Shown here: one piece after another, positions 1 through 64,000 of the stretch
Layout of the letters: every line of letters begins with the position of its first letter
Numbering within the stretch: position 1 is the stretch's first letter
DNA from: an uncultured delta proteobacterium
GTDB lineage: Bacteria > Desulfobacterota > RBG-13-43-22
Reading direction: 5' to 3'
NCBI GenBank assembly: GCA_963790475.1
Contig: CAWBOS010000006.1
Location: forward strand, 320,001 to 384,000
DNA: 64,000 nucleotides
Notes under the pieces: generated by a model
What the model was told of the DNA's origin: nothing
Databases searched by the model: none
What the model saw: the letters and a program-made list of their open reading frames with translations, nothing else
Program-made: the position numbers and the translations under genes

Positions 1-244
1 TCCGAGAAGCTTTCTCGGAAATTGTCGCGAAGAGTGGGACGCTCTTTTATAATTTAATTAACAGCATATCTATTTGAAGTTATATTTAGAAATATGCTAA
101 ACGGTAACATGACTGTGCTGACTGACCCCCGAAGTATCAGTCATGACTTCGAATACACAGGGGTCAACTTGCGTAAGAAATCGAAATTCGTAGGGACGAA
201 GGGCGGATCTATTAAAGACCCGCCCCTCGCTGCTTGATAAGGGA

Positions 245-1837
245 TTATTTATTTAAAATATCCAAAGCCTCCTGACGATAGGAATTCATGAGATAAGGGA
301 TCCCTGTTACCTTGGCGCATTCTTCAGTCAGGGACATAATATCCTGGCGGCTGATAGAGGCCACATCAAAGCATCTGGCCCCGGCCATAATCTGCTGGAG
401 ACCCACATGAAGTTTATTGGCATAACTGTAAATCCCGATGGCCCCCAGGGGGATATTTTTGATCTCTTTTTTGCCGACCAGCTCGGCCACATTTTCGTAG
501 CAGACAAAAATCTCTTCCGGGGTGGTCCCGAATTCACTGACCGTTTTTGGCAGATCATTTTTCTTTATCCACTGGGCGATGTTTTTCCCGACCATGCCCG
601 GAATCATCAGGGCCCGTCCCATACAAACCGCCTTGACATAGGGAGAACCCAGGGCCAGGGCCTTGAAAATTCCATCTTCAGAACTGAAACCTCCGGCAAA
701 GGCCAGACTGGGAACCCGCTCGCCCTTCTTAGTCAGGATCTGGGCAAACTCAGAAGCAGCGGAATGGAGATACAGGGAAGGCATACCCCATTCTTCCATC
801 ATCCGCCAGGGACTCATACCCGTTCCGCCCGGGGCCCCGTCAATGGTCAATAGATCGACTTTGGCCTTAGAACCCCATTTGATGGCCATGGCCAGTTCGC
901 GCAGGCCATAGGCACCGGTCTTCAGGGTAACTCGTTTGAAGCCCAATTTGCGGAGTCTGGCTACTTCGGCATAAAAACCTTCTTCATCGATAAAACCCAT
1001 CCTGCTGTGGCGTTCAAATTCTTTGATAGCCCCGTCCTTGAAGGCCGACTGGCTGACCGGGTCCGATGGATCCGGGGTGACGATATAGCCTCTCCTTTGC
1101 AGTTCCAAGGCCCGTTCTAAAGAGTTGACCTTGATTTCTCCGCCGATGCATTTGGCCCCCTGGCCCCATTTCAATTCAATGGTTTCGATCTTGTGTTTGC
1201 TGATGATATATTCGGCCACCCCCAAACGGGTATCTTCCACATTCATTTGAATCAGTAGTTCCCCTAATCCCCGGTGATAACGGCGGTAGGCTTCAATCCT
1301 CCGATCCATATCCGGAGATAGGACGATTTTATTGTTTTTATCCAGCACCAGACCGGGATCGATTCCGCAGACGTTCTCCCCGCAGACGATGGTCACCCCG
1401 GAGATGGCCGCCCCAACCGCGAAATGTTCCCAGTTTTTCCGGGCGATTTCCGTGGATCCCAAGGCCCCGGTAAAAATCGGCATGGCCATTTTAACTTTAA
1501 TATCCCAGCCGTAGTCGGTTTCGGTATTCACCGAAGGGAAACGGGCCGTGTCCGGATTGCCTTCGATTCCCGGCGGAAGTCCTTTGGCCCCCAAGGCATA
1601 GCCGTGGATATTCAAGTGAGAGTAATCAATGGGATAATTCTTGTCTCCGCCGGCCGTAATATCCCCGAATGGCCCGGGATAGATCAGTTCCCGGCCCCGG
1701 AAGGTGGACTTGAAGACCTCACAGTTGCCCCGACAACCGTCAATACATCTCGAACAAATGCCGCTCATGGGGACCACACTTTTGGATCTGTTGAAGGTCC
1801 TGGTGGCTTCATTGGAATTGGGCTGTTGCAGATTCAT
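245..1837 (-). CDS. FMN-binding glutamate synthase family protein (stand-alone GltB FMN domain)
   Basis: 530 aa; ELKWGQGAK, TIDGAPGGTG and FAGG...KALALG motifs of the glutamate synthase FMN barrel; N-terminal CSRC..GC...C cluster; AAGGAGG RBS. Confidence 0.85.
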   Translation of the reverse strand: MNLQQPNSNEATRTFNRSKSVVPMSGICSRCIDGCRGNCEVFKSTFRGRELIYPGPFGDITAGGDKNYPIDYSHLNIHGYALGAKGLPPGIEGNPDTARFPSVNTETDYGWDIKVKMAMPIFTGALGSTEIARKNWEHFAVGAAISGVTIVCGENVCGIDPGLVLDKNNKIVLSPDMDRRIEAYRRYHRGLGELLIQMNVEDTRLGVAEYIISKHKIETIELKWGQGAKCIGGEIKVNSLERALELQRRGYIVTPDPSDPVSQSAFKDGAIKEFERHSRMGFIDEEGFYAEVARLRKLGFKRVTLKTGAYGLRELAMAIKWGSKAKVDLLTIDGAPGGTGMSPWRMMEEWGMPSLYLHSAASEFAQILTKKGERVPSLAFAGGFSSEDGIFKALALGSPYVKAVCMGRALMIPGMVGKNIAQWIKKNDLPKTVSEFGTTPEEIFVCYENVAELVGKKEIKNIPLGAIGIYSYANKLHVGLQQIMAGARCFDVASISRQDIMSLTEECAKVTGIPYLMNSYRQEALDILNK

Positions 1838-1864
1838 GGTGTTTCCTCCTTTAGATTAGCTAAA

Positions 1865-1905
1865 ATAAAAAAGGCGTCTCCCCTTAGTGATGGAAAGACG
1901 CCTTT
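1865..1905 (-). terminator. Intrinsic terminator in the leader of the glutamate synthase-like gene (attenuator)
   Basis: Minus strand AAAGGCGTCTTTCC-ATCACTAA-GGGGAGACGCC-TTTTTTT, about 30 nt before the start codon. Confidence 0.85.
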
Positions 1906-1951
1906 GTCCTCAACAATCGCAAATATTTCTTACTTCATTGTAAGAAATATT
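1895..1951 (-). promoter_or_regulatory. ANTAR-binding dual-hairpin RNA motif
   Basis: P1: 12-bp perfect stem (1922-1933/1940-1951), loop AAUGAA; P2: AGGAC-AAAGGC-GUCUU overlapping the 5' arm of the terminator; both hexaloops have A1/G4; 11-nt linker. Confidence 0.85.
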
Positions 1952-2088
1952 CATTATTACTATCTAATAAGTAATAATTTTTAGTTAAACTTATTGTGAT
2001 TGTCAAGAACTTTTTGCCATATTTATAAAAAATTAGTTTTACTTAATTAATGTGAAGTGAGGGATTATGGGTAAGCAAAGATCAGGAG

Positions 2089-2781
2089 TTATACTTCTTC
2101 TGAAAGCAGGACGGCCTCAGCCACTTCCCGCATGGATTTCCGGGAATCCATGCTCCGTTTTTGTATCCAGCGAAAGGCCTCCTCACCACCCCAATTCCGA
2201 CGCCGGATGAGGACCTCTTTGGCCTTTTCCACCAATTTTCGGGTCTCCAATTCTTCCTGAATGACCTTGGATTTGACCATCAATTCGGTATTGAAAATGG
2301 CTACCGCCGCCTGATTGGCCACCGTAGTAAAAAGATTCTGTTCGGTCTCGGTAAAATTATGGGGGACAGAGGTATAACAATTGATGACGCCGATGACCCT
2401 TTCCCGGACACTCATGGGTACGCTTAACATGGAAATCAGCCCCATTTTTCGAGCCAGGGCTTTTTCCTTATAGAGGCTATCCTCCAGGACATTGGGGCAA
2501 AGGTAAGGTTTGTTGTACCGGGCTACATACCCTACTACCCCTTCCCCGACTTTTAAGGAACGTTTTTTGAGATAATCCCGATTGATACTTTGAGTGGCCC
2601 GGATGGTCAGGGATTGAGTTTTGTCATCCAACAGCCAGAGAGAACAAACCTTGGAATTCATGGCCTCGGCCGTGACCAGGACAATGAGCCTCAAAATATC
2701 CTCCAGGTACTGATCGGAGGTAATGGCCCGGCTGATAATGGTCAGGGCTTCAATAGTCTTATCGTAAGATTGGGAATCCAT
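2089..2781 (-). CDS. GAF + ANTAR domain RNA-binding antiterminator
   Basis: N-terminal GAF (SLWLLD, GEGVVGYVA, SVPM..RERVIGVI); C-terminal ANTAR (RKLVEKAKEVL...EEAFRWIQKRSMDSRKSMREVAEAV). Confidence 0.92.
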   Translation of the reverse strand: MDSQSYDKTIEALTIISRAITSDQYLEDILRLIVLVTAEAMNSKVCSLWLLDDKTQSLTIRATQSINRDYLKKRSLKVGEGVVGYVARYNKPYLCPNVLEDSLYKEKALARKMGLISMLSVPMSVRERVIGVINCYTSVPHNFTETEQNLFTTVANQAAVAIFNTELMVKSKVIQEELETRKLVEKAKEVLIRRRNWGGEEAFRWIQKRSMDSRKSMREVAEAVLLSEEV

Positions 2782-2787
2782 ATGGGC

Positions 2788-3813
2788 TCATACTAATTTA
2801 AACCGCTTCCGGAGTCTAACAGAAAGATCGCGGATCATTTGAAACGCCATTTCGACGGTTTTCTCTCCATCAGGATTGACCAGACAACAGGTGGCCGGGG
2901 AAATCAAGCTTCGAGAAATGAGAAATTCCAAGTCAAGACCTTTTTGGGCTAACAAATTCCAGTGACCTGTCAACCGTTCCTCCAGGGAATCAAGTTGCTC
3001 ATTTTCAAAGGGTTCGAAGTTGGTGGGCACAATCCCCCAGACCAAGACCCCGCCCCGGTCCAAAAATCTCCGAATGGATTTATGGTAGGAAGAGAAAACC
3101 TCCCCATTGGTATAAATATCGAGGGAAAGTATATCCAGGTCCAACCCTAAAAGGAAATCCCAATCGGGATTACCGCATAAATGGACCCCCCGGGGCTTTT
3201 CGATCAGGGAAAAGAAATATTCCATATCTTTTCGAGCGGCCTGGTCGCCATACCCGGCCATGGCGCTGAACAAGAATTGCAGCCCCGGTTCATCTACATA
3301 CATGAAGGCATTGGTATTTTTTCTTTTTAATCGGGTTAGCTGGGCGTTGACCCGCTTGGCCATAAATTCAAGTAAAAAAGGGCGGACCGTATCATCAAAA
3401 ATGATCGGCCGTCCTTCTTCGTCCTGGACATTGAATCCAAAACTAATCGGTCCTTCCATCTGGCCGCGGATGGCCGGCCGATCCGACAGATCGAGTTCCA
3501 GATAGCGGTGATAGACCACCGAATACTTTGGGCTGATATCAAAATAATCCGGTTCCTCAAAATGGCTCAAGGCCTCTTCCAATTCAAGGGCAAACTTTTC
3601 TTGTGAGAAACGCAAGGTCCTTTTTTCCAGATCCAGAAGGATACCGGGAAAGTGTTCCGAGGCCTGGACATACATATCTTCATAATAGCTGACATGGGGC
3701 AACTGGGGCCAAAAAGGGATATCCAGGGACAGGGCGGCGGAAAGGGCCTGATTCACATCCTTATGGGGCATGACGGCCATGGCCGTGGTCAACAGATTTC
3801 CCGGAATGGGCAT
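2788..3813 (-). CDS. Folate-independent core methionine synthase (MetE C-terminal half, MesB-like)
   Basis: 341 aa single barrel; PFWPQLP, DEP, zinc-ligand GVHLCGNPDW and SPATCCL motifs. Confidence 0.7.
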   Translation of the reverse strand: MPIPGNLLTTAMAVMPHKDVNQALSAALSLDIPFWPQLPHVSYYEDMYVQASEHFPGILLDLEKRTLRFSQEKFALELEEALSHFEEPDYFDISPKYSVVYHRYLELDLSDRPAIRGQMEGPISFGFNVQDEEGRPIIFDDTVRPFLLEFMAKRVNAQLTRLKRKNTNAFMYVDEPGLQFLFSAMAGYGDQAARKDMEYFFSLIEKPRGVHLCGNPDWDFLLGLDLDILSLDIYTNGEVFSSYHKSIRRFLDRGGVLVWGIVPTNFEPFENEQLDSLEERLTGHWNLLAQKGLDLEFLISRSLISPATCCLVNPDGEKTVEMAFQMIRDLSVRLRKRFKLV

Positions 3814-3955
3814 AATAAAATTCCTTGTAAAGAAGGTCTAAGGCCCAAGGTTCAAGGTTTAAGAAAAAACCGAATCCCCTAAACCCTAAACCTTATACCT
3901 TATACCCGAAGTTTTTGATTCCTCAGAACTTCAAACCAAATTTTCTTAAAAAATT

Positions 3956-5026
3956 TCATGAGCTATGCCTGATATGCACAATTTCTCCATCCCGGACCAC
4001 ATACTCCTTACCTTCCAGGCGCAGCCTTCCTTTTTGTTTAACCTGGTTCAAACCACCCAGTTCGATCAACTCATCATATCCCGCCACCTCGGCCCGGATG
4101 AAACCCCTGGCCAAATCGGAATGGATGGCGGCCGCGGCCTCCAGGGCAGTGGCCCCGCGCCGGATGGTCCAGGCCCGGACTTCGTCTTCTCCGACGGTGA
4201 AAAAGGATTGCAGGCCGAGCAGGTCATAGGAAAGCTGCAACACCCGGGTGCGGCTCAATTCAGTAATGGCGTATTCCTCCATAAACAGGGCGGCATCCTC
4301 AGGGGATAATTCGGAGATCTCCTTTTCCAGCCGGGCGGACAGATGGACCACGGCACTGGCTTGATGGGAGTAAGAGATCTGGGGTCCCTGCCCGTCATCT
4401 CCGGTGTTGACCACCACTAAAACCGGTTTAAAGGACAAAAATCCGTAGCCCCGCAAGGGTTTGATTTCCTCGGGGGTCAAGCCCATATCCCGCAGGGGTT
4501 TTTCTTGTTCCAGGGCCGTCCTCATAGTTTCAAATACTGTTTTCTCTTTGAGGGCCAGGTCCCGGTCCACAGCCCCTTTTTTCAAACCCTCCAACAACCG
4601 GTCATACCGGCGTTCAACGGTTGTGAGGTCTTGGAGTAAGAATTCGGTATCGAGAAGGGCCAGATCCCGGACGGGATTGATAGACCCTTCACTATGGGCT
4701 ACGGCCGGATTCTCAAAGGCCCGCAAGACATGGATAAAGGCATCCATCTGACCCAGGAGGTTGACGAAGGCCCCGGGAAGGCCTTTTTTACTAACCCCTT
4801 TATCCAGCCCGGCGATGTCGGCAAAGGTGACTTGGGCATAAATGGTCTTTTTAGGTTTAAAAATCTTAGTAAGCTGATCCACACGGGGATCGGGAACTTC
4901 AGCCACGGCCGTATGGATTTCCAATTGGCCGGAAGAAAAAGCCGAGATCGCCTTTTCCCCTCCGGCCAGGGCTTGAAAAAGGGTCGTCTTTCCTGTTTGG
5001 GGGAGTCCGATTATTCCAATTTGCAT
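3956..5026 (-). CDS. ychF: Redox-regulated ATPase YchF
   Basis: GIIGLPQTGKTT, VPDPR, DIAGL, FFTVGEDEVRAWT, IHSDLARGFIRAEV, EGKEYVVRDG. Confidence 0.95.
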   Translation of the reverse strand: MQIGIIGLPQTGKTTLFQALAGGEKAISAFSSGQLEIHTAVAEVPDPRVDQLTKIFKPKKTIYAQVTFADIAGLDKGVSKKGLPGAFVNLLGQMDAFIHVLRAFENPAVAHSEGSINPVRDLALLDTEFLLQDLTTVERRYDRLLEGLKKGAVDRDLALKEKTVFETMRTALEQEKPLRDMGLTPEEIKPLRGYGFLSFKPVLVVVNTGDDGQGPQISYSHQASAVVHLSARLEKEISELSPEDAALFMEEYAITELSRTRVLQLSYDLLGLQSFFTVGEDEVRAWTIRRGATALEAAAAIHSDLARGFIRAEVAGYDELIELGGLNQVKQKGRLRLEGKEYVVRDGEIVHIRHSS

Positions 5027-5033
5027 GTTTATT

Positions 5034-5062
5034 AGTATGCCCTAATAAGGGACGGGGGTCAA
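5034..5062 (-). promoter_or_regulatory. Sigma70-like promoter of ychF
   Basis: TTGACC-17 nt-CATACT, ATG 7 nt downstream. Confidence 0.5.
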
Positions 5063-5159
5063 GGGTAGGTTGTCTTATTATTCTTTACTTTTAGTGGAAG
5101 GTGCAGATAATATCAGCAACCAATCAATTTTGATGAACCATTAATAAGTCATCAAAGAA

Positions 5160-5308
5160 GACGACAAAGAAAAAAGCTCTCCCGCCTATCGGCGGGACCA
5201 GGCGCGCAAATCCTGAGGAATGATGGGTACACAGAAGTACGCTGCAATGACGGAGGATGCAGTGCAATCCCGCGAAAGGCGGGGCAATGGTCTTTTTACC
5301 AAGTCGTC
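5160..5308. repeat. MITE-like intergenic element (~149 bp)
   Basis: Imperfect terminal IRs GACGAC...AAAAAG / CTTTTTACCAAGTCGTC resembling the IRs at 42344/43172; internal hairpins CCCGCCTATCGGCGGG and CCCGCGAAAGGCGGG. Confidence 0.65.
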
Positions 5309-5337
5309 AATTTTCACTCGGGTAAGGAGGAAAGGGG

Positions 5338-5661
5338 ATGGAAGGAACCGGTGCCTGCGGGATCAACTGTTACACCTGTAAACTTTTTACCGAAGGCCGG
5401 TGCAGTCCCTGCGGCTCCGGCCTGTCGGAACAAGCTACCCGAAAGCTGGCCTCCCAGTTGCGGCTGATGGGTGGAGTCTGTCCTATCTTGAATTGCGCCG
5501 TGGAACGAAAAGTGGAATTCTGCCTCAGGGATTGCGAAAGTTTTCCCTGCCCGCATTTCAAATTCGGCCCATACCCCTTCAGCGACGGTTTTCTACAGAT
5601 GCAGATGCGACGAAGGGGAGGACCTGCCTCGGAAAATCCTCCCAAATCCCAGATCCATTAA
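5338..5661 (+). CDS. Cys-rich DUF3795-like protein
   Basis: GACGINCYTC...CSPC...CPILNC...EFCLRDCESFPC pattern; AAGGAGG RBS. Confidence 0.75.
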   Translation: MEGTGACGINCYTCKLFTEGRCSPCGSGLSEQATRKLASQLRLMGGVCPILNCAVERKVEFCLRDCESFPCPHFKFGPYPFSDGFLQMQMRRRGGPASENPPKSQIH

Positions 5662-5733
5662 AAAAACCCTTCGCCAATTTTTCTTCGTTTTCCAGGGAAT
5701 ATTCTCCTTTCATCCCCCGGAGTGGCCAGGGGT

Positions 5734-7194
5734 TTAATTTATCTTTCGGATGCCGTTGTCTTTTTGAAAGCGGTAATACACGGCCAGTCTGGCCAACGCT
5801 CGACTTGCCCCGGCCAGCGTACCATAAACGGGAATCCCTTTCTTGGGGAGTTCCCTTCTGAGTTTGGCGCGCAGTTCGCTCTCCCAGGGGTCATTGGCAA
5901 AGGAATGGAATACCAGGGCAACAGGTTTTCCGGCCGGGTTGTTTTTGGCGAAATCCGATAAATATTCCACCATAAGGTTGACCTGCTCCAGGCCGGCATG
6001 GCGGGCCATATCCAGATGGGGCATAACGATGAGCATGTCTATCCCCGGATCAGCGGTGACCAGCTCCATCTCCCGCATCATCGTTGAGGCATTACGAAAC
6101 ACCAGACCTGTGTCCAGGGGGTTCCGGATACTGGCCCCGGCCAGGGAAATAAATTTTTTTAGTTCATTCTGGGTACTCTGACTTAAAGGTGGAACATCCA
6201 GCCCTTCCCGGCTGCAGGTATCGGCCGCGGCCACGCTCGTACCCCCTCCAAGTCCCATAACCGCTACCCGCTTGCCCTTTGTCGGTTTTATATAAAGAAA
6301 GGACATGGCCGTTTCGGCCATTTCTTCTAAGGAGAAGACCGGCACTGCTCCGGTTTGAGCGAAGAACCCGCGCCAGACGGCCTCCTGGCCGGCCAAGGAA
6401 GCCGTATGGGAGGCAACCGCCCTTGATCCATGATCGGTAAGCCCGGCCTTCCAGAGGATGACGGGTTTGACCCGGTTAATTTCCCTCACCTGTCGAAGAA
6501 GCTTTTCGCCGTCCTTAATCCCTTCCAGATAGATGCAAATAATCTTCGTTTCCGGGTCCGTGGCCAGATACTCCAGGAAATCGGTGCTGTCCAGGACATA
6601 GGCATTACCAAAGCTGATGACCTTACTGAAGTTGACCCCGTAGTTCGGGCCATAATGGGCGTACCAGTTGCAATGGCCCCCGCTCTGGGAGAGGAAGGCG
6701 ACAGAACCGCTTTCCTTGGGTAATTGGTCAAAGGTCCCGATGCCGGCTGAGGGTACATACAAGCCCATACAGTTGGGACCGATGAGGCGCAGCCGGCCCC
6801 GTTCGGCAATCTCCCGGACCTTGAGGCCTAAGGTGATGGCTTCTTCCTCGCCGGTCTCTTCAAAACCGGAGGTAAAAGCATGAATGTTTCTGGCATTGGC
6901 TTTGATACAATCTTCAAGGACGGCGGGCAGTGCCCGGGCCGGAACCGCCGCAATTACCAGATCGATGGCCTCAGGGATGGACGAAACGGTGGGGTAGGTT
7001 TTATAGCCAAACACTTCTGCCGCCTTAGGATTGACCGGATATAGGCGCCCGCTGAAACCAAGCTGCTCATGGCTGGTAATGAAGGACGTCCCTCCCGGAG
7101 CCCAGAGTGCCCCCCGTTTGGCATCGGACGATACGCCGACAATCGCTATGGTTTCCGGATGAAAGGCCCTCTCCAATCCTGCATCCCAGGCCAT
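5734..7194 (-). CDS. NDP-forming acyl-CoA synthetase, alpha-type subunit (CoA-binding protein)
   Basis: IAIVGVS, YPVNP, IGPNCMG, SQSGG, phospho-His ASHTASLAG, NPLD; no ATP-grasp domain. Confidence 0.88.
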   Translation of the reverse strand: MAWDAGLERAFHPETIAIVGVSSDAKRGALWAPGGTSFITSHEQLGFSGRLYPVNPKAAEVFGYKTYPTVSSIPEAIDLVIAAVPARALPAVLEDCIKANARNIHAFTSGFEETGEEEAITLGLKVREIAERGRLRLIGPNCMGLYVPSAGIGTFDQLPKESGSVAFLSQSGGHCNWYAHYGPNYGVNFSKVISFGNAYVLDSTDFLEYLATDPETKIICIYLEGIKDGEKLLRQVREINRVKPVILWKAGLTDHGSRAVASHTASLAGQEAVWRGFFAQTGAVPVFSLEEMAETAMSFLYIKPTKGKRVAVMGLGGGTSVAAADTCSREGLDVPPLSQSTQNELKKFISLAGASIRNPLDTGLVFRNASTMMREMELVTADPGIDMLIVMPHLDMARHAGLEQVNLMVEYLSDFAKNNPAGKPVALVFHSFANDPWESELRAKLRRELPKKGIPVYGTLAGASRALARLAVYYRFQKDNGIRKIN

Positions 7195-7372
7195 TGATAA
7201 ACTCCTTTCAAATTTTTTGATTTATCGGTATGTCTTTTTAGGTGAAAGGAGTATAAAATGATGGGTAAATAGGAGTCAAGGGGAAAAGGGTTGCAGGATT
7301 AGGGTGCACTATTTCGGCGGGACTGAGAATCAGAATGCTACCCGAAGATAAGAACAAAAGGAGATATTAGGG

Positions 7373-8017
7373 ATGAATATAATGGCCTTTAACGGAAGTC
7401 CGAGAAAAAAATGGAATACGGCGACTCTATTGACCAAGGCCCTGGAAGGCGCGGTCTCCCAAGGCTCGGAGACGGAACTTGTTCACTTGTATGATCTTAA
7501 TTTTCGAGGATGCCTGAGTTGTTTTTCCTGCAAAAAAAAAGGGGGCCGAAGTTATGGAAGATGCGCGGCCCGGGATGACCTCACCCCGATTCTGAAAAAG
7601 GTGGAGGAGAGCGATGCCTTGATCCTGGGCTCCCCGATCTATTTTGGAACGGTTTCCGGAGAAATGAGATCTTTCATGGAACGTTTATTGTTCCCTTATC
7701 ACATGTATACCTTTCCTCCCCGCTCTCTTTTTCCCAAGAAGATCAAGACCGGTTTTATTTATACGATGAACGTCCCTGAAGAGTGGATGAAAAATTTGGG
7801 TTACGATAAAATGGTCGGTTCTAATGAAAGGCTCTTGAAGACCATATTCGGTGCCTCAGAGTCTTTGTGCAGCTTTGATACTTATCAGTTTAAAGATTAT
7901 TCCAAGGTGGTAGTGGAAATTTTTGATCCGGAGCAGAAAGCCAAGAGGCGCAAGGAAGTATTTCCCATAGATTGCCAAAATGCTTTTGAGATGGGGGTTG
8001 GATTGACCGGAAAATAG
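7373..8017 (+). CDS. Iron-sulfur flavoprotein / NADPH-dependent FMN reductase family
   Basis: NGSPRKKWNT, CLSCFSC...C, GSPIYFG motifs. Confidence 0.88.
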   Translation: MNIMAFNGSPRKKWNTATLLTKALEGAVSQGSETELVHLYDLNFRGCLSCFSCKKKGGRSYGRCAARDDLTPILKKVEESDALILGSPIYFGTVSGEMRSFMERLLFPYHMYTFPPRSLFPKKIKTGFIYTMNVPEEWMKNLGYDKMVGSNERLLKTIFGASESLCSFDTYQFKDYSKVVVEIFDPEQKAKRRKEVFPIDCQNAFEMGVGLTGK

Positions 8018-8075
8018 GTCCTGAGGTCCATTTTGTTTATAGTTACAATGAGACCCTTAATCACCAGGAGGTTTT

Positions 8076-8294
8076 GTGAACTGGGAAAAACTGATCACTT
8101 TGGACAATCAATTTCAGGCCGATCTCCTGACCGATGCTTTAGGAAAGGCCGAAATACCTTTCCTGGTCAGGGAATACAAAGATACCGCTTATGATGGGTT
8201 GTTTGTAACCCAGAAGGGCTGGGGAACGGTCATGGTCGAAGAAAGCAAACTGGATGAAGCCAAGGCCATTGCGACAGACGTACTTACTTGTTAG
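8076..8294 (+). CDS. DUF2007-like small protein
   Basis: 72 aa, AGGAGG RBS, GTG start; EIPFLVREY.DTAYDG...W..V.V pattern. Confidence 0.65.
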   Translation: MNWEKLITLDNQFQADLLTDALGKAEIPFLVREYKDTAYDGLFVTQKGWGTVMVEESKLDEAKAIATDVLTC

Positions 8295-8438
8295 ATCGGG
8301 ATTCCTGAGGCTTATTTCAGTATCACTGAGAATCCCACGGGCAGGCACTTAATCCATCATTGGGACATCATGAGGGCCCTCCTTGGGGTGAAAGGAGCCC
8401 TCGTAGAACAATTTTTATGCAATTTCGAAGGAGAGGTT

Positions 8439-8921
8439 ATGGAAGAGTTTAATCAGCCTAAAATTGAAAAAGATTTTTGGAAGAATTGGGAGAAACGTAA
8501 GACCTGGGATGAGATCCGGCCGGGGGAATTACGTCCTTCAATTCCTGTGATCCTGACTAAAGAGATGATTCAAAAGTATGCCCGGGCCATCGGGGACTTG
8601 AATCCTTTATATTTTGACGAGGAGTATGCCAAGAAAACCCCCTGGGGCGGGCTCATCGCCCCGCCCAGCATCCACGTTATGCTCATGTTTGCCTGCACAC
8701 CTGATGATGATTGGATGAGGGAACCGGGGACCATCAACGCCGGTCAATCCTGGTTCTACAATATCCCGGCCCGGCCGGGTGATCGGATTCGGCTGGTTTG
8801 CAAGGCCCTGGATCGGTTTATCAAAAAGGATCGTCTTTTTGTCATCCATGAAAATGTCTTTTATAATCAAAACGACGAAGTCATCTGCTCGGGGCGGGGC
8901 TGGACCATCCGCCCCAGGTAA
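8439..8921 (+). CDS. MaoC/hotdog dehydratase, HadA-like subunit
   Basis: YARAIGDLNPLYFD..YAK.TPWGGLIAPP; start set at ATG 8439 behind GAAGGAG. Confidence 0.8.
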   Translation: MEEFNQPKIEKDFWKNWEKRKTWDEIRPGELRPSIPVILTKEMIQKYARAIGDLNPLYFDEEYAKKTPWGGLIAPPSIHVMLMFACTPDDDWMREPGTINAGQSWFYNIPARPGDRIRLVCKALDRFIKKDRLFVIHENVFYNQNDEVICSGRGWTIRPR

Positions 8922-8939
8922 GGAAAGGAGACGAAGTCG

Positions 8940-9398
8940 ATGAATTCAAATAGCTTTGAGGGAATTCAAGTCGGGCAAGTCATAGAGGGACGTCCTATGG
9001 AAATAACCAGGGAGACTATCCGCGAGTTTGCCGAAGCTTCCCTGGACTTCAATCCCCTCCATCTGGACAGCGAATATATGGCCAGGCAGGATTTTGGAAA
9101 GACAAAATTTAAACAGGTGATCGCCCATGGGATGACCAATTTTTCCTTGATCACCCGGATGATGACCGAATGGCTGTGGCCTATCGGGGGAATCCATCGC
9201 CGATTGGAAACCCGGTGGCTCAAACCGGTCTATTCGGGAGACACGGTTTCCCCGAAGGCCATCGTTTCCAAAAAATTAAAAACCGAAAAAGGGCAGTGGG
9301 TCCTTTTCAATATTGAGGTCAGGAACCAGGAGGGTATTCTGGTCTCCAGTGGAGAAGCCATGGCCGAATTCCCCGGAGTCGATTCCACTGCCCGCTGA
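8940..9398 (+). CDS. MaoC family (R)-hydratase/dehydratase
   Basis: FAEASLDFNPLH...IAHGM...KPVYSGD hydratase-2 motif. Confidence 0.88.
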   Translation: MNSNSFEGIQVGQVIEGRPMEITRETIREFAEASLDFNPLHLDSEYMARQDFGKTKFKQVIAHGMTNFSLITRMMTEWLWPIGGIHRRLETRWLKPVYSGDTVSPKAIVSKKLKTEKGQWVLFNIEVRNQEGILVSSGEAMAEFPGVDSTAR

Positions 9399-9449
9399 AA
9401 GGCCGGGCATTTAAATGATCAAGAGAAAATATTCGATCTCAACTCCGGG

Positions 9450-10241
9450 TTACAGGCGCCCTTGTCGGTAAGCTTTGATATAATCCATACAAAAGCCGTC
9501 CCCGCCCATGACCATGATCGCGGTCTTGAGCACACGGTAAAGATCGCGGTCGGTGGGGTCCAGAATAGCGGAGTCCATTCCGGAGGCCATGGCGGCGGTT
9601 AAAAAAGTCCGGTTGATTAGTTTCCGATTCGGAAGTCCGTAAGAAATGTTGGTCAAACCGCAAATGGTATGGACGCCCGGATAGTCTTTCATGATCCTGG
9701 AGATAGCTTGAAGAACATTCACTCCGGATTTGATGTCATTGGCCAGGGGAAAAATAAGGGGGTCCAGGTAAAGGTCCCCCAGGGGGACACCGGCAGCGGT
9801 TACCGTTTCAACCAGCCGCCCGGCCAGCTCCACCTTGGCTTGAGCGGACTGGGCCAGTTGTCCCTGACCCTGGCAGAGTCCGATTACCTTGGCCTTATAT
9901 TGGACTACCAGAGGCAGTATGGATTCCAGACTATGGGGTTCCAGGGTAATGGAGTTGATCATGGGGGGCGAATTCACCAGCGGGAGAACCGAGGCGATGA
10001 CCTGGGCATCGGGGCTGTCCAGACAAAGGGGAAGGGAGGTCGCGCCCTGGACGGTCTCGATGACCCACTTCAGCCGTTCGGCTTCCTCTTGAGGGAAGAC
10101 ACCGGTATTGACATCGATATAGTCCGAGCCGGCTTCCTCCTGTATCCTGGCTTCCCGCTGAATGAACCCTCTGTCGCCGGAGGTTACAGCCCGGGCGATA
10201 GACTTCCGGGAGGAGTTGATTCTTTCTCCAATGATCAGCAT
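9450..10241 (-). CDS. Pterin-binding methyltetrahydrofolate:corrinoid methyltransferase (AcsE/MT2-like)
   Basis: LIIGERINSSRK, YIDVN, PLCLDS, MINSI, GLTNISYGLPNR, AILDP. Confidence 0.9.
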   Translation of the reverse strand: MLIIGERINSSRKSIARAVTSGDRGFIQREARIQEEAGSDYIDVNTGVFPQEEAERLKWVIETVQGATSLPLCLDSPDAQVIASVLPLVNSPPMINSITLEPHSLESILPLVVQYKAKVIGLCQGQGQLAQSAQAKVELAGRLVETVTAAGVPLGDLYLDPLIFPLANDIKSGVNVLQAISRIMKDYPGVHTICGLTNISYGLPNRKLINRTFLTAAMASGMDSAILDPTDRDLYRVLKTAIMVMGGDGFCMDYIKAYRQGRL

Positions 10242-10321
10242 CGATGACCCTTTCCAAGGAGCAGATTCATCTGAGGGCTTATCTCTGACATTTTTTCTTA
10301 CGAGCTATATTGAGATGCTTA

Positions 10322-10426
10322 AAATCCAGAAGTCAGAATCCGGAAGCCAGAATAAGCCCCAAATCTTTTGGATGATTCATCCTCATTCTGAATTATGACT
10401 CCTGGCTCCTGGATTCCAGAATTCAA
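10322..10426. repeat. Heptamer-built intergenic palindromic repeat, copy 1
   Basis: CAGAAGT/CAGAATC units facing ATTCTGA/CTCCTGG units; related to 59815-59900 and 61172-61272. Confidence 0.7.
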
Positions 10427-10437
10427 AATTTATTTGA

Positions 10438-11577
10438 TTAATATTCCTTTCCGAAATTAGCCGCATTCCATTTCCGGCCCTCTTCCAGCATAGCCAGGTA
10501 ATTGGGGAAATGGATGTAACTGGCCACGGAGTTCCCCGTGCCCAATACGTAACCCCCTCCGGCCCCGCAAACGTCCAGAATCTGCCGCGCCCGGTTTCTG
10601 ACTTCCCCTTCGCTCCCTGAGGCCAGCAGGTTCACGTCCACTCCGCCGATCAGACTGATCCTCTTCCCCCAACGGCGATAGACCTCCTCCACCGGCATGA
10701 TCTTGTCCTCGAAGCTGTGTTTTCCATCCAGGCCGGTGTCGCAGAGATCATCCATAATGGCTTTCAGGTTGCCGCAGGAATGAAGCAAGGCCAATTTCCC
10801 CCGGCTATGAGCCAGATCCACCATCCTTTTGAGATGGGGGAAAAATTTTTCCCGCAAAACACCGGGATCTATCATGGTGCCGCTGAAAAACCCCATATCA
10901 TCGCCGATAAAAAATCCGCCGCTCTCCGGCAAATCGATAAATTCTTCGGCCCCTTTATAAATAATCTCCGAAATCTTGTTCAGTAAAGTGTCTACCAGGT
11001 AGGGCTGGTCATACAAAGCAAAGGAAAAGGGAGTCATGCCCATTAACCAGGTGATCCATTCAAATAATCCGCCGGGCAGATTCAGGATTTTCATTCCCTC
11101 GGGGAGAATGAAGGCAATCTCTTTGGCCCATAGATTGATTTCTCCGGGACTCTCCGGCCATTGATATTTCTCAAAAGTCTCCCAACTGGTTATAGGACCG
11201 GAATCGCTGACCATGAAAGACCTCCGGCCGCCTTTGATCTGCACCGATTCTTTAGCGGGGGACTCTCTTCGTACTCCCGAAAAACCTAAAAGCCCGTGGA
11301 CGGTTACAAAATCCCAGCCCATGGACAGATAAAAATCGACCGATCGCTCCAGATATAAGGAGATTTTGTTTTTTGCCGTGTAGGATGGGTCCCGGAATCC
11401 GGAATTTTCATGGAGATACCCTTCGGTTCCCGTATTGAAAAAGGCCCGGAGGGTTCCGGGGTCGGCAAACAGGTCCCCTACGGGTACCGGTCCCGGTTTG
11501 CGCTCTAAAACAGTCCGGCGAAATCGCTCAAAATCCGGTTTCCATCCTTCCGGCACAATATGGTATCTGGTCGGCAT
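10438..11577 (-). CDS. UroD/MtaA-fold protein (putative corrinoid methyltransferase)
   Basis: GDDMG, LLHSCGN, GKHSFED, GGVD, LGTGNS. Confidence 0.85.
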   Translation of the reverse strand: MPTRYHIVPEGWKPDFERFRRTVLERKPGPVPVGDLFADPGTLRAFFNTGTEGYLHENSGFRDPSYTAKNKISLYLERSVDFYLSMGWDFVTVHGLLGFSGVRRESPAKESVQIKGGRRSFMVSDSGPITSWETFEKYQWPESPGEINLWAKEIAFILPEGMKILNLPGGLFEWITWLMGMTPFSFALYDQPYLVDTLLNKISEIIYKGAEEFIDLPESGGFFIGDDMGFFSGTMIDPGVLREKFFPHLKRMVDLAHSRGKLALLHSCGNLKAIMDDLCDTGLDGKHSFEDKIMPVEEVYRRWGKRISLIGGVDVNLLASGSEGEVRNRARQILDVCGAGGGYVLGTGNSVASYIHFPNYLAMLEEGRKWNAANFGKEY

Positions 11578-11590
11578 ACAAGGATCCTAG

Positions 11591-12682
11591 CTACGATTTA
11601 TTCCGGCTCATGTCCTCATTGGCCAAAGTCTTTAAAAAATCCCGGGCAGATTCCAGGGTCGTGGGACCGATGACGTATAAGATGAATCCTTTTCCGCCCA
11701 ATTCCTTAACGATGGTCCGGGCCCCTTCAGCCGTGACGAAGACCTGACAGAACTTGCCCCCGTCCCGGATGCGCCGGAGCAGGTCCGGCCACTCTTCGGC
11801 CGGGGGCTGTCCACCGCCGGAAATCCATTGAATGCCTTTCAGACTATCCAGGGAAAGGAGCATTTCCAGGTGAGGTATCTGGCCTTTACCGTCAAGGTGA
11901 TAAAAGGCGTGATCCATGGTGCTGAAAATGGCATCCAGGTCCGGCAGCACGAAGCGTTCGAACATTTTGGGAGAAATCATATAACAGAAGTCGGACTGAT
12001 GCATGCAAGTTCGGCCCGGCGACCAGACGCAGGCCCAGTTGGAGGTGCCCCGGCCGGCAGGTTTAATGATGTCGTACAACCGGTTATAATACTCTATCCA
12101 GGCTTTGGTGATCCCGGCCGACAACCGTTCCACTTCTTCGGGGGCGTCATACAAGTCATATAACAGGTTCTGGGAGGAACGGAAGGCGGCCAGGATATCG
12201 AGGTTGCCGCCGATATCGGTGTGGGCCATGGAAATCTTGTTCCCCCAGCGCTCCACCGCCTGGCGGGTGATGCCTTCCACCCGTTTCCACCATTGGTTGT
12301 CCGGATCGAACTTAAGGTGTAATTCATTCAGGAGAACCGGTTTTTCCAAACCAAACCAGACAGTCCCCTGTTCCGGCATGCCGGTGACTTCGGCGCCCAG
12401 AAAACCGGCGGCAATACCGGGCCCATGGTTGACGAATATCTTGGGCCAGGCGTCACCGAAATAATAGGTTTTATCCAGTTGGCCCTGATAAAAATTTAAT
12501 ACCTCGTCGATTGGTTTTTCCAGCATGAATTCACGGCTGAGAACCAGAGAAGGTTTGGCATAGAGCATATTCCAGGTTTCCATAACAACCATGGGCCGGT
12601 CCAGTTCTCCGGCCAAGAAGGCCGACCAATCCCGTTCGATTCTCTCCCAGTCTTCTTCAGTGAAATTTATCCGGTCAATCAT
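11591..12682 (-). CDS. UroD/MtaA-fold protein (putative corrinoid methyltransferase)
   Basis: QSDFCYMISPKMFERFVLP, FYHLDGKG, IQW..G. Confidence 0.8.
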   Translation of the reverse strand: MIDRINFTEEDWERIERDWSAFLAGELDRPMVVMETWNMLYAKPSLVLSREFMLEKPIDEVLNFYQGQLDKTYYFGDAWPKIFVNHGPGIAAGFLGAEVTGMPEQGTVWFGLEKPVLLNELHLKFDPDNQWWKRVEGITRQAVERWGNKISMAHTDIGGNLDILAAFRSSQNLLYDLYDAPEEVERLSAGITKAWIEYYNRLYDIIKPAGRGTSNWACVWSPGRTCMHQSDFCYMISPKMFERFVLPDLDAIFSTMDHAFYHLDGKGQIPHLEMLLSLDSLKGIQWISGGGQPPAEEWPDLLRRIRDGGKFCQVFVTAEGARTIVKELGGKGFILYVIGPTTLESARDFLKTLANEDMSRNKS

Positions 12683-12698
12683 CAGATCGTTTTCCTTT

Positions 12699-13868
12699 CT
12701 AACTGTAGGACCCCACCGTGTCTACGAGCCGGCGTATCAATTTGAAGTTCTCGGGTAAGGCCCCGCGGGGCGCCACATCGGCACTCCCCAGCATCACACC
12801 CCGGAAAGGCTTGAGCCGTTCCAGCAGGCCGGAAATCTCGGCTTCCACGAAGGCCGGATCCGGACTGATAAAGGTCGTCGGGTCCACACCGCCGATGACC
12901 ACTTTTCCGGGAAGACCCGCCGCGGCTTCATCCAAAGGGAAATCCCCGGTGGGAGGCGGCGGTGCATCAATGATGCCGTGAAAGCGGCCGGCCGCCAGGT
13001 CTTCTTTAAATGCCCTTAATCGGCCGCACATGTGGATCAGATATATTTTCCCGGCCGACCGGAGAATCCCGGCGTATTCATTTAAAAAGGGAAGGACGTA
13101 TTTCCGGAACATCTTCGGCGAGAGCAAGGTACTGGAGGTGTTTTCATATTCAATAACCACCTGGGCCGGACTCTCGACGATAACCTCCAATTGTCTTTTG
13201 AGGGAAAGATGCAGTTGTTGAAGGATGTCCTCCACTTCCCGGGGATAATCGTTAAGGAGATAGTAGGTATTTTCAAGGCCCCAGACCATTTCAATCAGGA
13301 ACATCAGGGGTGTATTGTTGAAGGAAGTCGTGGCGATCCCGTCGTCACCGATATCTTTATCTACCAGATTGAAATTTTCGTACAAAGGTTCGGGCCGGTT
13401 ACGGTCCATATGATCAACCGCCCAGTGAAAGATTTTCATTTCCTCCAGGTTGTTTACCACGTGTTTTATGGCATGAGGAATAGAGCCCACCTTATCGGAA
13501 AAGGCCCATTGGCCGGTCAGGGTTCCTATGGGGGTGACCAGGGTCTCCTCCAACACGCTGTCCTTAAAATCGATTTTTGTCTCCACCTCCGGACCAAAAC
13601 CACCGAGCAGCTGCATATGGACTGCTCCTCGATGAAATCCCATCACCGGAACGTGGCGGATCATCAGGTCACACCCCAGGGCCCTGGAGGCGGTTGCCAT
13701 CCTGGCCGGGTAAGGATCGCGGGTGGTCAGACCTCCTATGATTGCCGGAGGCATGTCCATCAGGGTGAAGTGATCGACCAGTGGTACAAAGGGAATTTTA
13801 TCCACCGGATCTAAGGCCAGGGCGGCCATTATCCGCTCCCGGCCGGTCATTTCCAGATTATTGGCCAT
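12699..13868 (-). CDS. UroD/MtaA-fold protein (putative corrinoid methyltransferase)
   Basis: MTGRERIMAAL...VDKIP, LLSPKMFRKYVLP, IHMCG, GGVDP; start may be TTG 13886. Confidence 0.82.
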   Translation of the reverse strand: MANNLEMTGRERIMAALALDPVDKIPFVPLVDHFTLMDMPPAIIGGLTTRDPYPARMATASRALGCDLMIRHVPVMGFHRGAVHMQLLGGFGPEVETKIDFKDSVLEETLVTPIGTLTGQWAFSDKVGSIPHAIKHVVNNLEEMKIFHWAVDHMDRNRPEPLYENFNLVDKDIGDDGIATTSFNNTPLMFLIEMVWGLENTYYLLNDYPREVEDILQQLHLSLKRQLEVIVESPAQVVIEYENTSSTLLSPKMFRKYVLPFLNEYAGILRSAGKIYLIHMCGRLRAFKEDLAAGRFHGIIDAPPPPTGDFPLDEAAAGLPGKVVIGGVDPTTFISPDPAFVEAEISGLLERLKPFRGVMLGSADVAPRGALPENFKLIRRLVDTVGSYS

Positions 13869-14197
13869 CGATTTTTCACCCGACAACTCTAAAAATTTAT
13901 CTCTAACTCTCGATACTAAGGTTCAAAATTTCGTAACATTTTATTTTTTTGAAAAACTTTTTTTGCCACAAACCCGCACGGACACACACGGACCTTTTCC
14001 CTTGCGGACCTTCGCAGGTGAAAACCTGCTTGGCCGAAAAGGCCGGCAGGGGTACTGATTGATAGGTCATCAATCAGTACATTTCTTTCCGTCCGTCTTT
14101 GTCTGCCTTGTCTGTTCCAAAAAATATTCAGGACGTGCCTTTTTAAAACCCTAAACTGATACAAAATTTCAAATATATTCGGCTAGTCCTTATTGGC

Positions 14198-14638
14198 TCA
14201 GTGCACATCCATTTTCAAAGGGGCAACGACATATTTGCCGGCCCGCTCGGCCAGATCCATATAGGGTTTATAAGGTCTGAACAGCTTGGGATCAGCCAGA
14301 TCCGGGATCCGGTAATCGACCAGTTTTCCTAAGTCGGCCAGGGGGTAATCGAAAGCATGGTCCCAACTCCGGCCGGTCACTTTCTGACCCACACCCCATT
14401 CGTCATAATAGACCGCTCCTTTTTCCCGGGGAGGCCGAGCTTCAGGTCCGGGCAACAGAAAGCGGACGATAATCGCTTCGAAGAAGTCACTGCCGAAAGG
14501 TGCGAGAAGACTATAAGGGAGGCGTGGAGGTCCGTCAAACTCGATAGCCCGCTTCACGATTTCGCGGCTGGTCAGGCCGGGAGGCACGGGTTGCGGTTCC
14601 AGGTATTTCTCCAGGAATTTTGGGATAAAAATTTTCAT
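14198..14638 (-). pseudogene. Truncated UroD/MtaA-fold gene (N-terminal 146 aa only)
   Basis: TSREIVKRAIEFDGPPRLP and DEWGV N-terminal motifs; runs into repeat-like DNA and stops; no HxC metal motif. Confidence 0.7.
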
Positions 14639-14644
14639 GCCCGC

Positions 14645-15280
14645 CTATGATCTGCTCAATAATTCTTTGGCCTTTCTACCGGCACCGGCGGCGTCGTCGG
14701 CATAGCCGTCGGCACCGATCTGCTCGGCGAAGGTCTGGGTGACCGGTGCGCCCCCGACGAAGACCTTGACACTATCTCTCAGATTATTTTCGATCAGTTT
14801 TTTTATAACGTCTGTCATTCCGGACATGGTGGTGGTCAGCAGCGCAGAGAGGCCGAGCAGATTCGGTTTTTCGCTCCGAACAACTTCAATGAACCGTTCC
14901 GAGGAAACATCCGTTCCCACATCGATGACTTCGAACCCCGCCCCCTCGAGCATCAGCCCGACCAGGTTTTTACCGATGTCGTGCAGGTCTCCGGCCACCG
15001 TCCCGATGACGACCTTGCCGACCGGTTTTACCCCCGAATCGATCAGATGAGGGCTGAGAATGGCAACGCCGGTCTTCATAGCCCGGTCGGCTATCAGCAT
15101 TTCAGGGACAAAGAATTCTCCCGATTCAAAGCGCTTGCCGACTTCATCCATGGCCTTGATCAGTCCCTCATTTAAAATCACCTCCGGCTTGGTATCTTCC
15201 TCAAGGGCCCTTTTTACTCCGGCTTCCACGGCGTTCCTGTCGCCACTGATCACGGCTTCATAGATCGAATTTATGTTCAT
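14645..15280 (-). CDS. Corrinoid (B12-binding) methyl-carrier protein, MtaC/MttC-like
   Basis: Cap domain M.EVG.RFE.GEFFVPEM; GDLHDIGKNLV, SALLTTT, VGGAP. Confidence 0.95.
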   Translation of the reverse strand: MNINSIYEAVISGDRNAVEAGVKRALEEDTKPEVILNEGLIKAMDEVGKRFESGEFFVPEMLIADRAMKTGVAILSPHLIDSGVKPVGKVVIGTVAGDLHDIGKNLVGLMLEGAGFEVIDVGTDVSSERFIEVVRSEKPNLLGLSALLTTTMSGMTDVIKKLIENNLRDSVKVFVGGAPVTQTFAEQIGADGYADDAAGAGRKAKELLSRS

Positions 15281-15410
15281 CTTTCCTCCTTCTCGTCAGA
15301 ATTCTTCTCTGATTTTTTTTCACTCACATAATATCCGGTCGATTCGGCAGATTCTGTAAAGAAAAAAAACTCTCTTTCATGTCTTCAAAAAATCTCTCGG
15401 AGACGGCGGT

Positions 15411-17234
15411 TCAATAGGTTAAGCCGTGCCCGAAAGGGAAAAGAGGATTTTCCGAATCGTAAGGAAGGTCCTCCTTTTGTTTCCTGACCGCTTCCATGGA
15501 AGAAGGCAATTCAAAGGGCAGCTTCCCTGATGGATTGAACCGTCCGAAAATCACATCAAGGACGGCTGAATCGGAAGCCCCGAATTCGCCCAGCAGTCCG
15601 GCGCTTTTTTCAGCGATCTCCGGCATCACCGCCGGTCGATCCAGGTGGATGACCACAATGGTCGTAACCCGTTCCAGAATATCCAGGATGCGTCTCTTTT
15701 CTTCTCCTTTGAAATCCAGATCTCCGGCATGAAACCTCCTTTCCAGAAATCCTTCCCGCGATTCAAAGGGGGCATCAAGACGGAGAATGGCCAGATCGGC
15801 CTCCTCCAAACGATCAACCACCCGACCATATTCACCGGCCGTCTCTGCTTTTATATTTTCAACAAAGATTTTGGGATTATTTTTTGGGGGAAGAATCGGT
15901 CCTCGGGCGCTCAGGGCGTTTTTCAATAAGACGATTGATTTTCGCTGGGCCAACTCGCCTGCTCTTCGGAAGTCTCTGCTCCCAACGGTCTTTTCCGCCG
16001 AATCCGGATCGACATAGGGGCTATCAAACAATCCTAACCTGAATTTATCCCTGAGCAGGCGCCGGATGGACTCATTGATCCGCTCCTCAGTAATCCGACC
16101 TGATTGGACCAATTGGACGATCACCTCGGGGCTGGCTTCGCCGCCGAATTGATCCACACCGGCAGCGATCGCTTTTTCGACCCGTTGTTCAAGAGTCAGA
16201 TTCTCCACCCCCCAGCACTTGGCCTCCACCCGGACTTGTCCATCGATAATGACCGGGGAGAGGAGCCGCCAGTCGGTGCAAACCACCCCCCCGAAACCCA
16301 GCTTTTGCCGGAGTAAGCCCGTGATGATATCCTTATTAAATCCGAAACCGACCTCTTCCACAGGCAGACCGACCGGCATGCCATAGTAGGGCATGATCTG
16401 GGCCGTGCCCGCCTCCAGGGCGGCTTTAAAGGGGAGAAGATGGTAGTCAAAATTATTCCCGGGATAGACCTGTTCCCGCCCGTAACTGAAGTGAGGGTCT
16501 TCGCCGTCCTTTTGAGGACCGCCTCCGGGGAAGTGCTTGGTCATGCAGGCCACGCTGTTCGGCCCTAGTTCATCTCCCTGAAAGCCTTTGATATAAGCGG
16601 AGACCATCTGGGAAGCAAGTTCGGCATCCTCGCCGAAGGTCCCCATGATTCTTGACCATCGCGGTTCCGTGGCCAGGTCGGCCATGGGATGCAGAGCAAC
16701 CCGGATGCCCACTGCCAGGTATTCCTGCCGGGCGACATCACCGAAGGTCTTTACCAGGGCCGGATCCCGGGTCGCGGCCAGACCGATCGGTTCCGGCCAT
16801 AAGGAAAAACTTCCGGCCGTAATACTGGCGGCCAGGTTCTGGCTGAAGCCATGCCGCGGATCGGAAGAAATAGTGACCGGAATGCCCAGGCGGGAGCTTT
16901 CGGCCAGTTTCTGCAGCCGGTTATACCATTGGGCGAATGACCTTGGCTCGACCTCCGCATACACGTTGAAATGATTAATATGCCGGTTAATAACCAGATT
17001 GGAGCTGGAATTGCGCGATAAAGGTCCGTCAGACTCCTTAAGGAAATCGTTATCGTTCACATCGATCCAGGTGTGGAACATCATCCCGGCCTTTTCTTCC
17101 AGGGTCATCCGCGTCAGCAAATCCTCGATCCGTTCTCGGATCGGCCGGCGGTGGTCCTCATAAGGATCCAGACTTCCGTTATTATTCAAATCACGAAAAA
17201 CAAAATCATCCCCGGCTTTCTTCCGAACGCTCAT
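15411..17234 (-). CDS. Glycoside hydrolase family 3 (beta-glucosidase-like)
   Basis: RLGIP...SDPRH, KHFPG, nucleophile VCTDW, SIVLLKN, PSGKLP, FGHGLTY; no signal peptide. Confidence 0.93.
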   Translation of the reverse strand: MSVRKKAGDDFVFRDLNNNGSLDPYEDHRRPIRERIEDLLTRMTLEEKAGMMFHTWIDVNDNDFLKESDGPLSRNSSSNLVINRHINHFNVYAEVEPRSFAQWYNRLQKLAESSRLGIPVTISSDPRHGFSQNLAASITAGSFSLWPEPIGLAATRDPALVKTFGDVARQEYLAVGIRVALHPMADLATEPRWSRIMGTFGEDAELASQMVSAYIKGFQGDELGPNSVACMTKHFPGGGPQKDGEDPHFSYGREQVYPGNNFDYHLLPFKAALEAGTAQIMPYYGMPVGLPVEEVGFGFNKDIITGLLRQKLGFGGVVCTDWRLLSPVIIDGQVRVEAKCWGVENLTLEQRVEKAIAAGVDQFGGEASPEVIVQLVQSGRITEERINESIRRLLRDKFRLGLFDSPYVDPDSAEKTVGSRDFRRAGELAQRKSIVLLKNALSARGPILPPKNNPKIFVENIKAETAGEYGRVVDRLEEADLAILRLDAPFESREGFLERRFHAGDLDFKGEEKRRILDILERVTTIVVIHLDRPAVMPEIAEKSAGLLGEFGASDSAVLDVIFGRFNPSGKLPFELPSSMEAVRKQKEDLPYDSENPLFPFGHGLTY

Positions 17235-17330
17235 GCGGTTCCTCTCTTATTGATGAGTGCATAATTACCTACGCCTGCCAGGGAGCTTTTTTCTTGCGCC
17301 TTAGGCTAAGGGTTTGGATTTTCTCTGCGC

Positions 17331-17719
17331 TTATTGAAGCAAGCGTTTTATAAGGTCCGGATCGTCCTCAAACATCCGTAGAAAATTCCCCTGAATCAAG
17401 TCTGTCATTTGTTCAACAGTGGTATTTTTCACTGCGGCCAATTCAGAAATCACATCGATGATGTTCCTGGGTAACCCCAGGGCATCGGGCAGACTGAGTT
17501 TAACCAGTGGATTGTCGGTTTCGGTCAGCAGCCGCTCCAAGGGTATTTCTCGAGCGATGTTTTTTATATGATCTGAAAATAGAATTTCAACACCGATGGT
17601 AAAATAGGCCCCCAGAGAAACCAATGGAAGTAGAAAATCCGATATTGTTTTGTCTCGGCCAGGGCCAGGGCTTCGTTTTCGCTAAACAGATCGAAATGGG
17701 TATGGGCGTCGATCAGCAT
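17331..17719 (-). pseudogene. tatD: TatD hydrolase remnant with large internal deletion
   Basis: MLIDAHTH from ATG 17719 joined out of frame to the C-terminal ...IPLERLLTETDNP... segment; the centre is missing. Confidence 0.8.
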
Positions 17720-17905
17720 CACCATCTCTTGCTTCGTTGATTTATATTAAAATAATCGGACTATGAAATTAGGAGATTTGACCTTGCATGTCAAGGAATA
17801 AGGTCTCGAGCATCCGGGACCTGACCTTTTTGGTCGGTAGTTTGAATAGCGAAACGCTTCTTAGGCGCTTAGTGAATCAACATCGACAAAGTTTTGTCGA
17901 TAATA

Positions 17906-19564
17906 TTATGCTGCCATTTTATAAATTTCAAAAATTTGTTGCATCTCATGTTGGATATTTTTGTAATGAATATCGATAGTAGAGAAGTTTCCAGGTTTTG
18001 GTCCGGGATGATGCTTTTCAGCGCCAGCGAGCAGAGGAATCAATATTTTTTCCCGCAGAACAAGGACAGCCGTCATCGAACGCAAGCCCACCGGGGTGGC
18101 CATATAACAGCGCGAATGGCCGATCATTTGAACCAGATCTTTACCTCTAAACTTTTTCAAGTCATAAGAAGCCTGCCGAGCCTGATACCGGCTCTGCGGG
18201 ATTCTGAGAATTTCCCGGACTTTTTCTGCCAGATTCGCAGCCGTAAATCCACGGGGATGGATAGAAAGAGCAATAACAGCTTCCATGACCGCCCGGATAC
18301 GAGGCCGATTGATATCGACCCCTCCCACGGAGGTGGCTCCAACCTTAGAGGGCAGAGGCCACTTCTCCAAGGTACCGTTATCAATAAAAGAAACATCGAC
18401 CCCGTTCAGAACGGTGAGGAATCTTTCCAGGACTTCTTTAAGGGATTCGCAGATCTGTGGGAAACGATCGATCCGTTTTCCGCAACGCAACTGACTCGTA
18501 TTGTGAATAATAACCTCGGTTCGGAGAACCCTTTCGCCTTTGCTATACATCTTGACCGTCATTTTTCCAAAATGGATTTTGAAGATCGTCAGATCATAGA
18601 CAGGTCTCTCGACCGTGATCTCGAATCGAGGCAACGGTTTCTTGCCGTGATGACTGAATGGCCGGTGTCGATAGCCAAAAATAGTTCGAACCGTCTTGAG
18701 ATTCAAAGGGGCTCTGGTTCGATCGATCAAGCCCTGGAACACCTGATCCAAAGTTCGGCCTCGGTTAAAAAGCAGATTGCGGCTATACTCCATCTGATAA
18801 ACAGAATAACTGTAATGGAAGCCACTGGCTTTCTGCTCCGAAAGATCCAAGGCAAAACAAAGACAGGCCGAATAAATCCATTGATCGCAGGTCCGAACCA
18901 GACGCCCTACAGAGCACGAGGCCCTCATGGTATCCGCGATGTGGTCCAGACCTGCGCTATCGGTCACTGCCGTAAAGCAGTTACCTTCTTTAGTAAAGAC
19001 AAGCCCTTGTTTCATGGCCTGACGGGATAGATATTCATGTCCGTTCAGGATGATCTGGGCATTAAAAGGAGGATGGGGACAGAGTTTGATGGTCAGATGT
19101 CCCCATTCCGGATCCATTATGTGGAACGAATAATGGTTGACATAGGGGTAAGGGGTCTTGGTGGAAATGTTACTGATCCCCCCGCTTTTAGATCGCTGAA
19201 TGTGGAAAAGGGGTGCCGGAGCAATCCCGGCCAGAATACAAAATACACCCCGAAAGTTCGGATCCCCGGGAATATATTGCTCGGCCACCTCGTGCTTTCG
19301 TTCACCGCGCTGGCAATGGATCAAGGGAATACCTTCTTTCTTAGCATAGGCATGAATCCGTCGGCTGAGTCGTCCGGCAAAACGCATCAGGTTGGTATCA
19401 TTCAGATCGTTATCTGTTCCCTTCAAGGCCCGCCACCAGGTTCTAAATCCTCCAGGGGACTGGCCAAAAATGAAATAGGCATTGAGCACAATACGATCAA
19501 TACAATCATAAATGCCGTCAAGGTAGTCTTGATATTGCTTGCAAAATTCATCTGCCATGATCAT
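17906..19564 (-). CDS. Putative non-DDE transposase/relaxase-like protein with C-terminal winged HTH
   Basis: 552 aa; DRIVLN, CPHPPF...LNGHEY, YQMEYSRN, KMYSKG..VLRTEV (YxK/RxE pattern reminiscent of Rep_trans), wHTH-like ASYDLKKFRGKDLV...Y.AT..G. Confidence 0.6.
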   Translation of the reverse strand: MIMADEFCKQYQDYLDGIYDCIDRIVLNAYFIFGQSPGGFRTWWRALKGTDNDLNDTNLMRFAGRLSRRIHAYAKKEGIPLIHCQRGERKHEVAEQYIPGDPNFRGVFCILAGIAPAPLFHIQRSKSGGISNISTKTPYPYVNHYSFHIMDPEWGHLTIKLCPHPPFNAQIILNGHEYLSRQAMKQGLVFTKEGNCFTAVTDSAGLDHIADTMRASCSVGRLVRTCDQWIYSACLCFALDLSEQKASGFHYSYSVYQMEYSRNLLFNRGRTLDQVFQGLIDRTRAPLNLKTVRTIFGYRHRPFSHHGKKPLPRFEITVERPVYDLTIFKIHFGKMTVKMYSKGERVLRTEVIIHNTSQLRCGKRIDRFPQICESLKEVLERFLTVLNGVDVSFIDNGTLEKWPLPSKVGATSVGGVDINRPRIRAVMEAVIALSIHPRGFTAANLAEKVREILRIPQSRYQARQASYDLKKFRGKDLVQMIGHSRCYMATPVGLRSMTAVLVLREKILIPLLAGAEKHHPGPKPGNFSTIDIHYKNIQHEMQQIFEIYKMAA

Positions 19565-19565
19565 C

Positions 19566-19730
19566 GGTCTTTCCCTGGTCGATCTTTTGATATGGAGGGC
19601 TCCCCAGTCATTGCCGGGGCCCCTTCTCGGCGGCTGCGAGAATGGGCCCCTGAGCGGCTCGTCGGAGCAGCCGCCTCAATTAGAGGTTCTTTTACAGCTA
19701 ATATCGGGGCTACCCCTTAAGGGAAAGACC
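19566..19730 (-). ncRNA. Structured leader / candidate ncRNA of the IS-like element
   Basis: 11-bp perfect closing stem GGTCTTTCCCT/AGGGAAAGACC with several GC-rich internal hairpins; directly downstream of a promoter. Confidence 0.5.
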
Positions 19731-19759
19731 AGATTAAAGACTCCGGGCTTTTAAGTCAA
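19731..19759 (-). promoter_or_regulatory. Sigma70-like promoter inside the element
   Basis: TTGACT-17 nt-TAATCT. Confidence 0.55.
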
Positions 19760-19853
19760 CTGCCCTGTTAGGGGCCACCTCTTCCGGGGAACTCCCGGAC
19801 GAGGCGTAGTAACTTAGGAATAGAATTCTACTCAAATTGGATAGAATATTTCG

Positions 19854-19939
19854 TCGTCATAAGGTCTCGCGGAGGCGGGAATCCAGGCTATTCTCAACTT
19901 ATTAAAAACACTGGATTCCCTTTTTCAAGGGAATGACGA
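19854..19939. repeat. GTCATTCC...GGAATGAC palindromic repeat (dRS3/REP-like), degenerate
   Basis: CGTCAT..GCGGAGGCGGGAATCCAG...CTGGATTCCC...GGGAATGACG; related to 26836-26903. Confidence 0.65.
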
Positions 19940-20160
19940 AAATAGGCTTTCGGTGACTTTTTACGAATCCACCAAATGTTACAATATTTCAAATATGGTT
20001 CCGGCTTGTCCGGGTTAGGGTCTACCGGACTGTAATAAAGGGGATGTTTCTGAATATATCTTTATTTTTTTGCTCTAATTCCAATGAGGCCCAAAATGAT
20101 TCTTCCTGCAAGTACAAGGCCACTCAAAATGGGTGACAACGGGAAGGTCTTTTTGGTTTC

Positions 20161-20364
20161 ATGAGTAGCAAGGCATCATTGGACGGTCAGCCGGGAGGCT
20201 TTTCGGTGAACGGAAACAGTAACTCTACCGGAAGCTTTGTATCAAGACTGGGAATTACTGCCCAAGGACGGGGCAAGGCCTCTTTCTACCTTCGGTATGA
20301 GGGAGACTTCCGTTCCGATTATATGGGCCAAAGCATAAACGTCGGCATTCGTGTGGCTTTTTAA
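20161..20364 (+). pseudogene. C-terminal fragment of an autotransporter beta-barrel
   Basis: Alternating strands SFYLRYEGDFRSDY...SINVGIRVAF with terminal Phe; rest of gene absent. Confidence 0.6.
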
Positions 20365-20581
20365 GGAGATTTTGAGACCCATTCTCAAACCGAAAGCCCT
20401 TGAACTTCAGATCGCCTCATAATTAACCTTGATTTCCTTATAGCAATTTCCCGAACCCAATTTCAACAATATTTGTAACCAGAAACGCTTCTCAGCTATT
20501 AACTGTCGGTAGTATGCTGGTTTTTAAATTCAATCCCCAAAGACTTATTCCCCCGGAAGATAAATATTTTATTTTTTACTC

Positions 20582-20635
20582 TTGACAAGGATTAAAATCT
20601 GCTTTATATATTAGATAAATATCATCCTATTTATC
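20582..20635 (+). promoter_or_regulatory. Promoter of the rrf2-cydAB operon with possible Rrf2 operator
   Basis: TTGACA-17 nt-TATATA followed by AT-rich imperfect dyad TAGATAAATATCATCCTA. Confidence 0.5.
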
Positions 20636-20662
20636 CTGTATAAACCAAAAGGAAATTCAAAA

Positions 20663-21094
20663 ATGCGCCTGACAAGGGCCGGAGAATACGCGGTGCGATG
20701 CGTTTTGCATCTTTCTTCCCAAAAAGAAGGATCAATCGTCAGCCGCCGGGATATTTCCAAACAGATGGAAATACCTGATCAATTCCTGGGTAAAATAGCC
20801 CAGCAACTGGCCCGGGCGGGGTTGATCGAAATCGTTCAAGGGGCCAAAGGCGGCTATCGACTGCTGGTGTCGCCTTCCAAAATATCCCTTCTCACCGTGG
20901 TCGAAGCGGTCATAGGCCAGATCTTTCTCAACGATTGTCTAATGAGACCGGGATCCTGTAAACGCAGTTTTTCCTGTTCGGTCAATAAAATATGGGAAAA
21001 GGCCAGAAACCAGTTAAGAGAAACCCTTCAGGGAGTTTCCTTCGAACAATTGCTTCAGGAAGAAAACTGTTTTCTTCCTGATGTTTCACCCTGA
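20663..21094 (+). CDS. Rrf2 family Fe-S transcriptional regulator
   Basis: EYAVR, FLGKIAQQL.RAGL...QGAKGGY.L; three C-terminal Cys. Confidence 0.93.
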   Translation: MRLTRAGEYAVRCVLHLSSQKEGSIVSRRDISKQMEIPDQFLGKIAQQLARAGLIEIVQGAKGGYRLLVSPSKISLLTVVEAVIGQIFLNDCLMRPGSCKRSFSCSVNKIWEKARNQLRETLQGVSFEQLLQEENCFLPDVSP

Positions 21095-21230
21095 CTTTTT
21101 TCACGTTGCGGAGACAGTCAATGGTTTTTTTGATCCAATTTATTTTTCCGAGGTGACTTATTAACCTGATGGGCCTTCTGGATTTTAAATCGCCGGTGAA
21201 GGTCAACGATAAAAAGAGAAAGGAGAGGCT

Positions 21231-22538
21231 ATGGATGCTTTAATTCTTTCCCGGCTGCAGTTCGCGGCGGCCACTATTTTTCATTTTTTATTTGTGCCCT
21301 TGACCCTGGGTCTTTCCATTATGATCGCCATCATGGAAAACCGTTACGCTCGAACGGGAGAAGAGGTCTATCTGAAAATGACCCGATTCTGGGGCAAAAT
21401 CTTTCTGATCAATTTTGCCCTGGGGATCGTCACCGGCATTACCCTCGAATTCCAGTTCGGTACCAACTGGTCCCGTTATTCCGCCTTTGTGGGGGACATC
21501 TTCGGATCCCTCCTGGCCATAGAAGCCACGGCGGCCTTTTTTCTGGAATCCACTTTTATCGGGATCTGGATCTTCGGCTGGAAAAAGCTTTCGCCTAAGG
21601 CCCATGCCATAGTGATGTGGTTTGTTGCCGGGGCTTCCACCCTTTCCGCTCTCTGGATACTTACGGCCAATGCCTGGATGCAACATCCGGTAGGTTATGT
21701 ATTGCGAAACGGACGGGCGGAACTGGAGAGCTTCACCGCCGTCATTTTTCAAGAATTCGCCATCCTGGAAATTCTCCACACCCTCAGTGCCGCATATATT
21801 CTAAGCGCCTTTTTTGTCATGGGGATCAGCGCCTATCATCTCCTCAAAAAACAGCATGTTGATTTCTTCACCCGTTCCTTTCGAATCGCCTTAACCTTCG
21901 GACTGATCTTTTCCCTTTTTGAAGTGGTGGAAGGCCACCTTCACGGCTCCGATCTGGCGGTGAAACAACCGGCCAAATTGGCGGCCATGGAAGCCCACTG
22001 GGAGACCTCCAAGCAGGCCCCGGTCTATCTTTTCGCTCTTCCTGATGAGACTAATGAAAAAAATACCCTTGAAATTCTACCCCTGCCGGGGGTGCTCAGT
22101 TTGCTGGCCACCCATTCCCTGGATGGAGTAGTCAAGGGCCTCAAAGATATCCCAAGGGGTGAAAGGCCGCCGGTACTTATCAATTTTGCCTCATTTAAAA
22201 CCATGGTTGCCTTAGGCATGTATTTCGTCCTCATGACCCTGGTCGGTTTTTTCAAAAGAAACCGTCTTTCGGAAAGCCCGGGCTATTTGAAACTGATGCT
22301 CTATTCAATCCCCCTGCCTTATATCGCCATTGAATTGGGATGGGTCCTGGCCGAAGTGGGGCGCCAGCCCTGGATTGTTTACGGCGTCATGAAGACTTCC
22401 GAAGCCTTCTCTCCTGTGGCCACGTCCCAGGTTTTGACCAGTTTAATAGCCTTTATCCTGATTTATGGAATTTTGGGGGCTATTGGATACTTTCTCATCA
22501 TCAGGCAGGCCAGAAAAGGGCCCGAGCTTGCCGGATGA
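21231..22538 (+). CDS. cydA: Cytochrome bd quinol oxidase subunit I
   Basis: RLQFA...FHFLFVPLT, EFQFGTNW, QPAKLAAME, GRQPW. Confidence 0.97.
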   Translation: MDALILSRLQFAAATIFHFLFVPLTLGLSIMIAIMENRYARTGEEVYLKMTRFWGKIFLINFALGIVTGITLEFQFGTNWSRYSAFVGDIFGSLLAIEATAAFFLESTFIGIWIFGWKKLSPKAHAIVMWFVAGASTLSALWILTANAWMQHPVGYVLRNGRAELESFTAVIFQEFAILEILHTLSAAYILSAFFVMGISAYHLLKKQHVDFFTRSFRIALTFGLIFSLFEVVEGHLHGSDLAVKQPAKLAAMEAHWETSKQAPVYLFALPDETNEKNTLEILPLPGVLSLLATHSLDGVVKGLKDIPRGERPPVLINFASFKTMVALGMYFVLMTLVGFFKRNRLSESPGYLKLMLYSIPLPYIAIELGWVLAEVGRQPWIVYGVMKTSEAFSPVATSQVLTSLIAFILIYGILGAIGYFLIIRQARKGPELAG

Positions 22539-22593
22539 TTGAACCATCAAAGGGGCCTTCTATTACCAGTCAGCTCAAGAAAGGAGAGGGACA

Positions 22594-23610
22594 ATGATTT
22601 TACAAGATATATGGTTTTTCGTCTGGGGGCTGTTATGGGCCATTTATTTTTTAACCGATGGTTTCGATCTGGGGATAGGATCGCTTCTTCCTTTCCTGGG
22701 GAAAGATGAGGATTCAAAAAAAGTCATGATTGCGGCTATGGGACCTTTATGGGACGGCAATGAGGTCTGGTTGCTGACCGCGGGAGGAGTAACCTTCGCC
22801 GCTTTTCCTCAAGTCTATGCCGTCATGTTCAGCTCCCTCTATTCGGCATTGATGCTGATCCTCTTTGCCCTCATCCTGCGGGGGGTTTCTCTGGAATTCA
22901 GAAGTAAAATCGAAAGCCCGGGCTGGAAGAAGCTGTGGGATACCTGTCTGTTCCTGGGAAGTCTATTGCCGGCCATTCTCTTCGGGGCGGCTTTTGCCAA
23001 TATTTTTCGGGGAATTCCTTTTGATCAAAACGGCGTTTATCAGGGCACTCTCTTCACCCTGCTCAATCCCTATGGGCTTCTTGGGGGCATCCTCTTTCTC
23101 TTTCTTTTTTTGGTGCATGGCGCCAACTGGCTGGCCATCAAAAGCGATGGGGAACTCCAGGAAAGGGCGATTAAAACCGGAAAATATTTGTGGCCACTTT
23201 TGTTAATCGCCGCCGTCATCTTTCTCGGAGCTACCTACTATTCAACCCCTCTTTACAATAATTATTTCAACCATCCCCTTCTTTTCTTAGTCATCCTGGT
23301 GACCGTATCGGCCCTGCTGGGCATCCGTTTTTTCTTGAGTTCCGGAAGTCTGTGGAAGGCTTGGTTTTCCTCTGCCCTGACCATTATAGGCGCTACCTTT
23401 TTTGGGATCATCGGCCTGTATCCGAATATGTTCCCATCAAACCTGAACCCGGTTTATAGCCTGACAGCCCACAATGCCTCTTCCAGTCCCTTGACCTTGA
23501 AAATAATGTTGACCGTGGCCCTTATTTTTGTGCCCGTTGTCCTGGTTTATCAAATCTGGACCTACGTTCTGTTTAAAGGAAAAGTCAGCAGCGAGGATTT
23601 GTCTTACTGA
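22594..23610 (+). CDS. cydB: Cytochrome bd quinol oxidase subunit II
   Basis: DGFDLGIG, PLWDGNEVWL, AASS-like PLTLKIM. Confidence 0.97.
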   Translation: MILQDIWFFVWGLLWAIYFLTDGFDLGIGSLLPFLGKDEDSKKVMIAAMGPLWDGNEVWLLTAGGVTFAAFPQVYAVMFSSLYSALMLILFALILRGVSLEFRSKIESPGWKKLWDTCLFLGSLLPAILFGAAFANIFRGIPFDQNGVYQGTLFTLLNPYGLLGGILFLFLFLVHGANWLAIKSDGELQERAIKTGKYLWPLLLIAAVIFLGATYYSTPLYNNYFNHPLLFLVILVTVSALLGIRFFLSSGSLWKAWFSSALTIIGATFFGIIGLYPNMFPSNLNPVYSLTAHNASSSPLTLKIMLTVALIFVPVVLVYQIWTYVLFKGKVSSEDLSY

Positions 23611-23782
23611 CGATGTTTATTGATATATGAGGAGATTGACAAGGCCACGCCGGTCCCTCCTCCTCATCGTCGCTTAATTAGTTTCCATCCGGAAACGTTT
23701 TCGAATGAGGTTTAAGGCCTTACGCCTTAGACCATAAACCTTAGAACTTTTATATAAAAAATCTAATAAAGGAGGAATCAAA

Positions 23783-24208
23783 ATGGAAACATTAGTCATC
23801 GAAAATCAGATTGGAGCCGCCAAAGGTACCGACGTGGAAAAGGAGGTCATGGATAATTTCCGGGGCGAGACCGCCGAGGTGGGTCTTTATCTGGCTATGG
23901 CCCGGCAGGCCGAACGTGAAGGCTATCCCGAAGTGGCCAGGGCTTTGAAGGATATCGCCTGGGATGAGGCCAACCATGCGGCTCAGTTCGCTGAGCTAAA
24001 TGGCCTTATCTCCCCCAGCACCAAGGAAAACATCGAACGGATGCTGAAGGGAGAACGGATGGCCAATAAAGGTAAACAAGAGGCGTCAATAAAGGCGGCC
24101 CAATGCGGTCTGATTTCCTGCCAGATCTTTTTCGGCGAATCGGCCAGGGATGAGGGCCGTCATGCCCGGGCCTTGGAAGGACTCTTGAAGCGCCACTTTT
24201 CGTCATAA
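23783..24208 (+). CDS. Rubrerythrin/ferritin-like diiron protein (no rubredoxin domain)
   Basis: GET.EVG.YLAMARQAEREGYPEVA, DEANHA, DEGRHA. Confidence 0.88.
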   Translation: METLVIENQIGAAKGTDVEKEVMDNFRGETAEVGLYLAMARQAEREGYPEVARALKDIAWDEANHAAQFAELNGLISPSTKENIERMLKGERMANKGKQEASIKAAQCGLISCQIFFGESARDEGRHARALEGLLKRHFSS

Positions 24209-24218
24209 AGGCTTGGTT

Positions 24219-25763
24219 CTAATTCGGGTCCAACAAAAGCGAATGACCTTCCCAATAGACATCTCGGAGAAACCGCTTTTTAAGTTTTCCGCTGGCCTCA
24301 CGGGGGAGGGCCTGGTGAAAGTCGATCGACTTGGGGCATTTGAACGAAGCCAGTCGGGTGCGGCACCAGGCAATAAGCTCAGCGGCGGTTTCCTCGCCGG
24401 CGGCAAAACCTTCCTGTAACTCGATAGCCGCTTTGACCTGCTCCCCGAATTCGGGATCAGGGATGCCGAAGACTGCGGCGTCACGCACGACGTCATGTTC
24501 GAGCAGTACGGCTTCGATCTCCGCCGGGTAGACATTGACCCCACCGGAAAGTATCAGATCGACCCGACGATCGGCAAGGTAGATAAAGCCTTCGGCATCC
24601 ATCCAGCCCACATCGCCGACGGTGAACCGCCCGTCCGGGAGACGACTTTTCTCGGTCTTCTCGTCGTCGCCGTGATAGACAGGGGGACCATCAACCCGGC
24701 GGAAATACAGGGTCCCGATGGACCCGACCGGGAGATCATTCCCCTGATCATCGACCACGCTGGCTTCGAGCCGGGGATTGGGTCGCCCGATGGTACCGGG
24801 GTGCGACATCCACTCCTCACTGGTGCAGACCACCGGCCCGGTACCCTCACTGGAACCAAGAAACTCAATAATGATCGGGCCCAGCCGGTCGATAAGGGCC
24901 TGCTTGGCCCAGGCCGGACAGGGTGCTGCCGTGTGGCAGATCCACTTAAGCAATGATGTATCAAATCGCGCCCATTCCTCCGGAGGAAGCTTGGCCAGGC
25001 GAATGATCAGTGTCGGGACTACCGGTGCTGAAGTTATGCCTTCCCGTTCTACGGTTTCCAGGAAGTCGAGGGGATCGAAGCGGGCTTTGATGACCATACG
25101 GTGGCGACGGGCCAGGAATGATCCCAGGACTCCTCCCCCGAAGGAAGGATAGAGAGGGGTGGTGATCAAGCCTGTGCCTTCTTCCGGCATGAGAACTGCT
25201 GAAGCCCACAGATTGATGGCTGTACCCCAAAGCTCCACCGGTCCACCGGTGTCGGAACGAATAACGCCCTTCGACCGGCCTGTTGTTCCGCCGGTGTAAA
25301 GTAAAGGTGCTCCGGCAATGTCGTCGCGGGGATTGCTGTCGGGGAAGCCGGCAATCCAATTATCAAAGGCCGGACCGAGCACGAAGATTCGTTCCGGGGC
25401 GATTCCCACGGCCAGAGCGGCGGCGCGGCCCTTCTCCTCATTGGCCGGATCGACAATAAGCATGGTGGCGCCGCTGTCTTGTAATAAATATTCCAACTCC
25501 GGCACTGCCAGGTGCCAGTTGAGAGGGACATAACGGGTACCGGCCCGGGCATTACCCAGGGCCAGTTCCGGCCACTCCACCCGGTTATGAGCCAATAATG
25601 CCCAACGGTCACCGATTCCCAGTCCGAGGGATTCGAGCGCGTGAGCAAAGCGCCGGGCATTCGTCTCCAGTTGACGCCAGGTGCGGCTGCCATTTTCCGC
25701 GGATACGGCTTCCGCGTCCGGGTGTTCAATGGTGGAGGGGAAGAGATTAGTATAATGTTTCAT
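24219..25763 (-). CDS. AMP-forming acyl-CoA synthetase
   Basis: YTGGTTGRSKG, GSSEG, GDVG, SGGVNVYPAEIE, GKL; start uncertain (25763 or 25853). Confidence 0.88.
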   Translation of the reverse strand: MKHYTNLFPSTIEHPDAEAVSAENGSRTWRQLETNARRFAHALESLGLGIGDRWALLAHNRVEWPELALGNARAGTRYVPLNWHLAVPELEYLLQDSGATMLIVDPANEEKGRAAALAVGIAPERIFVLGPAFDNWIAGFPDSNPRDDIAGAPLLYTGGTTGRSKGVIRSDTGGPVELWGTAINLWASAVLMPEEGTGLITTPLYPSFGGGVLGSFLARRHRMVIKARFDPLDFLETVEREGITSAPVVPTLIIRLAKLPPEEWARFDTSLLKWICHTAAPCPAWAKQALIDRLGPIIIEFLGSSEGTGPVVCTSEEWMSHPGTIGRPNPRLEASVVDDQGNDLPVGSIGTLYFRRVDGPPVYHGDDEKTEKSRLPDGRFTVGDVGWMDAEGFIYLADRRVDLILSGGVNVYPAEIEAVLLEHDVVRDAAVFGIPDPEFGEQVKAAIELQEGFAAGEETAAELIAWCRTRLASFKCPKSIDFHQALPREASGKLKKRFLRDVYWEGHSLLLDPN

Positions 25764-25913
25764 AATTACTTTTTGGTATCCTTTCCGGCCGGCTGATGGC
25801 GGAAGGGTAAGGCTGTCTTTGCTTTCGCCGTTCGTGTCTATTCCGTTCCCCATATTTAGTTAGAAGTCTTTAAAATTTAAAAAATGTAATAGCGTTTTTT
25901 ACAATCATTGGTC

Positions 25914-26711
25914 CTAAGTTTTGATCCTGCCGCCCCAAAAGAGCAATCGTTCCTTAATGAATTCCAGGATTTTTAAATGTTCTGTTTTCCCGGAACCGAC
26001 GATGGGGAAAGAGCTGCCGAATTGCATATAAATGGGCTTCTCTCGATGGACAGGGCCGACGTCTCTGAATATGGATCCATTACCCCAGAAATCTGTTTTG
26101 ATCGCTACCGGGACTACTTGAACTCCGGCTTTTCTTGCAAGGATAATTCCCAATGTGTTGAAAGTTCCGGGGTCGAATATTTCTGACCGTGTGCTCTGGG
26201 GAAAGATGATGATCGATGTTCCGGAACGAAGTAGCTCTTGCCCCTTTTCAAGAACAATGGTCAAATCTTCCCTGGCATTCTTACGAAGGACCACGATAGG
26301 GTTTCGTGACCGCATTACCGGACCGAATGCGGAATGTTTGACCAGACTCTCCTTTACGACATACGTAACAGGCATTAGGGGGGCTATAATGGAAGGGAAG
26401 ACAAAGGTTTCCAGCATGCTCATGTGATTACTGATGAAAACAACCGGTTCCTTGAGGGACCTAACATTGCCCATCCCTCTCAAATGCAGCCGTCCGCCAC
26501 AGCCTTCGATAAGCTTGACGATCCTGTAAGAGGATTGCGACCAGGCTTCATCGTTATAAAGATTTTTGATCGCCAAGCCCCGTGACCTTAAAATCTCCAA
26601 ATAATAGCCTACTGCAAAATACCACCTGGTTCCAAGGAAGAGACGGTCCATGAACCTGCGAGGTGTTGCAGGGTCAGTGTCATAGGTGTCGTTTGGAAAA
26701 AACTGAAACAT
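25914..26711 (-). CDS. Lysophospholipid acyltransferase (PlsC family)
   Basis: NHMSMLE (HX4D/E), IIFPQSTR, VVPVA. Confidence 0.85.
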   Translation of the reverse strand: MFQFFPNDTYDTDPATPRRFMDRLFLGTRWYFAVGYYLEILRSRGLAIKNLYNDEAWSQSSYRIVKLIEGCGGRLHLRGMGNVRSLKEPVVFISNHMSMLETFVFPSIIAPLMPVTYVVKESLVKHSAFGPVMRSRNPIVVLRKNAREDLTIVLEKGQELLRSGTSIIIFPQSTRSEIFDPGTFNTLGIILARKAGVQVVPVAIKTDFWGNGSIFRDVGPVHREKPIYMQFGSSFPIVGSGKTEHLKILEFIKERLLFWGGRIKT

Positions 26712-26835
26712 ATAGGAACCGTTGCCAGATATTCTATGAAGCCCTCAACTAAGTAAGATTGATAGCCCCATAAGGTGTCAAATTAAAAGACAGGGAGAAG
26801 AATCCAATTTCCCCTTCACAATATCGAGTGTGGCC

Positions 26836-26903
26836 GTCATTCCTGCGAAAGCAGGAATCCAGGTTGAAAAGACTGGATTCCGGATCAAGTCCAGAGGAAT
26901 GAC
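26836..26903. repeat. GTCATTCC...GGAATGAC palindromic repeat (dRS3/REP-like)
   Basis: GTCATTCCTGCGAAAGCAGGAATCCAG...CTGGATTCC...GGAATGAC. Confidence 0.75.
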
Positions 26904-26941
26904 AACCGAGGAAAGTGATTACTGTTATTGTACACTAGGGC

Positions 26942-29230
26942 TTATTGCCGGCCCATGGCCACATTAAAGTCCCCCTCCGGATCATGGTGCGCATCGCCCT
27001 GAACATCCACCACAACTTTTTTCAAGGTCCCGGAGAAAGAAAAAGGACACTGGTAATTTTCGCTCACCGGGGTGGTTGTGTCGCGTCCGATTTCGAGGCC
27101 CTCTGAAATCGAATTGCGGATAGGGACGGTGCGGGCAATCTTCCCCTCCCCGACTTTGGCCTTGTTGATAAATAGCGCCCCCTCGCCTTGGTGCTCCCCG
27201 GTTTTGCTGAAGACAAACCGCAGGGTCGAAGGGCCTTTGGGCACCTCGACTTCGGAAGTCACAACATAGTGCGCGGTCCCCAAAAAGTTGTGGTCATATA
27301 TCAGGCGATTGTTCTGCAGGTAGAGGGTGTAGCCTCCGAACCGGCCTCCCCGGGCCAGCAGGACACCTTCGGCCCCGCCTTCGGGAATTTCGACCTCGGC
27401 GCTGATGGAGTGGGAACGGTTCCGGGTGTCGGGAGCGATCCCCTCCGGGATCATGGAGGTGCCCGGGTAAAAGGTAAAAGAAGTCCTACCCTGGTCCAGC
27501 CGGGGTTTTTGATCGGTAAAGCGCAGACCGGTGCGATCATCGAGGGGCAGGACCTGGTATTTACCGGCCTCAGCCCACCAGCGATCCACCAGTTCGCGGA
27601 GCTTTCCGGGTTCCGATTGAGCCAGGTCGTGACACTCGGAAAAATCCTGGTCCAGGTGGTATAACTCCCAGTGGTCGTCGTCGAAGTTTCCCCCTGCCCT
27701 CGGCGAGTGGTAGGTCACGGCCTTCCAGCCATCGTGCCAGATACCCCGGTGTCCGAACATTTCGTAGTACTGCACTTCCTTACGGGTTGGGGCCTGCGGG
27801 TCTTCGAAGCTGTAAAGCATGCTCAGGCCCTCGATGGGTTTTTGGGTGATCCCGTTCAGCACTTCGGGCGCCTCAATCCCGATGGCTTCCAGTACGGTCG
27901 GGACTATGTCGGTAACGTGATGATACTGAGTACGAATGCCCTCCTGCACCCGGATGCCCTTGGGCCAGTGCCGGATGCCCATGGGCCAGTGAATGATGAG
28001 GGGGTCCCGGACACCACCGCCGTGGGTGTTCTGCTTGTAGCGCTTGAGGGGCGTGTTTCCGGCCATGGCCCAGCCCCTGGGGTAGTGGTTGAAAGTCCGG
28101 GGCCCGCCGAGTTCGTCGATCCGGGCCAGGTTCTCCTCCAGGGTCTCGGGCAGGGCGTTGAAAAAGCGGTTCTCATTGAGCGAACCATGCCAGTATCCCT
28201 CCTGGCTGGCCCCGTTGTCTGAAATCAGGATGATCAGCGTATTATCCATCTGATCGGTTTCTTCCAGGAAATCGAGGAAGCGGCCGATATGATGATCGGT
28301 GTGGTCCATAAACCCGGCAAAGACCTCCTGCATCCGGGTGTACAGACGACGCTGGTCATCGGAGAGTTCGGCCCAGGCCTTGATCCCCGGGTTGCGCGGG
28401 GCAAGCTCGGTTTCGGGAGGAACGATCCCCATCTCCTTCTGCCGGGCCAGGACCTCCTCGCGCTCCGCGTCCCAGCCCCGGTCGAACCTGCCTTTGTACT
28501 TGGCGATAAATTCCTTGGGGGCGTGGTGTGGGGCATGGCAGGCGCCGAAGGCCATCCACAGGAAAAAGGGCTTGTCCGGGTCGATCTGCCGCTGGTCTAA
28601 AACGAACTCTATGGATTTGTCGACGATGTCCTCGGTCAGGTGATAACCGGGGCGGTCCGGCTGCTGGATCCGATGATTGTCGTAAACCAGGTCCGGGTTC
28701 CACTGACTGGTATCCCCTCCCAGGAATCCGTAAAAACGATCGAATCCCATTCCCAGCGGCCAGCGGTCGTAGGGGCCGGCGGCGCTGGTCTCTTCCTCCG
28801 GGGTGTTATGCCACTTGCCCACGGCAAAGGTGCCGTAGCCGCTTTCTCTGAGGATATGGGCCACGGTCCCGGCACTTTTCGGAATCCGGCCATTGTATCC
28901 GGGGTATCCGGTGGAGAGTTCGGTGATGATCCCCGTCCCGACTGAATGGTGGTTTCGTCCGGTGAGCAGACAGGACCTGGAGGGTGAGCACAAGGCCGTG
29001 GTGTGAAAGTTGTTGTAGCGCAGACCGCCGGCCGCCAGGCGGTCCATGTTGGGTGTTTCAATCCCGGCTCCGTAGCAACCCAGTTGGGCGAAGCCGACGT
29101 CGTCCAGGATGATGAAGACGACATTCGGGCTTCCTTTGGGGGCCCGCTTGGGTTTCGGCCACCAGGGGGTAGACTCGTTGATAGTTCGGCCGATGACTCC
29201 CTGCCAGGGTTCGGACTTCCGGTTTGACAT
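26942..29230 (-). CDS. Arylsulfatase (Cys-type, AtsA-like)
   Basis: LDDVG, CSPSR formylglycine motif, GKWH, SDNG; no signal peptide. Confidence 0.93.
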   Translation of the reverse strand: MSNRKSEPWQGVIGRTINESTPWWPKPKRAPKGSPNVVFIILDDVGFAQLGCYGAGIETPNMDRLAAGGLRYNNFHTTALCSPSRSCLLTGRNHHSVGTGIITELSTGYPGYNGRIPKSAGTVAHILRESGYGTFAVGKWHNTPEEETSAAGPYDRWPLGMGFDRFYGFLGGDTSQWNPDLVYDNHRIQQPDRPGYHLTEDIVDKSIEFVLDQRQIDPDKPFFLWMAFGACHAPHHAPKEFIAKYKGRFDRGWDAEREEVLARQKEMGIVPPETELAPRNPGIKAWAELSDDQRRLYTRMQEVFAGFMDHTDHHIGRFLDFLEETDQMDNTLIILISDNGASQEGYWHGSLNENRFFNALPETLEENLARIDELGGPRTFNHYPRGWAMAGNTPLKRYKQNTHGGGVRDPLIIHWPMGIRHWPKGIRVQEGIRTQYHHVTDIVPTVLEAIGIEAPEVLNGITQKPIEGLSMLYSFEDPQAPTRKEVQYYEMFGHRGIWHDGWKAVTYHSPRAGGNFDDDHWELYHLDQDFSECHDLAQSEPGKLRELVDRWWAEAGKYQVLPLDDRTGLRFTDQKPRLDQGRTSFTFYPGTSMIPEGIAPDTRNRSHSISAEVEIPEGGAEGVLLARGGRFGGYTLYLQNNRLIYDHNFLGTAHYVVTSEVEVPKGPSTLRFVFSKTGEHQGEGALFINKAKVGEGKIARTVPIRNSISEGLEIGRDTTTPVSENYQCPFSFSGTLKKVVVDVQGDAHHDPEGDFNVAMGRQ

Positions 29231-29303
29231 CTTGGCCTCCTGTTTAATAAGGGGGAAAGACCCCAGTCATAAATTTTTATAAGAATTCTTTTGGGATGGG
29301 GAA

Positions 29304-29332
29304 ATTATAGAATAAGGAAAAGGGGGTATCAA
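29304..29332 (-). promoter_or_regulatory. Sigma70 promoter of the arylsulfatase gene
   Basis: TTGATA-17 nt-TATAAT. Confidence 0.7.
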
Positions 29333-29410
29333 GGAGAAAAAAGGGAACCGTAGGCCAGGGGGGGAGGGTAATACATTTTTCCCGATGCCGCGGAATTCAA
29401 CCCTTAATCA

Positions 29411-30067
29411 TTAAATCCGAAATTTTCGGGCATGTTCTTCTGACCAGAAGAAAACACACTCCGTTCAGAATGAATCGATAATACTATCGTCTTTGAGTTT
29501 GGAAAAATCTATATCCGGTACAAGAATTACCGGCTGGCATCTTTCGTCTCTGGCTTTATAGTGTAAATCGTTGTCAATCTCGATTCCCATGGGACGAGAG
29601 CAGTGGGCGCATTCGGTTTCAATGTGCACAATCAGATGTTCGTTTCGCAATTTCCCTTGCACGAAGGGCGTTGCAAAGGCATCTGCCGCTCAGGCGGCAT
29701 ACAATTTTTCACCGGTACTAAAAGTAATTTTGTGAGGCGTTTCATCAACTGTCACCGGATAGGCCCAGACCACCTCCCCCTCTCTGTTTCGGTAGAGAAA
29801 GGTCAGGCGCTTTTCCAAATAATCCAAAGCTTTTTTAACACGATCGACAGGAGAGCCAATGTCGTCCGATATAAATTCCGGGGATAAAGGCTTGCCTTTA
29901 CGCGGAAGTTCTCTCACCACAAAATGATGAACCCGGCGATATTCTTCGGATAGAGCGCCTTGCTCTTTTTCAAATCTTCTTTTTCCCTTGGCAATTTGTT
30001 TTTGCCATAAAAATGGCGGCACATTTACTATATACCGCCACAATCCGAGCATGAGTTTGTTACTCAT
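29411..30067 (-). CDS. MerB-like organometallic lyase, predicted selenoprotein with two Sec (U126, U201), 218 aa
   Basis: ORFs 29690-30067 and 29465-29662 are in one frame; readthrough of TGA 29690-92 gives LYAA-U-AADA (MerB YAWCALD) and of TGA 29465-67 gives DSF-U-TECVFFWSEEHA (MerB FCCHVHFFAS); AYP..ETPH upstream; ends at TAA 29411. Confidence 0.85.
29427..29463 (-). promoter_or_regulatory. SECIS-like hairpin after the second UGA
   Basis: CGGAGTGTGTTTTCTTCT-GGTC-AGAAGAACATGCCCG; G-initiated apical loop 19 nt after UGA. Confidence 0.75.
29654..29679 (-). promoter_or_regulatory. SECIS-like hairpin after the first UGA
   Basis: CCTTTGCAAC-GCCCTTC-GTGCAAGGG, loop about 20 nt after UGA. Confidence 0.6.
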
Positions 30068-30143
30068 AGATCACCCCCGGGGCATGTTCTCGAAGGTCCC
30101 CTTGCCCTACCGATATGACCTCTTAAGCAAAGTTCCTCGATGA

Positions 30144-30692
30144 TTAGAACAAGAACTTTGCCCCGAAGAGAACAGAGACAAAGAAATTATCACTCCCCCG
30201 GACATCAAGATTGGTGAAATTGAAGAGGACGGTACCATCCAACGATATCGAATTTGTCAATTTATACTCGGCCCCCAAACCTAAAGGAATAAGGAAATTG
30301 GTATCGTTTTCGCTTCCCCCTCCTCCCGGTTTAAAATCAGCATAGGCCAATCCGAGGCCAGCCTGGACGTGGGGTTTGAGGTTTGGAAGGCCCCCGAGGT
30401 CGAAGGTATATTTTGCCTGGACAGTTAGACCCATTAAAAAGAGATCATTGGTGAATCCCATTTGGAGAAGCGGACCGACTGAGAACTCATTGGTAAGGTA
30501 GTAATCGCCGGAAAAGGCAACAGCAAAGGCGGTATGATCAGGTGTATTGGCTATAAAACCCACAGCAGGTTCAAAGGTAAACCTCCCCATTCTGTCTGCG
30601 GCCCCGGCGAATGAGACTTGTGAAACAATCACCAAGGTAATTACGACCCCGACCAGGAAAGGCATGATGTTGGATGGCTTTGTTGCTTTCAT
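30144..30692 (-). CDS. Outer-membrane 8-stranded beta-barrel protein (OmpA/OmpW-like)
   Basis: ATG 30692 behind AAAGGAG, signal peptide ending AGA, alternating strands (PHVQAGLG, LGAEYKL), terminal Phe. Confidence 0.78.
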   Translation of the reverse strand: MKATKPSNIMPFLVGVVITLVIVSQVSFAGAADRMGRFTFEPAVGFIANTPDHTAFAVAFSGDYYLTNEFSVGPLLQMGFTNDLFLMGLTVQAKYTFDLGGLPNLKPHVQAGLGLAYADFKPGGGGSENDTNFLIPLGLGAEYKLTNSISLDGTVLFNFTNLDVRGSDNFFVSVLFGAKFLF

Positions 30693-31001
30693 TGTTAAAT
30701 CTCCTTTTCGCATTTTATTGGTTATGAAGGCATTGACAAATTGACACTGTAAAATCGGTTTGGATGGTCGGCCCCCGGCTCCCGGAGGACTCAATAAGAT
30801 ATTAATTTCTGTTATGTTGGGTTAAGAAAACGCCAACATAAGTCAAATATAACCTTGGCTTCTTTACAAAAAAGTTTAGCAGGAACGCTCTCAAGAATCA
30901 ATAAGATCAAGTCTGTATTTTCGTCCTGAGAAAACTGTATTTTATCGACCAAGACGCAGAAATGGAACTCTTGGAACAACCGTCTCAGGTTCGCTGAAGA
31001 T

Positions 31002-31655
31002 TTATTTCGTGCCGGGTTGCATCCCCAGGCGAAGTCCCAGCCCCAGCGCTCCTGTGGCCACCATCTGGATAAGATGACAAATTCCATTATGGTCGAACGG
31101 GAACACGATGCGAAGCGATACATCACTGGCCTGCACCCCCGCAGCAGCCAGATTGCACAGGATTGCCAGAGAGACGACTCCGGCGCCCTTCAACCGCCTG
31201 GTGGCAGCAAGAAATGAGTAGATCGTCAGCGCGATCAGCGTCGCAGCGGCCGCATAAACGGCGAAGACGATGAATCCCCCCAGCAAAAACGCGGTCAGCG
31301 CGAAAATGGCAACCCCCACTCCAATGCTCCAGGGGATGAGACGCCCCGCCACGGCTCGCCCCCGCCAATCATAGACAGCGCCCACTAAGAATAAGGCGGC
31401 GAGAATTTCCAAGGTTAAAATGAGAGGCATCCAAAGGGCTGCACGCATGGAATTCGGCAGCTCGAATCCATGGACAATAGCCCCGAGAAAAGACGAAAAG
31501 GCTATGAGGCCAAATACCCAGCACCATAGCCCGGTTCTCCATCGATCACCTGATGCGGTTCGCCACAGGTATACGGCCATCATGACAGCCTCGAAGGCAA
31601 GCAGGGCATCGGTGGCGCTGGTCGTCAGCTCAGTCGGTTGGATAGTCATAATCAT
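31002..31655 (-). CDS. Multi-pass membrane protein (DUF6962-like)
   Basis: About 7 TM helices; PTE.TTSATD, GAIVHG, FDHNGICHLIQ. Confidence 0.65.
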   Translation of the reverse strand: MIMTIQPTELTTSATDALLAFEAVMMAVYLWRTASGDRWRTGLWCWVFGLIAFSSFLGAIVHGFELPNSMRAALWMPLILTLEILAALFLVGAVYDWRGRAVAGRLIPWSIGVGVAIFALTAFLLGGFIVFAVYAAAATLIALTIYSFLAATRRLKGAGVVSLAILCNLAAAGVQASDVSLRIVFPFDHNGICHLIQMVATGALGLGLRLGMQPGTK

Positions 31656-31698
31656 GGCGAGCGTGTTGATTCAACCCCCTTCCGTCTCTTGCTTGTTC

Positions 31699-32244
31699 TT
31701 ACGGCACTCTAAAATCAAAAAAATTGTGGCACTTGTTACAATAGGATTCCGATTTACGATGAGCCTTGTGGCACAGACCGCATTCGATATTTCCTGAATG
31801 AGATTCATGGGGATTGGGTGTCAAACCCCTGGTCAATTTGGCTACCTCCGGATAGTTTTTATGACAGGAGAGGCATTGGGCGGTGGTCAGCGCCTTGTGA
31901 GAAGTGGCTTCGCCGTGGCAGTTCCGGCAGGAGATCCCCTTCCATAGATGCAGATGGCTCAAGGGGACTTTACCCCAAAGGTTTTGTTCCTTACGACTGT
32001 GACAGCCCTTACAGGTGTTACCGGACAGGCTCTGGGTCTCGACATGCCCATTCGGGAGAACCCGATCATTGCCGTGGCAGGCCGCGCAGTCTCCGTTGTC
32101 GGTAATCTCCAACCGCTTCGATTCGGCGAAGGCTGTTCCGGCCTGATTCTCTTCCGACCCGAGATAAACATTGGCCATAACTGGAAGAAGAAGGTCCATT
32201 CCGAGAACAGGGAGGTATTTCAATATAGAGCGTTTCTGCCGCAC
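31699..32244 (-). CDS. Hexaheme c-type cytochrome (c3/small tetraheme-like)
   Basis: Six CxxCH: CAACH, CKGCH, CRNCH, CLSCH, CGLCH, CNKCH; NPHESH. Confidence 0.88.
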   Translation of the reverse strand: MRQKRSILKYLPVLGMDLLLPVMANVYLGSEENQAGTAFAESKRLEITDNGDCAACHGNDRVLPNGHVETQSLSGNTCKGCHSRKEQNLWGKVPLSHLHLWKGISCRNCHGEATSHKALTTAQCLSCHKNYPEVAKLTRGLTPNPHESHSGNIECGLCHKAHRKSESYCNKCHNFFDFRVP

Positions 32245-32357
32245 GGCTTTCTCAGTTCTTCTTCGGCTATCTCAACTATTTCTTGACCGTCTTTGGCATT
32301 TGAAAAGTCTATCAGAAGCACTTTTTCCCTCGTCCCACCTGTTTGAGCGATACGTTT

Positions 32358-32816
32358 TTAAAAGAATATCATTCCCAGCATCTGAGCAATACAAGCTGGT
32401 TTTTCCTGCCCCTCAATCTCGATGGTGTGGGTCTGTGTCACTAGAATCCGGTTTCCGGGCTTTTCCTCCACCGCCGTAAGCACTATCCGGTCACGTATTC
32501 TTGCACCGGAAACCACGGGATTGAGAAAGCGCACCCTATCCAGACCATAGTTGACACTCATCACGGCACCTTCCATTTTCAGCGGAACCTGATAGCTGAA
32601 AAAAGGTATATGGGAGAGGGTTAGAAACCCGTGGGCGATGGTTTGACCGAACGGTCCTTTGGCGGCTTTTTCCACATCCACGTGAATCCACTGATGATCT
32701 TTGGTGCTGTCGGCGAATTGGTTAATCTGTTCCTGCGTCACCTGTGTCCAATCGGTTAGAAAAATTTCTTTCCCTATGGCCTTCTCCATATCTTTTAGTA
32801 CCGATGCCTGAGACAT
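32358..32816 (-). CDS. MaoC family dehydratase (NodN-like)
   Basis: FADSTKDHQWIHVD, IAHGFLTLS, NYGLDRVRF. Confidence 0.9.
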   Translation of the reverse strand: MSQASVLKDMEKAIGKEIFLTDWTQVTQEQINQFADSTKDHQWIHVDVEKAAKGPFGQTIAHGFLTLSHIPFFSYQVPLKMEGAVMSVNYGLDRVRFLNPVVSGARIRDRIVLTAVEEKPGNRILVTQTHTIEIEGQEKPACIAQMLGMIFF

Positions 32817-32853
32817 GAGTCATTCCCCTTTCAGTCTTTAAGTAACCTACATT

Positions 32854-34455
32854 TTACTTCAAAATAGCTGTGCCAAGCCCTCCCCGCAACCGCAGCACCC
32901 GTTTCACCGCCTGAGGGATCTCCTCCTTCCGATGGGTCACATAAATCGTAGTCACCTTCCCGGTTCGGATCAATTCATCCACAGCTTCCATGAAAACATC
33001 CCGATGTGCCGGGTCAAGACCCTGACCGGGCTCGTCCAGGATGAGTAATTGTGGCCGTTTCACCAGGGCCCGCGCCAGCAGGACCATTCGTTGCAGTCCT
33101 GTCGAGAGGACAAACAGCGGACTGTCAGCCAATTCCAAGACCTGGAATTCTGCCAGCCAGTCGAGTACGGCGGCGCGCCTCTGCCGGCTCGGTGTCTGAA
33201 ATAGACCGACCGTGTCATAAAAACCCGAAGCCACCACCTCAAAACAGGTTGCCTCATCGTTAAAGTGCAGGTGCAGCTCCGGCGAAACCCAGCCGATACG
33301 CCGCTTGATCTCCCAAACCGACTCTCCACTGCCTCGCTGCTTGCCGAAGACCGCAATATCGTTGCCATAGACCTGCGGGTTATCTCCGAGGATCAGACTC
33401 AGCAAGGTCGTCTTACCCGATCCATTAGGACCCAGCAGCGCCCAACTCTCACCGGCCCGCACCGTCCAGTTAATATCGCGGAGGATGACCCGGTCCTCAT
33501 AACGCACTGTCACATTACGCAATTGCAATAGAGGTTTTCTGCCGGACTTCCCGCCCGCGTTGCCGGGTTGCCCTTCCTGTGTCCGTGCTCGCAGTAAGAG
33601 GCCTTTTCCAGCAGCCGCAACCGGTTCGTTGTATACCGGCTGGTGACTAAGGAAACTTTTCCTGCCGGCTGTCAGCAGTCCTTTAACCCGCGAGAGGCCC
33701 AACACCCTGGCCCGCGGCCCGGCCGCTATCACCTGGCACTCATGGAGGCACAATAAATGGGTCACCGGGCGCGGCAAATCCTCGATCCGCGCCGTGATAA
33801 GCAGCACCCGCAATGGTGTCCGCATAAGCCGATTCAGCAGTTCATGAAAATACTTCCGCATCCCCACATCAAGGCCCACGAACGGCTCATCGAGCATGAG
33901 CAACCGCAACGGGCGGCAAAGGGCCCAGGCCAGCTGGACTCGTTGTCTTTCCCCGTTCGACAGAGAAATCAAAGTCCGGTCCCAAAACAGCTCGATTCGC
34001 AAAAGTCTGACTGCCCGGCGCATCCGCCGTTCGAATTGCGCGCGTTCCTGGTCATCGGGGTCCCTCACTTCGAAGGGATTAATCTCCATGACCTGTTCAT
34101 AAGAGAGGAAGTCGCGCACCAGTAAGGCGCTTTCCTCCTCGATGCTGTTCCAGCGTGACTGCACGACCATCTCATGAACATCGAGCCTTCGATCCTCGAA
34201 CGACATATGGCCGATGGCCTCTTCCGGCATCAAGCCTGGCGGCGTTCGAAAATGATATTTTAATTCCCCGTGCACCAACGGCAGTTGACCGCGCAGTGCC
34301 TCTCCCAGAAGGGATTTGCCCGAACCGTTTGCGCCGATGATCGCCCAGTGCTCGTTTCGGTGGAAAACCCACGAGGTATTCTCAAACACTATTTGGTCTC
34401 CCAGCCGAAACGATGCCTTCCTGAGGGAGAGAAAGGGCAGAGAAGAGTGTTTCAT
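32854..34455 (-). CDS. modF: ModF-like double ABC ATPase
   Basis: Two Walker A (GANGSGKS, GPNGSGKT), LSNGE/LSTG signatures, IGWVSPELH. Confidence 0.8.
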   Translation of the reverse strand: MKHSSLPFLSLRKASFRLGDQIVFENTSWVFHRNEHWAIIGANGSGKSLLGEALRGQLPLVHGELKYHFRTPPGLMPEEAIGHMSFEDRRLDVHEMVVQSRWNSIEEESALLVRDFLSYEQVMEINPFEVRDPDDQERAQFERRMRRAVRLLRIELFWDRTLISLSNGERQRVQLAWALCRPLRLLMLDEPFVGLDVGMRKYFHELLNRLMRTPLRVLLITARIEDLPRPVTHLLCLHECQVIAAGPRARVLGLSRVKGLLTAGRKSFLSHQPVYNEPVAAAGKGLLLRARTQEGQPGNAGGKSGRKPLLQLRNVTVRYEDRVILRDINWTVRAGESWALLGPNGSGKTTLLSLILGDNPQVYGNDIAVFGKQRGSGESVWEIKRRIGWVSPELHLHFNDEATCFEVVASGFYDTVGLFQTPSRQRRAAVLDWLAEFQVLELADSPLFVLSTGLQRMVLLARALVKRPQLLILDEPGQGLDPAHRDVFMEAVDELIRTGKVTTIYVTHRKEEIPQAVKRVLRLRGGLGTAILK

Positions 34456-34553
34456 ATTTTACAGGACTCGTCTATCCGATCAGTCGATAAATGTTTTTTG
34501 CCCCTTTTATTCTTTACCGATTCGGTAAAATGATGGGGCCGGATAATAAGCCT

Positions 34554-35771
34554 TCAGGCGATTACCTTTTCCTCGGAAAATCTTTGTATATCCTCCCAGG
34601 TGTATCCAAGTTCCAGCGGGACTTCTTCGGTATGCTGACCGAACTCGGGAGCGGCCGTTCTGACTGTGGCCGGTGTCCGGCTGAACTTCACCGGCGGGGC
34701 AACTACTTCCATGGGGCCGTAGTTCGGGTGATCAAGGGTAACATAATAATCATTGGCCCGGGCCTGAGGATCATTGACGACCTCCAGAAGATTCTGTATC
34801 GGTCCCGATGGGATCTCGGCAAAGAGGGGTTTCCACTCAGCCATCGTTTTGCTCATAAATCTTTCATCCAAAATCTTGAACAACTCCATACGATTCTCAG
34901 CCCTGGCTTCAAACGTATTAAAGCGGATATCGTGGATCAGATCTTCCCGTTCGAGTGCACGACAGACCCTGGGCCAGTATTGATCGGGAAGCAGGCACAT
35001 CAGGACAAAGGCCCGCCCGTCCTTGGTGGGATACATCCCGACCAGAGGGTTCATGGAGTCCTCCCTGCCCTTAGGCTTAAACTCGGTAAATTCCTTTTTC
35101 TCAACCAAAGCCCCGGATATGTCGAACGACATCTGGAAAACCCCCAAATTAAACAGGGAGGTGTCCACCGCTTGTCCGATTCCGGTCTTCTCCCGGGCGA
35201 ACAGGGCCGTCATGATCCCGAAGGCCAGCATCATTCCACCGAGATTGTCTCCGATGGCCGGTCGAAAACCCAGGGCGTCCAGAAGATAGGGTATAGCGCC
35301 CCTCGACCAGTAGGAGATGACGTCATAGCCCGGCGAATTCCGGTCTGGGCCTTTTAGGCCGTATCCGGTCAGACTGGCAAAGATAAGCCTGGGATTGATT
35401 TTATTGAGCGTTTCATACTCCAGTTGGAATTTTTCCAGTTCGTAGGGCCTCAGATTACTGATAAAGACGTCCGCCTGTTCAATAAGTTTATGGATGATTT
35501 CCCGTCCCTGGTCCGACGCCAGGTCAAGAGTGACCCCCCTTTTATTGATATTGTAGAGTTCCCAGTTATAGTTGATCCGGGAGGGGACCCCTCTCCCCGC
35601 GGTGAGCGGATTATCCGGTGTAGATTGAAAATACCTGTAAGCATCGCCGGTGACAGGGTTTTCGACATGGATGACATCTGCTCCGAGATCGGCCAACAAT
35701 CTCCCTCCCATGGGCGCTGCCGCCCACTGGGCTATTTCAATGATCTTTATTCCTTCCAGTGCTTTGGTCAA
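34554..35771 (-). CDS. Family III CoA-transferase (CaiB/BaiF)
   Basis: LADLGADVIHVE, NINKRGVTLDL, GYD, catalytic GD, APEFGQHT. Confidence 0.92.
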   Translation of the reverse strand: MTKALEGIKIIEIAQWAAAPMGGRLLADLGADVIHVENPVTGDAYRYFQSTPDNPLTAGRGVPSRINYNWELYNINKRGVTLDLASDQGREIIHKLIEQADVFISNLRPYELEKFQLEYETLNKINPRLIFASLTGYGLKGPDRNSPGYDVISYWSRGAIPYLLDALGFRPAIGDNLGGMMLAFGIMTALFAREKTGIGQAVDTSLFNLGVFQMSFDISGALVEKKEFTEFKPKGREDSMNPLVGMYPTKDGRAFVLMCLLPDQYWPRVCRALEREDLIHDIRFNTFEARAENRMELFKILDERFMSKTMAEWKPLFAEIPSGPIQNLLEVVNDPQARANDYYVTLDHPNYGPMEVVAPPVKFSRTPATVRTAAPEFGQHTEEVPLELGYTWEDIQRFSEEKVIA

Positions 35772-36528
35772 GATTGCCTCCTTTAATTCTTTTTCTAAGC
35801 TTTGCCCAGGTGTTAGTGATCAAGAAGCTCTCCTCCATATTATTAACCATGCTTCTGAACTTGTTCATGGGAAGAGAAAAACTAAGGATTTCTTTGGGAA
35901 CATAAGGCCTGGCTGAAATGTCAAACATACCCAGAACAGCCCGAGGTCGGTACCTATCCTTTTCTAAATAGGGGTACAAAACAATGGAGCCGCACCCGGC
36001 CCCAAAAGGAGCGATGATACTCTCACGCCCCGTTTCTTCAAAAGCGGCCAGGGTAAAAAGCCCGGACAACACATCCGGGGATGCATAAAAAATGATCACG
36101 TCGCATTCGTCCTCTTGAACAAGGGTATCCCATCTTTTAAAAACAATATACTTGGCCGGGGCCGGGTTCCAAGGGGATTCTTCCATCAGTTGCCTTACTA
36201 TTTCCGGAGTCTTTTTGTATCGTTCTCCTTCCGTTTCTCCTTTTAGTCCGCAGGAAAGGAAGTATTCGAAGTTGGATCTTACCTCACGCGTAAACCCCAG
36301 ATACCTTTTCCCCCCACTACAACCGAAAGAATTGCTTCCAAAGCATAGCGACTTGCCTTTTCTCACTTTATTTAAGACCCCAACGAAACACTGGTGACCC
36401 GTTGCCGGAGCCTTGACTAACTCTCCACGTCCTTCCTGATCTGTATAATAGAAGATTATCGGGAGTTCGGCCCCATTAAAATATTTTTTCCACAAACCGA
36501 GGAACTTATCCCTAAATTCTAAATCCAT
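35737..36528 (-). CDS. DUF169 family protein
   Basis: HQCF, GCSGGKRYLG, GERY, GAGCGS, LGMFD..AR; overlaps the next gene by 35 nt. Confidence 0.8.
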   Translation of the reverse strand: MDLEFRDKFLGLWKKYFNGAELPIIFYYTDQEGRGELVKAPATGHQCFVGVLNKVRKGKSLCFGSNSFGCSGGKRYLGFTREVRSNFEYFLSCGLKGETEGERYKKTPEIVRQLMEESPWNPAPAKYIVFKRWDTLVQEDECDVIIFYASPDVLSGLFTLAAFEETGRESIIAPFGAGCGSIVLYPYLEKDRYRPRAVLGMFDISARPYVPKEILSFSLPMNKFRSMVNNMEESFLITNTWAKLRKRIKGGNLDQSTGRNKDH

Positions 36529-36630
36529 GGCATCCTCCCATTGTATCTCTCTTTTTCATTGTTTCCGCCCCACCCCTTGAATCCCCTTTTTCTCAAGAAA
36601 CGATCTGCTTTGGCAAGAAAAAAGATTTGC

Positions 36631-37305
36631 CTACCATAGGCCAGGAAGGAGCCTGTAGTGGGTGTGTTGCGTGTAGGACTCGTACCCCTCCAGGTCCTGG
36701 CGAAGGGTCCGATCCTCGAGCGCGGTTCGAATGATGAAAAACAGGGCCACTATTCCGGCGGGAATGAAGGTATACCAGGAGCCCAACATCAATGGCGTCG
36801 ATATTGCCCCCAGGATAGCCCCTGCGTACCCGGGATGGCGCACGATTTGGTATGGCCCCGAGGTCACGACCTGGTGGGCTCGATCCGTTTGAATGCGTAC
36901 GAATTGTTCGAAGTATTTGTTTTTGACCATAGCCCATGTGGCCAAGGTGTAAGATAGCGCCATTACAACGGCGCCGCAATAAAGCGTAGCCATGGGCATC
37001 GGAGACCATCCGAGCCGCTTATCCAGCCCGGCAACAACAGGCGTGATAAAAGATAGGGTCAGCCACAAAACGATAAACGCTTTGTCAAAGGCTCTCACAC
37101 CGGCATGCCAGGTACCTCGCTGATCAAGCATTTCTGGCGCTCGCTTTGCCAGTATGATGAGCGTACAGGTCTCCAGGAACAAAGTGTAAACGAGATAGAT
37201 CCACCCCTGCCGCCAACGAAGGGTTCCGGCTGTGGCGAAGAGAATCACCGCAAACACAAGGAGAAGGGTTATACGCTGGATAACATACCGGAAGCCTGAT
37301 GTCAT
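36631..37305 (-). CDS. Isoprenylcysteine carboxylmethyltransferase (ICMT/PEMT) family membrane protein
   Basis: VVTSGPYQIVRHPGY, RT.LEDR.L, YRLLPGLW. Confidence 0.88.
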   Translation of the reverse strand: MTSGFRYVIQRITLLLVFAVILFATAGTLRWRQGWIYLVYTLFLETCTLIILAKRAPEMLDQRGTWHAGVRAFDKAFIVLWLTLSFITPVVAGLDKRLGWSPMPMATLYCGAVVMALSYTLATWAMVKNKYFEQFVRIQTDRAHQVVTSGPYQIVRHPGYAGAILGAISTPLMLGSWYTFIPAGIVALFFIIRTALEDRTLRQDLEGYESYTQHTHYRLLPGLW

Positions 37306-37363
37306 AGTTTCACCTAGGCATCTTTCTTCGTTACGGATTAAAGGGAGTCCCAATTATCACGAT

Positions 37364-38284
37364 TTATTCTCCGGCGTCTTTTTGTTTCTTCTTTTTCTTG
37401 CTCAAATCAGCAACCTGCTCAATCTCGGACACAAAGAACCGCTCACTAAAGCCTGCCGCAATAGCCAAAACAAGATAGGTGGCTCGCGGATTGGAATGGG
37501 CTGTGACAATCGTTATCACGCCGGACACCTGGATCAGATAAACGATCAAAGCGCCGGCGGCTCCGATTAAGGGTTTAAGAAACAACAAGGTCCGCCGGAT
37601 GTAATAAGCGTAAGAAGGTGCATCCAGCGATTCCATGGTCGAAATAGCGCTGACGAGTCCACCGATAGCACCGAAAGCGATAACGGCCAGGACAAATGTC
37701 CAGGTGACTTCGGCCAGGTTAAGAAACTCCGGAACAAGCCAGAGACTGCTGGCCAGCAAAATGCCGAGGATAACGGCGGTGATTACCAGGCGGGTGCGGA
37801 GAAGGTTGACTTTGCGCCAATGGGCGTCCCGCGCATCGGCGGTGAGCCGGGAAAGGCGTTCCATGTCAAAACGGATTTCCGGCAGGGGAAGGGCATGGAA
37901 ATGCTTGTCCTCATCGTGTCTTGGCAGATGGAGTCGAAGAGACTCTTCTATCTTGTCGAGGTCGCCTTCGTAACGCTTCTGTTCTTCCTTGGTAACGTAA
38001 GAAAGACTGCCTCTGATATCCACCACTGCCGATAAAAGATCGGAGATTGAGCCAATTCGGCATATACCATGTCGAATCCTGTGCAGCATCTGCCAAATCC
38101 TATCGTATGCGGAATAACGAAGAAGACTTCGACGATTAAACGTCTCTTCGGCCTGTACAAGCCATTTGTGACATTCCGTTGTATCTTTTCCTTCTTGTTT
38201 GAGTCTTTCCAATATCGCGTGGAAATCCTGGATCCTAACCAGAATCTGAGGATCCCCTCTCAGCTTATGGGTTCGCATTATCAT
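37364..38284 (-). CDS. Hypothetical protein: soluble helical N-terminus plus 4-TM C-terminus
   Basis: AAGGAGG RBS; GAIGGLVS, PLIGA, AGFSERF TM motifs. Confidence 0.7.
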   Translation of the reverse strand: MIMRTHKLRGDPQILVRIQDFHAILERLKQEGKDTTECHKWLVQAEETFNRRSLLRYSAYDRIWQMLHRIRHGICRIGSISDLLSAVVDIRGSLSYVTKEEQKRYEGDLDKIEESLRLHLPRHDEDKHFHALPLPEIRFDMERLSRLTADARDAHWRKVNLLRTRLVITAVILGILLASSLWLVPEFLNLAEVTWTFVLAVIAFGAIGGLVSAISTMESLDAPSYAYYIRRTLLFLKPLIGAAGALIVYLIQVSGVITIVTAHSNPRATYLVLAIAAGFSERFFVSEIEQVADLSKKKKKQKDAGE

Positions 38285-38411
38285 TCCTCCTTTCTAATAA
38301 GATCCTTATTGGCCATTTTCAAATTTCCATTTTTCTCAGGCTAAATAAATTCTTTAACATGGTCAGCCCTCCTGAGTCATTAATAGATCATGATGAAGAT
38401 CTTAGCCCTTG

Positions 38412-39014
38412 TCATTCCTGAAACTTCGATGGTTTGAGCGCCTCCTGAAGTGCGGAGGCAATGTCCTGTTCCAATGTTGCGACACCTTTTATAACCTAAG
38501 GGCCGCCATTCTGCCAGTGATCAGTGAAGTTGGCAATGGTTTGCCCAGTGGAAGGTGAGACGGCGCGAATCTCAAGGACCACATCGGTTCCCCCCTCAAC
38601 AAGGGCGAGGGAGGAGAAGAGCTTCACTATCGGTCCCCGTCCGCGAACAGTGATGAAGAGAAGCTGACTGGGGGTGCCCCCATAATCGCCGGCAAGGGCA
38701 GAAACCTCTGCTGACCGAAGGTCGATGGATTCCCGGTCGCCTATCTTGCGGATGACCCTGACCTGGGCAAGGCAGTCAGAAGTGGAAAAGAATCGTTCAA
38801 TCCCGCGCTGGGCAGCGGCCTCGCGGAAGCGGACATTCTTCTGATCGGGGCGCCACTTTGGACCCCAAAAAACAAGTGCCGAAGCCTGTTCGTTGGGCCC
38901 TTGACACAGGGGTTGTTGGGGAGCTTGCCCGGTGATCTGAAAATGAGTGCTGGCGCAGCCGGACAGCACAAGCACCGGGAGTAAAATCAATGGTAGGGAA
39001 CAGATGATGCGCAT
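38412..39014 (-). pseudogene. Lipoprotein gene with in-frame TAG
   Basis: Lipobox LSGC; frame continues past TAG 38496-98 (NGGP*VIKGVATLEQDIASALQEAL) to TGA 38412. Confidence 0.6.
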
Positions 39015-39190
39015 GAGTAGAACTTCAACGCACTGGTAAAATGAAAAAGAATTAAAGGGGACGGTTCTAATTATTTGTCCTGACCAGTATTTGGGTTGAC
39101 GTATAGCACCTACAAGTATTCTAAAGGAACCCTTCCAAAAATTAACAATTAGCGTTTGAAATGTGCATTAAAAAGCCATTTTGTGTCCTT

Positions 39191-39735
39191 CTAATCTCTA
39201 ACCGAACCGTACTTGGTAATATTCGTAAGCCTTAGAGCTTTTCCTTCTTCCTTATAAAAAATCCGAACCTCATCTCCAGCATTCCAAGTATATTCCGGCA
39301 AATCAAAGAATTTTTCAGGAAGACTGAAGGTAGCCAATATCTGTTGTCTCCTGGAATAAAGAGTGATTAATTTCCTTTCTCGGTCGATAATTGGGAACTT
39401 TTTAGGCTTATTAGTATTGGTATCAAAAACCAAGGAGTTGTCCAATAAAACCCCTTTTTTTTTATCCAAGAGGGTATAAGAGATGGTCTTGAAATTTCGA
39501 TCGATCGGATCATAAATTATGATTTGGTTATTTGCAGGATTTAACTTCATTCTTAAACCGACTTTTAGTTCCGGTTTAATTCCAATAATGTCTTGGGGTA
39601 GGTCATAGGTAACCGGCAGCAATTCCTTGTTACATAGTATTCTGTATCGTAGTTCCCTTCTCCAAGATAACCGACACAGCCACAACAGGCGATAAGAAGC
39701 AGCGTGCTTGCAATTAAGAGAACTCTTCTTCTCAT
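39191..39735 (-). pseudogene. DUF4881-like lipoprotein with frameshifted 5' end
   Basis: RBS + ATG 39735 and signal peptide are out of frame with the body (GLRMKL...YSRRQ...TWNAGDEVRIFYKE). Confidence 0.55.
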
Positions 39736-39793
39736 ATTGTCTCCTTTCCGTTATTTTGACACTTTCTCCTCCATCCTGTCATCATTCATTAAC

Positions 39794-40246
39794 CTACCTC
39801 ACCAGAAGGACCGGGCATTTGGCACTTCTTACAACCCTTTCGGCCACGCTTCCGATAAGGTGACTCAATAAGCCTGTTTTGCCGTGGGAGGCAATCACGA
39901 TTAAATCTATCTTTTTTTCTTGTTGATCTCTTAAGATTTCCTCGTAGTAAGGGGTTCCATTTCTGATATTGGCTATGATCTCAATTGATTTTGAATTTGG
40001 AATCTTTGCGAGTTGCTCGGTAAGCATCTTTTGGGCCGCATCGACATTTCCCTTTTCCATGAGATTAACTGTTTGTGGATCAAGGCTATAATAGCTCAAG
40101 TAGGTGGACGGAATGACTGTTCCGATCACGTGTAATAGATAGATCTTGCATTTGAATTGTTTGGCGATATCTATCGCCATTTGCAAAGCCTTGTCCGAAT
40201 ATTCGGAAAAATCTGTGGGTACCAGAATGCTTTTTGGTGAAAACAT
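39794..40246 (-). CDS. Universal stress protein
   Basis: ILVPTDFS, DLIVIASHG, GSVAERVVRSAKCPVL. Confidence 0.95.
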   Translation of the reverse strand: MFSPKSILVPTDFSEYSDKALQMAIDIAKQFKCKIYLLHVIGTVIPSTYLSYYSLDPQTVNLMEKGNVDAAQKMLTEQLAKIPNSKSIEIIANIRNGTPYYEEILRDQQEKKIDLIVIASHGKTGLLSHLIGSVAERVVRSAKCPVLLVR

Positions 40247-40293
40247 GTTGGGCCTCCTTTAAAAATTTGATAGACTTTGCTATTAATGGGAAG

Positions 40294-40322
40294 AGTATAA
40301 GATAAGGAAAAGACGGGATCAA
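40294..40322 (-). promoter_or_regulatory. Sigma70 promoter of the usp gene
   Basis: TTGATC-17 nt-TATACT. Confidence 0.6.
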
Positions 40323-40694
40323 GGAGAAAAACAGGGCGGAAGGCAAGGGGACAAAGGGAATCTTCTGAAGGAAACAGGACTGAACAGAACCGAATTCAAA
40401 TGTTTCGCTACTAATGGTTATCATTGGCAGGTGTTAACATTAGCGATTACAGATTGAACTAACAAGCCTCTTCATGTTAGATGAGGCAGAAAATCGGAAA
40501 ACTGGAATGCCTCCAGAATTTGAGGAGATGAATATGATTGGGAGTAATTATACCGTTAGAGAGAAGCAAGGTAAGGACTTTAGATGTTCATTTCGAAGTT
40601 GCCCGAACATCAGCCGATATTTCCGGAATGAAGATAGTGATGGTGGATGGGGTTTTATTGATGGAGGAAGATCATTATAATCGGTAAGGATAAA

Positions 40695-42152
40695 ATGCCA
40701 AATAATCAGATAGAAGCATTTCCTAAAGTTTCAAATAAATGGATACCGGCCTATAAGTGGAAGGCCATGGCTACGGTTGCGCTGGGGACGATGATGGGTG
40801 CCATGGATTCCAGTATTACCAACATCGCTTTTCCAATGCTGACAAAGACATTTGGTGTATCGATTACGACGATCGTATGGGTATCATTGGCCTTCATCTT
40901 TGCCAGTACAAGTCCAATGCTGATCCTCGGCCGTGTCGGGGATCTGTTCGGGCGGAAAAGGATATATATGGGTGGAATTCTAATCTTTACATTAGGACTA
41001 ATATTTTGCTCTTTATCCCAAAATGTCACCCAGCTCATTATTTTTCGGATTATTCAGGCCATAGGCGCTGCCATGGCCATAGCCTGTGGTGCGGCCATAG
41101 TTACCGAAGCCTTTCCACAAAACGAACGAGGTATGGGACTTGGCTTATTGGCTGTATCGGTCTCTGCCGGTTTAATCAGCGGTCCGGTTCTGGGTGGATT
41201 TCTACTGGGATGGTTGCCTTGGCGTTCTATCTTTTATGTAAGAATACCTTTAGGGCTTATTGTCCTGATTATGGCCATATTATTTCTCAAAAAAGACCAA
41301 AGAAGAGTAGAAAAGATAACATTTGATCTATGGGGGACCCTATTTTCATCGGGAGGGTTAGCCTGCTTTATGATCGGAGTCAACCAGCTCAACCGGTTTG
41401 GTCTGAAATCTCCTATGTTTTATTTTTTAATGGGTTTGGGTTTATTGAGTCTCATCATTTTTGTTTTTGTTGAAAAAAATGCCCAGGATCCCATTGTTGA
41501 CCTCTCTCTTTTTAAGAATCGAGTTTTTACGAGCGCTTTAATGAGTTTATTCCTTATGTTTCTGACTTATTCAGCTTATATTCTGCTCATGCCATTCTAC
41601 CTGCTGCAGGGAATTGGCATGACTCCTTCAAAGGCCGGGGTTATTATGACGGTGGTCTCCATGACTGCAATCGTTATCGGTCCCATCAGTGGCTGGCTTT
41701 CCGACCGGTTCGGTCAAGTTTGGTTTGCCACCTTGGGGGCTATTTTAACCATCATCTCCTTTTGGCTCATATTTGGATTTGACCTTAAGAGTCGAATGAT
41801 GGATATTATCCCAGCCTTGGCATTGGCTGGTTTAGGGATGGGCATGTTTCAATCTCCTAATAACAGTTCCATTATGGGGGCGGTCAGCAGAGATCGGCTT
41901 GGGACCGCTTCGGCTATGATCGCTACTTCCAGACAGGTGGGGATCTCTCTCGGTACTGCTTTGGCCGGAACTATTTATTCAGGCCAACTCATTTATCATA
42001 AAGCAGAATTAAGCAGGGGAGGTCTCTCTGGGGGGATAGCCGATAGGCTGGCAGTATCGCTTTCCTTCAGTGACTCATTTTTTATCTCAGCGATTCTGAT
42101 GTCCTCTGTGGTGGTGCTATCCATCATGACACGAGAAATAAAAACTCCGTAA
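40695..42152 (+). CDS. MFS transporter, DHA2 (14-TM) family
   Basis: D.SITNIAFP, GRVGDLFGRK, RIIQAIG, GPVLGG, WRSIF. Confidence 0.92.
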   Translation: MPNNQIEAFPKVSNKWIPAYKWKAMATVALGTMMGAMDSSITNIAFPMLTKTFGVSITTIVWVSLAFIFASTSPMLILGRVGDLFGRKRIYMGGILIFTLGLIFCSLSQNVTQLIIFRIIQAIGAAMAIACGAAIVTEAFPQNERGMGLGLLAVSVSAGLISGPVLGGFLLGWLPWRSIFYVRIPLGLIVLIMAILFLKKDQRRVEKITFDLWGTLFSSGGLACFMIGVNQLNRFGLKSPMFYFLMGLGLLSLIIFVFVEKNAQDPIVDLSLFKNRVFTSALMSLFLMFLTYSAYILLMPFYLLQGIGMTPSKAGVIMTVVSMTAIVIGPISGWLSDRFGQVWFATLGAILTIISFWLIFGFDLKSRMMDIIPALALAGLGMGMFQSPNNSSIMGAVSRDRLGTASAMIATSRQVGISLGTALAGTIYSGQLIYHKAELSRGGLSGGIADRLAVSLSFSDSFFISAILMSSVVVLSIMTREIKTP

Positions 42153-42343
42153 AATGGATAGAATTTGCTTTTGATAGGACAAGAAAAAAAACAGGGCTGA
42201 AAGACAAAGGTCGTCTCAAGGTTGGTTAGGTCAGGGCCCTCATTTTTTTAGCTAAGAGGGCATTGGGAGGACTGGAAACAGGCCGGAATTTAGCTCCTCC
42301 ATCAACGACGGCCAGAATTAGAATTTTAAAAAAGGACACAGGA

Positions 42344-43172
42344 GATGGTTTCGTAAAAAGCAAGAAAACGAGTTAACATTTTGAAATAATGTAATAAAAT
42401 ATTATAATTTTCTTGACAACTCATGGTTCGATTGATTAGAATCAATTTAAAAAACAAACGGTTAAGGTACGAAACATGATTCGGATCAAGGACCACAAAA
42501 CGAGATACATTTTCGACCCCTGGGACTATTTATGCCCCAAAGGGCGGAAGCTCATGGAGGAATCCCGGGCCGGTGTGTTTCGGCAAGAGATCCTCAACGA
42601 ACTACCAGTCAACGAGATCGCCTCCACCTTTTCTGATATTGCTGGCCGTCCGACCAAGGAACTGTATAGGGCCTTGGGGTCCCTGGTGTTGCAACAGATG
42701 CAGGACCTGACCGACGAAGAGACTTCGAAGCAGGTAGCCTTCAATCTGCAATGGCATTATGCCCTGGATATCACCGATCCGGTCCAATATGCGGCATTTG
42801 GGCCGGCTCGGGATCGTGGTGCAAACCAGGCGCAGGCCAGGGGAGTCGAACTGATCGCCCCGGTCATGGGATCGCTGCCCGAAGGCCGTCTGCCCTTATT
42901 CGCCTTTACCTTTTCCGATCAGGGAGAGGTACTCAACTGCCCAGCCGGGCATCCGCCTTTTAAGACCCAGCTGAAGAAGGATCGGCCTCGGGCCTTTTTT
43001 CCCGCCGTGCTTTGTGAAGCGTGTCCTTTGAAAGACCCCTGTCCCACCCAGGCCGGGAAAGACCACCGCTATCTGGGAACATTTTGTTCTTCCCAAGAAC
43101 TCTTGTATCTCTTGGGGCTGATAATTACCCAAATTGCCTTAAGTTGGCCGCATGGCTTTTTGCGAGTCCATC
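42344..43172 (+). mobile_element. Internally deleted IS1182/IS5-like element
   Basis: 17-bp imperfect terminal IRs GATGGTTTCGTAAAAAG / CTTTTTGCGAGTCCATC (14/17); encloses a transposase remnant. Confidence 0.75.
42476..43100 (+). pseudogene. Transposase remnant (DDE core deleted)
   Basis: N-terminal GRPT...LTDEE...WHYAL fused directly to the C-terminal CPAGH...CEACPLKDPC motif. Confidence 0.75.
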
Positions 43173-43224
43173 TTAGGAGACCTTTAATAAATTTAGTTTT
43201 TGTTCAGAGAGGAGAATTTTCCCC

Positions 43225-43566
43225 ATGGGCCGTATGACTTTCGGACCTAGCCGGCGATCCCGGCGGGAATCAAAACCCGGTCAACCCGGCAATAAGACGA
43301 TCAAGGAAATCGTTGAAGAAATCCGGGCCGGCCTGCCTTCCAAGGAGAATTACCGGGACCGATCCCTGGCCTTGCACGGGTTGATCTGTGCCCGATGCGG
43401 ACGGGAGTTTACCCCGGCCCAAAGGCAACTCCTGACGGTCCATCACAAGGATGGTAACCACCTGAATAATCCGGCCGACGGAAGCAATTGGGAAAATCTC
43501 TGTGCCTACTGTCATGAAGATATCCATTCCCGGGAACTGTTGGGAGACTATTTAAAAGGAAAGTAG
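43225..43566 (+). CDS. yajD: HNH nuclease, YajD family
   Basis: YR..SL...ICARCGREF...LTVHHKDGNH.NNP.DGSNWENLCAYCHE..HSR. Confidence 0.9.
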   Translation: MGRMTFGPSRRSRRESKPGQPGNKTIKEIVEEIRAGLPSKENYRDRSLALHGLICARCGREFTPAQRQLLTVHHKDGNHLNNPADGSNWENLCAYCHEDIHSRELLGDYLKGK

Positions 43567-43703
43567 AAGTCATTGAAGGAACGAAAAAAGTACAGTCCCA
43601 TTCTCTTATTGAGAAATGGATTCAATATACAGGTTTCGATCTCCTCAACAGCACATGGAAGCCTTCTCAGGCATCGTGCACCTTGTAGGACGTATCTTCA
43701 TTT

Positions 43704-45674
43704 TTGCCGATGATATCTCTCAGCCACGTTGGTAAATTTTACGGAAAGCAGGATGTCCTGAAGGAGGTCTCCTTCTCCATCCATCCCGGAGAGCGAATCG
43801 CCCTGGTGGGGGTGAATGGGGCCGGCAAGACCACCCTTTTTAAGATCCTGCTGGGGACCATGGAACCGGACCAGGGCCTGGTTCACAGAAAGAAAGGGCT
43901 TCGTCTCGGATATCTCCCGCAGGATGTGATAGAGCTGACCGGGAAAACCGTCCTTCAGCAGGTGATGGAAGTCAATGCTGCGGTCCAACAGACCCAGGCC
44001 GAATTTAATAAAATCACCAAAAAGCTGGACCAGACCACTGACCGGACCCAATGCGAGATCCTGGCCGTAAAGCAAAGTCATCTCCTGTCGGAAATGGAAC
44101 GTCTCGGGGCCTTTGATCTGGAATATCAAGCTAAACAGGTCCTGGCCGGTTTGGGATTTAAAGAGGATTCCTTCCAGACCCCGGTGGAAAACTTAAGTGG
44201 GGGCTGGATCATGCGGGTGGCCCTGGCCCGGCTCCTTTTGAGCCAACCGGATCTCTTGCTCTTAGATGAGCCGACCAACCATCTGGATCTGGATTCCTTG
44301 CTCTGGCTGGAAACTTTTTTACAAAACACGCCCTCGGCCTTGCTTCTGATTTCCCACGACCGGGCCTTTTTAGATCGGGTCGTTCAAAAAACCTTTGAAT
44401 TGGAAAAGGGCGGTCTCACTTCTTTTCCCGGTAATTACAGCCGGTACCTTGTTGAAAAACAAAAGCGGCTTCAGCTTCAGGAAGCCGCCTATGCCAACCA
44501 GCAGGAAAAGATACGCCAGCTTGAAGACTTTATTGCCCGCAACCGTTCCCGGAAAGACCGGGCCAAACAGGTCCAATCCCGCATCAAGACCCTTGAACAA
44601 CTGGTACGAATCAAACCCCCTTCAGCCGAACAGAAGATTTCTTTCCGTTTTCCGGAACCCGAAAGATCGGGCAAGATCGTTATGGAGTTGGAGCATATTT
44701 CAAAGTCCTTTGGTCAAAACCATCTCTATCAGGGGTTGGATTTAATGATTACCCGGGAAGATCGGATTGCCGTCCTGGGACCGAACGGGGCCGGGAAAAG
44801 TACCCTTTTAAAAATGATGACCGGAGCTGTCAAACCCGATGCCGGTCGCCGCCAAGTCGGCCACAAGGTCCGGATGGGCTATTTTGCCCAACATCAATTG
44901 GAACAACTGGAGGGGGCCCATACGGTCTGGCAGGAGGCGTCTTCGGTAGCCGGTGACCGGACCTACGGGACCTTGCGAAGTTTGCTGGCGGCGTTTCTTT
45001 TTCGAGAAGAAGATATTGAAAAAAAGGTTTCCGTCCTCTCCGGTGGGGAAAAGAGTCGTCTGGTCATACTCAAGATCCTTTTATCGGGGGCCAATTTTCT
45101 GCTCTTCGATGAACCGACCAATCATTTGGATATTCCTTCCCGGGAGGTGTTAGAGGAAGCCCTGAGAAACTTTAGCGGCACCTTGTGCATCATCACCCAC
45201 GATCGTCACCTGATCAATGCCCTGGCCAATAAGGTGCTCTATATCCGGGAAGGAAAAGCGGAACTTTTTCCAGGCAATTATCAGGATTTTGAAGAAATCT
45301 GGAAGGCCCGTCTTTCGAATATCGAACCCGCGCCAGGAAAACGACCGGAAAAAACAGAGACCCAAGCCAATAAATCCATTACCCGGAAATCACAGGAAGA
45401 AAGGCGTCAGGAAGCCGAACAGAGAAATGCCCTTTTCCGCCTCCAGGCGCCCTTAAAAAAAGAAATCGAGAATTTGGAACAGCGACTGGCAAAGGCTTTT
45501 GAGGAAAAGAAAAGAATGGAAACGCTTTTGGCCGATCCCGAAACCTATAAGGATAGTTCTCAGTTCGAGAGTTTGATGCAGGACTATGCTAGCATTGAAA
45601 AAGAAGTCAATCGGCTTACGGTTGACTGGGAAGGTGCGTTATTAAAAATGGAAATGACGGAATTGCAGGAATGA
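43704..45674 (+). CDS. ABC-F family ATPase
   Basis: Two ABC domains (GVNGAGKT, GPNGAGKS; LSGG; LDEPTNHLD), linker and C-terminal coiled coil. Confidence 0.95.
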   Translation: MPMISLSHVGKFYGKQDVLKEVSFSIHPGERIALVGVNGAGKTTLFKILLGTMEPDQGLVHRKKGLRLGYLPQDVIELTGKTVLQQVMEVNAAVQQTQAEFNKITKKLDQTTDRTQCEILAVKQSHLLSEMERLGAFDLEYQAKQVLAGLGFKEDSFQTPVENLSGGWIMRVALARLLLSQPDLLLLDEPTNHLDLDSLLWLETFLQNTPSALLLISHDRAFLDRVVQKTFELEKGGLTSFPGNYSRYLVEKQKRLQLQEAAYANQQEKIRQLEDFIARNRSRKDRAKQVQSRIKTLEQLVRIKPPSAEQKISFRFPEPERSGKIVMELEHISKSFGQNHLYQGLDLMITREDRIAVLGPNGAGKSTLLKMMTGAVKPDAGRRQVGHKVRMGYFAQHQLEQLEGAHTVWQEASSVAGDRTYGTLRSLLAAFLFREEDIEKKVSVLSGGEKSRLVILKILLSGANFLLFDEPTNHLDIPSREVLEEALRNFSGTLCIITHDRHLINALANKVLYIREGKAELFPGNYQDFEEIWKARLSNIEPAPGKRPEKTETQANKSITRKSQEERRQEAEQRNALFRLQAPLKKEIENLEQRLAKAFEEKKRMETLLADPETYKDSSQFESLMQDYASIEKEVNRLTVDWEGALLKMEMTELQE

Positions 45675-45814
45675 TCCTGGGTAAGCCATTGGTTTTCTCT
45701 TGACAAAACCCGGAGCTAATCGGTAAATACGCTCTCTGCAAAATTCCGACCCCCTCCTGCCCCTGCGGGCCTGCAGGCGCAGGCCTTGGACCTTGAACCT
45801 TGAATTAATTGAAT

Positions 45815-46267
45815 CTATCCCCGCCCCTTTGCTGTTCGGTTTAACAAACCTGTCGTGTCTTCCCAAATGATACAACCGGTGGGGCAAATCAGGCTGCAGG
45901 CCGGGGCTTGGCCCTCTTGAATTCTCTCCAGGCAAAGGTCGCATTTGGCCGCCGTATTCTTGCTATCGTCAAACTGCATGGCCCCGAAAGGACAGGCGGT
46001 CACACATTCCCGGCACCCGATACAGGCCTCACCATTGATAAGTACCACCCCTTGCTCATTTTGATAAATGGCCTCGGCCGGGCAGGACTCTTGGCAAGGA
46101 GGCTTGGCGCAATGATGACAATAGACAGGAATAAATAAGGGGCTTTTTTCGTTCACCCGGATTAACCTTGGGCCGATCCCGAGATGATGTTCCTGTTTAC
46201 AGGCGACTTCGCACGAATGACAGCCGCAACAATCCTCTTTGAAAATGGTCAACGATATTTTCCCCAT
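45815..46267 (-). CDS. 4Fe-4S multicluster protein (DmsB-like beta subunit)
   Basis: CCGCHSCEVAC, CHHCAKPPC..CP, CIGCRECVTACP, KCDLC...PAC...CP. Confidence 0.92.
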   Translation of the reverse strand: MGKISLTIFKEDCCGCHSCEVACKQEHHLGIGPRLIRVNEKSPLFIPVYCHHCAKPPCQESCPAEAIYQNEQGVVLINGEACIGCRECVTACPFGAMQFDDSKNTAAKCDLCLERIQEGQAPACSLICPTGCIIWEDTTGLLNRTAKGRG

Positions 46268-46278
46268 GGTCTTGCCTC

Positions 46279-48372
46279 CTAACCCTGGTCACACCGGGAT
46301 ATGTTGCACAACAAGACCCTCAGATTGGTGGCCCCCATCACCGGGTCCATGGACTCATGCGAGTCGTCGGTCAATAAATTAATATTGGAAATATCCCAGC
46401 CATGACCGTTATCCCTGATCTCCGGGAACCACCAGCCGTGTTCAGCCACGATCACGCCCGGGTCGATCCCGTCATTCAGCTTGGCCTTTTCCTTGATCCG
46501 GCCTCGGGGAGATTCAATCCAAACCCAGTCCATCTCCTTGATCCCGTGTTTTTTGGCCGTATCCGGATGAATCTCCACAATGGGATCGGGCCTGATCTCC
46601 CGAAGCCAGGGGACCTGGCGATTGGCCGAATGAAAAAAGGTCGGGGTTCTTAACCCCGCATTGAGAATATAAGGATATTCTTTGGCCAGATCAGGCCTGG
46701 AAAGAGGGCTTTCCGGGATCTCCGTGTATTTGGGGAGAGGGTCCCTTCCCCAGTCCTCCAAAAAAGTAGAGTAAAGCTCCACCTTCCGGGTTGGAGTGGA
46801 AAACCCTCCCTTCCGGTATTTGTAATAAACCATATCTCCTTTAAGATAGCCTTTCTCCTTGAACTGTTCCCAGGTCAATCCGGTAGGTTCAAGGAGATAA
46901 TCCAGGGCATCTTCCACGGTCTCCCACCACTCCTGCCCCATCCTTTTACCCAGCTCTTGAAAAATCTTATGGTCCTGCCAACATTCTCCGATCTCCACCA
47001 CCTTTTGACGGGCCAGGACATAGCCATGAAATTTCCAGTTCTCGGCCATATGGTTCTGTTCCAGCCAGGTCCCGGCCGGCAGGAAGATGTCGGCCAGTTC
47101 GGCAGTGGGGGTAAGAAAGAAATCGGCCACGGCCAGAAAGTCCAGTTTCTTAAGGGCGGTGTAAATATCCTTGGCGTTGGCTTCGGTAATGACCGGATTG
47201 GTGCCGACCAGGATGCCGGCTTTAAGAGGATAAGGTTTTCCGGTCAATATGGCATCCCAGGCCGCTCTGGGCGTGATGAGCGCCATCCTGGCCGCCAGCT
47301 TGTATTGTTCCCCGCCTAGTCTTTTTTCCCGCTGGGTCGGCGTCAGGGCGTCATGGCGTGAAAATTCAGAAACCTTTCGTACTTTCGGCGGGACATGGAA
47401 GACGTTTCCCCCGGGGGCGTCGAGATTGCCGGTGGCGGCCATAAGACCGATGGCGGTCCGCGTAAAATCAGTACAATTAATGGTCTGCTCGGTAGGGACA
47501 CCCCAATGGATACCGGCCGGCTTGATTGTCGCATACATCCGGGCCGCTTCCCGGATGAGGTCTTCATCTACCCAAGTGATCTTCTCCACCTTATAAAGAG
47601 GATACTCCTTGATCCTGGCCCTAAAGGCGTCCCAGCCGTGGATGTAATCGGCTACAAAGGCTTTGTCGTACAGTTCCTCTTCGATGATTACCCGGAAAAA
47701 ACCCATAGCCAGGGCGGCATCGGTTCCCGGCCTGAGCTGGAGCCAGAGATCAGCCTTTTGGGTATAGAAATTTTTTCGGGGATCGATGACGATCAGTTTG
47801 GCTCCCTTCTTATAGGCCCTCCAGAAACTGGCCCCCTTGTATTCATCAGGATTGGTCCACAGGGGATTGACAGCCCAGAGGACAATGCATTTCGGCTCTC
47901 CCTCATAATCACAAACCGGAAAACGACCGCAGGTGATTAAAGAGGCGCCTATCCGGGAGAGATAGCACATATGCCCGGCGGTCAGCACATTGGGCGTTCC
48001 CAGGAGGTTTCCGAAGCGGGAAAAGTGGCTTTCATAATCCCGTCCGGTCCCTTGCCCGATAAACAGCGATTCCGGTCCACATTCCTTGATGACCTTATTG
48101 AATTTTTCGGTTATCGTATCCAGGGCCACATCCCAGGAGATGCGTTCCCAGCCTTGTCGGGTCTTTTTCAGGGGATGAAGGATACGGTCCGGATGATAGG
48201 CGATCTGGGTGATGGCCATCCCTTTGCTGCACAAGGTTCCAAAGCTGATGGGGGACTCCGGATCGCCTTCGATTTTGACGACCTTGCCGTTAATGACCTG
48301 AGCAATCACCCCGCAGCCACCGTGGCAGCTTCGACATACGGTTCTGATTTTCTTTATTTCCTCCATATCCAT
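46279..48372 (-). CDS. Mo/W-bisPGD oxidoreductase, acetylene-hydratase-like clade
   Basis: CRSCHGGC...LCSKG 4Fe-4S motif, MCY ligand region, RPGTDAALA, ADIFLP; no Tat signal. Confidence 0.88.
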   Translation of the reverse strand: MDMEEIKKIRTVCRSCHGGCGVIAQVINGKVVKIEGDPESPISFGTLCSKGMAITQIAYHPDRILHPLKKTRQGWERISWDVALDTITEKFNKVIKECGPESLFIGQGTGRDYESHFSRFGNLLGTPNVLTAGHMCYLSRIGASLITCGRFPVCDYEGEPKCIVLWAVNPLWTNPDEYKGASFWRAYKKGAKLIVIDPRKNFYTQKADLWLQLRPGTDAALAMGFFRVIIEEELYDKAFVADYIHGWDAFRARIKEYPLYKVEKITWVDEDLIREAARMYATIKPAGIHWGVPTEQTINCTDFTRTAIGLMAATGNLDAPGGNVFHVPPKVRKVSEFSRHDALTPTQREKRLGGEQYKLAARMALITPRAAWDAILTGKPYPLKAGILVGTNPVITEANAKDIYTALKKLDFLAVADFFLTPTAELADIFLPAGTWLEQNHMAENWKFHGYVLARQKVVEIGECWQDHKIFQELGKRMGQEWWETVEDALDYLLEPTGLTWEQFKEKGYLKGDMVYYKYRKGGFSTPTRKVELYSTFLEDWGRDPLPKYTEIPESPLSRPDLAKEYPYILNAGLRTPTFFHSANRQVPWLREIRPDPIVEIHPDTAKKHGIKEMDWVWIESPRGRIKEKAKLNDGIDPGVIVAEHGWWFPEIRDNGHGWDISNINLLTDDSHESMDPVMGATNLRVLLCNISRCDQG

Positions 48373-48631
48373 CCCCTTTTCTATTCAAGACGCAGTTCCT
48401 ATCCGAAGGGAACCGAGTAAGTCCCATATTTTTTTGTTATCTTATCAAAAAAAAATAAAAAATCAAATCATAAAATATCAACTTATTTAATATCAATATC
48501 TTTAATTCTTGTCATTCGGGTCCTTTTTTAGTATATAAGTTAAATCTTATTCCTGAATTAGCATTAAGGGGCTGGAATCAAAGTTTAACCCTATGACTAT
48601 CAACCATCCTTGACCCCCCTAAGGAGTCACC

Positions 48632-49093
48632 ATGAGGTCAACCAACTATCGAAGCGATTTGAGTACTGACGAGAAAGTCCTGATGGGTGTTATCCGGGCG
48701 GCGGAATCCTTTAAAAGGGTCTTTTCGACTATTTTCAAAAATTACGATCTCTCTTTCCCTCAATATAATATACTGAGGGTCCTGGATGCCTCAATCAAAG
48801 GTCAAAGCCGGATCACCGAGGTAAGCCGGATTATGCTGGTCCCTGGAGCTAATATGACCGGGTTGGCGAAAAGATTGGAAAAAGGCGGCTTTATTCTTAG
48901 AAAGTCCGATGCCAAAGATGAAAGGGCTACCTTGCTTGAAATCACTTCAAAGGGTAAAAAAACCCTGAAAGAAATAGAAAAGGAAAGGGACCAGGGCCTA
49001 AAAGAAATGTTTAACGGTTTTTCTAAAGAGGAAAAGCATGTTCTTGTTGATCAGGTTAAACGGCTGATCAGCAACAGCAGACAACCTGTTTAA
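48632..49093 (+). CDS. MarR family regulator
   Basis: LSFPQYNILRVL, RLEKGG.I.R...KDERA...IT.KG. Confidence 0.92.
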   Translation: MRSTNYRSDLSTDEKVLMGVIRAAESFKRVFSTIFKNYDLSFPQYNILRVLDASIKGQSRITEVSRIMLVPGANMTGLAKRLEKGGFILRKSDAKDERATLLEITSKGKKTLKEIEKERDQGLKEMFNGFSKEEKHVLVDQVKRLISNSRQPV

Positions 49094-49219
49094 AGCAAAA
49101 TCATAGGATAGGGGGTCCAGCAACTTTTTAGGAGTCCCTCAAATCTAATTCCTGATCTTTTCTCGATTATCTGCGCGGCATCCAAGATCATCAAAGGACT
49201 TGCTCTCAGATGAGCCGTC

Positions 49220-49760
49220 AAGGAGTGACCATTAGAAATCGTGATTCGCCGAAGTTGGTTTGAAGTCACCGGGGAAGGCGGACTGATGGAAATGTTTGAT
49301 CTGGCCAACCTCGGTCCCGGGGAATATTAAGATGGGGGAGGTCAGTGCCCGCGTTGGAAAAGCCTGCCTGGAGTATCTGGATTTCACCATCTGCCAGGCC
49401 CTGGATGGTCGGGCCGAGGCCATTGTTTTTGCCCCATTGAACAAACTGGCCATGAGTCTGGGCAATCCCGGCTTCAAAGGGGAACAGGGTTATCTTGCCA
49501 AGCATACCAAATCCGAACTCTATGGAGAGATCAATGTCATGGAACCCCTCTTTACCTCCCGGGTATCATGATCAGGGACAGATCGCCCTCAAGCTTCTGG
49601 GCTTCGATCGGGGGGTAACTGTTGCCGAAGGTCGCCCCTTCGTTCTTACTACCCCGGCCCACGGCACTGCCTTTGATATCGCCGGCCAAGGCGTGGCCGA
49701 CATCGGGCCTTACGGGCCGCTTTCGGTTAGTACAAGTTGCCCAGCAAGAAGCCTTCATTG
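49220..49760 (+). pseudogene. pdxA: PdxA-family dehydrogenase remnant
   Basis: Fragments in different frames: FAPLNK...TSRV, then [10 protein letters not shown]...[13 protein letters not shown]; N-terminus and centre missing. Confidence 0.8.
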
Positions 49761-49999
49761 AGTTCTACCCGGCCGATAAGTCTTAAAATCCCCGGCCCCT
49801 ATAAAAAATACAGTCTGTTAAAGGCAAAAATAGTGTCTTTCAAGCATTTATTTTTTCCTTATTATGCCTCCATAATAAAAATATATTTTTCTGAAATAAA
49901 TCCAAACGAGGATTGAATTAACGGGCCTTGGTTGAGGGATAAAAACCAAGGCCCGTTAACGATTTCATTTAACTATTAGGTGAGGAGGAAAAAAATCAA

Positions 50000-50680
50000 A
50001 TGAGGAGTTGGAAAAAATTGTGCTGTTTCTTTATAGGTTTGTTGCTGTTTATCCCCTTTCCCTTATATGCCGTAGAAACCACGCTTTTTTCAGATGCCCG
50101 CCCTGCAGATAGACTGGAAGATGGGGCATTTTCAAAGAAGCCGGGGATCTTTCTTTCCGGAATCGGGGAGGGATTTCGCACCGGAACAAAAGTTGTGGAC
50201 TTATCCTTCGGGGTAACTCAAGGATTAGAGATATTTGGCAGCGAGGTACGACATGATCTGGGATTGATCTCGGTCTCGTATGGTCAGATGATCGGGAAGG
50301 TTAAGGGGGTTGGCCAATGGTATCAAGGCAACTGGGAACTCCGTGCGGAATTATTCGGCGGCGCTCAGTTTAATCCGGATACCCGCTCAGTCTTTGGATT
50401 GACACCGCACCTGCGATACAATTTTGCTACGGGCACCCGCCTTATCCCTTATCTCGATGTGGGCGCGGGCGTGTCTCTCACGGAAATTCGAGAGCCGGAC
50501 CTCGGCGGCGCTTTCCAGTTTAATCTGCAGGCCGTCACCGGAGCTAATTATTTTGTGCGAGACGATCTGAGCGTCAATATCGGCATACAATATCTTCACC
50601 TCTCGTCACTTAATATTAACCAACCTAATAATGGCCTGAATACACTGGGTTTCTATCTGGGTGTTCAATGGTATTTCTAA
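50000..50680 (+). CDS. pagL: Acyloxyacyl hydrolase / lipid A 3-O-deacylase (PagL family)
   Basis: Signal peptide; LGGAFQF, HLSS...PNNGLN motif; terminal Phe. Confidence 0.8.
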   Translation: MRSWKKLCCFFIGLLLFIPFPLYAVETTLFSDARPADRLEDGAFSKKPGIFLSGIGEGFRTGTKVVDLSFGVTQGLEIFGSEVRHDLGLISVSYGQMIGKVKGVGQWYQGNWELRAELFGGAQFNPDTRSVFGLTPHLRYNFATGTRLIPYLDVGAGVSLTEIREPDLGGAFQFNLQAVTGANYFVRDDLSVNIGIQYLHLSSLNINQPNNGLNTLGFYLGVQWYF

Positions 50681-50856
50681 ATTAAGATTCCTTTCATCCG
50701 GAACATCCGAAGGCCTGATTCACAGAAACGGCTAATCACCTGGACACTAACGAAAGTCCAACAGTATAGACCCGTCCTGGTCCAGAAGCTCATAGCTGAC
50801 GACTCATAGGGAAAGCAAGAGAAAAGAGGAGCAGAAGAGTCGGGTCCTTTATAAAA

Positions 50857-52248
50857 TTAAGCCAGGCGGGCTTGGAGTTTCAGGAAAGGGCCGCCGTCGG
50901 TCACCTTGACCCATTCCTTGTGCCCTTTGCCGCACATCCCCAGGCCGCTGATTTCCACGGCATTACCGACCATGGTGATGGATTGGAGCAGGTCCGGGAC
51001 ATAGCCGGTGATGATCACCGGGGTAAAGACCCTGCCGGTCAGCCTGCCATTTCTGATTTCCTCGGCATAATAACCCTCCAACTGAATCCCCCATCCTTTG
51101 GGGTCTTCCATGCCATTGGAAGGGTGCTCCAGAAAAAATCCATTTTCTACGGAATTCACCATAGCTTCAAAGGTATCTTCTCCCGGGCCGAAGTAAGTAT
51201 TGGTCATCCGGGCATAGACCTTTCTCTCAAAAGATTCCCGGCGGCCATTGGCTGATCGGACCAGGCCCAGGCGCATGGCTGAATTCAGATCGGTCAGCCC
51301 CCTTTTTAAAATACCCTTTTCAATTATCCGGGTTTCTGTGGCCGGTTCTCCTTCATGATCGAAGAAAAAAGAGGCGGCCTGGCCGGGCAGGGCCGGCGAA
51401 TCGAACATATTCACCAACGGCGAAGCCACCGGCAGATCCAGATAATCTTCACCCCGGGCCCTCTTTTTTAAAAACATATCGGTTTCCATGCCGTGGCCGA
51501 AGGCCTCATGGGCAAAGATGCCGGCAAATTCCGGGGAGAAGATACAATCATAGGTCCCTGGTTTCAGGCGCGGGGCGGTCAAAAGTTTCCCGCAGTCCTC
51601 CACCATTCTTTCCAGTTTATCTTCCGGAATAAAAGCCTTTTCATATCCCCCCTGGAAGGCTTGGCCGGTATGCAGATTAACCGAACGGTCCTCCGCCCGC
51701 ATTACTATCATCGCCGCCATCTGGGTCCGGCGGAGGTCCTGGAAGAGGACCTTGTGACGGTTTACAAACAATTCGCGGGAGCGCACATAGGCATATTGGC
51801 AAGTGGCTTGAACGATCCGGTTATCCTTTTGATGAAGCCGGTCTTTTACATTTCTGCAAGACTCTATCTTTTCCTGCAGGGGTATGGATTCGGGATCGGT
51901 TTCAACGGGAACGAAAAAATCTTTTCCCATCTTCGGCCCGGGGTCGATGGGGAGACCATCATAGAAAACTCCCTGGTTTTTCCCCAAATCCGTGAGTTGC
52001 CCGGAAATTTCTTTAAGCCCTTCTTCGGACAAATTTGAAGTGGCGGCTTCCAGAAAATAGCGGCCGTTAAATACTGTCATCACCACCCCTTTAACCGGGT
52101 CAATTTGTTCGGCCTGCTGCTGCCGTGTTTGTACAGCCAGGCGTTCACCGAGGGTTTCCGTAGCCAGCAGAGAGGCATAAGGGAAAAGGTGTTCCAGGTC
52201 ATAAACCACATCCTTGGCCAATGATTTAAAAAGAGAGGTATTCAACAT
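50857..52248 (-). CDS. tldD: TldD family metalloprotease
   Basis: HEAFGHG.E.D, DHEG, NGRRES, RMTNTY, CGK. Confidence 0.9.
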   Translation of the reverse strand: MLNTSLFKSLAKDVVYDLEHLFPYASLLATETLGERLAVQTRQQQAEQIDPVKGVVMTVFNGRYFLEAATSNLSEEGLKEISGQLTDLGKNQGVFYDGLPIDPGPKMGKDFFVPVETDPESIPLQEKIESCRNVKDRLHQKDNRIVQATCQYAYVRSRELFVNRHKVLFQDLRRTQMAAMIVMRAEDRSVNLHTGQAFQGGYEKAFIPEDKLERMVEDCGKLLTAPRLKPGTYDCIFSPEFAGIFAHEAFGHGMETDMFLKKRARGEDYLDLPVASPLVNMFDSPALPGQAASFFFDHEGEPATETRIIEKGILKRGLTDLNSAMRLGLVRSANGRRESFERKVYARMTNTYFGPGEDTFEAMVNSVENGFFLEHPSNGMEDPKGWGIQLEGYYAEEIRNGRLTGRVFTPVIITGYVPDLLQSITMVGNAVEISGLGMCGKGHKEWVKVTDGGPFLKLQARLA

Positions 52249-52363
52249 CGGTAGTCCGATCCTTGATTGATTTTAAGGATGATTTTTCCATCCTTTATTG
52301 ATTGTTGAATTCTATCACAAAATCCGGCCTTCCACCAGCCTTTGTTGGCCAGAGGATAAAAAC

Positions 52364-52392
52364 TTGCCCCGGTTTTGGAGATATGCTACTAT
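52364..52392 (+). promoter_or_regulatory. Promoter of ssb
   Basis: TTGCCC-17 nt-TACTAT with extended -10 TG. Confidence 0.55.
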
Positions 52393-52452
52393 CCCCGTGA
52401 GTTAATTTTCAAGAAAGACAGGAGAGATTGCTCTCAAACAAAGGGGGAGACC

Positions 52453-52884
52453 ATGGCTTCAGTAAACAAGGTCATTTTAATCGGAAACCTCGGGGCTGAT
52501 CCAGAACTGCGATATACAGCCACAGGAACGGCAGTAGCCAATTTCAATATGGCGACTAAGGATTCGTGGACCGGCAAGGACGGTAACAAAGAAGAACGTA
52601 CTGAATGGCATCGGGTGGTGGCCTGGGCCCGCTTGGGAGAAATCTGCGGCGAGTATCTGACCAAAGGAAAACAGGTCTATATCGAAGGAAAGCTGCGTAC
52701 GCGAAGTTGGGAAGACCGGGATGGAAATAAACGCTACACCACTGAAGTTCTGGCGCAGACCATGCAGATGTTGGGTTCGGTCGGGGACCGGGTTCCCGCC
52801 GAAAGGGAAGTAGGGGGTAAAGAATTTGGCGGTGGCGAACCACAGGGCGGGGGGCCTTTCCCCGAGGATGATATTCCTTTTTAA
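52453..52884 (+). CDS. ssb: Single-stranded DNA-binding protein
   Basis: [24 protein letters not shown]-terminal DDIPF; ATG 52453 behind GGGGAG. Confidence 0.97.
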
Positions 52885-53244
52885 GGGGTTCTTTTTACAA
52901 GAGGGTTTAATACAGATTGTAAGTAAGTTTTAGCGATTATTAAAATGCCTTTGGCCACGAATGTACCGAGAACCACAGACTTTTTTTCAGGCGGACATTC
53001 CCCGGGAATGCCTGCTCGCCCCAAAGGCCAGGCCGGAATCCAATTGAGGAGCCGTTAATCCGATCACATCCCGATTCTTTATCTTGTCTGCCTTGGATGT
53101 GGAAAAAATAAAGAGATTTTTCCATTTGTTCAAAAAAACTAAACTGATCGATTTTCAATTCCCTCGGACAAACCCAGTCCGAGGATCGTTTCACTTGAGC
53201 CAGAAGGAGAAGCCCCTTCCTTCCTTAAGCGATATATACATCAA

Positions 53245-53640
53245 TCACTCCTGAGATAACTCCTCCACCAGCCTCGAAAACTCCTCGGAATTACGATACT
53301 CCTGAAGATGCCTTTGGTATTCCAACCAGGATTTCCAGATCCCCAGCCAGGTCTGGTTATGATAATATTCCTGGCCGGACACCGGGGATCGGCCGGAGAC
53401 CAATTCCTGAAAAAGGCGGTATTCCTCCCAACATCCCGGGCAAAGCCTTAGGGGCAAAATCTCGGAGATGATCTGCGGCTGGGGCACTTCCAATTGGGAC
53501 CCACATTTGGCGCACTTGTGCGGACAGGCCGTGCACTGCATGACCATCCGGAAGGAATCCGTTCTTTGTTTTTTTTCTTTGGAAAGGATCCCTTCCTTCT
53601 GCTTGCGCAGGCGGTCCTGGAAAGGAATGATATCGGCCAT
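53245..53640 (-). CDS. Hypothetical Zn-finger-like protein
   Basis: CTAC..KCAKC...LCPGC; starts 1 nt after the hemA stop. Confidence 0.7.
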   Translation of the reverse strand: MADIIPFQDRLRKQKEGILSKEKKQRTDSFRMVMQCTACPHKCAKCGSQLEVPQPQIISEILPLRLCPGCWEEYRLFQELVSGRSPVSGQEYYHNQTWLGIWKSWLEYQRHLQEYRNSEEFSRLVEELSQE

Positions 53641-53641
53641 T

Positions 53642-54922
53642 TTAATCTTCCTCCTTTCCTCTATCTAAATTGAATATTTTCTGAATCCGGTCGATCCTTT
53701 CATCTTTATGATCCTCATGCTCCGGTTTTTTCAGAAAAGAGATGGGATCATGCAGAATCTTGTTGATTATGGAATCGGTCATTTGCTCAATTGCTTTCTG
53801 TTGCTCAGGTGTTAAACTTTCCAGTACCGGACTGGTTTTTTTCCATTCCCCTTGCCGAATACCTTCTATCTTATTCCGCAGGGAAATGATGGTCGGAACG
53901 ACCTCCAGCTGATTCAGCCAGGAGCCGAACTTGATCCCTTCTTCCTGAACGATCCTTTCGGCTTGCAAGGCCTCCTGTTTTCTAACGACCATGTTCTGCT
54001 GAACGATCCCCTGGAGATCATCGATATCGTACAGGTAGACATTATCCATTTGATTGATGCTGGGATCAATATCCCGGGGTACGGCGATATCGATGAAGAA
54101 CAAGGGCCTTTGTTTTCTTTGCTTCATGATACTCTTAACCTGTGGAAAAAGGATAACCATCTCCGGAGCCCCGGTAGAACTGATAACAATATCACTTTCA
54201 AACAAGGCCGAGGGGATCTCTTCCAGGGAAATGGCTTGTCCCTGCCATCGCTTAGCCAGTTCCATGGCCCGTTCCAGGGTCCGGTTGGCCACGACGAATT
54301 TCCGGACCCGGTTGTTCAAGAGGTGCTCAGCCGCCAACTCGGCCATCTCTCCGGCCCCGATCAACAGGACTTTTTTCCCGGACAGGTCTTGAAAAATCTT
54401 TTTGGCCAGTTCGACGGCGGCAAAACTAACTGATACGGCAAGGCTGGCAATTCCGGTTTCGGTTCGGATTCGTTTGGCTACGGAAAAGGTCTTGTGAAGC
54501 AGGCGATTGAGGATGACCCCGGTGGTATGACTGCAGACGGCCTCTCGATAGGCCTCTTTAATCTGACCCAGGATCTGAGGTTCTCCGATAACCATGGAGT
54601 CCAAACCGGCGGCTACCCGAAAAAGGTGTTGAATGGCTTTCTCGGCTCTCAAGACATAAATCTCCGCTATAAAATCCGAAGGAGATTCTTGAATGCCCAA
54701 GGCCCAGTAATCCAGCAGTTCCCGGATAGTCCGGTCCGGCTCTTCCGAGGTAAACAGGAACTCAACCCGGTTACAAGTGGTCAGGAGGAGGGTTTCCATA
54801 AGCCCCGGGGTTTCTTTGATCGGCGGGGGGACCGGTCCATTTTGGGTTAAAAAACCGGCCAGACGTTCCCGCAATTCCACGCCAGCGGTGATATGATTAA
54901 GGCCGATGACCACGATTTCCAA
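53642..54922 (-). CDS. hemA: Glutamyl-tRNA reductase
   Basis: TCNRVE, GLDSMVIGEPQILGQ, GAGEM, DIAVPRDI. Confidence 0.97.
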   Translation of the reverse strand: MEIVVIGLNHITAGVELRERLAGFLTQNGPVPPPIKETPGLMETLLLTTCNRVEFLFTSEEPDRTIRELLDYWALGIQESPSDFIAEIYVLRAEKAIQHLFRVAAGLDSMVIGEPQILGQIKEAYREAVCSHTTGVILNRLLHKTFSVAKRIRTETGIASLAVSVSFAAVELAKKIFQDLSGKKVLLIGAGEMAELAAEHLLNNRVRKFVVANRTLERAMELAKRWQGQAISLEEIPSALFESDIVISSTGAPEMVILFPQVKSIMKQRKQRPLFFIDIAVPRDIDPSINQMDNVYLYDIDDLQGIVQQNMVVRKQEALQAERIVQEEGIKFGSWLNQLEVVPTIISLRNKIEGIRQGEWKKTSPVLESLTPEQQKAIEQMTDSIINKILHDPISFLKKPEHEDHKDERIDRIQKIFNLDRGKEED

Positions 54923-54924
54923 AA

Positions 54925-55788
54925 TTAAATCCTTTTTTCAGGGGCCGGGCTTTGAACGGCCGGGGCCTCAAAGGCTGAAAAACTATGATAACCCTTAACC
55001 AGATAATTCACGCCTAAGAAGGAAAAAATCAAAATAAGGAACCCGATAATGGAGATCATGGCTGAACGCCGGCCGCGCCATCCGGACACCAGACGACCGT
55101 GCAGCAAAGCGGCATAAAGCAGCCAGGTGATCAGGGACCAGACCTCTTTGGGATCCCACCTCCAGAAGGTACCCAGGGTGTATTGGGCAAAGATCGATCC
55201 GCTGAGCATGCCCAAGGTTAGAAGAGGAAATCCGATAATCAGGCAGTTGTAGTTCAAGGAATCCAGGACCTCCAGGGAGGGCAGCCGATGATATAGACGC
55301 CCTAATCGCTTGGATTTGATCTGACGTTCCTGGATGAGGTACATGACCCCGGCAAAAAAGGCAACGGCGAAAGCCCCGTTGCCGGCAAAGATGATCCCAA
55401 TGTGAACCATCAACCAAAGGTTTTGCAGTAAAGGGCTGACCGGTCCGCTTTGATGGGGAAGAAAGGAGGAACTGATCATCATCACTGCGGCCAGGGGAGA
55501 AAGAAAAGAGCCCAGGACAAGGATGTTGAAGCGAATCTGGATGATCAGGTATACGCCAATGATCGCCCAGGCAAAAAACGATAAGGACTCCCGCAAATCA
55601 TGAACCGGTAAGTATCCGGTTTCAATGGTCCAAAGGCTGATGCTTAAGGTGTGCGCTAAAAATCCCAAAAGGAGAAGGCCATGAGAAATCCGGGCCATGG
55701 GTTTGATTTGAAAGACGATAAACAAAATGTATCCCAGGGTGCCCAATAAATAGAGACTTAATGCGCCTTTAAAAAAGAAAATGGCCAT
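54925..55788 (-). CDS. ccsA: Cytochrome c assembly protein (CcsA/CcsB, HemX-like)
   Basis: WRWDPKEVWSLITW (WWD domain), conserved His, 8 TM helices. Confidence 0.88.
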   Translation of the reverse strand: MAIFFFKGALSLYLLGTLGYILFIVFQIKPMARISHGLLLLGFLAHTLSISLWTIETGYLPVHDLRESLSFFAWAIIGVYLIIQIRFNILVLGSFLSPLAAVMMISSSFLPHQSGPVSPLLQNLWLMVHIGIIFAGNGAFAVAFFAGVMYLIQERQIKSKRLGRLYHRLPSLEVLDSLNYNCLIIGFPLLTLGMLSGSIFAQYTLGTFWRWDPKEVWSLITWLLYAALLHGRLVSGWRGRRSAMISIIGFLILIFSFLGVNYLVKGYHSFSAFEAPAVQSPAPEKRI

Positions 55789-55794
55789 AGGTCC

Positions 55795-56481
55795 TCACGG
55801 AAAGGAAGGGAGCTGTTGGTTTAATATTTGGGTCAATTTGGACCGGGGGAAAGGCGGATCCAGGAGCTGGTCCATAAGATCATACAGGGCTTCAAAATTT
55901 CCGGTCTCCAGCCAGGATAAAACAGAAGAATCGACCAGGGTTTGGAAAATTTGTTGGTTTTCCTGCTGAGACAGGTTGCGGGCCAGAACCTCGGTGCGAA
56001 TTTGACCCAACAATTCCAGATACAGGCCGTAGATTTCAGGAAAAGCCCTTTCCAGGTCCTGGCGAATTTTTTTAGCCAGGGCCGGACTTTTCCCGGCCGT
56101 GGAGACGGCAATAGTCAAGTCCCCCCTTGAAACCAGGGAAGGGAGGATAAAGTTGCATTCCTGGGGTTTGTCAACAATATTACACAGTATCCCGCGGGCC
56201 CGCGCTTCCCGGCCTATTTTCCCGTTAAGGTTCGGATCATCGGTGGCACTGACAACCAAGAACTTCCCCGGCAGGTGTTCGGTTTGATAGTCCGGGGCAA
56301 GAAGCTGAATCCGGCCCTGGCGTACCTCTTCTTCCAGATAAGGAGTCAGTTCCCGGCTGATCAGAAAAACTTTGGCGGCGCAGGATTGCAGGGTTTTTAC
56401 CTTTCTTTCCCCCACCTGCCCTCCCCCGATCACCAAACAGGGGAGATTTTGTAAATCCAAAAAAACAGGATAGTAGCGCAT
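55795..56481 (-). CDS. sirC: Precorrin-2 dehydrogenase / sirohydrochlorin ferrochelatase (SirC/CysG N-terminal)
   Basis: YYPVFL, VIGGGQVGERK, ATDD, NIVD.P, STAGKSPALA. Confidence 0.92.
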   Translation of the reverse strand: MRYYPVFLDLQNLPCLVIGGGQVGERKVKTLQSCAAKVFLISRELTPYLEEEVRQGRIQLLAPDYQTEHLPGKFLVVSATDDPNLNGKIGREARARGILCNIVDKPQECNFILPSLVSRGDLTIAVSTAGKSPALAKKIRQDLERAFPEIYGLYLELLGQIRTEVLARNLSQQENQQIFQTLVDSSVLSWLETGNFEALYDLMDQLLDPPFPRSKLTQILNQQLPSFP

Positions 56482-56549
56482 GAATATCTCACTGGTCATT
56501 TTAGTTCGAAAATAGATTTTTAACCACCCTTGCCCTCTGTTAGGGCTCT

Positions 56550-56578
56550 GTAGGGGCGGGTTTGAAACCCGCCCCTAC
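56550..56578. repeat. GTAG-type REP palindrome
   Basis: GTAGGGGCGGGTTT-G-AAACCCGCCCCTAC, perfect 14-bp IR; degenerate relative at about 190-230. Confidence 0.75.
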
Positions 56579-56725
56579 GACGTCGGAATTTTCATGATTC
56601 GTGGCGCCCCGGTAGAGGCATGAAGGTTTAACGTATAAATATTACCATGAATCGCTTTCTTGTCAACTTTTACCCTGAAGAACCAATACTTGAAAATTAA
56701 AATGGAATAGTGTATTTAATAAATT

Positions 56726-58270
56726 ATGGCTACTGAATTACTGATCAATGCCCGTTCCTATGAAACCCGGGTGGCGCTTATTGAAAACAATATCCTGGCC
56801 GAGCTCCATGTCGAAAGACCCAGCCGTTACAGTCTGGCCGGTAATATCTATAAAGGCAAGGTCGTCCGGGTCCTGCCCGGGATGCAGGCGGCCTTTGTCG
56901 ATATCGGTCTGGAAAGGGCGGCCTTTCTCTATATTACCGATGTAACCGATAATTATGAAGAATTCGAAGCCATGATGAAGGAGGAGGAGGAAGACCGCGA
57001 GGAAGGTCTAAGCGATCCGGAAGAAGAACCGGAGGAAAAAGCAACCTCCCGTCAACCTTATTTTAATATTGAGGACCTGCTCAATGAAGGACAGGAACTC
57101 CTGGTCCAGGTTGTCCGGGAACCGCTTGGTTCGAAAGGGGCCCGGATCACCACCCATATCTCCCTGCCCGGTCGTCATTTGGTCTTGATGCCCACCATGG
57201 ATCATATAGGCATATCCCGACGCATTGAAGATGAAACGGAGCGTAAGAAACTGAGGGAACTTTTAAGTGAGATCAAGCCGGATGGATTCGGATTGATTGC
57301 CAGGACGGCCAGCGAAGGGGCACTCAAAGATAAAGACAAGATCAAGACCGAAATGGATTTTCTGATCAAGCTTTGGAACAACATCCAACAAAAAATGCCC
57401 CGGGCCGCCATGTCCAGCTTGATTCATCAGGACCTGAATATTACCCTCCGGGCGGTCAGGGACCTCTTTACCAAGGAAGTGGATCGTCTGGTAATCGATT
57501 CCCAGCCGGAATACGAGCAGATTCTCCAATTTATCGATACCTTTATGCCCAAGCTGAAACATCTGGTCCACTTCTACGAAGGGAAGGAACCCCTTTTTGA
57601 CGGCTATGGCATCGAAGTGGAAGTGGGACGCGCCCTGGGCAAAAAGGTCTGGTTGAAATCAGGCGGCTATATCGTGATTGAGGCTACCGAGGCTTTGACT
57701 TCCATCGATGTCAATACCGGTCGTTATGTGGGCAAAAGGAATTTGGAAGAAACCATTCTCAAGACTAATCTGGAGGCGGTTAAAGAGATTGCCTACCAGT
57801 TGCGTTTACGCAATATCGGCGGATTGGTGGTTATCGATTTTATCGATATGGAAAAAAAGAGCGACCGGGAAAAGGTTTTCAATGCCCTGAAAGAGGCCCT
57901 GAAACGGGATAAGAATAAGACCAATGTGCTTAAGATGTCCGAACTGGGTCTGATTGAAATGACCAGGAAACGAACGCGTGAAAATCTGACTCGGCTTTTC
58001 CGGGAACCGTGTTTCTATTGCGAAGGGGAAGGCTGGTTGAAGTCCAAGAATTCCCTTTGTTATCAAATCTTCCGGCAGATTGAGCGCGAGGCCTGGGAAA
58101 TCCCGGCAGACAACCTGACCCTGCAAGTCCATCCGGAGATCGCCGGCCTGCTTCTGGATGAAGAGCATCCGGCCATGGAAGAACTGGAAAAACGGATCGG
58201 CAAGAGGATCTCCGTGGAGTCCAAGGAAACCATGCACCTGGAACAATTTAAAATTACCAATGAAAAATAA
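56726..58270 (+). CDS. rng: Ribonuclease G (Rne/Rng family)
   Basis: GNIYKGKV.RVLPGMQAAFVDIG, IDVNTG, RLRNIGG..VIDFIDM, CFYCEG. Confidence 0.95.
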   Translation: MATELLINARSYETRVALIENNILAELHVERPSRYSLAGNIYKGKVVRVLPGMQAAFVDIGLERAAFLYITDVTDNYEEFEAMMKEEEEDREEGLSDPEEEPEEKATSRQPYFNIEDLLNEGQELLVQVVREPLGSKGARITTHISLPGRHLVLMPTMDHIGISRRIEDETERKKLRELLSEIKPDGFGLIARTASEGALKDKDKIKTEMDFLIKLWNNIQQKMPRAAMSSLIHQDLNITLRAVRDLFTKEVDRLVIDSQPEYEQILQFIDTFMPKLKHLVHFYEGKEPLFDGYGIEVEVGRALGKKVWLKSGGYIVIEATEALTSIDVNTGRYVGKRNLEETILKTNLEAVKEIAYQLRLRNIGGLVVIDFIDMEKKSDREKVFNALKEALKRDKNKTNVLKMSELGLIEMTRKRTRENLTRLFREPCFYCEGEGWLKSKNSLCYQIFRQIEREAWEIPADNLTLQVHPEIAGLLLDEEHPAMEELEKRIGKRISVESKETMHLEQFKITNEK

Positions 58271-58278
58271 GGGTATAG

Positions 58279-58422
58279 TGAGAGCCTTGAAAAATGTTCA
58301 ATTTTGGTCAAACTCAAGGAAGGCGAAAATTTTAACCACAGGAATACATGCAGTATTTCGAGGATTAAAAATTGAGTCTGACGTAGAGGTTGGGCAGAAG
58401 GGGACGTTTTTGATGGCTCTCA
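58279..58422. repeat. 144-bp MITE, copy 1
   Basis: Terminal IRs TGAGAGCCTTGAAAAATGT / ACGTTTTTGATGGCTCTCA; colinear with 58563-58706. Confidence 0.85.
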
Positions 58423-58476
58423 TTGTTTTTTCTTGACAGAGGAACAGCGTGTGAGTTAAATTTTTTAGCTTAAGCT

Positions 58477-58551
58477 GGGCGGGTAGCTCAGCGGGAGAGC
58501 ATCGGCCTTACAAGCCGAGGGTCACAGGTTCAAATCCTGTTCCGCCTACCA
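58477..58551 (+). tRNA. tRNA-Val (TAC)
   Basis: Cloverleaf; anticodon arm TCGGC-CTTACAA-GCCGA; TTCAAAT T-loop; encoded CCA; TTGACA promoter at 58433. Confidence 0.96.
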
Positions 58552-58562
58552 TCTGCCAAACC

Positions 58563-58706
58563 TGAGACCTTTGAAAAATATTCAATTTTGGCCAAGGTCA
58601 AGGAAGGCGAAAATTTCAACCACAGGAATATATGTAATATTTCGAGGATTGAAATTTGAGCCTGACGGAGAGATTGGGCAAAAGGGGGCATTTTTCAAAG
58701 GTCTCA
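58563..58706. repeat. 144-bp MITE, copy 2
   Basis: Terminal IRs TGAGACCTTTGAAAAAT / ATTTTTCAAAGGTCTCA (perfect 17 bp). Confidence 0.88.
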
Positions 58707-58711
58707 AAATC

Positions 58712-58788
<77 letters not shown>

Positions 58789-58796
58789 GTCATTAA

Positions 58797-58833
58797 AATT
58801 TCCCGGTCCGATTTAAATAAGGACCGGGAAATT
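58797..58833 (+). terminator. Hairpin after the tRNA operon
   Basis: AATTTCCCGGTCC / GGACCGGGAAATT, 13-bp perfect IR; weak U-tract. Confidence 0.5.
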
Positions 58834-58954
58834 CAGATTGCTGGTATATTCCAACCTCTTTTTCTGCTTGACATTGTTTTGTCCATTTGAAATTCTGTTG
58901 AATATTCAAAAAATCTATGTTTGAATGGTTCATAATAAGATAAGGAGTTAAATT

Positions 58955-59803
58955 ATGCACGAAACCGTACCCACCAAATTTACCGGGGCCAAAAAATATG
59001 TCCTGGATGAGGAATTGGCCAAAATCGTTAATATTACCATGGGGCTGGAAATGCCTCTGCTGCTCAAAGGAGAGCCCGGCACCGGGAAAACCATGTTGGC
59101 CCACGCCATTTCCGAGGCCTTCGGCATGCGCTTGATAGTCCTTAATGTGAAGTCGAGCATGAAGCTGATCGATGCCCTGTATCAATATGATACCCTGACC
59201 CGTTTAAACGACAGCCGCTTCGGGGATTCCAGCCGGAATGTAAGCAACATTGAAGACTATATCAAGATGGGCAAAATCGGGCAGGCCTTTGTGGCCGATA
59301 AAAAAGTAGTCTTGCTGATCGATGAAATTGATAAGGCCGACACGGATTTTCAGGATGACATGCTGGATGTCCTGGATCAGATGGAGTTTGACATCATCGA
59401 GATTGATAAAACTATTCGGGCCATAAACCGGCCGGTCATTATTATCACTTCCAATGCCAAAAAAGACCTGTCCGACCCTTTCTTAGGCCGCTGCAACTTT
59501 CATCACATCGCCTTTCCGGAGCCGAGCATTATGAGAGAAATCCTCCATGTCCATTTTCCGAATATTGACCAGGACCTGTTGGATAGCGCGGTCCAGACCT
59601 TTTATCGCCTTCGGGATATCCGGGGAATAGAAAAGAAACCGGCCACCCGGGAATTGATCAACTGGATCCGGGCCCTGAAATCCGATCCAGATTTCAAAGT
59701 CAAGGACCTGATTAAAGGGGAAGTCCCTTTTTTGGGGGTGTTGTTTAAAAAGAGTCCGGATTATGTTGTGGCCCAGAATAGTGTGGGCCGGGTAAAAAGA
59801 TAG
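58955..59803 (+). CDS. MoxR family AAA+ ATPase (CoxD-like)
   Basis: PLLLKGEPGTGKT, LLIDEIDKAD, IITSN. Confidence 0.93.
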   Translation: MHETVPTKFTGAKKYVLDEELAKIVNITMGLEMPLLLKGEPGTGKTMLAHAISEAFGMRLIVLNVKSSMKLIDALYQYDTLTRLNDSRFGDSSRNVSNIEDYIKMGKIGQAFVADKKVVLLIDEIDKADTDFQDDMLDVLDQMEFDIIEIDKTIRAINRPVIIITSNAKKDLSDPFLGRCNFHHIAFPEPSIMREILHVHFPNIDQDLLDSAVQTFYRLRDIRGIEKKPATRELINWIRALKSDPDFKVKDLIKGEVPFLGVLFKKSPDYVVAQNSVGRVKR

Positions 59804-59814
59804 GTTCTGAATCG

Positions 59815-59900
59815 TTAGAATCCAGAAGTCAGAATCCAGAATAAACATCCCGAATTCATTATGGGTTCATCCTTATTCTGACTCCTGCCTCCTGGATACC
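59815..59900. repeat. Heptamer-built intergenic palindromic repeat, copy 2
   Basis: AATCCAGAAGTCAGAATCC...TTCATCCTTATTCTGACTCCTG, matching 10322-10426. Confidence 0.7.
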
Positions 59901-59968
59901 AAAGTTTGGTTGGAAACTGGAAAGGTTTATTACCACACCTTCAAGGGATAAAACCCAAGGATAGATCA

Positions 59969-61162
59969 ATGTTTGTAGATTTTTTTTATTTTCTGAAAAA
60001 AGTGGGGATCCCGGTTTCACCGACCTCATTTTTGAGGTTGCAGAAGGCCCTTGGTATGGGATTAGTCAATTCCCTGGATGACTTTTATATCGCCGCCCGG
60101 ACCGTTCTGGTCAAGAGTGAACGCTATTTTGATCTATACGATCAAGCTTTTGCCCACCACTTTCGCGGAGTCGAATTTAAAGAAGGGGACGAATTCGAAT
60201 TGGACGAATTGGCCCGGGCGTTATTGGAACAGTGGCTTAAAAAACCGGAGGATGTGGCCCAGGCCTTGGGGGTGGATGAAGAGGAACTGAAAAAATTAAC
60301 CCCTGAGGAATTGCTCCAATATTTCCTGGACCGGTTAAAGGAACAAACTGAGGCCCATCACGGGGGCGATAAATGGATCGGGACCAGCGGGACTTCTCCG
60401 GTGGGCCATTCCGGTACGCACCCGGGAGGGATGCGGGTGGGCGGCACGGGGGGCGGTAAGTCCGCCGTTAAAGTGGCCCTGGACCGGAGATACAGGGACT
60501 ATTCCCAGGAAGGTCCCCTTACCCAGTCTCAGGTCGGAGAAGCCTTGAAACGACTCCGGCATATGATTCCGGTTGGTCCCAGGGATACCGTCAATATCGA
60601 CAAAACCATTTATGAAACCATGAAAAATGCCGGGGAAATTGAGATTATTTTTGACCAGAGTCTCAAAAACCGGCTCAAGGTGATTCTGGCTATTGATAAC
60701 GGCGGCTGGTCCATGGACCCGTATGTCGATCTGGTCCAAACCCTTTTTAATTATGCCCGGGACCAGTTCAAGGACCTGAAAACATTTTTCTTCCATAACA
60801 CCATTTACGACTATCTCTGGGAAGATGCGCCGAGACGCGCCAAACCCTTGGCCACCGATCACCTGATCCGTCTGGATCCGGAGACGCGGTTTATTATCGT
60901 CGGCGATGCCAGTATGGCCCCTTATGAATTGCTGGGTAATGACGGCTACATTTATGTCGGAGAGCGCTCCGGCCGGCCCAGTTACGAAAGGCTGAAGTTC
61001 ATTGCCGATACCTTCACCCGAGCCATTTGGATTAATCCCGTTTTGGAAAAGGATTGGTCCTACACCCGGACCATCAACCAGATTCGGGAGATTTTTCCCA
61101 TGTTCGAATTGACCCTGGACGGTCTGGAAAAGGCCGTAACCCACATGATGTCCAAACACTAG
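59969..61162 (+). CDS. VWA domain protein (CoxE-like), MoxR partner
   Basis: GGDKWIGTSGTSP.GH.G, MIDAS-like DNGGWSM, FHN, VGDASM.PYEL, W.NP. Confidence 0.88.
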   Translation: MFVDFFYFLKKVGIPVSPTSFLRLQKALGMGLVNSLDDFYIAARTVLVKSERYFDLYDQAFAHHFRGVEFKEGDEFELDELARALLEQWLKKPEDVAQALGVDEEELKKLTPEELLQYFLDRLKEQTEAHHGGDKWIGTSGTSPVGHSGTHPGGMRVGGTGGGKSAVKVALDRRYRDYSQEGPLTQSQVGEALKRLRHMIPVGPRDTVNIDKTIYETMKNAGEIEIIFDQSLKNRLKVILAIDNGGWSMDPYVDLVQTLFNYARDQFKDLKTFFFHNTIYDYLWEDAPRRAKPLATDHLIRLDPETRFIIVGDASMAPYELLGNDGYIYVGERSGRPSYERLKFIADTFTRAIWINPVLEKDWSYTRTINQIREIFPMFELTLDGLEKAVTHMMSKH

Positions 61163-61171
61163 TCAAAGATT

Positions 61172-61272
61172 TTTGAAATTCCGGAATCCAGGAGCCAGGA
61201 CGCAGAATTCAGAATGAGGATGAATCGAAAAAAAGATTTGTGGTTTATTCCGGATTTTGACTCCTGGATTCC
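61172..61272. repeat. Heptamer-built intergenic palindromic repeat, copy 3 (reverse orientation)
   Basis: GAATCCAGGAGCCAGGA..CAGAATTCAGAATGAGGATGAATC is the reverse complement of part of copy 1. Confidence 0.7.
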
Positions 61273-61365
61273 ATCCCTGGCAAAAAATTAAAACAGGTAA
61301 GTATATTATACGGAATAAATCCTCAGACTGAACATAGGTCAGAATTGAATTCAAGGGATCATCCG

Positions 61366-61587
61366 ATGAATGGCAAAAATCGGGTTGATATCCGACCCGG
61401 AGCCCGGGTACGGGTGGTACAGAAACAGGATCAGCCTTCCGGGAAACTCACCGAAGGAATCGTCAAGGATATCCTTACCAAATCTCCTAATCATCCCCAT
61501 GGAATCAAAGTGCGCCTGACCAGCGGCGTAATTGGCCGGGTGAAAACGATCCTTCTCGAAAGCCGGGGGGAGGAATTATTTTTATAG
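61366..61587 (+). CDS. YwbE family protein
   Basis: KQDQ.SGKLTEG.VKDILT.S..HPHGIKVRL..G.IGRV. Confidence 0.9.
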   Translation: MNGKNRVDIRPGARVRVVQKQDQPSGKLTEGIVKDILTKSPNHPHGIKVRLTSGVIGRVKTILLESRGEELFL

Positions 61588-61694
61588 AACCGGGAGCGCT
61601 TAGACAACGAATCACTGAAATATCCAGACGGCCGGCAAGGGAAAGAAGCTTTTAATCAAATCACCTGAAAACAGGTCTAAAGAATCGAACCGAA

Positions 61695-61964
61695 ATGCCT
61701 TCCCTAATCATCCTCAAGGGGGAAATTACGCTTCATAACCTGGATTGGTTGAACGATCAGCTCCTGTCGGCCCTTCAGGATCGAGGAGATGTATCCTTCT
61801 CCTGCAACAACTTGGATTACTTAGACACCGCGGCCTTTCAACTCTTGGTTTCATTTAAAAAGTCCCTTGAAAACCGTTCGCTTATTTTTCAAGATGTCCC
61901 TAGGGAGATCATTAAAATGGCGGATCTGCTGGGTTTGACCCCTTTTCTCAAGTTAGGAGGATAA
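61695..61964 (+). CDS. STAS domain protein
   Basis: L.GEIT, LDYLDTAAFQLL; precedes cheY-cheA. Confidence 0.85.
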   Translation: MPSLIILKGEITLHNLDWLNDQLLSALQDRGDVSFSCNNLDYLDTAAFQLLVSFKKSLENRSLIFQDVPREIIKMADLLGLTPFLKLGG

Positions 61965-61970
61965 CCGATC

Positions 61971-62348
61971 ATGGACCGAGATATTCTGATTGTCGATGAT
62001 TCCCCGACCCTTCGGACCTCCCTGGGCTTCTGTCTGGAAAATGCCGGTTATCAAATCGTTCAGTCGGAAAACGGTCAGGACGGTTTGGACACATTGGCCC
62101 GACTTAAGGAAGAGGGGAAAACCATATCCTTGATCATCACCGATATCAACATGCCGATTATGGATGGCATTCGTTTTATTCAGGAAGTCAAGGAAACTTC
62201 CTTCCGGTTTGTCCCCATTTTGGTTTTGAGTACCGAAACCGAGAGAAGCTTGAAAGATCAGGCCAAGGCCGCCGGGGCCGCCGGTTGGCTGGCTAAACCT
62301 TTCCGTCCGGAGCAACTGCTTTGGGTCGTAAAAAAATTTATCAGGTAA
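61971..62348 (+). CDS. cheY: Chemotaxis response regulator
   Basis: ILIVDDS, ITDINMP.MDG, LSTE, KPF. Confidence 0.9.
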   Translation: MDRDILIVDDSPTLRTSLGFCLENAGYQIVQSENGQDGLDTLARLKEEGKTISLIITDINMPIMDGIRFIQEVKETSFRFVPILVLSTETERSLKDQAKAAGAAGWLAKPFRPEQLLWVVKKFIR

Positions 62349-62383
62349 GATAAATTTTAGCTATCTTATCAGGAAACGGTGAT

Positions 62384-64000
62384 TTGGAAAGCAACGAACT
62401 CTTAGAGATTTATTTTTCTGAGGCCGAAGACCTTCTCCAACGGATCGAGAAAAGCCTCCTGGTCCTGGAAGAGATGTCCGACGATCCTGCCCAGATTCAG
62501 GAGTTATTTCGTGCCGTCCACACCATGAAGAGCAGTGCAGCCATGGTAGGATTTGATACCATCTCGGAGTATGCCCATCTTTTGGAGAACCTCCTCGACC
62601 GGTTGCGGAGTGGGCGGCTTCAATCCTCCCGATCCTTGATCTCTCTTTTCCTTACCGGCCAGGGATTGTTGCGAAACATGGTCGAAAAGGCCTCTCGCGG
62701 GGAGGAACCGATCACCCCCTTTGAACTGACGGCTCAAAAAGAACAACTGGCCCGGTTCATGGGTATTCCGGGTAGGGAAGAAGCGGCCTCGGTCTTGCCT
62801 TCAATTCTATCTTTAAAGGAAGAGCAAGACCATTTTTATAAAATCGTCCTTTCCTTTAAAGAAGATCTGTTTTTTTCCGGGCAAGATCCCTTGATGCTCC
62901 TCAGAGAACTTCAGGACCTGGGGGAGATTGTCCAGGTGAAAGCCGATTGCTCCCGGGTTCCAGAGATTACCCAATTGAATCCTTTTGCCCTCTATCTCTC
63001 CTGGAAAATCCTGTTTCGAACCAAGGAACCCTCGGCTTCCATTGAGGAAGTCTTTTGTTTTGTCAAAGATGATCATCCACTGGAAATAACGGATGCTACC
63101 CGGGAGTTTCCTGAAGGGATCGATCGGTCCCTGGCCGACAAACGAATCGGAGAAATACTTATTGAGGAGGGGTTCATAAATTCAGAGGATTTAAGGGAAG
63201 CTTTACAGGATCAAAAAAAAATCGGCCAAGTACTTTTGGAAAAGGGAAAAGTGGAGGCGAAAACCATTTCCCAGCTCATGGCCGAACAAGAAAAAAGCCG
63301 CATCCTGCAAAGGAAATCGACCATCAGGGTGGACACCCAAAAATTGGATAATTTGGCCAATTTCGTGGAAGAATTGTCGGTTAATCTTTCCAGGGTTTCC
63401 CACGAAATGGAAAAAAATGGTCCCGCCTCCTCCCGGGTCATATTGGAAGAAATGGACCGGGTAGAACAGAATTTAAGAGAAATCCGCGAACAGGTCATGC
63501 GCGTTCGGATGTTTCCCCTGGAAGGGACTTTTCAGAGACTCCAACGGATGGCCCGGGACCTGACCGTCGAGGAAGGGAAAGAAGCCAGGATCGAGATCCA
63601 GGGGTCGGAGACCGAATTGGATAAGGATGTGATCGAGCAGATCACCGACCCGCTGAAACATTGTATCCGAAATGCTGTCGATCATGGAATCGAGTCCCCG
63701 GAAGAACGATTGAAAAGCGGTAAACAACCCCAGGGACTCCTGTCCATCAAGGCCTTTCAAAGGGAAGGGAAAATTTTTATCCAGGTTGCCGACGACGGCC
63801 GGGGACTGGATCTGGAAGCCATCTACCGGAAGGCGGTTGAAAAAAAGCTCATCTCTCCGGAAACTAGGCCGGCACCGGCAGAATTGCAGCGTTTGATCCT
63901 GCTTCCGGGTTTTTCTACAGTTGAAAATATTTCCGATCTTTCCGGCCGAGGGGTCGGTATGGATGTGGTCCAGGACCAAATCTCTCGAATAGGGGGTCAG
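62384..64000 (+). CDS. cheA: Chemotaxis histidine kinase CheA (runs off the window end)
   Basis: Not in the ORF track; manual translation from TTG 62384 gives Hpt FRAVHTMKSSA, IRVD..KLD, HCIRNAVDHGIE, DDGRG, GFST, SGRGVGMDVV. Confidence 0.93.
   Translation, partial: MESNELLEIYFSEAEDLLQRIEKSLLVLEEMSDDPAQIQELFRAVHTMKSSAAMVGFDTISEYAHLLENLLDRLRSGRLQSSRSLISLFLTGQGLLRNMVEKASRGEEPITPFELTAQKEQLARFMGIPGREEAASVLPSILSLKEEQDHFYKIVLSFKEDLFFSGQDPLMLLRELQDLGEIVQVKADCSRVPEITQLNPFALYLSWKILFRTKEPSASIEEVFCFVKDDHPLEITDATREFPEGIDRSLADKRIGEILIEEGFINSEDLREALQDQKKIGQVLLEKGKVEAKTISQLMAEQEKSRILQRKSTIRVDTQKLDNLANFVEELSVNLSRVSHEMEKNGPASSRVILEEMDRVEQNLREIREQVMRVRMFPLEGTFQRLQRMARDLTVEEGKEARIEIQGSETELDKDVIEQITDPLKHCIRNAVDHGIESPEERLKSGKQPQGLLSIKAFQREGKIFIQVADDGRGLDLEAIYRKAVEKKLISPETRPAPAELQRLILLPGFSTVENISDLSGRGVGMDVVQDQISRIGGQ

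What the first reader, a model, noticed from the sequence alone, without database searches (positions are those of the whole stretch)
19566..19759. Promoter-driven ~165-nt structured RNA in front of the putative transposase
Seen: TTGACT-17-TAATCT directly precedes a GC-rich segment closed by an 11-bp perfect stem whose 3' arm (AGGGAAAGACC) covers the likely RBS. Internal hairpins include TGAG-GCGGCT/AGCCGC-TCA, GGGGCCC-TTCTCG/CGAGAA-GGGCCCC and CCCCGG/CTGGGG. Known: IS110 bridge RNAs and IS200/605 omega RNAs are element-encoded guides in non-coding ends. Inference: either a protein-binding or guide ncRNA, or a translational silencer. I found no convincing complementarity to the flanks by eye, so guidance is unproven, and the predicted start site may clip the 5' stem arm.
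Basis: partly seen in the sequence, partly recalled or inferred. Interest (0 to 1): 0.75.

Follow-up and report, generated by a model that had tools for sequence, protein, structure and literature searches.

The report
Transposase leader hairpin with inserted RNA module
The structured stretch is the promoter and 5' untranslated leader of a jumping-gene enzyme: a family-typical hairpin that hides the ribosome-binding site, its loop swollen by a 130-base insertion that carries a small conserved RNA hairpin also found in other jumping genes, and it does not look like a guide RNA.

Summary
The region lies in a 1.95-kb insertion sequence (window 19809..17862, minus strand) with 5 near-identical copies in this genome. 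Its 552-aa protein has no Pfam match and belongs to a huge unannotated family. This scan flagged that family before on other DNA as Rep_trans-like.

Relatives share two left-end hairpins, a -35 box abutting the second hairpin, and a short 20-53 nt leader with a local hairpin over the ribosome-binding site. The window's 11-bp closing stem is that hairpin. Its ~130-nt interior is absent from the closest available relative (84% protein identity) and from all other relatives seen.

The interior holds a 47-nt covarying motif ("R1", 19675..19629) that is not in Rfam. R1 also sits in the leaders of ISL3 transposases, and of a distant homologue, in the same genus.

Leader complementarity to target, ends or flanks does not exceed shuffles, so a guide role is unsupported. 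Best reading: a translational silencer, strongest on read-through transcripts, carrying an acquired module of unknown role. The start site is unmapped and covariation in the stem is weak.

The parts
19810..20019 (-). ~210-bp repeat 'R213' directly upstream of the element's left end. It ends in the target-like TAAGTTA (19816..19810).
   Evidence: 8 solo copies elsewhere in the genome, 4 copies joined to the IS, 2 copies split by IS110-family elements.
17862..19809 (-). The insertion sequence proper. It starts CTACGCC (19809..) and ends ..TAAGCGC-CTA (17871..17862). CTA is present at both junctions.
   Evidence: 5 copies at 99.7-100% identity. The C15 copy has different flanks on both sides and its base after CTA is T, not A.
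19778..19804 (-). Left-end hairpin 1 (hp1), conserved and covarying across the family.
   Evidence: 73 distinct left ends; 9 of 11 pairs carry changes on both sides; 94.8% of cells paired.
19762..19776 (-). Left-end hairpin 2 (hp2; GGCCCC-loop-GGGC), nearly invariant in the family.
19731..19759 (-). Promoter-like TTGACT-17-TAATCT; the -35 box abuts hp2.
   Evidence: The same position holds TTGAC(A/T)-17-TAnnnT in many relatives. Not listed by the simple scan.
19720..19730 (-). 5' arm of the closing stem (anti-Shine-Dalgarno), starting right after the -10 box.
19590..19719 (-). ~130-nt lineage-specific insertion in the loop of the ribosome-binding-site hairpin. Boundaries are set by comparison with L107 and are approximate to a few bases.
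   Evidence: L107, 84% protein identity, has a 12-nt loop instead.
19629..19675 (-). R1 motif: P1 GGCGGCTGC/GCAGCCGCC, conserved internal loops UCCGACGA and CCAUUCUC, and a short P2 hairpin.
19616..19650 (-). Window-specific alternative hairpin (GGGGCCC-A-UUCUCG / CGAGAA-G-GGGCCCC) that competes with the R1 fold.
   Evidence: the R1-enforced fold is 7-10 kcal/mol above the minimum-energy fold.
19566..19576 (-). 3' arm of the closing stem, AGGGAAAGACC, covering the likely Shine-Dalgarno region.
17906..19564 (-). 552-aa ORF: a TBP-like double domain (residues 1-390) plus a winged helix (395-520); the presumed transposase.
17883..17900 (-). Right-end hairpin TCGACAAA-AC-TTTGTCGA, downstream of the stop codon.

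Best explanation
The region is the promoter and 5' untranslated leader of the transposase mRNA of a site-specific insertion sequence. It is not a separate guide RNA. The family blueprint is: two left-end hairpins, a promoter abutting the second hairpin, and a short leader in which a sequence just after the -10 box pairs with the Shine-Dalgarno region. The window keeps this pairing as a perfect 11-bp stem. A ~130-nt insertion has landed in the hairpin loop, giving a predicted 159-nt leader. The 5' arm starts one base after the -10 box, so transcripts from the element's own promoter should lack most of it and be translatable. Transcripts reading in from outside carry the whole arm and have the ribosome-binding site shut. 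This is the logic known for IS10 and IS200. The inserted piece carries a discrete 47-nt structured module (R1) shared with other transposase leaders of the same host genus. Its role here is unknown: passenger or extra regulator. Shown: the anatomy, copy number, conservation pattern, R1 covariation and the lack of guide-like complementarity. Inferred: the start site, the effect on translation and any activity of R1.
For: The stem and fold stability are shown. The same anti-SD/SD pairing is kept in 9 relatives (98 of 99 cells paired, 99.0%; 1 compensatory and 3 wobble-type changes). The closest available relative, L107, has the stem with a 12-nt loop. Among the 36 leaders with a good promoter match, 35 have a predicted leader of 20-53 nt and the window has 159 nt. 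The distance from left end to ATG has a median of 117 nt over 87 distinct leaders; the window's is 245, ranking 76th. In the window the predicted unpaired fraction of the SD region is 0.32 when the RNA starts at the left end, 0.75 from the predicted own start, and 0.62 when the upstream part is shuffled (1 of 25 shuffles as low). Two small non-coding derivatives in the genome keep only 49-57 nt of the left end and 39-41 nt of the right end (a third left-end-like piece of 72 nt stands alone), so the leader is not needed in cis (inference). The R1 module has 5 pairs with changes on both sides in 13 sequences, and RNAalifold finds the same helices. R1 matches at bit scores of 66-78 in ISL3 leaders (ISL3 identity by Pfam) and 91 nt before the start of a 25%-identical homologue in a same-genus genome. 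No R1 occurs in 99 other family loci. Published precedents: IS200 (PMC4513863, passages read), ISPpu9 (PMC8450116, abstract read) and transposon 5' terminators (PMC2965389, passages read).
Against: The transcription start is not mapped, and the -10 box matches only 3 of 6 positions. Covariation in the stem is weak: 54-92 of 500 shuffles reach the observed values. Across the family, occlusion of the SD by upstream sequence is no better than with shuffled upstream sequence (mean 0.34 against 0.37; only 10 of 36 lower by more than 0.05). Read-through protection is therefore specific in the window and a few relatives, not demonstrated as a family rule. R1's invariant internal loops suggest a function that this explanation does not account for. 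In the window the R1 fold is predicted 7-10 kcal/mol less stable than a competing fold.
Confidence: 0.55

Rival explanations
1. The long leader, or R1 within it, is an active regulatory RNA in its own right. It could be a protein- or ligand-responsive attenuator, a stability or processing element, or a small RNA that ties transposase output to the state of the host. On this view several unrelated insertion sequences of the same host lineage recruited it for that reason.
For: R1 has covarying helices and invariant internal loops. Homology between contexts stops exactly at the ends of P1. R1 lies in the sense orientation in the leaders of ISL3 transposases, of this IS and of a 25%-identical homologue, all in one genus. 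In ISL3-type contexts it is followed by a U-rich tract. Four RNA-library contigs from 3 studies hold only the R1 core, with other flanks.
Against: In the window there is no U-tract after R1, and a competing hairpin is predicted to win by 7-10 kcal/mol. Mobile elements spread horizontally, so part of the conservation may be shared descent. No partner or ligand is known. There is no Rfam match. Only 13 sequences were aligned.
Confidence: 0.22
2. The structures act at the DNA level. They would be single-strand hairpins that the Rep-like transposase recognises during nicking or strand transfer.
For: The protein's closest Foldseek match is a rolling-circle initiator that acts on hairpin origins. 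The left end carries strongly covarying hairpins.
Against: Those hairpins (19804..19762) lie upstream of the finding. The region 19566-19735 is absent from relatives and from the small derivatives that keep only the ends.
Confidence: 0.08
3. The leader is a guide RNA like an IS110 bridge/seek RNA or an IS200/605 omega RNA, specifying target or donor by base pairing.
For: The element is site-specific, inserting after TAAG-N3 at CTA, and has no terminal inverted repeats. It has a long structured non-coding left end.
Against: No DEDD or TnpB domain is found. Complementarity to target, ends and flank is no better than shuffles. Relatives with the same target pattern have leaders of 20-53 nt without this RNA.
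Confidence: 0.03
4. The relevant transcript is antisense: a plus-strand small RNA across the leader that regulates the transposase mRNA, as art200 does in IS200 or Asr9 in ISPpu9.
For: Two terminator-like hairpins with T tails lie on the plus strand at 19563..19583 and 19673..19687. Precedents are in PMC4513863 and PMC8450116.
Against: No plus-strand promoter was found in 19480-19700. The terminator-like hits are weak (5-7 pairs, some G-T). There are no strand-resolved reads.
Confidence: 0.07

Closest known systems
IS200 tnpA 5' UTR stem-loop and left-end terminator (Ellis et al. 2015, PMC4513863, passages read; Beuzon et al. 1999, seen only as a reference)
   Same: An inverted repeat in the transposase leader sequesters the Shine-Dalgarno sequence. 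The left end also carries structures that limit outside transcription. The element belongs to a hairpin-ended, site-specific class.
   Different: IS200 has a small HUH Y1 transposase and a mapped start site, and repression was shown experimentally. Here the protein is an unrelated 552-aa TBP-like/winged-helix protein, the stem spans a 143-nt interior, and nothing has been tested at the bench.
ISPpu9 long structured 5' UTR (Gomez-Garcia et al. 2021, PMC8450116, abstract and outline read)
   Same: A long 5' UTR is predicted to fold over the ribosome-binding site. The copies sit in repetitive extragenic sequences.
   Different: [quoted passage not shown] No such RNAs are shown here.
IS10/Tn10 protection from external promoters ('fold-back inhibition'; Davis, Simons and Kleckner 1985; recalled, and seen only as reference 59 of PMC2965389)
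   Same: Only read-through transcripts contain the upstream arm that pairs with the translation start region.
   Different: IS10 is a DDE cut-and-paste element. The geometry here is predicted from an unmapped start site.
'Mobile attenuators': 5' terminators upstream of transposase genes, including ISL3 (Naville and Gautheret 2010, PMC2965389, passages read)
   Same: In the ISL3-type contexts R1 is a stem followed by a U-rich tract between the element's end and the transposase start.
   Different: R1 has conserved internal loops and occurs in several unrelated elements. In the window it lacks the U-tract. Whether the paper's clusters include R1 could not be checked, because its supplementary tables are closed.
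IS110/IS1111 bridge or seek RNAs (PMC11187229, search listing and abstract start only)
   Same: A site-specific element without inverted repeats and with a long non-coding region next to the transposase gene.
   Different: No DEDD transposase, no loop complementarity to target or donor, and the RNA is not conserved in relatives.
Rep_trans rolling-circle initiators and MOB_T relaxases (PDB 4CIJ)
   Same: 4CIJ is the top Foldseek match of the protein model. Both have a TBP-like double saddle, and in both cases hairpins lie at the site of action.
   Different: There is no Pfam PF02486 match at E up to 1. TM-scores are low (0.20/0.36). 4CIJ does not appear among the top 50 entries by VIA Z. No catalytic residues were assigned.

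Membership tests
IS110/IS1111 bridge/seek RNA systems | DEDD transposase (Pfam DEDD_Tnp_IS110 / Transposase_20) | tested here: not met
   no Pfam family at E up to 1. The same scan detects these domains in two other elements of this genome.
IS110/IS1111 bridge/seek RNA systems | Loops of the non-coding RNA complementary to target and donor DNA | tested here: not met
   the longest Watson-Crick or G-U match to target, left end, right end and flank is reached by 22-200 of 200 shuffles in all 16 tests.
IS200/IS605 omega RNA with TnpB | TnpB (OrfB_IS605) protein encoded by the element | tested here: not met
   no hit in Pfam, NCBIfam or PHROGs.
Shine-Dalgarno-sequestering transposase leaders (IS200 type) | An upstream leader segment complementary to the ribosome-binding site | tested here: met
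   a perfect 11-bp stem, 19730..19720 with 19576..19566.
Shine-Dalgarno-sequestering transposase leaders (IS200 type) | The pairing is kept in relatives | tested here: met
   98 of 99 cells paired (99.0%) in 9 relatives, with 1 compensatory change. Statistical support is weak (54-92 of 500 shuffles as high).
Shine-Dalgarno-sequestering transposase leaders (IS200 type) | The structure lowers translation | not testable with these tools
   Only predicted accessibility is available.
Read-through protection (IS10 type) | The own start site lies inside or after the upstream arm | tested here: inconclusive
   The arm starts 1 nt after the -10 box. The start site is not mapped, and the RNA-library data are contigs only.
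Any Rfam 15 family | Covariance-model match | tested here: not met
   no match at E up to 10 (window) or up to 1 (nine R1 loci) over the leader or R1.
Intrinsic 5' terminator / mobile attenuator | A G+C-rich stem followed by a U-tract upstream of the transposase start | tested here: not met
   In the window R1 is followed by CGAGAAGGGG, and no minus-strand terminator-like site lies between 19720 and 19566. The feature is met for R1 in ISL3-type contexts.
Rep_trans (PF02486) for the 552-aa protein | Sequence-profile match | tested here: not met
   none; no PDB sequence relative.
Rep_trans (PF02486) for the 552-aa protein | Shared fold | tested here: inconclusive
   4CIJ at E 1.2e-3, probability 0.99, TM 0.20/0.36. 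TBP at Z 8.4-8.7 with 176-179 residues aligned; 4CIJ is not in the top 50.

The most novel reading that the evidence does not exclude
R1 is a portable cis-regulatory RNA module. It would be a terminator- or hairpin-embedded sensor with two invariant 8-nt internal loops, passed between unrelated insertion sequences (ISL3, this Rep-like family and a distant homologue) within a host lineage. It would set transposase output through a host factor or small molecule, and in this element it would have been grafted into the loop of the ribosome-binding-site hairpin.
Probability: 0.15. Interest if true: 0.7.

Novelty: new variant of a known kind. Interest (0 to 1): 0.45.

Why it matters
The finding removes a tempting 'new guide RNA' reading and replaces it with a testable regulatory layout. 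That layout is a family-wide hairpin over the ribosome-binding site, placed so that the element's own promoter may escape it.

It also yields two things worth following. The first is a 47-nt covarying RNA module, absent from Rfam, that turns up in the leaders of unrelated transposases. The second is a clean description of the left end, promoter and target (TAAG-N3 then CTA) of a very large, unannotated insertion-sequence family. That family's enzyme looks like a rolling-circle initiator rather than any known transposase. Knowing which part of the left end is conserved (hp1, hp2) and which is dispensable (the leader) tells experimenters what to put in a minimal transposition substrate.

Tried and rejected
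- **Rfam.** Nothing was found over the leader or over nine R1 loci. The weak tracrRNA and ctRNA rows (E 1.3 and 3) are chance matches.
- **Guide complementarity.** It does not exceed shuffles.
- **ISL3 origin of the insertion.** I considered that the whole 130-nt insertion is a decayed ISL3 end or MITE. Local alignments show homology only over the 45-52-nt R1 core in six contexts and over 87 nt in one (L213). The idea is dropped.
- **Read-through occlusion as a family rule.** It is not specific against shuffled upstream sequence.
- **Antisense ORFs** at 19037-19720 and 19539-19754: no Pfam match, and they span the non-conserved insertion.
- **Structure and sequence searches.** The first structure model from a shallow alignment was unusable (pLDDT 57). 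The PDB sequence search found nothing. PHROGs and NCBIfam found nothing. Plasmid records call the homologues 'hypothetical protein'.
- **RNA libraries.** Only 4 metatranscriptome runs hold small shares, and only as contigs. They cannot show a start, an end or a strand, and DNA carry-over is possible. Parts without cover mean nothing.
- **R1 in the family.** R1 was found with this model in none of the 99 other family loci examined and in 10 of 151 related genomes. This is 'not found', not 'absent'.
- **Literature.** Searches found no paper describing this protein family as a transposase or describing the R1 motif. Subscription journals are not covered, and supplementary tables (for example those of PMC2965389) were closed.

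Full report
**Observation.** On the minus strand, TTGACT (19759..19754) is followed by 17 nt and then TAATCT (19736..19731). The segment GGTCTTTCCCT (19730..19720) follows directly. Its perfect complement AGGGAAAGACC (19576..19566) ends one base before the ATG of a 552-aa ORF (19564..17906). Folded as RNA, 19735..19560 has a minimum free energy of -78.4 kcal/mol, against -59.5 +/- 4.4 for 200 dinucleotide shuffles (z -4.3; none as stable). The description is therefore correct and the structure exceeds chance. The promoter alone does not: it matches 8 of 12 consensus positions and is not listed by the simple scan.

**The element.** The ORF lies in a repeated element. BLAST of 17500-20400 against the window's own 6.34-Mb assembly finds 5 copies at 99.7-100% identity.
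- Four copies share 2161 bp (window 20019..17859). The fifth, on contig C15, starts only at about 19816.
- Flank comparison sets the element proper at 19809 (CTACGCC...) to 17862 (...TAAGCGC-CTA). There are no terminal inverted repeats.
- The upstream 210 bp (20019..19810) is a separate repeat, here called R213. It has 8 solo copies that end ...TAAGTTA-CTA-A.
- In the C15 copy the left flank is ...TAAGATT and the base after the right-end CTA is T. In the other four copies that base is A, as at the end of solo R213. CTA therefore stands at both junctions and the following base belongs to the target.
- In roughly 120 of the 160 related loci fetched, the left end is CTACG(C/T), most often preceded by TAAG-N3 or a near variant (AAAG-, TAAC-, CTAG-).
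- One locus (L138) holds two copies head to tail, joined ...TAAGCGC|CTACGCG.
- The element is thus site-specific, and its own right end mimics its target.

**The protein.** Pfam, NCBIfam and PHROGs give nothing at E up to 1.
- The family is very large. The word-indexed search found 5854 proteins at E <= 0.001 among 8000 candidates scored. The exhaustive search found 5216 representatives at 50% identity. There are 436 confirmed places in species-representative genomes, across Thermodesulfobacteriota, Planctomycetota, Chloroflexota, Acidobacteriota and Proteobacteria.
- Nearly all members are called 'hypothetical protein', often on ~2-kb contigs.
- A model from a 41-sequence alignment (pLDDT 88, pTM 0.85) shows a TBP-like double saddle over residues 1-390 (TBP Z 8.4-8.7, 176-179 residues aligned) and a winged helix over 395-520 (Z 9-10).
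- The best Foldseek match is the Rep_trans rolling-circle initiator 4CIJ (E 1.2e-3, probability 0.99, TM 0.20/0.36). This is suggestive, not proven.
- Two earlier notes of this scan on other genomes (e1-4327148, e1-2404774) reached the same Rep-like reading. They are leads, not independent evidence.

**What is conserved in homologue leaders.** In 73 distinct left ends, hairpin hp1 (window 19804..19778) covaries strongly: 9 of 11 pairs carry changes on both sides, 94.8% of cells are paired, and the covariation score is 0.407 against 0.131 in shuffles and at most 0.120 when the partners are slid.
- Hairpin hp2 (19776..19762) is nearly invariant.
- In many relatives a -35 box, TTGAC(A/T), begins two bases after hp2, with a 17-nt spacer to TAnnnT.
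- Among the 36 leaders with a good promoter match and a leader of at least 18 nt, 35 have predicted 5' UTRs of 20-53 nt. The window's is 159 nt.
- The distance from left end to ATG has a median of 117 nt over 87 distinct leaders. It is at most 135 nt in 67 of them, and the window's 245 nt ranks 76th.
- In the window's subfamily the short leader is a local hairpin over the ribosome-binding site, for example TTGTCTTT-A-CCC / 11-13-nt loop / GGG-x-AAAGACAA then ATG.
- L107, the closest available relative (84% protein identity), has GGTCTTCACCT / 12-nt loop / AGGGGAAAGACC then GATG.
- In 9 relatives 98 of 99 cells of this helix are paired (99.0%). One pair changed on both sides (U-A to G-C, the state also seen in the window) and three changed by wobble. 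Because so little varies, 54-92 of 500 shuffles reach the observed values.

**The insertion.** The window's 11-bp stem is this family hairpin. About 130 nt (19719..19590) have been inserted in its loop. The two small non-coding derivatives in this genome keep only 49-57 nt of the left end and 39-41 nt of the right end (C10:1336843-1337066, C10:801064-801286); a third left-end-like piece of 72 nt (C10:871569-871640) stands alone. I infer that the leader is not needed in cis for mobility.

**The interior and R1.**
- A 42-47-nt core (19676..19630) recurs at 91-95% identity in two other places of the genome. Each lies 55 nt upstream of a 420-aa ORF that Pfam identifies as an ISL3 transposase.
- A BLAST search of 401 genomes of the phylum gave matches at E <= 0.01 in 20. 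In about 10 genomes besides the own one, the match spans the core at 80-90% identity.
- Thirteen sequences align to GGCGGCTGC-UCCGACGA-(hairpin)-CCAUUCUC-GCAGCCGCC. P1 and P2 show 5 pairs with changes on both sides, 87.2% of cells are paired against at most 48.4% when slid, and the internal loops are invariant. RNAalifold predicts the same two helices.
- A covariance model (R1) finds the motif in 10 of 151 related genomes. There are 7 copies in the own genome (5 in this element, 2 in ISL3) and 9 in one congener. One more lies 91 nt upstream of a 25%-identical homologue of the 552-aa protein in another congener.
- R1 is found in none of 99 other loci of the family.
- Local alignments show that homology between contexts stops at the ends of P1. 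The exception is one congener locus (L213), which shares 87 nt.
- In ISL3-type contexts R1 is followed by a U/A-rich tract. That resembles the 5' terminators reported upstream of transposase genes, ISL3 included (PMC2965389, passages read).
- In the window R1 is instead followed by CGAGAAGGGGCCCC.

**Guide reading.** I compared the leader (19735..19566) with the target side (19860..19810), the left end, the right end and the downstream flank, on both strands, with and without G-U pairs. The longest complementary runs were 5-12 nt, and 22 to 200 of 200 shuffled leaders did as well. The protein is not of the DEDD or TnpB type. Relatives with the same kind of target lack this RNA altogether.

**Silencer reading and its control.** I computed the predicted unpaired fraction of the 12 nt upstream of the ATG.
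- In the window it is 0.32 for an RNA starting at the left end, 0.75 for an RNA starting 7 nt after the -10 box, and 0.62 on average when the part upstream of that start is shuffled (1 of 25 shuffles as low).
- Across 36 leaders the long RNA is less accessible than the short one in 31.
- The shuffled-upstream control is almost as occluded (mean 0.37 against 0.34), and only 10 of 36 are lower by more than 0.05.
- Specific read-through occlusion is therefore supported in the window and a few relatives, not as a family rule.
- With a start near 19724, only 5 of the 11 pairs would remain, closing a 143-nt loop. Own-promoter mRNA should then be translatable (0.75, against 0.57 for L107). The insertion may even have loosened self-repression, but that is inference.

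**RNA libraries.** Only four metatranscriptome runs hold small shares of the stretch, and they are kept as contigs.
- One 249-nt contig covers 19581..19814 with 8 differences. A close relative of the leader with the insertion therefore exists in a sediment sample.
- That contig also spans hp1 and hp2. This would fit a read-through transcript or DNA carry-over.
- Four other contigs from 3 studies hold only 19628/19632..19672/19677 (the R1 core), with unrelated flanks.
- Contigs cannot show starts, ends or strand.

**Conclusion.** The finding is the promoter and 5' UTR of the transposase gene of a site-specific insertion sequence. The closing stem is a conserved hairpin over the ribosome-binding site, of the kind shown experimentally for IS200 (PMC4513863, passages read) and ISPpu9 (PMC8450116, abstract read). 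It is placed so that, as in IS10 (recalled), outside transcripts are probably silenced more than the element's own. The interior is a lineage-specific insertion that brings in R1, a small structured module shared with other transposase leaders and not in Rfam. R1's function is open. A guide-RNA role is not supported.

**Not done.** No start-site data exist. Deeper sampling of close relatives that carry the insertion was not possible, because the contig look-up by protein identity is closed. Catalytic residues of the protein were not assigned.

Noticed in passing
window 19810-20019; G000 C10, C11, C12, C13: R213, a ~210-bp repeat (starts CCTAACCCGGACAAGCCGG, ends TAAGTTA-CTA-A), acts as an insertion hot-spot. 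The Rep-like element sits at its 3' end in 4 places. Two other copies are split at different points by ~1.5-kb elements whose ORFs match Pfam DEDD_Tnp_IS110 (C12:171511-173091 and C12:1488923-1490453).
   Followed up: partly
window 19866-19880 region of R213; G000 C12:316020-318180 and C12:1576858-1579016: Three of the four R213+IS composites share a private 4-nt insertion variant in R213 (GCGAGACCTTATGACG) that none of the 8 solo copies has. The fourth composite (C10) has the ordinary R213. This suggests that R213 plus the IS can be copied as one 2161-bp unit, using the R213 start as an alternative left end.
   Followed up: partly
G000 C10:519258-519471 and C10:1521114-1521318: Two solo R213 copies carry scars. 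One ends TTACTA-CGCCT-aaag; the element starts and ends with CGCCT, so this looks like a deletion between those direct repeats. The other ends ...TATTC-ACTAAGCGCCTAA, which is the element's right end joined at a shared ATTC.
   Followed up: no
G000 C10:1336843-1337066, C10:801064-801286, C10:871569-871640: Two ~223-bp MITE-like derivatives have 49-57 nt of the left end (82-92% identity) and 39-41 nt of the right end, with unrelated sequence in between. A third left-end-like piece of 72 nt (C10:871569-871640) has no right-end partner.
   Followed up: no
L029, L030, L114, L115, L118, L119, L124, L125, L127: Another subgroup of relatives has a different, conserved ~220-250-nt insertion between hp2 and the -35 box (it contains ...GTTGAGTTATCCACAGAGTGCTACAAGAGCTCCGAGATTTTGCCC...). 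The left-end-to-ATG distance there is 340-365 nt. It was not examined.
   Followed up: no
L052, L054, L058, L060, L065, L067, L080, L082, L105, L106 and others: In the Acidobacteriota and Proteobacteria relatives the best promoter match puts the -10 box about 7 nt before the ATG. Their transposase mRNAs may therefore be leaderless.
   Followed up: no
L089-L104 (one long-read Alphaproteobacteria MAG): Of 14 copies in one genome, 10 share the same 30-nt left flank (...gagaagagtcgggtggTAAGGGA). As here, most copies sit next to a repeated sequence.
   Followed up: no
window 19563-19583 and 19673-19687, plus strand: Two terminator-like hairpins with T-rich tails lie antisense to the leader. This is a possible antisense RNA and is untested.
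   Followed up: no
L229 (G011:C351:1-2267): Here R1 lies about 60 nt after the end of an ORF that by eye looks like an IS110-type C-terminus, and about 640 nt from a reverse-strand ORF with an HUH-like NHVHLL motif. Both assignments are by eye and were not checked against Pfam.
   Followed up: no
window 17865-17871 with 19804-19809: Joined head to tail, the ends read ...TAAG-CGC-CTA-CGC-C.... The arms GCG and CGC could form a tiny hairpin with CTA in or beside the loop. This recalls nick sites in hairpin loops of rolling-circle origins. It is an idea only.
   Followed up: no

Follow-up and report, generated by a model that had tools for sequence, protein, structure and literature searches.

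The locus at 29414..30067 on the minus strand of the window (by which we mean the whole 64,000-nucleotide stretch of DNA that was analysed) very likely represents an uncatalogued selenoprotein branch of the MerB superfamily in which both metal-binding nucleophiles are selenocysteine (Sec), with the window copy as a derived form that has lost 86 nt. The branch would be distinctive in that both catalytic nucleophiles are Sec and each has its own hairpin, whereas the related selenoprotein SaoL has one Sec.

Gene structure and reading of the two TGA codons

With TGA read as Sec, the frame runs on the minus strand (30067..29414) from an ATG start codon (30067-30065) through 125 codons, a TGA, 74 codons, a second TGA and 17 codons, 218 codons in all, and ends at a TAA stop (29411-29413). 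The first in-frame TGA (29690..29692, minus strand) is codon 126 and the second (29465..29467, minus strand) is codon 201. The motifs around them in the product read YAA-U-AAD-AF (U126) and SF-U-TECVFFWSEEH (U201), and Asp129, the counterpart of MerB Asp99, lies three codons past the first TGA. A Shine-Dalgarno-like purine-rich run, GGGGGTGAT (30070..30078, minus strand), recognised by reading the sequence, is located directly upstream of the ATG. In the ORF listing the gene is split into 29690..30067 (125 aa) and 29465..29662. A sequence-only reading of this DNA had described a single frame broken only by two TGA codons, which is what these coordinates show, and had given a read-through product of 218 aa. 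That length is correct for the window copy, but members of the family are about 247-250 aa long, and the 17-codon tail results from a deletion (see below).

Both TGAs are conserved throughout the family, to a degree far beyond chance. Scanning metagenomes, together with one genome for each species, yielded 160 loci, all of which have TGA at the first aligned site (160/160). The second site is TGA in every locus that reaches it (155/155), the remaining five of the 160 ending at a contig end before that point, and no other internal stop was found among the 160 loci. One scan detected the family in 169 species genomes; the 80 records listed are mostly from Thermodesulfobacteriota, and some are labelled Nitrospirota, Chloroflexota or other phyla. 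Full-length orthologs from eight genomes among 60 relatives (53-82% identity) each contain exactly two TGAs (8/8), which align at positions 126 and 201. An even sample of the phylum (401 genomes) contained the family in 26 genomes, with no match out of 28 lacking TGA, and of the 34 Pfam-MerB matches in 61 relatives, 33 contain two TGAs and the remaining match only one. A search for homologs with TGA or Cys at both positions had been proposed; the TGA pair is present in 155 of the 160 loci, and Cys variants occur among database proteins.

The sequence beyond the TGAs is under constraint as well. Median dN/dS (Nei-Gojobori, random pairs) is 0.229 before, 0.240 between and 0.236 after the TGAs, based on 357, 726 and 374 usable pairs of 1500, respectively; usable pairs are few because dS is near saturation. 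The near-equal values in the three segments indicate that all three are translated under equal constraint, and conservation past the TGAs, on which the sequence-only reading had staked its case, is therefore present.

A candidate bacterial SECIS element follows each TGA. The first has an apical hairpin, GCCCUU-CGUGC-AAGGGA (29653..29669, minus strand), whose loop lies 30-34 nt after the U of the first UGA, and a weaker lower helix at 29670-29689. The closing pair of the window hairpin is G-A, and the family consensus is GCCCUU-CGUGC-AAGGGC (columns 24-40). The second, GUGU.UUCUUCU-GGUC-AGAAGAA.CAUGC (29430..29457, minus strand), has its loop 23-26 nt after the U of the second UGA and encodes V-F-F-W-S-E-E-H; its consensus has 11 pairs (columns 11-38) and the loop GGUC. 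As both hairpins lie in coding sequence, pairing was compared with a null in which each codon was swapped for a synonymous codon sampled according to codon usage within the family (300 sets). Canonical pairs amount to 98.1% in hairpin 1 against 67.7% in the null (sd 1.2%, z=25) and to 96.6% in hairpin 2 against 85.6% (z=15), and for both hairpins the observed pairing was reached by none of the 300 null sets. The loop nucleotides are invariant among unique sequences (CGUGC in 116/116, GGUC in 124/124). Compensatory changes were observed in hairpin 2 at two pairs (U-A 104 / C-G 15 and U-A 118 / C-G 5) and in hairpin 1 at one (G-C 92 / U-A 10). The hairpin noticed after each TGA at a SECIS-like distance is thus a conserved feature of the family beyond what the synonymous-codon null accounts for, with loops 23-34 nt past the UGA.

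The host genome (6.34 Mb in 20 contigs, completeness 100, contamination 9.68) encodes the machinery for Sec. A check for selA, selB, selC and selD had been proposed, and selA (629 bits), selB (391 bits), selD (394 bits) and a tRNA-Sec (74 bits) all score above their family cut-offs. The tRNA-Sec gene is located on the window's own contig, and the host selD itself contains an in-frame TGA. By the standard bacterial Sec pathway, the hairpin belonging to each UGA, 11-40 nt downstream of it, would recruit SelB with Sec-tRNA(Sec), so that Sec would be inserted twice per chain; some termination products of 125 and 200 residues are probably formed. We conclude on sequence evidence that both TGAs are real selenocysteine codons, and we infer Sec insertion at both UGAs.

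The database record offers a different picture of the two sites. A large protein database holds 2306 proteins that match the two-Sec MerB-like product, and site residues were tabulated for the 270 that were fetched. Of these, 169 stop exactly at residue 125, and 35 carry W in both positions. Cys occupies site 1 in 16 proteins, which stop at residue 200, and two proteins combine Ser at site 1 with Cys at site 2. The site-2 residue is Cys in P0122 and P0126, and one protein of the 270, P0023, has Gly at site 1 and Leu at site 2. Taken at face value, the 125-aa fragments, the full-length W/W proteins and the G and L of P0023 would favour a reading in which the TGAs are true stops (three small ORFs or a broken gene) or codons for Trp or Gly (code 4 or 25).

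We regard that reading as very improbable. TGA is an ordinary stop in this genome, where it ends 345 of 1006 ORFs of at least 400 codons on three contigs, and it is also the terminal stop of many family genes among the 160 loci. In P0009, compared with the 90% identical locus L135, W faces both catalytic TGAs as well as two TGAs past the gene's end. Since W stands opposite terminal TGA stops, such proteins were called with code 4, and W in them means TGA. P0027, which reads W, is 97.7% identical to L143, a TGA locus. Trp at both sites (35/270), an outcome named beforehand as one that would speak against Sec, was accordingly rejected as an artefact of code-4 gene calling, as these near-identical pairs demonstrate. 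The W/W proteins among the matches listed come from contigs of 0.9-2.9 kb, and none of 43 database proteins (W/W calls and a few fragments) matched the loci exactly. The equally low dN/dS after each TGA, the lack of any other stop in the 160 loci, the Sec machinery and the hairpins also argue against stops or Trp codons and in favour of Sec.

The 125-aa stubs among the matches listed have no Pfam domain, and the database matches other than these stubs are code-4 miscalls or 200-aa fragments. With 169 of the 270 tabulated matches being stubs, the family is practically invisible in databases, in agreement with the proposal that ORF callers miss the gene. The Cys calls at site 1 are of another kind. 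P0016, with Cys at site 1, is 89% identical to the TGA locus L141, and in the same site-1 comparison the identities are 72-74% for P0079 and P0110 against L187 and L197; these alignments indicate that true Cys/Sec interchange exists at site 1. At the DNA level, site-1 Cys homologs were absent from the 401 phylum genomes and from the 160 loci.

Family assignment and relation to MerB, SaoL and the type-2 paralogs

The read-through product passes the gathering cut-off of Pfam MerB (PF03243), a superfamily-level assignment (43.6 bits, cut-off 27), with a match at residues 106-217 that spans both TGAs. It falls below the NCBIfam models for true MerB (NF009710, 52.6 vs 193 bits; NF033555, 43.8 vs 200 bits). 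The SaoL model (NF040728, cut-off 140 bits) is reached neither by the window product (45.4 bits) nor by a full-length ortholog (41.5 bits), and no model in NCBIfam release 20.0 takes two-Sec MerB-like proteins above its cut-off. A profile built from nine orthologs matched the solved structures of MerB2 (5C17, E 3.6e-5) and MerB (E 2.5e-4 to 3.9e-3), and these alignments place U126, D129 and U201 opposite MerB Cys96, Asp99 and Cys159. Identity to characterised MerB is weak (15-20%). As residues, the MerB catalytic triad is represented by its Asp, with both Cys replaced by UGA (Sec); Sec at the Cys positions would be chemically equivalent but different in residue identity. U126, D129 and U201 are all invariant in 101 type-1 sequences. 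A CxxC motif is located between the Sec sites, of which C153 is invariant and C156 at least 90% conserved in the same 101 sequences.

The fold was examined in an AlphaFold2 model of an 82%-identical full-length ortholog rather than of the shortened window product (alignment n=101; pLDDT 90.1, pTM 0.88). A Foldseek search of this model against the PDB returned MerB or MerB2 for all of the top 11 hits (E 1.9e-11 to 8.4e-7), the next hit having an E value of 0.12. Superposition with VIA-align gave Z 23.0 for MerB2 (205/206 residues, rmsd 2.6) and Z 20.5 for MerB, and it reaches the C-terminus of both. The MerB-like identity proposed from the sequence is therefore borne out by the PF03243 score, the Z values of 20-23 and the top 11 Foldseek hits, and the placement of UGA at both catalytic-Cys positions by the alignment to Cys96 and Cys159.

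Comparison with MerB and MerB2 (EC 4.99.1.2; PDB 3F0O, 3F0P and 5C17) thus demonstrates the same fold over the full length, at Z 20.5-23.0 over 205-206 residues, with catalytic positions that align one for one. The two-Sec proteins differ from MerB and MerB2 (NF009710, NF033555) in the replacement of both Cys by Sec and in the low identity noted above, and also in their setting, with no mer operon, no MerA above cut-off and anaerobic hosts.

SaoL is the closest precedent. As described in the text of the SaoL preprint, its single Sec belongs to a Cys-Sec dipeptide, its first site is an ordinary Cys (Cys99/Asp102/Sec162), and it sits in a nine-gene SAO locus (Haft & Gwadz, bioRxiv 10.1101/2022.07.06.499078). 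SaoL (NF040728), on that description, and the two-Sec proteins share membership of the MerB superfamily (PF03243), Sec at the MerB Cys159 position and a retained Asp; both occur in anaerobes, and both have database proteins cut at UGA. They differ in that SaoL, as there described, combines one Sec with Cys, whereas the proteins described here have Sec at both sites, the second preceded by Phe (F-U). SaoL is 213 aa long, and the two-Sec proteins are about 250 aa, with an N-terminal extension and the CxxC. Finally, the nine-gene SAO locus described for SaoL has no equivalent here, where no Sao family was found among 12 neighbours. We conclude that the locus product is neither a true MerB nor SaoL, as judged from these profile and residue comparisons.

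Published catalogues agree with its novelty. In the table of 119 prokaryotic selenoprotein families in a 2026 review (PMC13188914), SaoL is the sole MerB-like one, and the main text of a 2022 selenoprotein review has one MerB-like entry, under the same accession as SaoL. A literature search on selenocysteine together with MerB, alkylmercury or organomercurial lyase found nothing beyond the SaoL preprint and reviews in the main texts. By sequence comparison, the two-Sec MerB-like proteins are a family distinct from MerB and SaoL, uncatalogued in these main texts and in NCBIfam 20.0.

The host carries more than one member of this kind. A Pfam-MerB search of its genome found five loci, each with two in-frame TGAs: the window gene and four type-2 paralogs (C1, C12 twice and C10). 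Like the window gene, these paralogs match Pfam MerB, have TGAs at the same two positions, and have a GGUC-loop hairpin after the second TGA in all four. They are also under the MerB and SaoL cut-offs. Their motifs are WFGQ-U-GFE and A-U-STMNLFRSEEH, so that U-x-x-E stands in place of the U-x-x-D of the window type, to which they are about 25% identical; they lack the N-terminal extension, and they differ from it in the C-terminal region. Among 120 database matches to a type-2 paralog, 59 carry Cys at site 1 and stop at site 2, and another 41 are W/W calls; these counts are motif-based, and 18 of the 120 matches have at least one site unassigned. The genomic contexts of the four paralogs are heterogeneous.

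A 3' deletion in the window copy

The window copy is a derived, 3'-deleted allele. Relative to the close orthologs L027, L080, L041 and L120, it has a single gap of 86 nt whose junction lies at 29421..29422 (minus strand); a short AAT(AT) repeat flanks the gap. As the length of the gap is not divisible by three, the reading frame changes, and a tail of K-F-R-I-stop stands in place of approximately 33 conserved residues. The window product has 17 aa past Sec201, compared with at least 47 aa in all eight orthologs and in nearly all of the 155 loci (one has 32). A public contig of a relative that is about 93% identical, from another run (X2), contains 86 extra letters exactly between 29421 and 29422. 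A second public contig (X1, 240 nt) is identical to the window across the junction, although it is not independent, as it possibly derives from the source sample. The public runs listed as containing the stretch included no RNA run.

In the model, the missing residues are those of strand 225-229, helix 230-245 and the last part of helix 210-219; this segment aligns with the strand and helix at the C-termini of MerB and MerB2. It includes five positions with at least 90% conservation (G225, Y227, Q232, Q241 and F245). As the window copy lacks the final strand and helix of a MerB fold, it may be inactive. Judging the consequence from the extent of the truncation, we consider the copy to be probably impaired, and its inactivity to be about an even matter.

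A stronger version of this view, in which the window copy is a decaying pseudogene that makes no working enzyme and the type-2 paralogs carry the needed function, we rate a little short of even. It has in its favour the deletion itself, which is seen against four close orthologs and the independent contig X2, the tail of 17 aa where other loci nearly always have at least 47, and the loss of the last strand and helix with their conserved positions. The window copy is also without an upstream regulator, unlike 38 of 80 other loci. On the other side, its start codon, Shine-Dalgarno-like run, both TGAs and both hairpins are intact, there is no other stop, and all three catalytic residues are kept. 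Moreover, over 212 codons the window copy and its closest ortholog have a dN/dS of 0.16, which matches non-window pairs (0.13-0.17); either the deletion happened very recently, then, or selection still acts on the short form.

Genomic context and proposed activity

In the window, the gene is flanked by a sulfatase gene (26942-29230) and an outer-membrane beta-barrel gene (30144-30794), and further neighbours encode DUF6962, cytochrome c3, MaoC, an ABC ATPase and cydAB. These were rejected as a clue to function, as they are not conserved in other genomes. As the sequence-only reading had it, the gene has no mer or sao neighbours: a profile search of the 12 neighbouring proteins found no mer gene product (merR, merT/P or merA) and no Sao family, and Sao families are likewise absent from the recurrent neighbours in 80 genomic loci. 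The sole recurrent neighbours in those 80 loci are same-strand regulators directly upstream, MarR-type in 22 and MerR-type in 16. The window gene has neither type upstream of it. Elsewhere, gene order suggests that a MarR- or MerR-type regulator and the gene often make up a two-gene unit.

The anaerobic host that had been presumed, and the hgcAB genes proposed for a check, were both found. The hgcA (437.5 vs 275 bits) and hgcB (110.1 vs 99 bits) genes score above their cut-offs and are adjacent, and the host hgcA frame also reads through one TGA. The gene was located by what we take to be the HgcA cap-helix motif, and its family assignment rests on the profile score. Among 61 relatives, hgcA is present in seven of nine type-1 carriers, and MerB-like genes are absent from 11 hgcA-positive genomes of other families. 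Coupling to hgcA was rejected as evidence of function, the co-occurrence being loose and confounded by relatedness. No MerA was found above the cut-off in the host genome (best 354 vs 454 bits).

In MerB, two thiolates bind mercury and an Asp protonates the leaving carbon. In the proposed mechanism, the selenolates of U126 and U201 together with Asp129 would occupy the places of MerB Cys96, Cys159 and Asp99. The two selenolates would bind an organometal cation, for which an organomercurial such as methylmercury is the most plausible candidate, after which the carboxylate of Asp129 would protonolyse the carbon-metal bond. Selenolates may give tighter capture at low substrate levels, and the gene would act outside a mer operon. 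More speculatively, the CxxC (C153, C156) might accept the metal from the active site or act as the reductant of a diselenide. By analogy in fold and triad, lyase activity is plausible, and methylmercury may be a substrate. With no mer genes nearby and no MerA above cut-off, nothing would account for the fate of an Hg(II) product, and a bis-selenolate-Hg product might be released only with great difficulty. The presence of up to five paralogs, the change from Asp to Glu in type 2 and the heterogeneous contexts suggest substrates other than mercury compounds; with MerA missing as well, the substrate is not narrowed to mercury.

Some of the same observations bear on a rather unlikely alternative, in which the MerB-fold selenoprotein is not a lyase and instead binds, traffics or senses soft metals, or performs diselenide or selenenylsulfide redox chemistry through U126, U201 and the CxxC. 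The missing mer operon and MerA, the multiple paralogs in one genome and the conserved CxxC between the Sec sites are all consistent with such a role. The Cu(I)-binding protein NosL shares the MerB structure, according to a review (PMC10114901), and the SaoL authors warn in their preprint that a Sec placed at the metal site might alter the substrate (bioRxiv 10.1101/2022.07.06.499078). However, the proton-donor Asp, which pure binding or redox would not need, is invariant in 101 of 101 type-1 sequences, and the whole MerB fold is retained (Z 20-23), both of which argue against this alternative.

The furthest-reaching form of the lyase proposal is that the two-Sec types are unrecognised methylmercury-degrading enzymes of anaerobic, often hgcAB-bearing bacteria, with a selenolate site tuned to very low levels of organomercurials and independent of MerA. 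We consider this conceivable but doubtful. If Hg-C cleavage is real, the same anaerobes could produce methylmercury as well as degrade it, with a direct bearing on its net accumulation. The value of this particular window is smaller, because its copy is truncated. Surveys that rely on merB to gauge methylmercury degradation in sediments, soils and wetlands would miss the family because its genes are cut at UGA. For enzymology, the family would offer a rare two-selenolate metal site.

Further two-TGA MerB-fold genes in the host genome

In addition to the window's copy, the genome from which the window derives encodes four MerB-fold genes (loci L198-L201), located on contigs C1 (164319-165017, +), C12 (1018372-1019061, + and 163892-164596, -) and C10 (951126-951803, -). 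Every one of these genes carries an in-frame TGA at both catalytic positions, within the motifs U-x-x-E and U-STMN-x-FRSEEH, and all share a GGUC-loop hairpin 3' of the second TGA. The gene surroundings of the four loci are heterogeneous.

Cysteines between the Sec sites and unusual family members

A CxxC motif (C153-C156; codons 153-156, window 29600-29611, -) sits between the two Sec sites. The family protein alignment (A4) shows no variation at C153, which stands opposite a MerB Cys, and conservation of at least 90% at C156. Many orthologs encode one to three extra Cys 15-25 residues beyond the CxxC, of which just one is retained in the window's protein and in that of its nearest relative.

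Among database proteins matching the family, the two Sec-aligned sites are occupied by Gly and Leu in P0023, and by Ser and Cys in both P0122 and P0126. Three TGAs were counted in the family match of genome G260, and a second family copy in genome G287 is divided over two frames.

Upstream regulators and window neighbors

Of 80 family loci in other genomes (L038-L117), 22 have a MarR-type and 16 a MerR-type regulator immediately upstream of the MerB-like gene and in the same orientation (locus coordinates about 3350-3960). This placement suggests that regulator and MerB-like gene form a ligand-inducible two-gene unit in those genomes. Neither regulator type is present upstream of the window's copy. 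Other genes of the window include cydAB, for cytochrome bd oxidase, together with genes for a rubrerythrin-like protein, a DUF6962 membrane protein and a c3-type cytochrome (21231-23610, +; 23783-24208, +; 31002-32244, -). This gene set fits an oxygen-defending anaerobe, and has no link to the two-Sec MerB-like gene.

Mercury and selA genes of the host

Adjacent hgcA and hgcB genes (contig C10, about 447.0-448.7 kb; locus L215:1559-3235, -) both exceed NCBIfam cut-offs, and the host is therefore a putative mercury methylator. Close to the N-terminus of HgcA, the reading frame continues across a single TGA. No MerA above cut-off was detected in the genome. An intact selA is encoded on C20, a contig of 3.2 kb. 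A second selA-like locus consists of four frame pieces (C13:443305-444664; loci L002-L005), one containing a TAA, and represents either a broken copy or part of the 9.68% contamination of the assembly.
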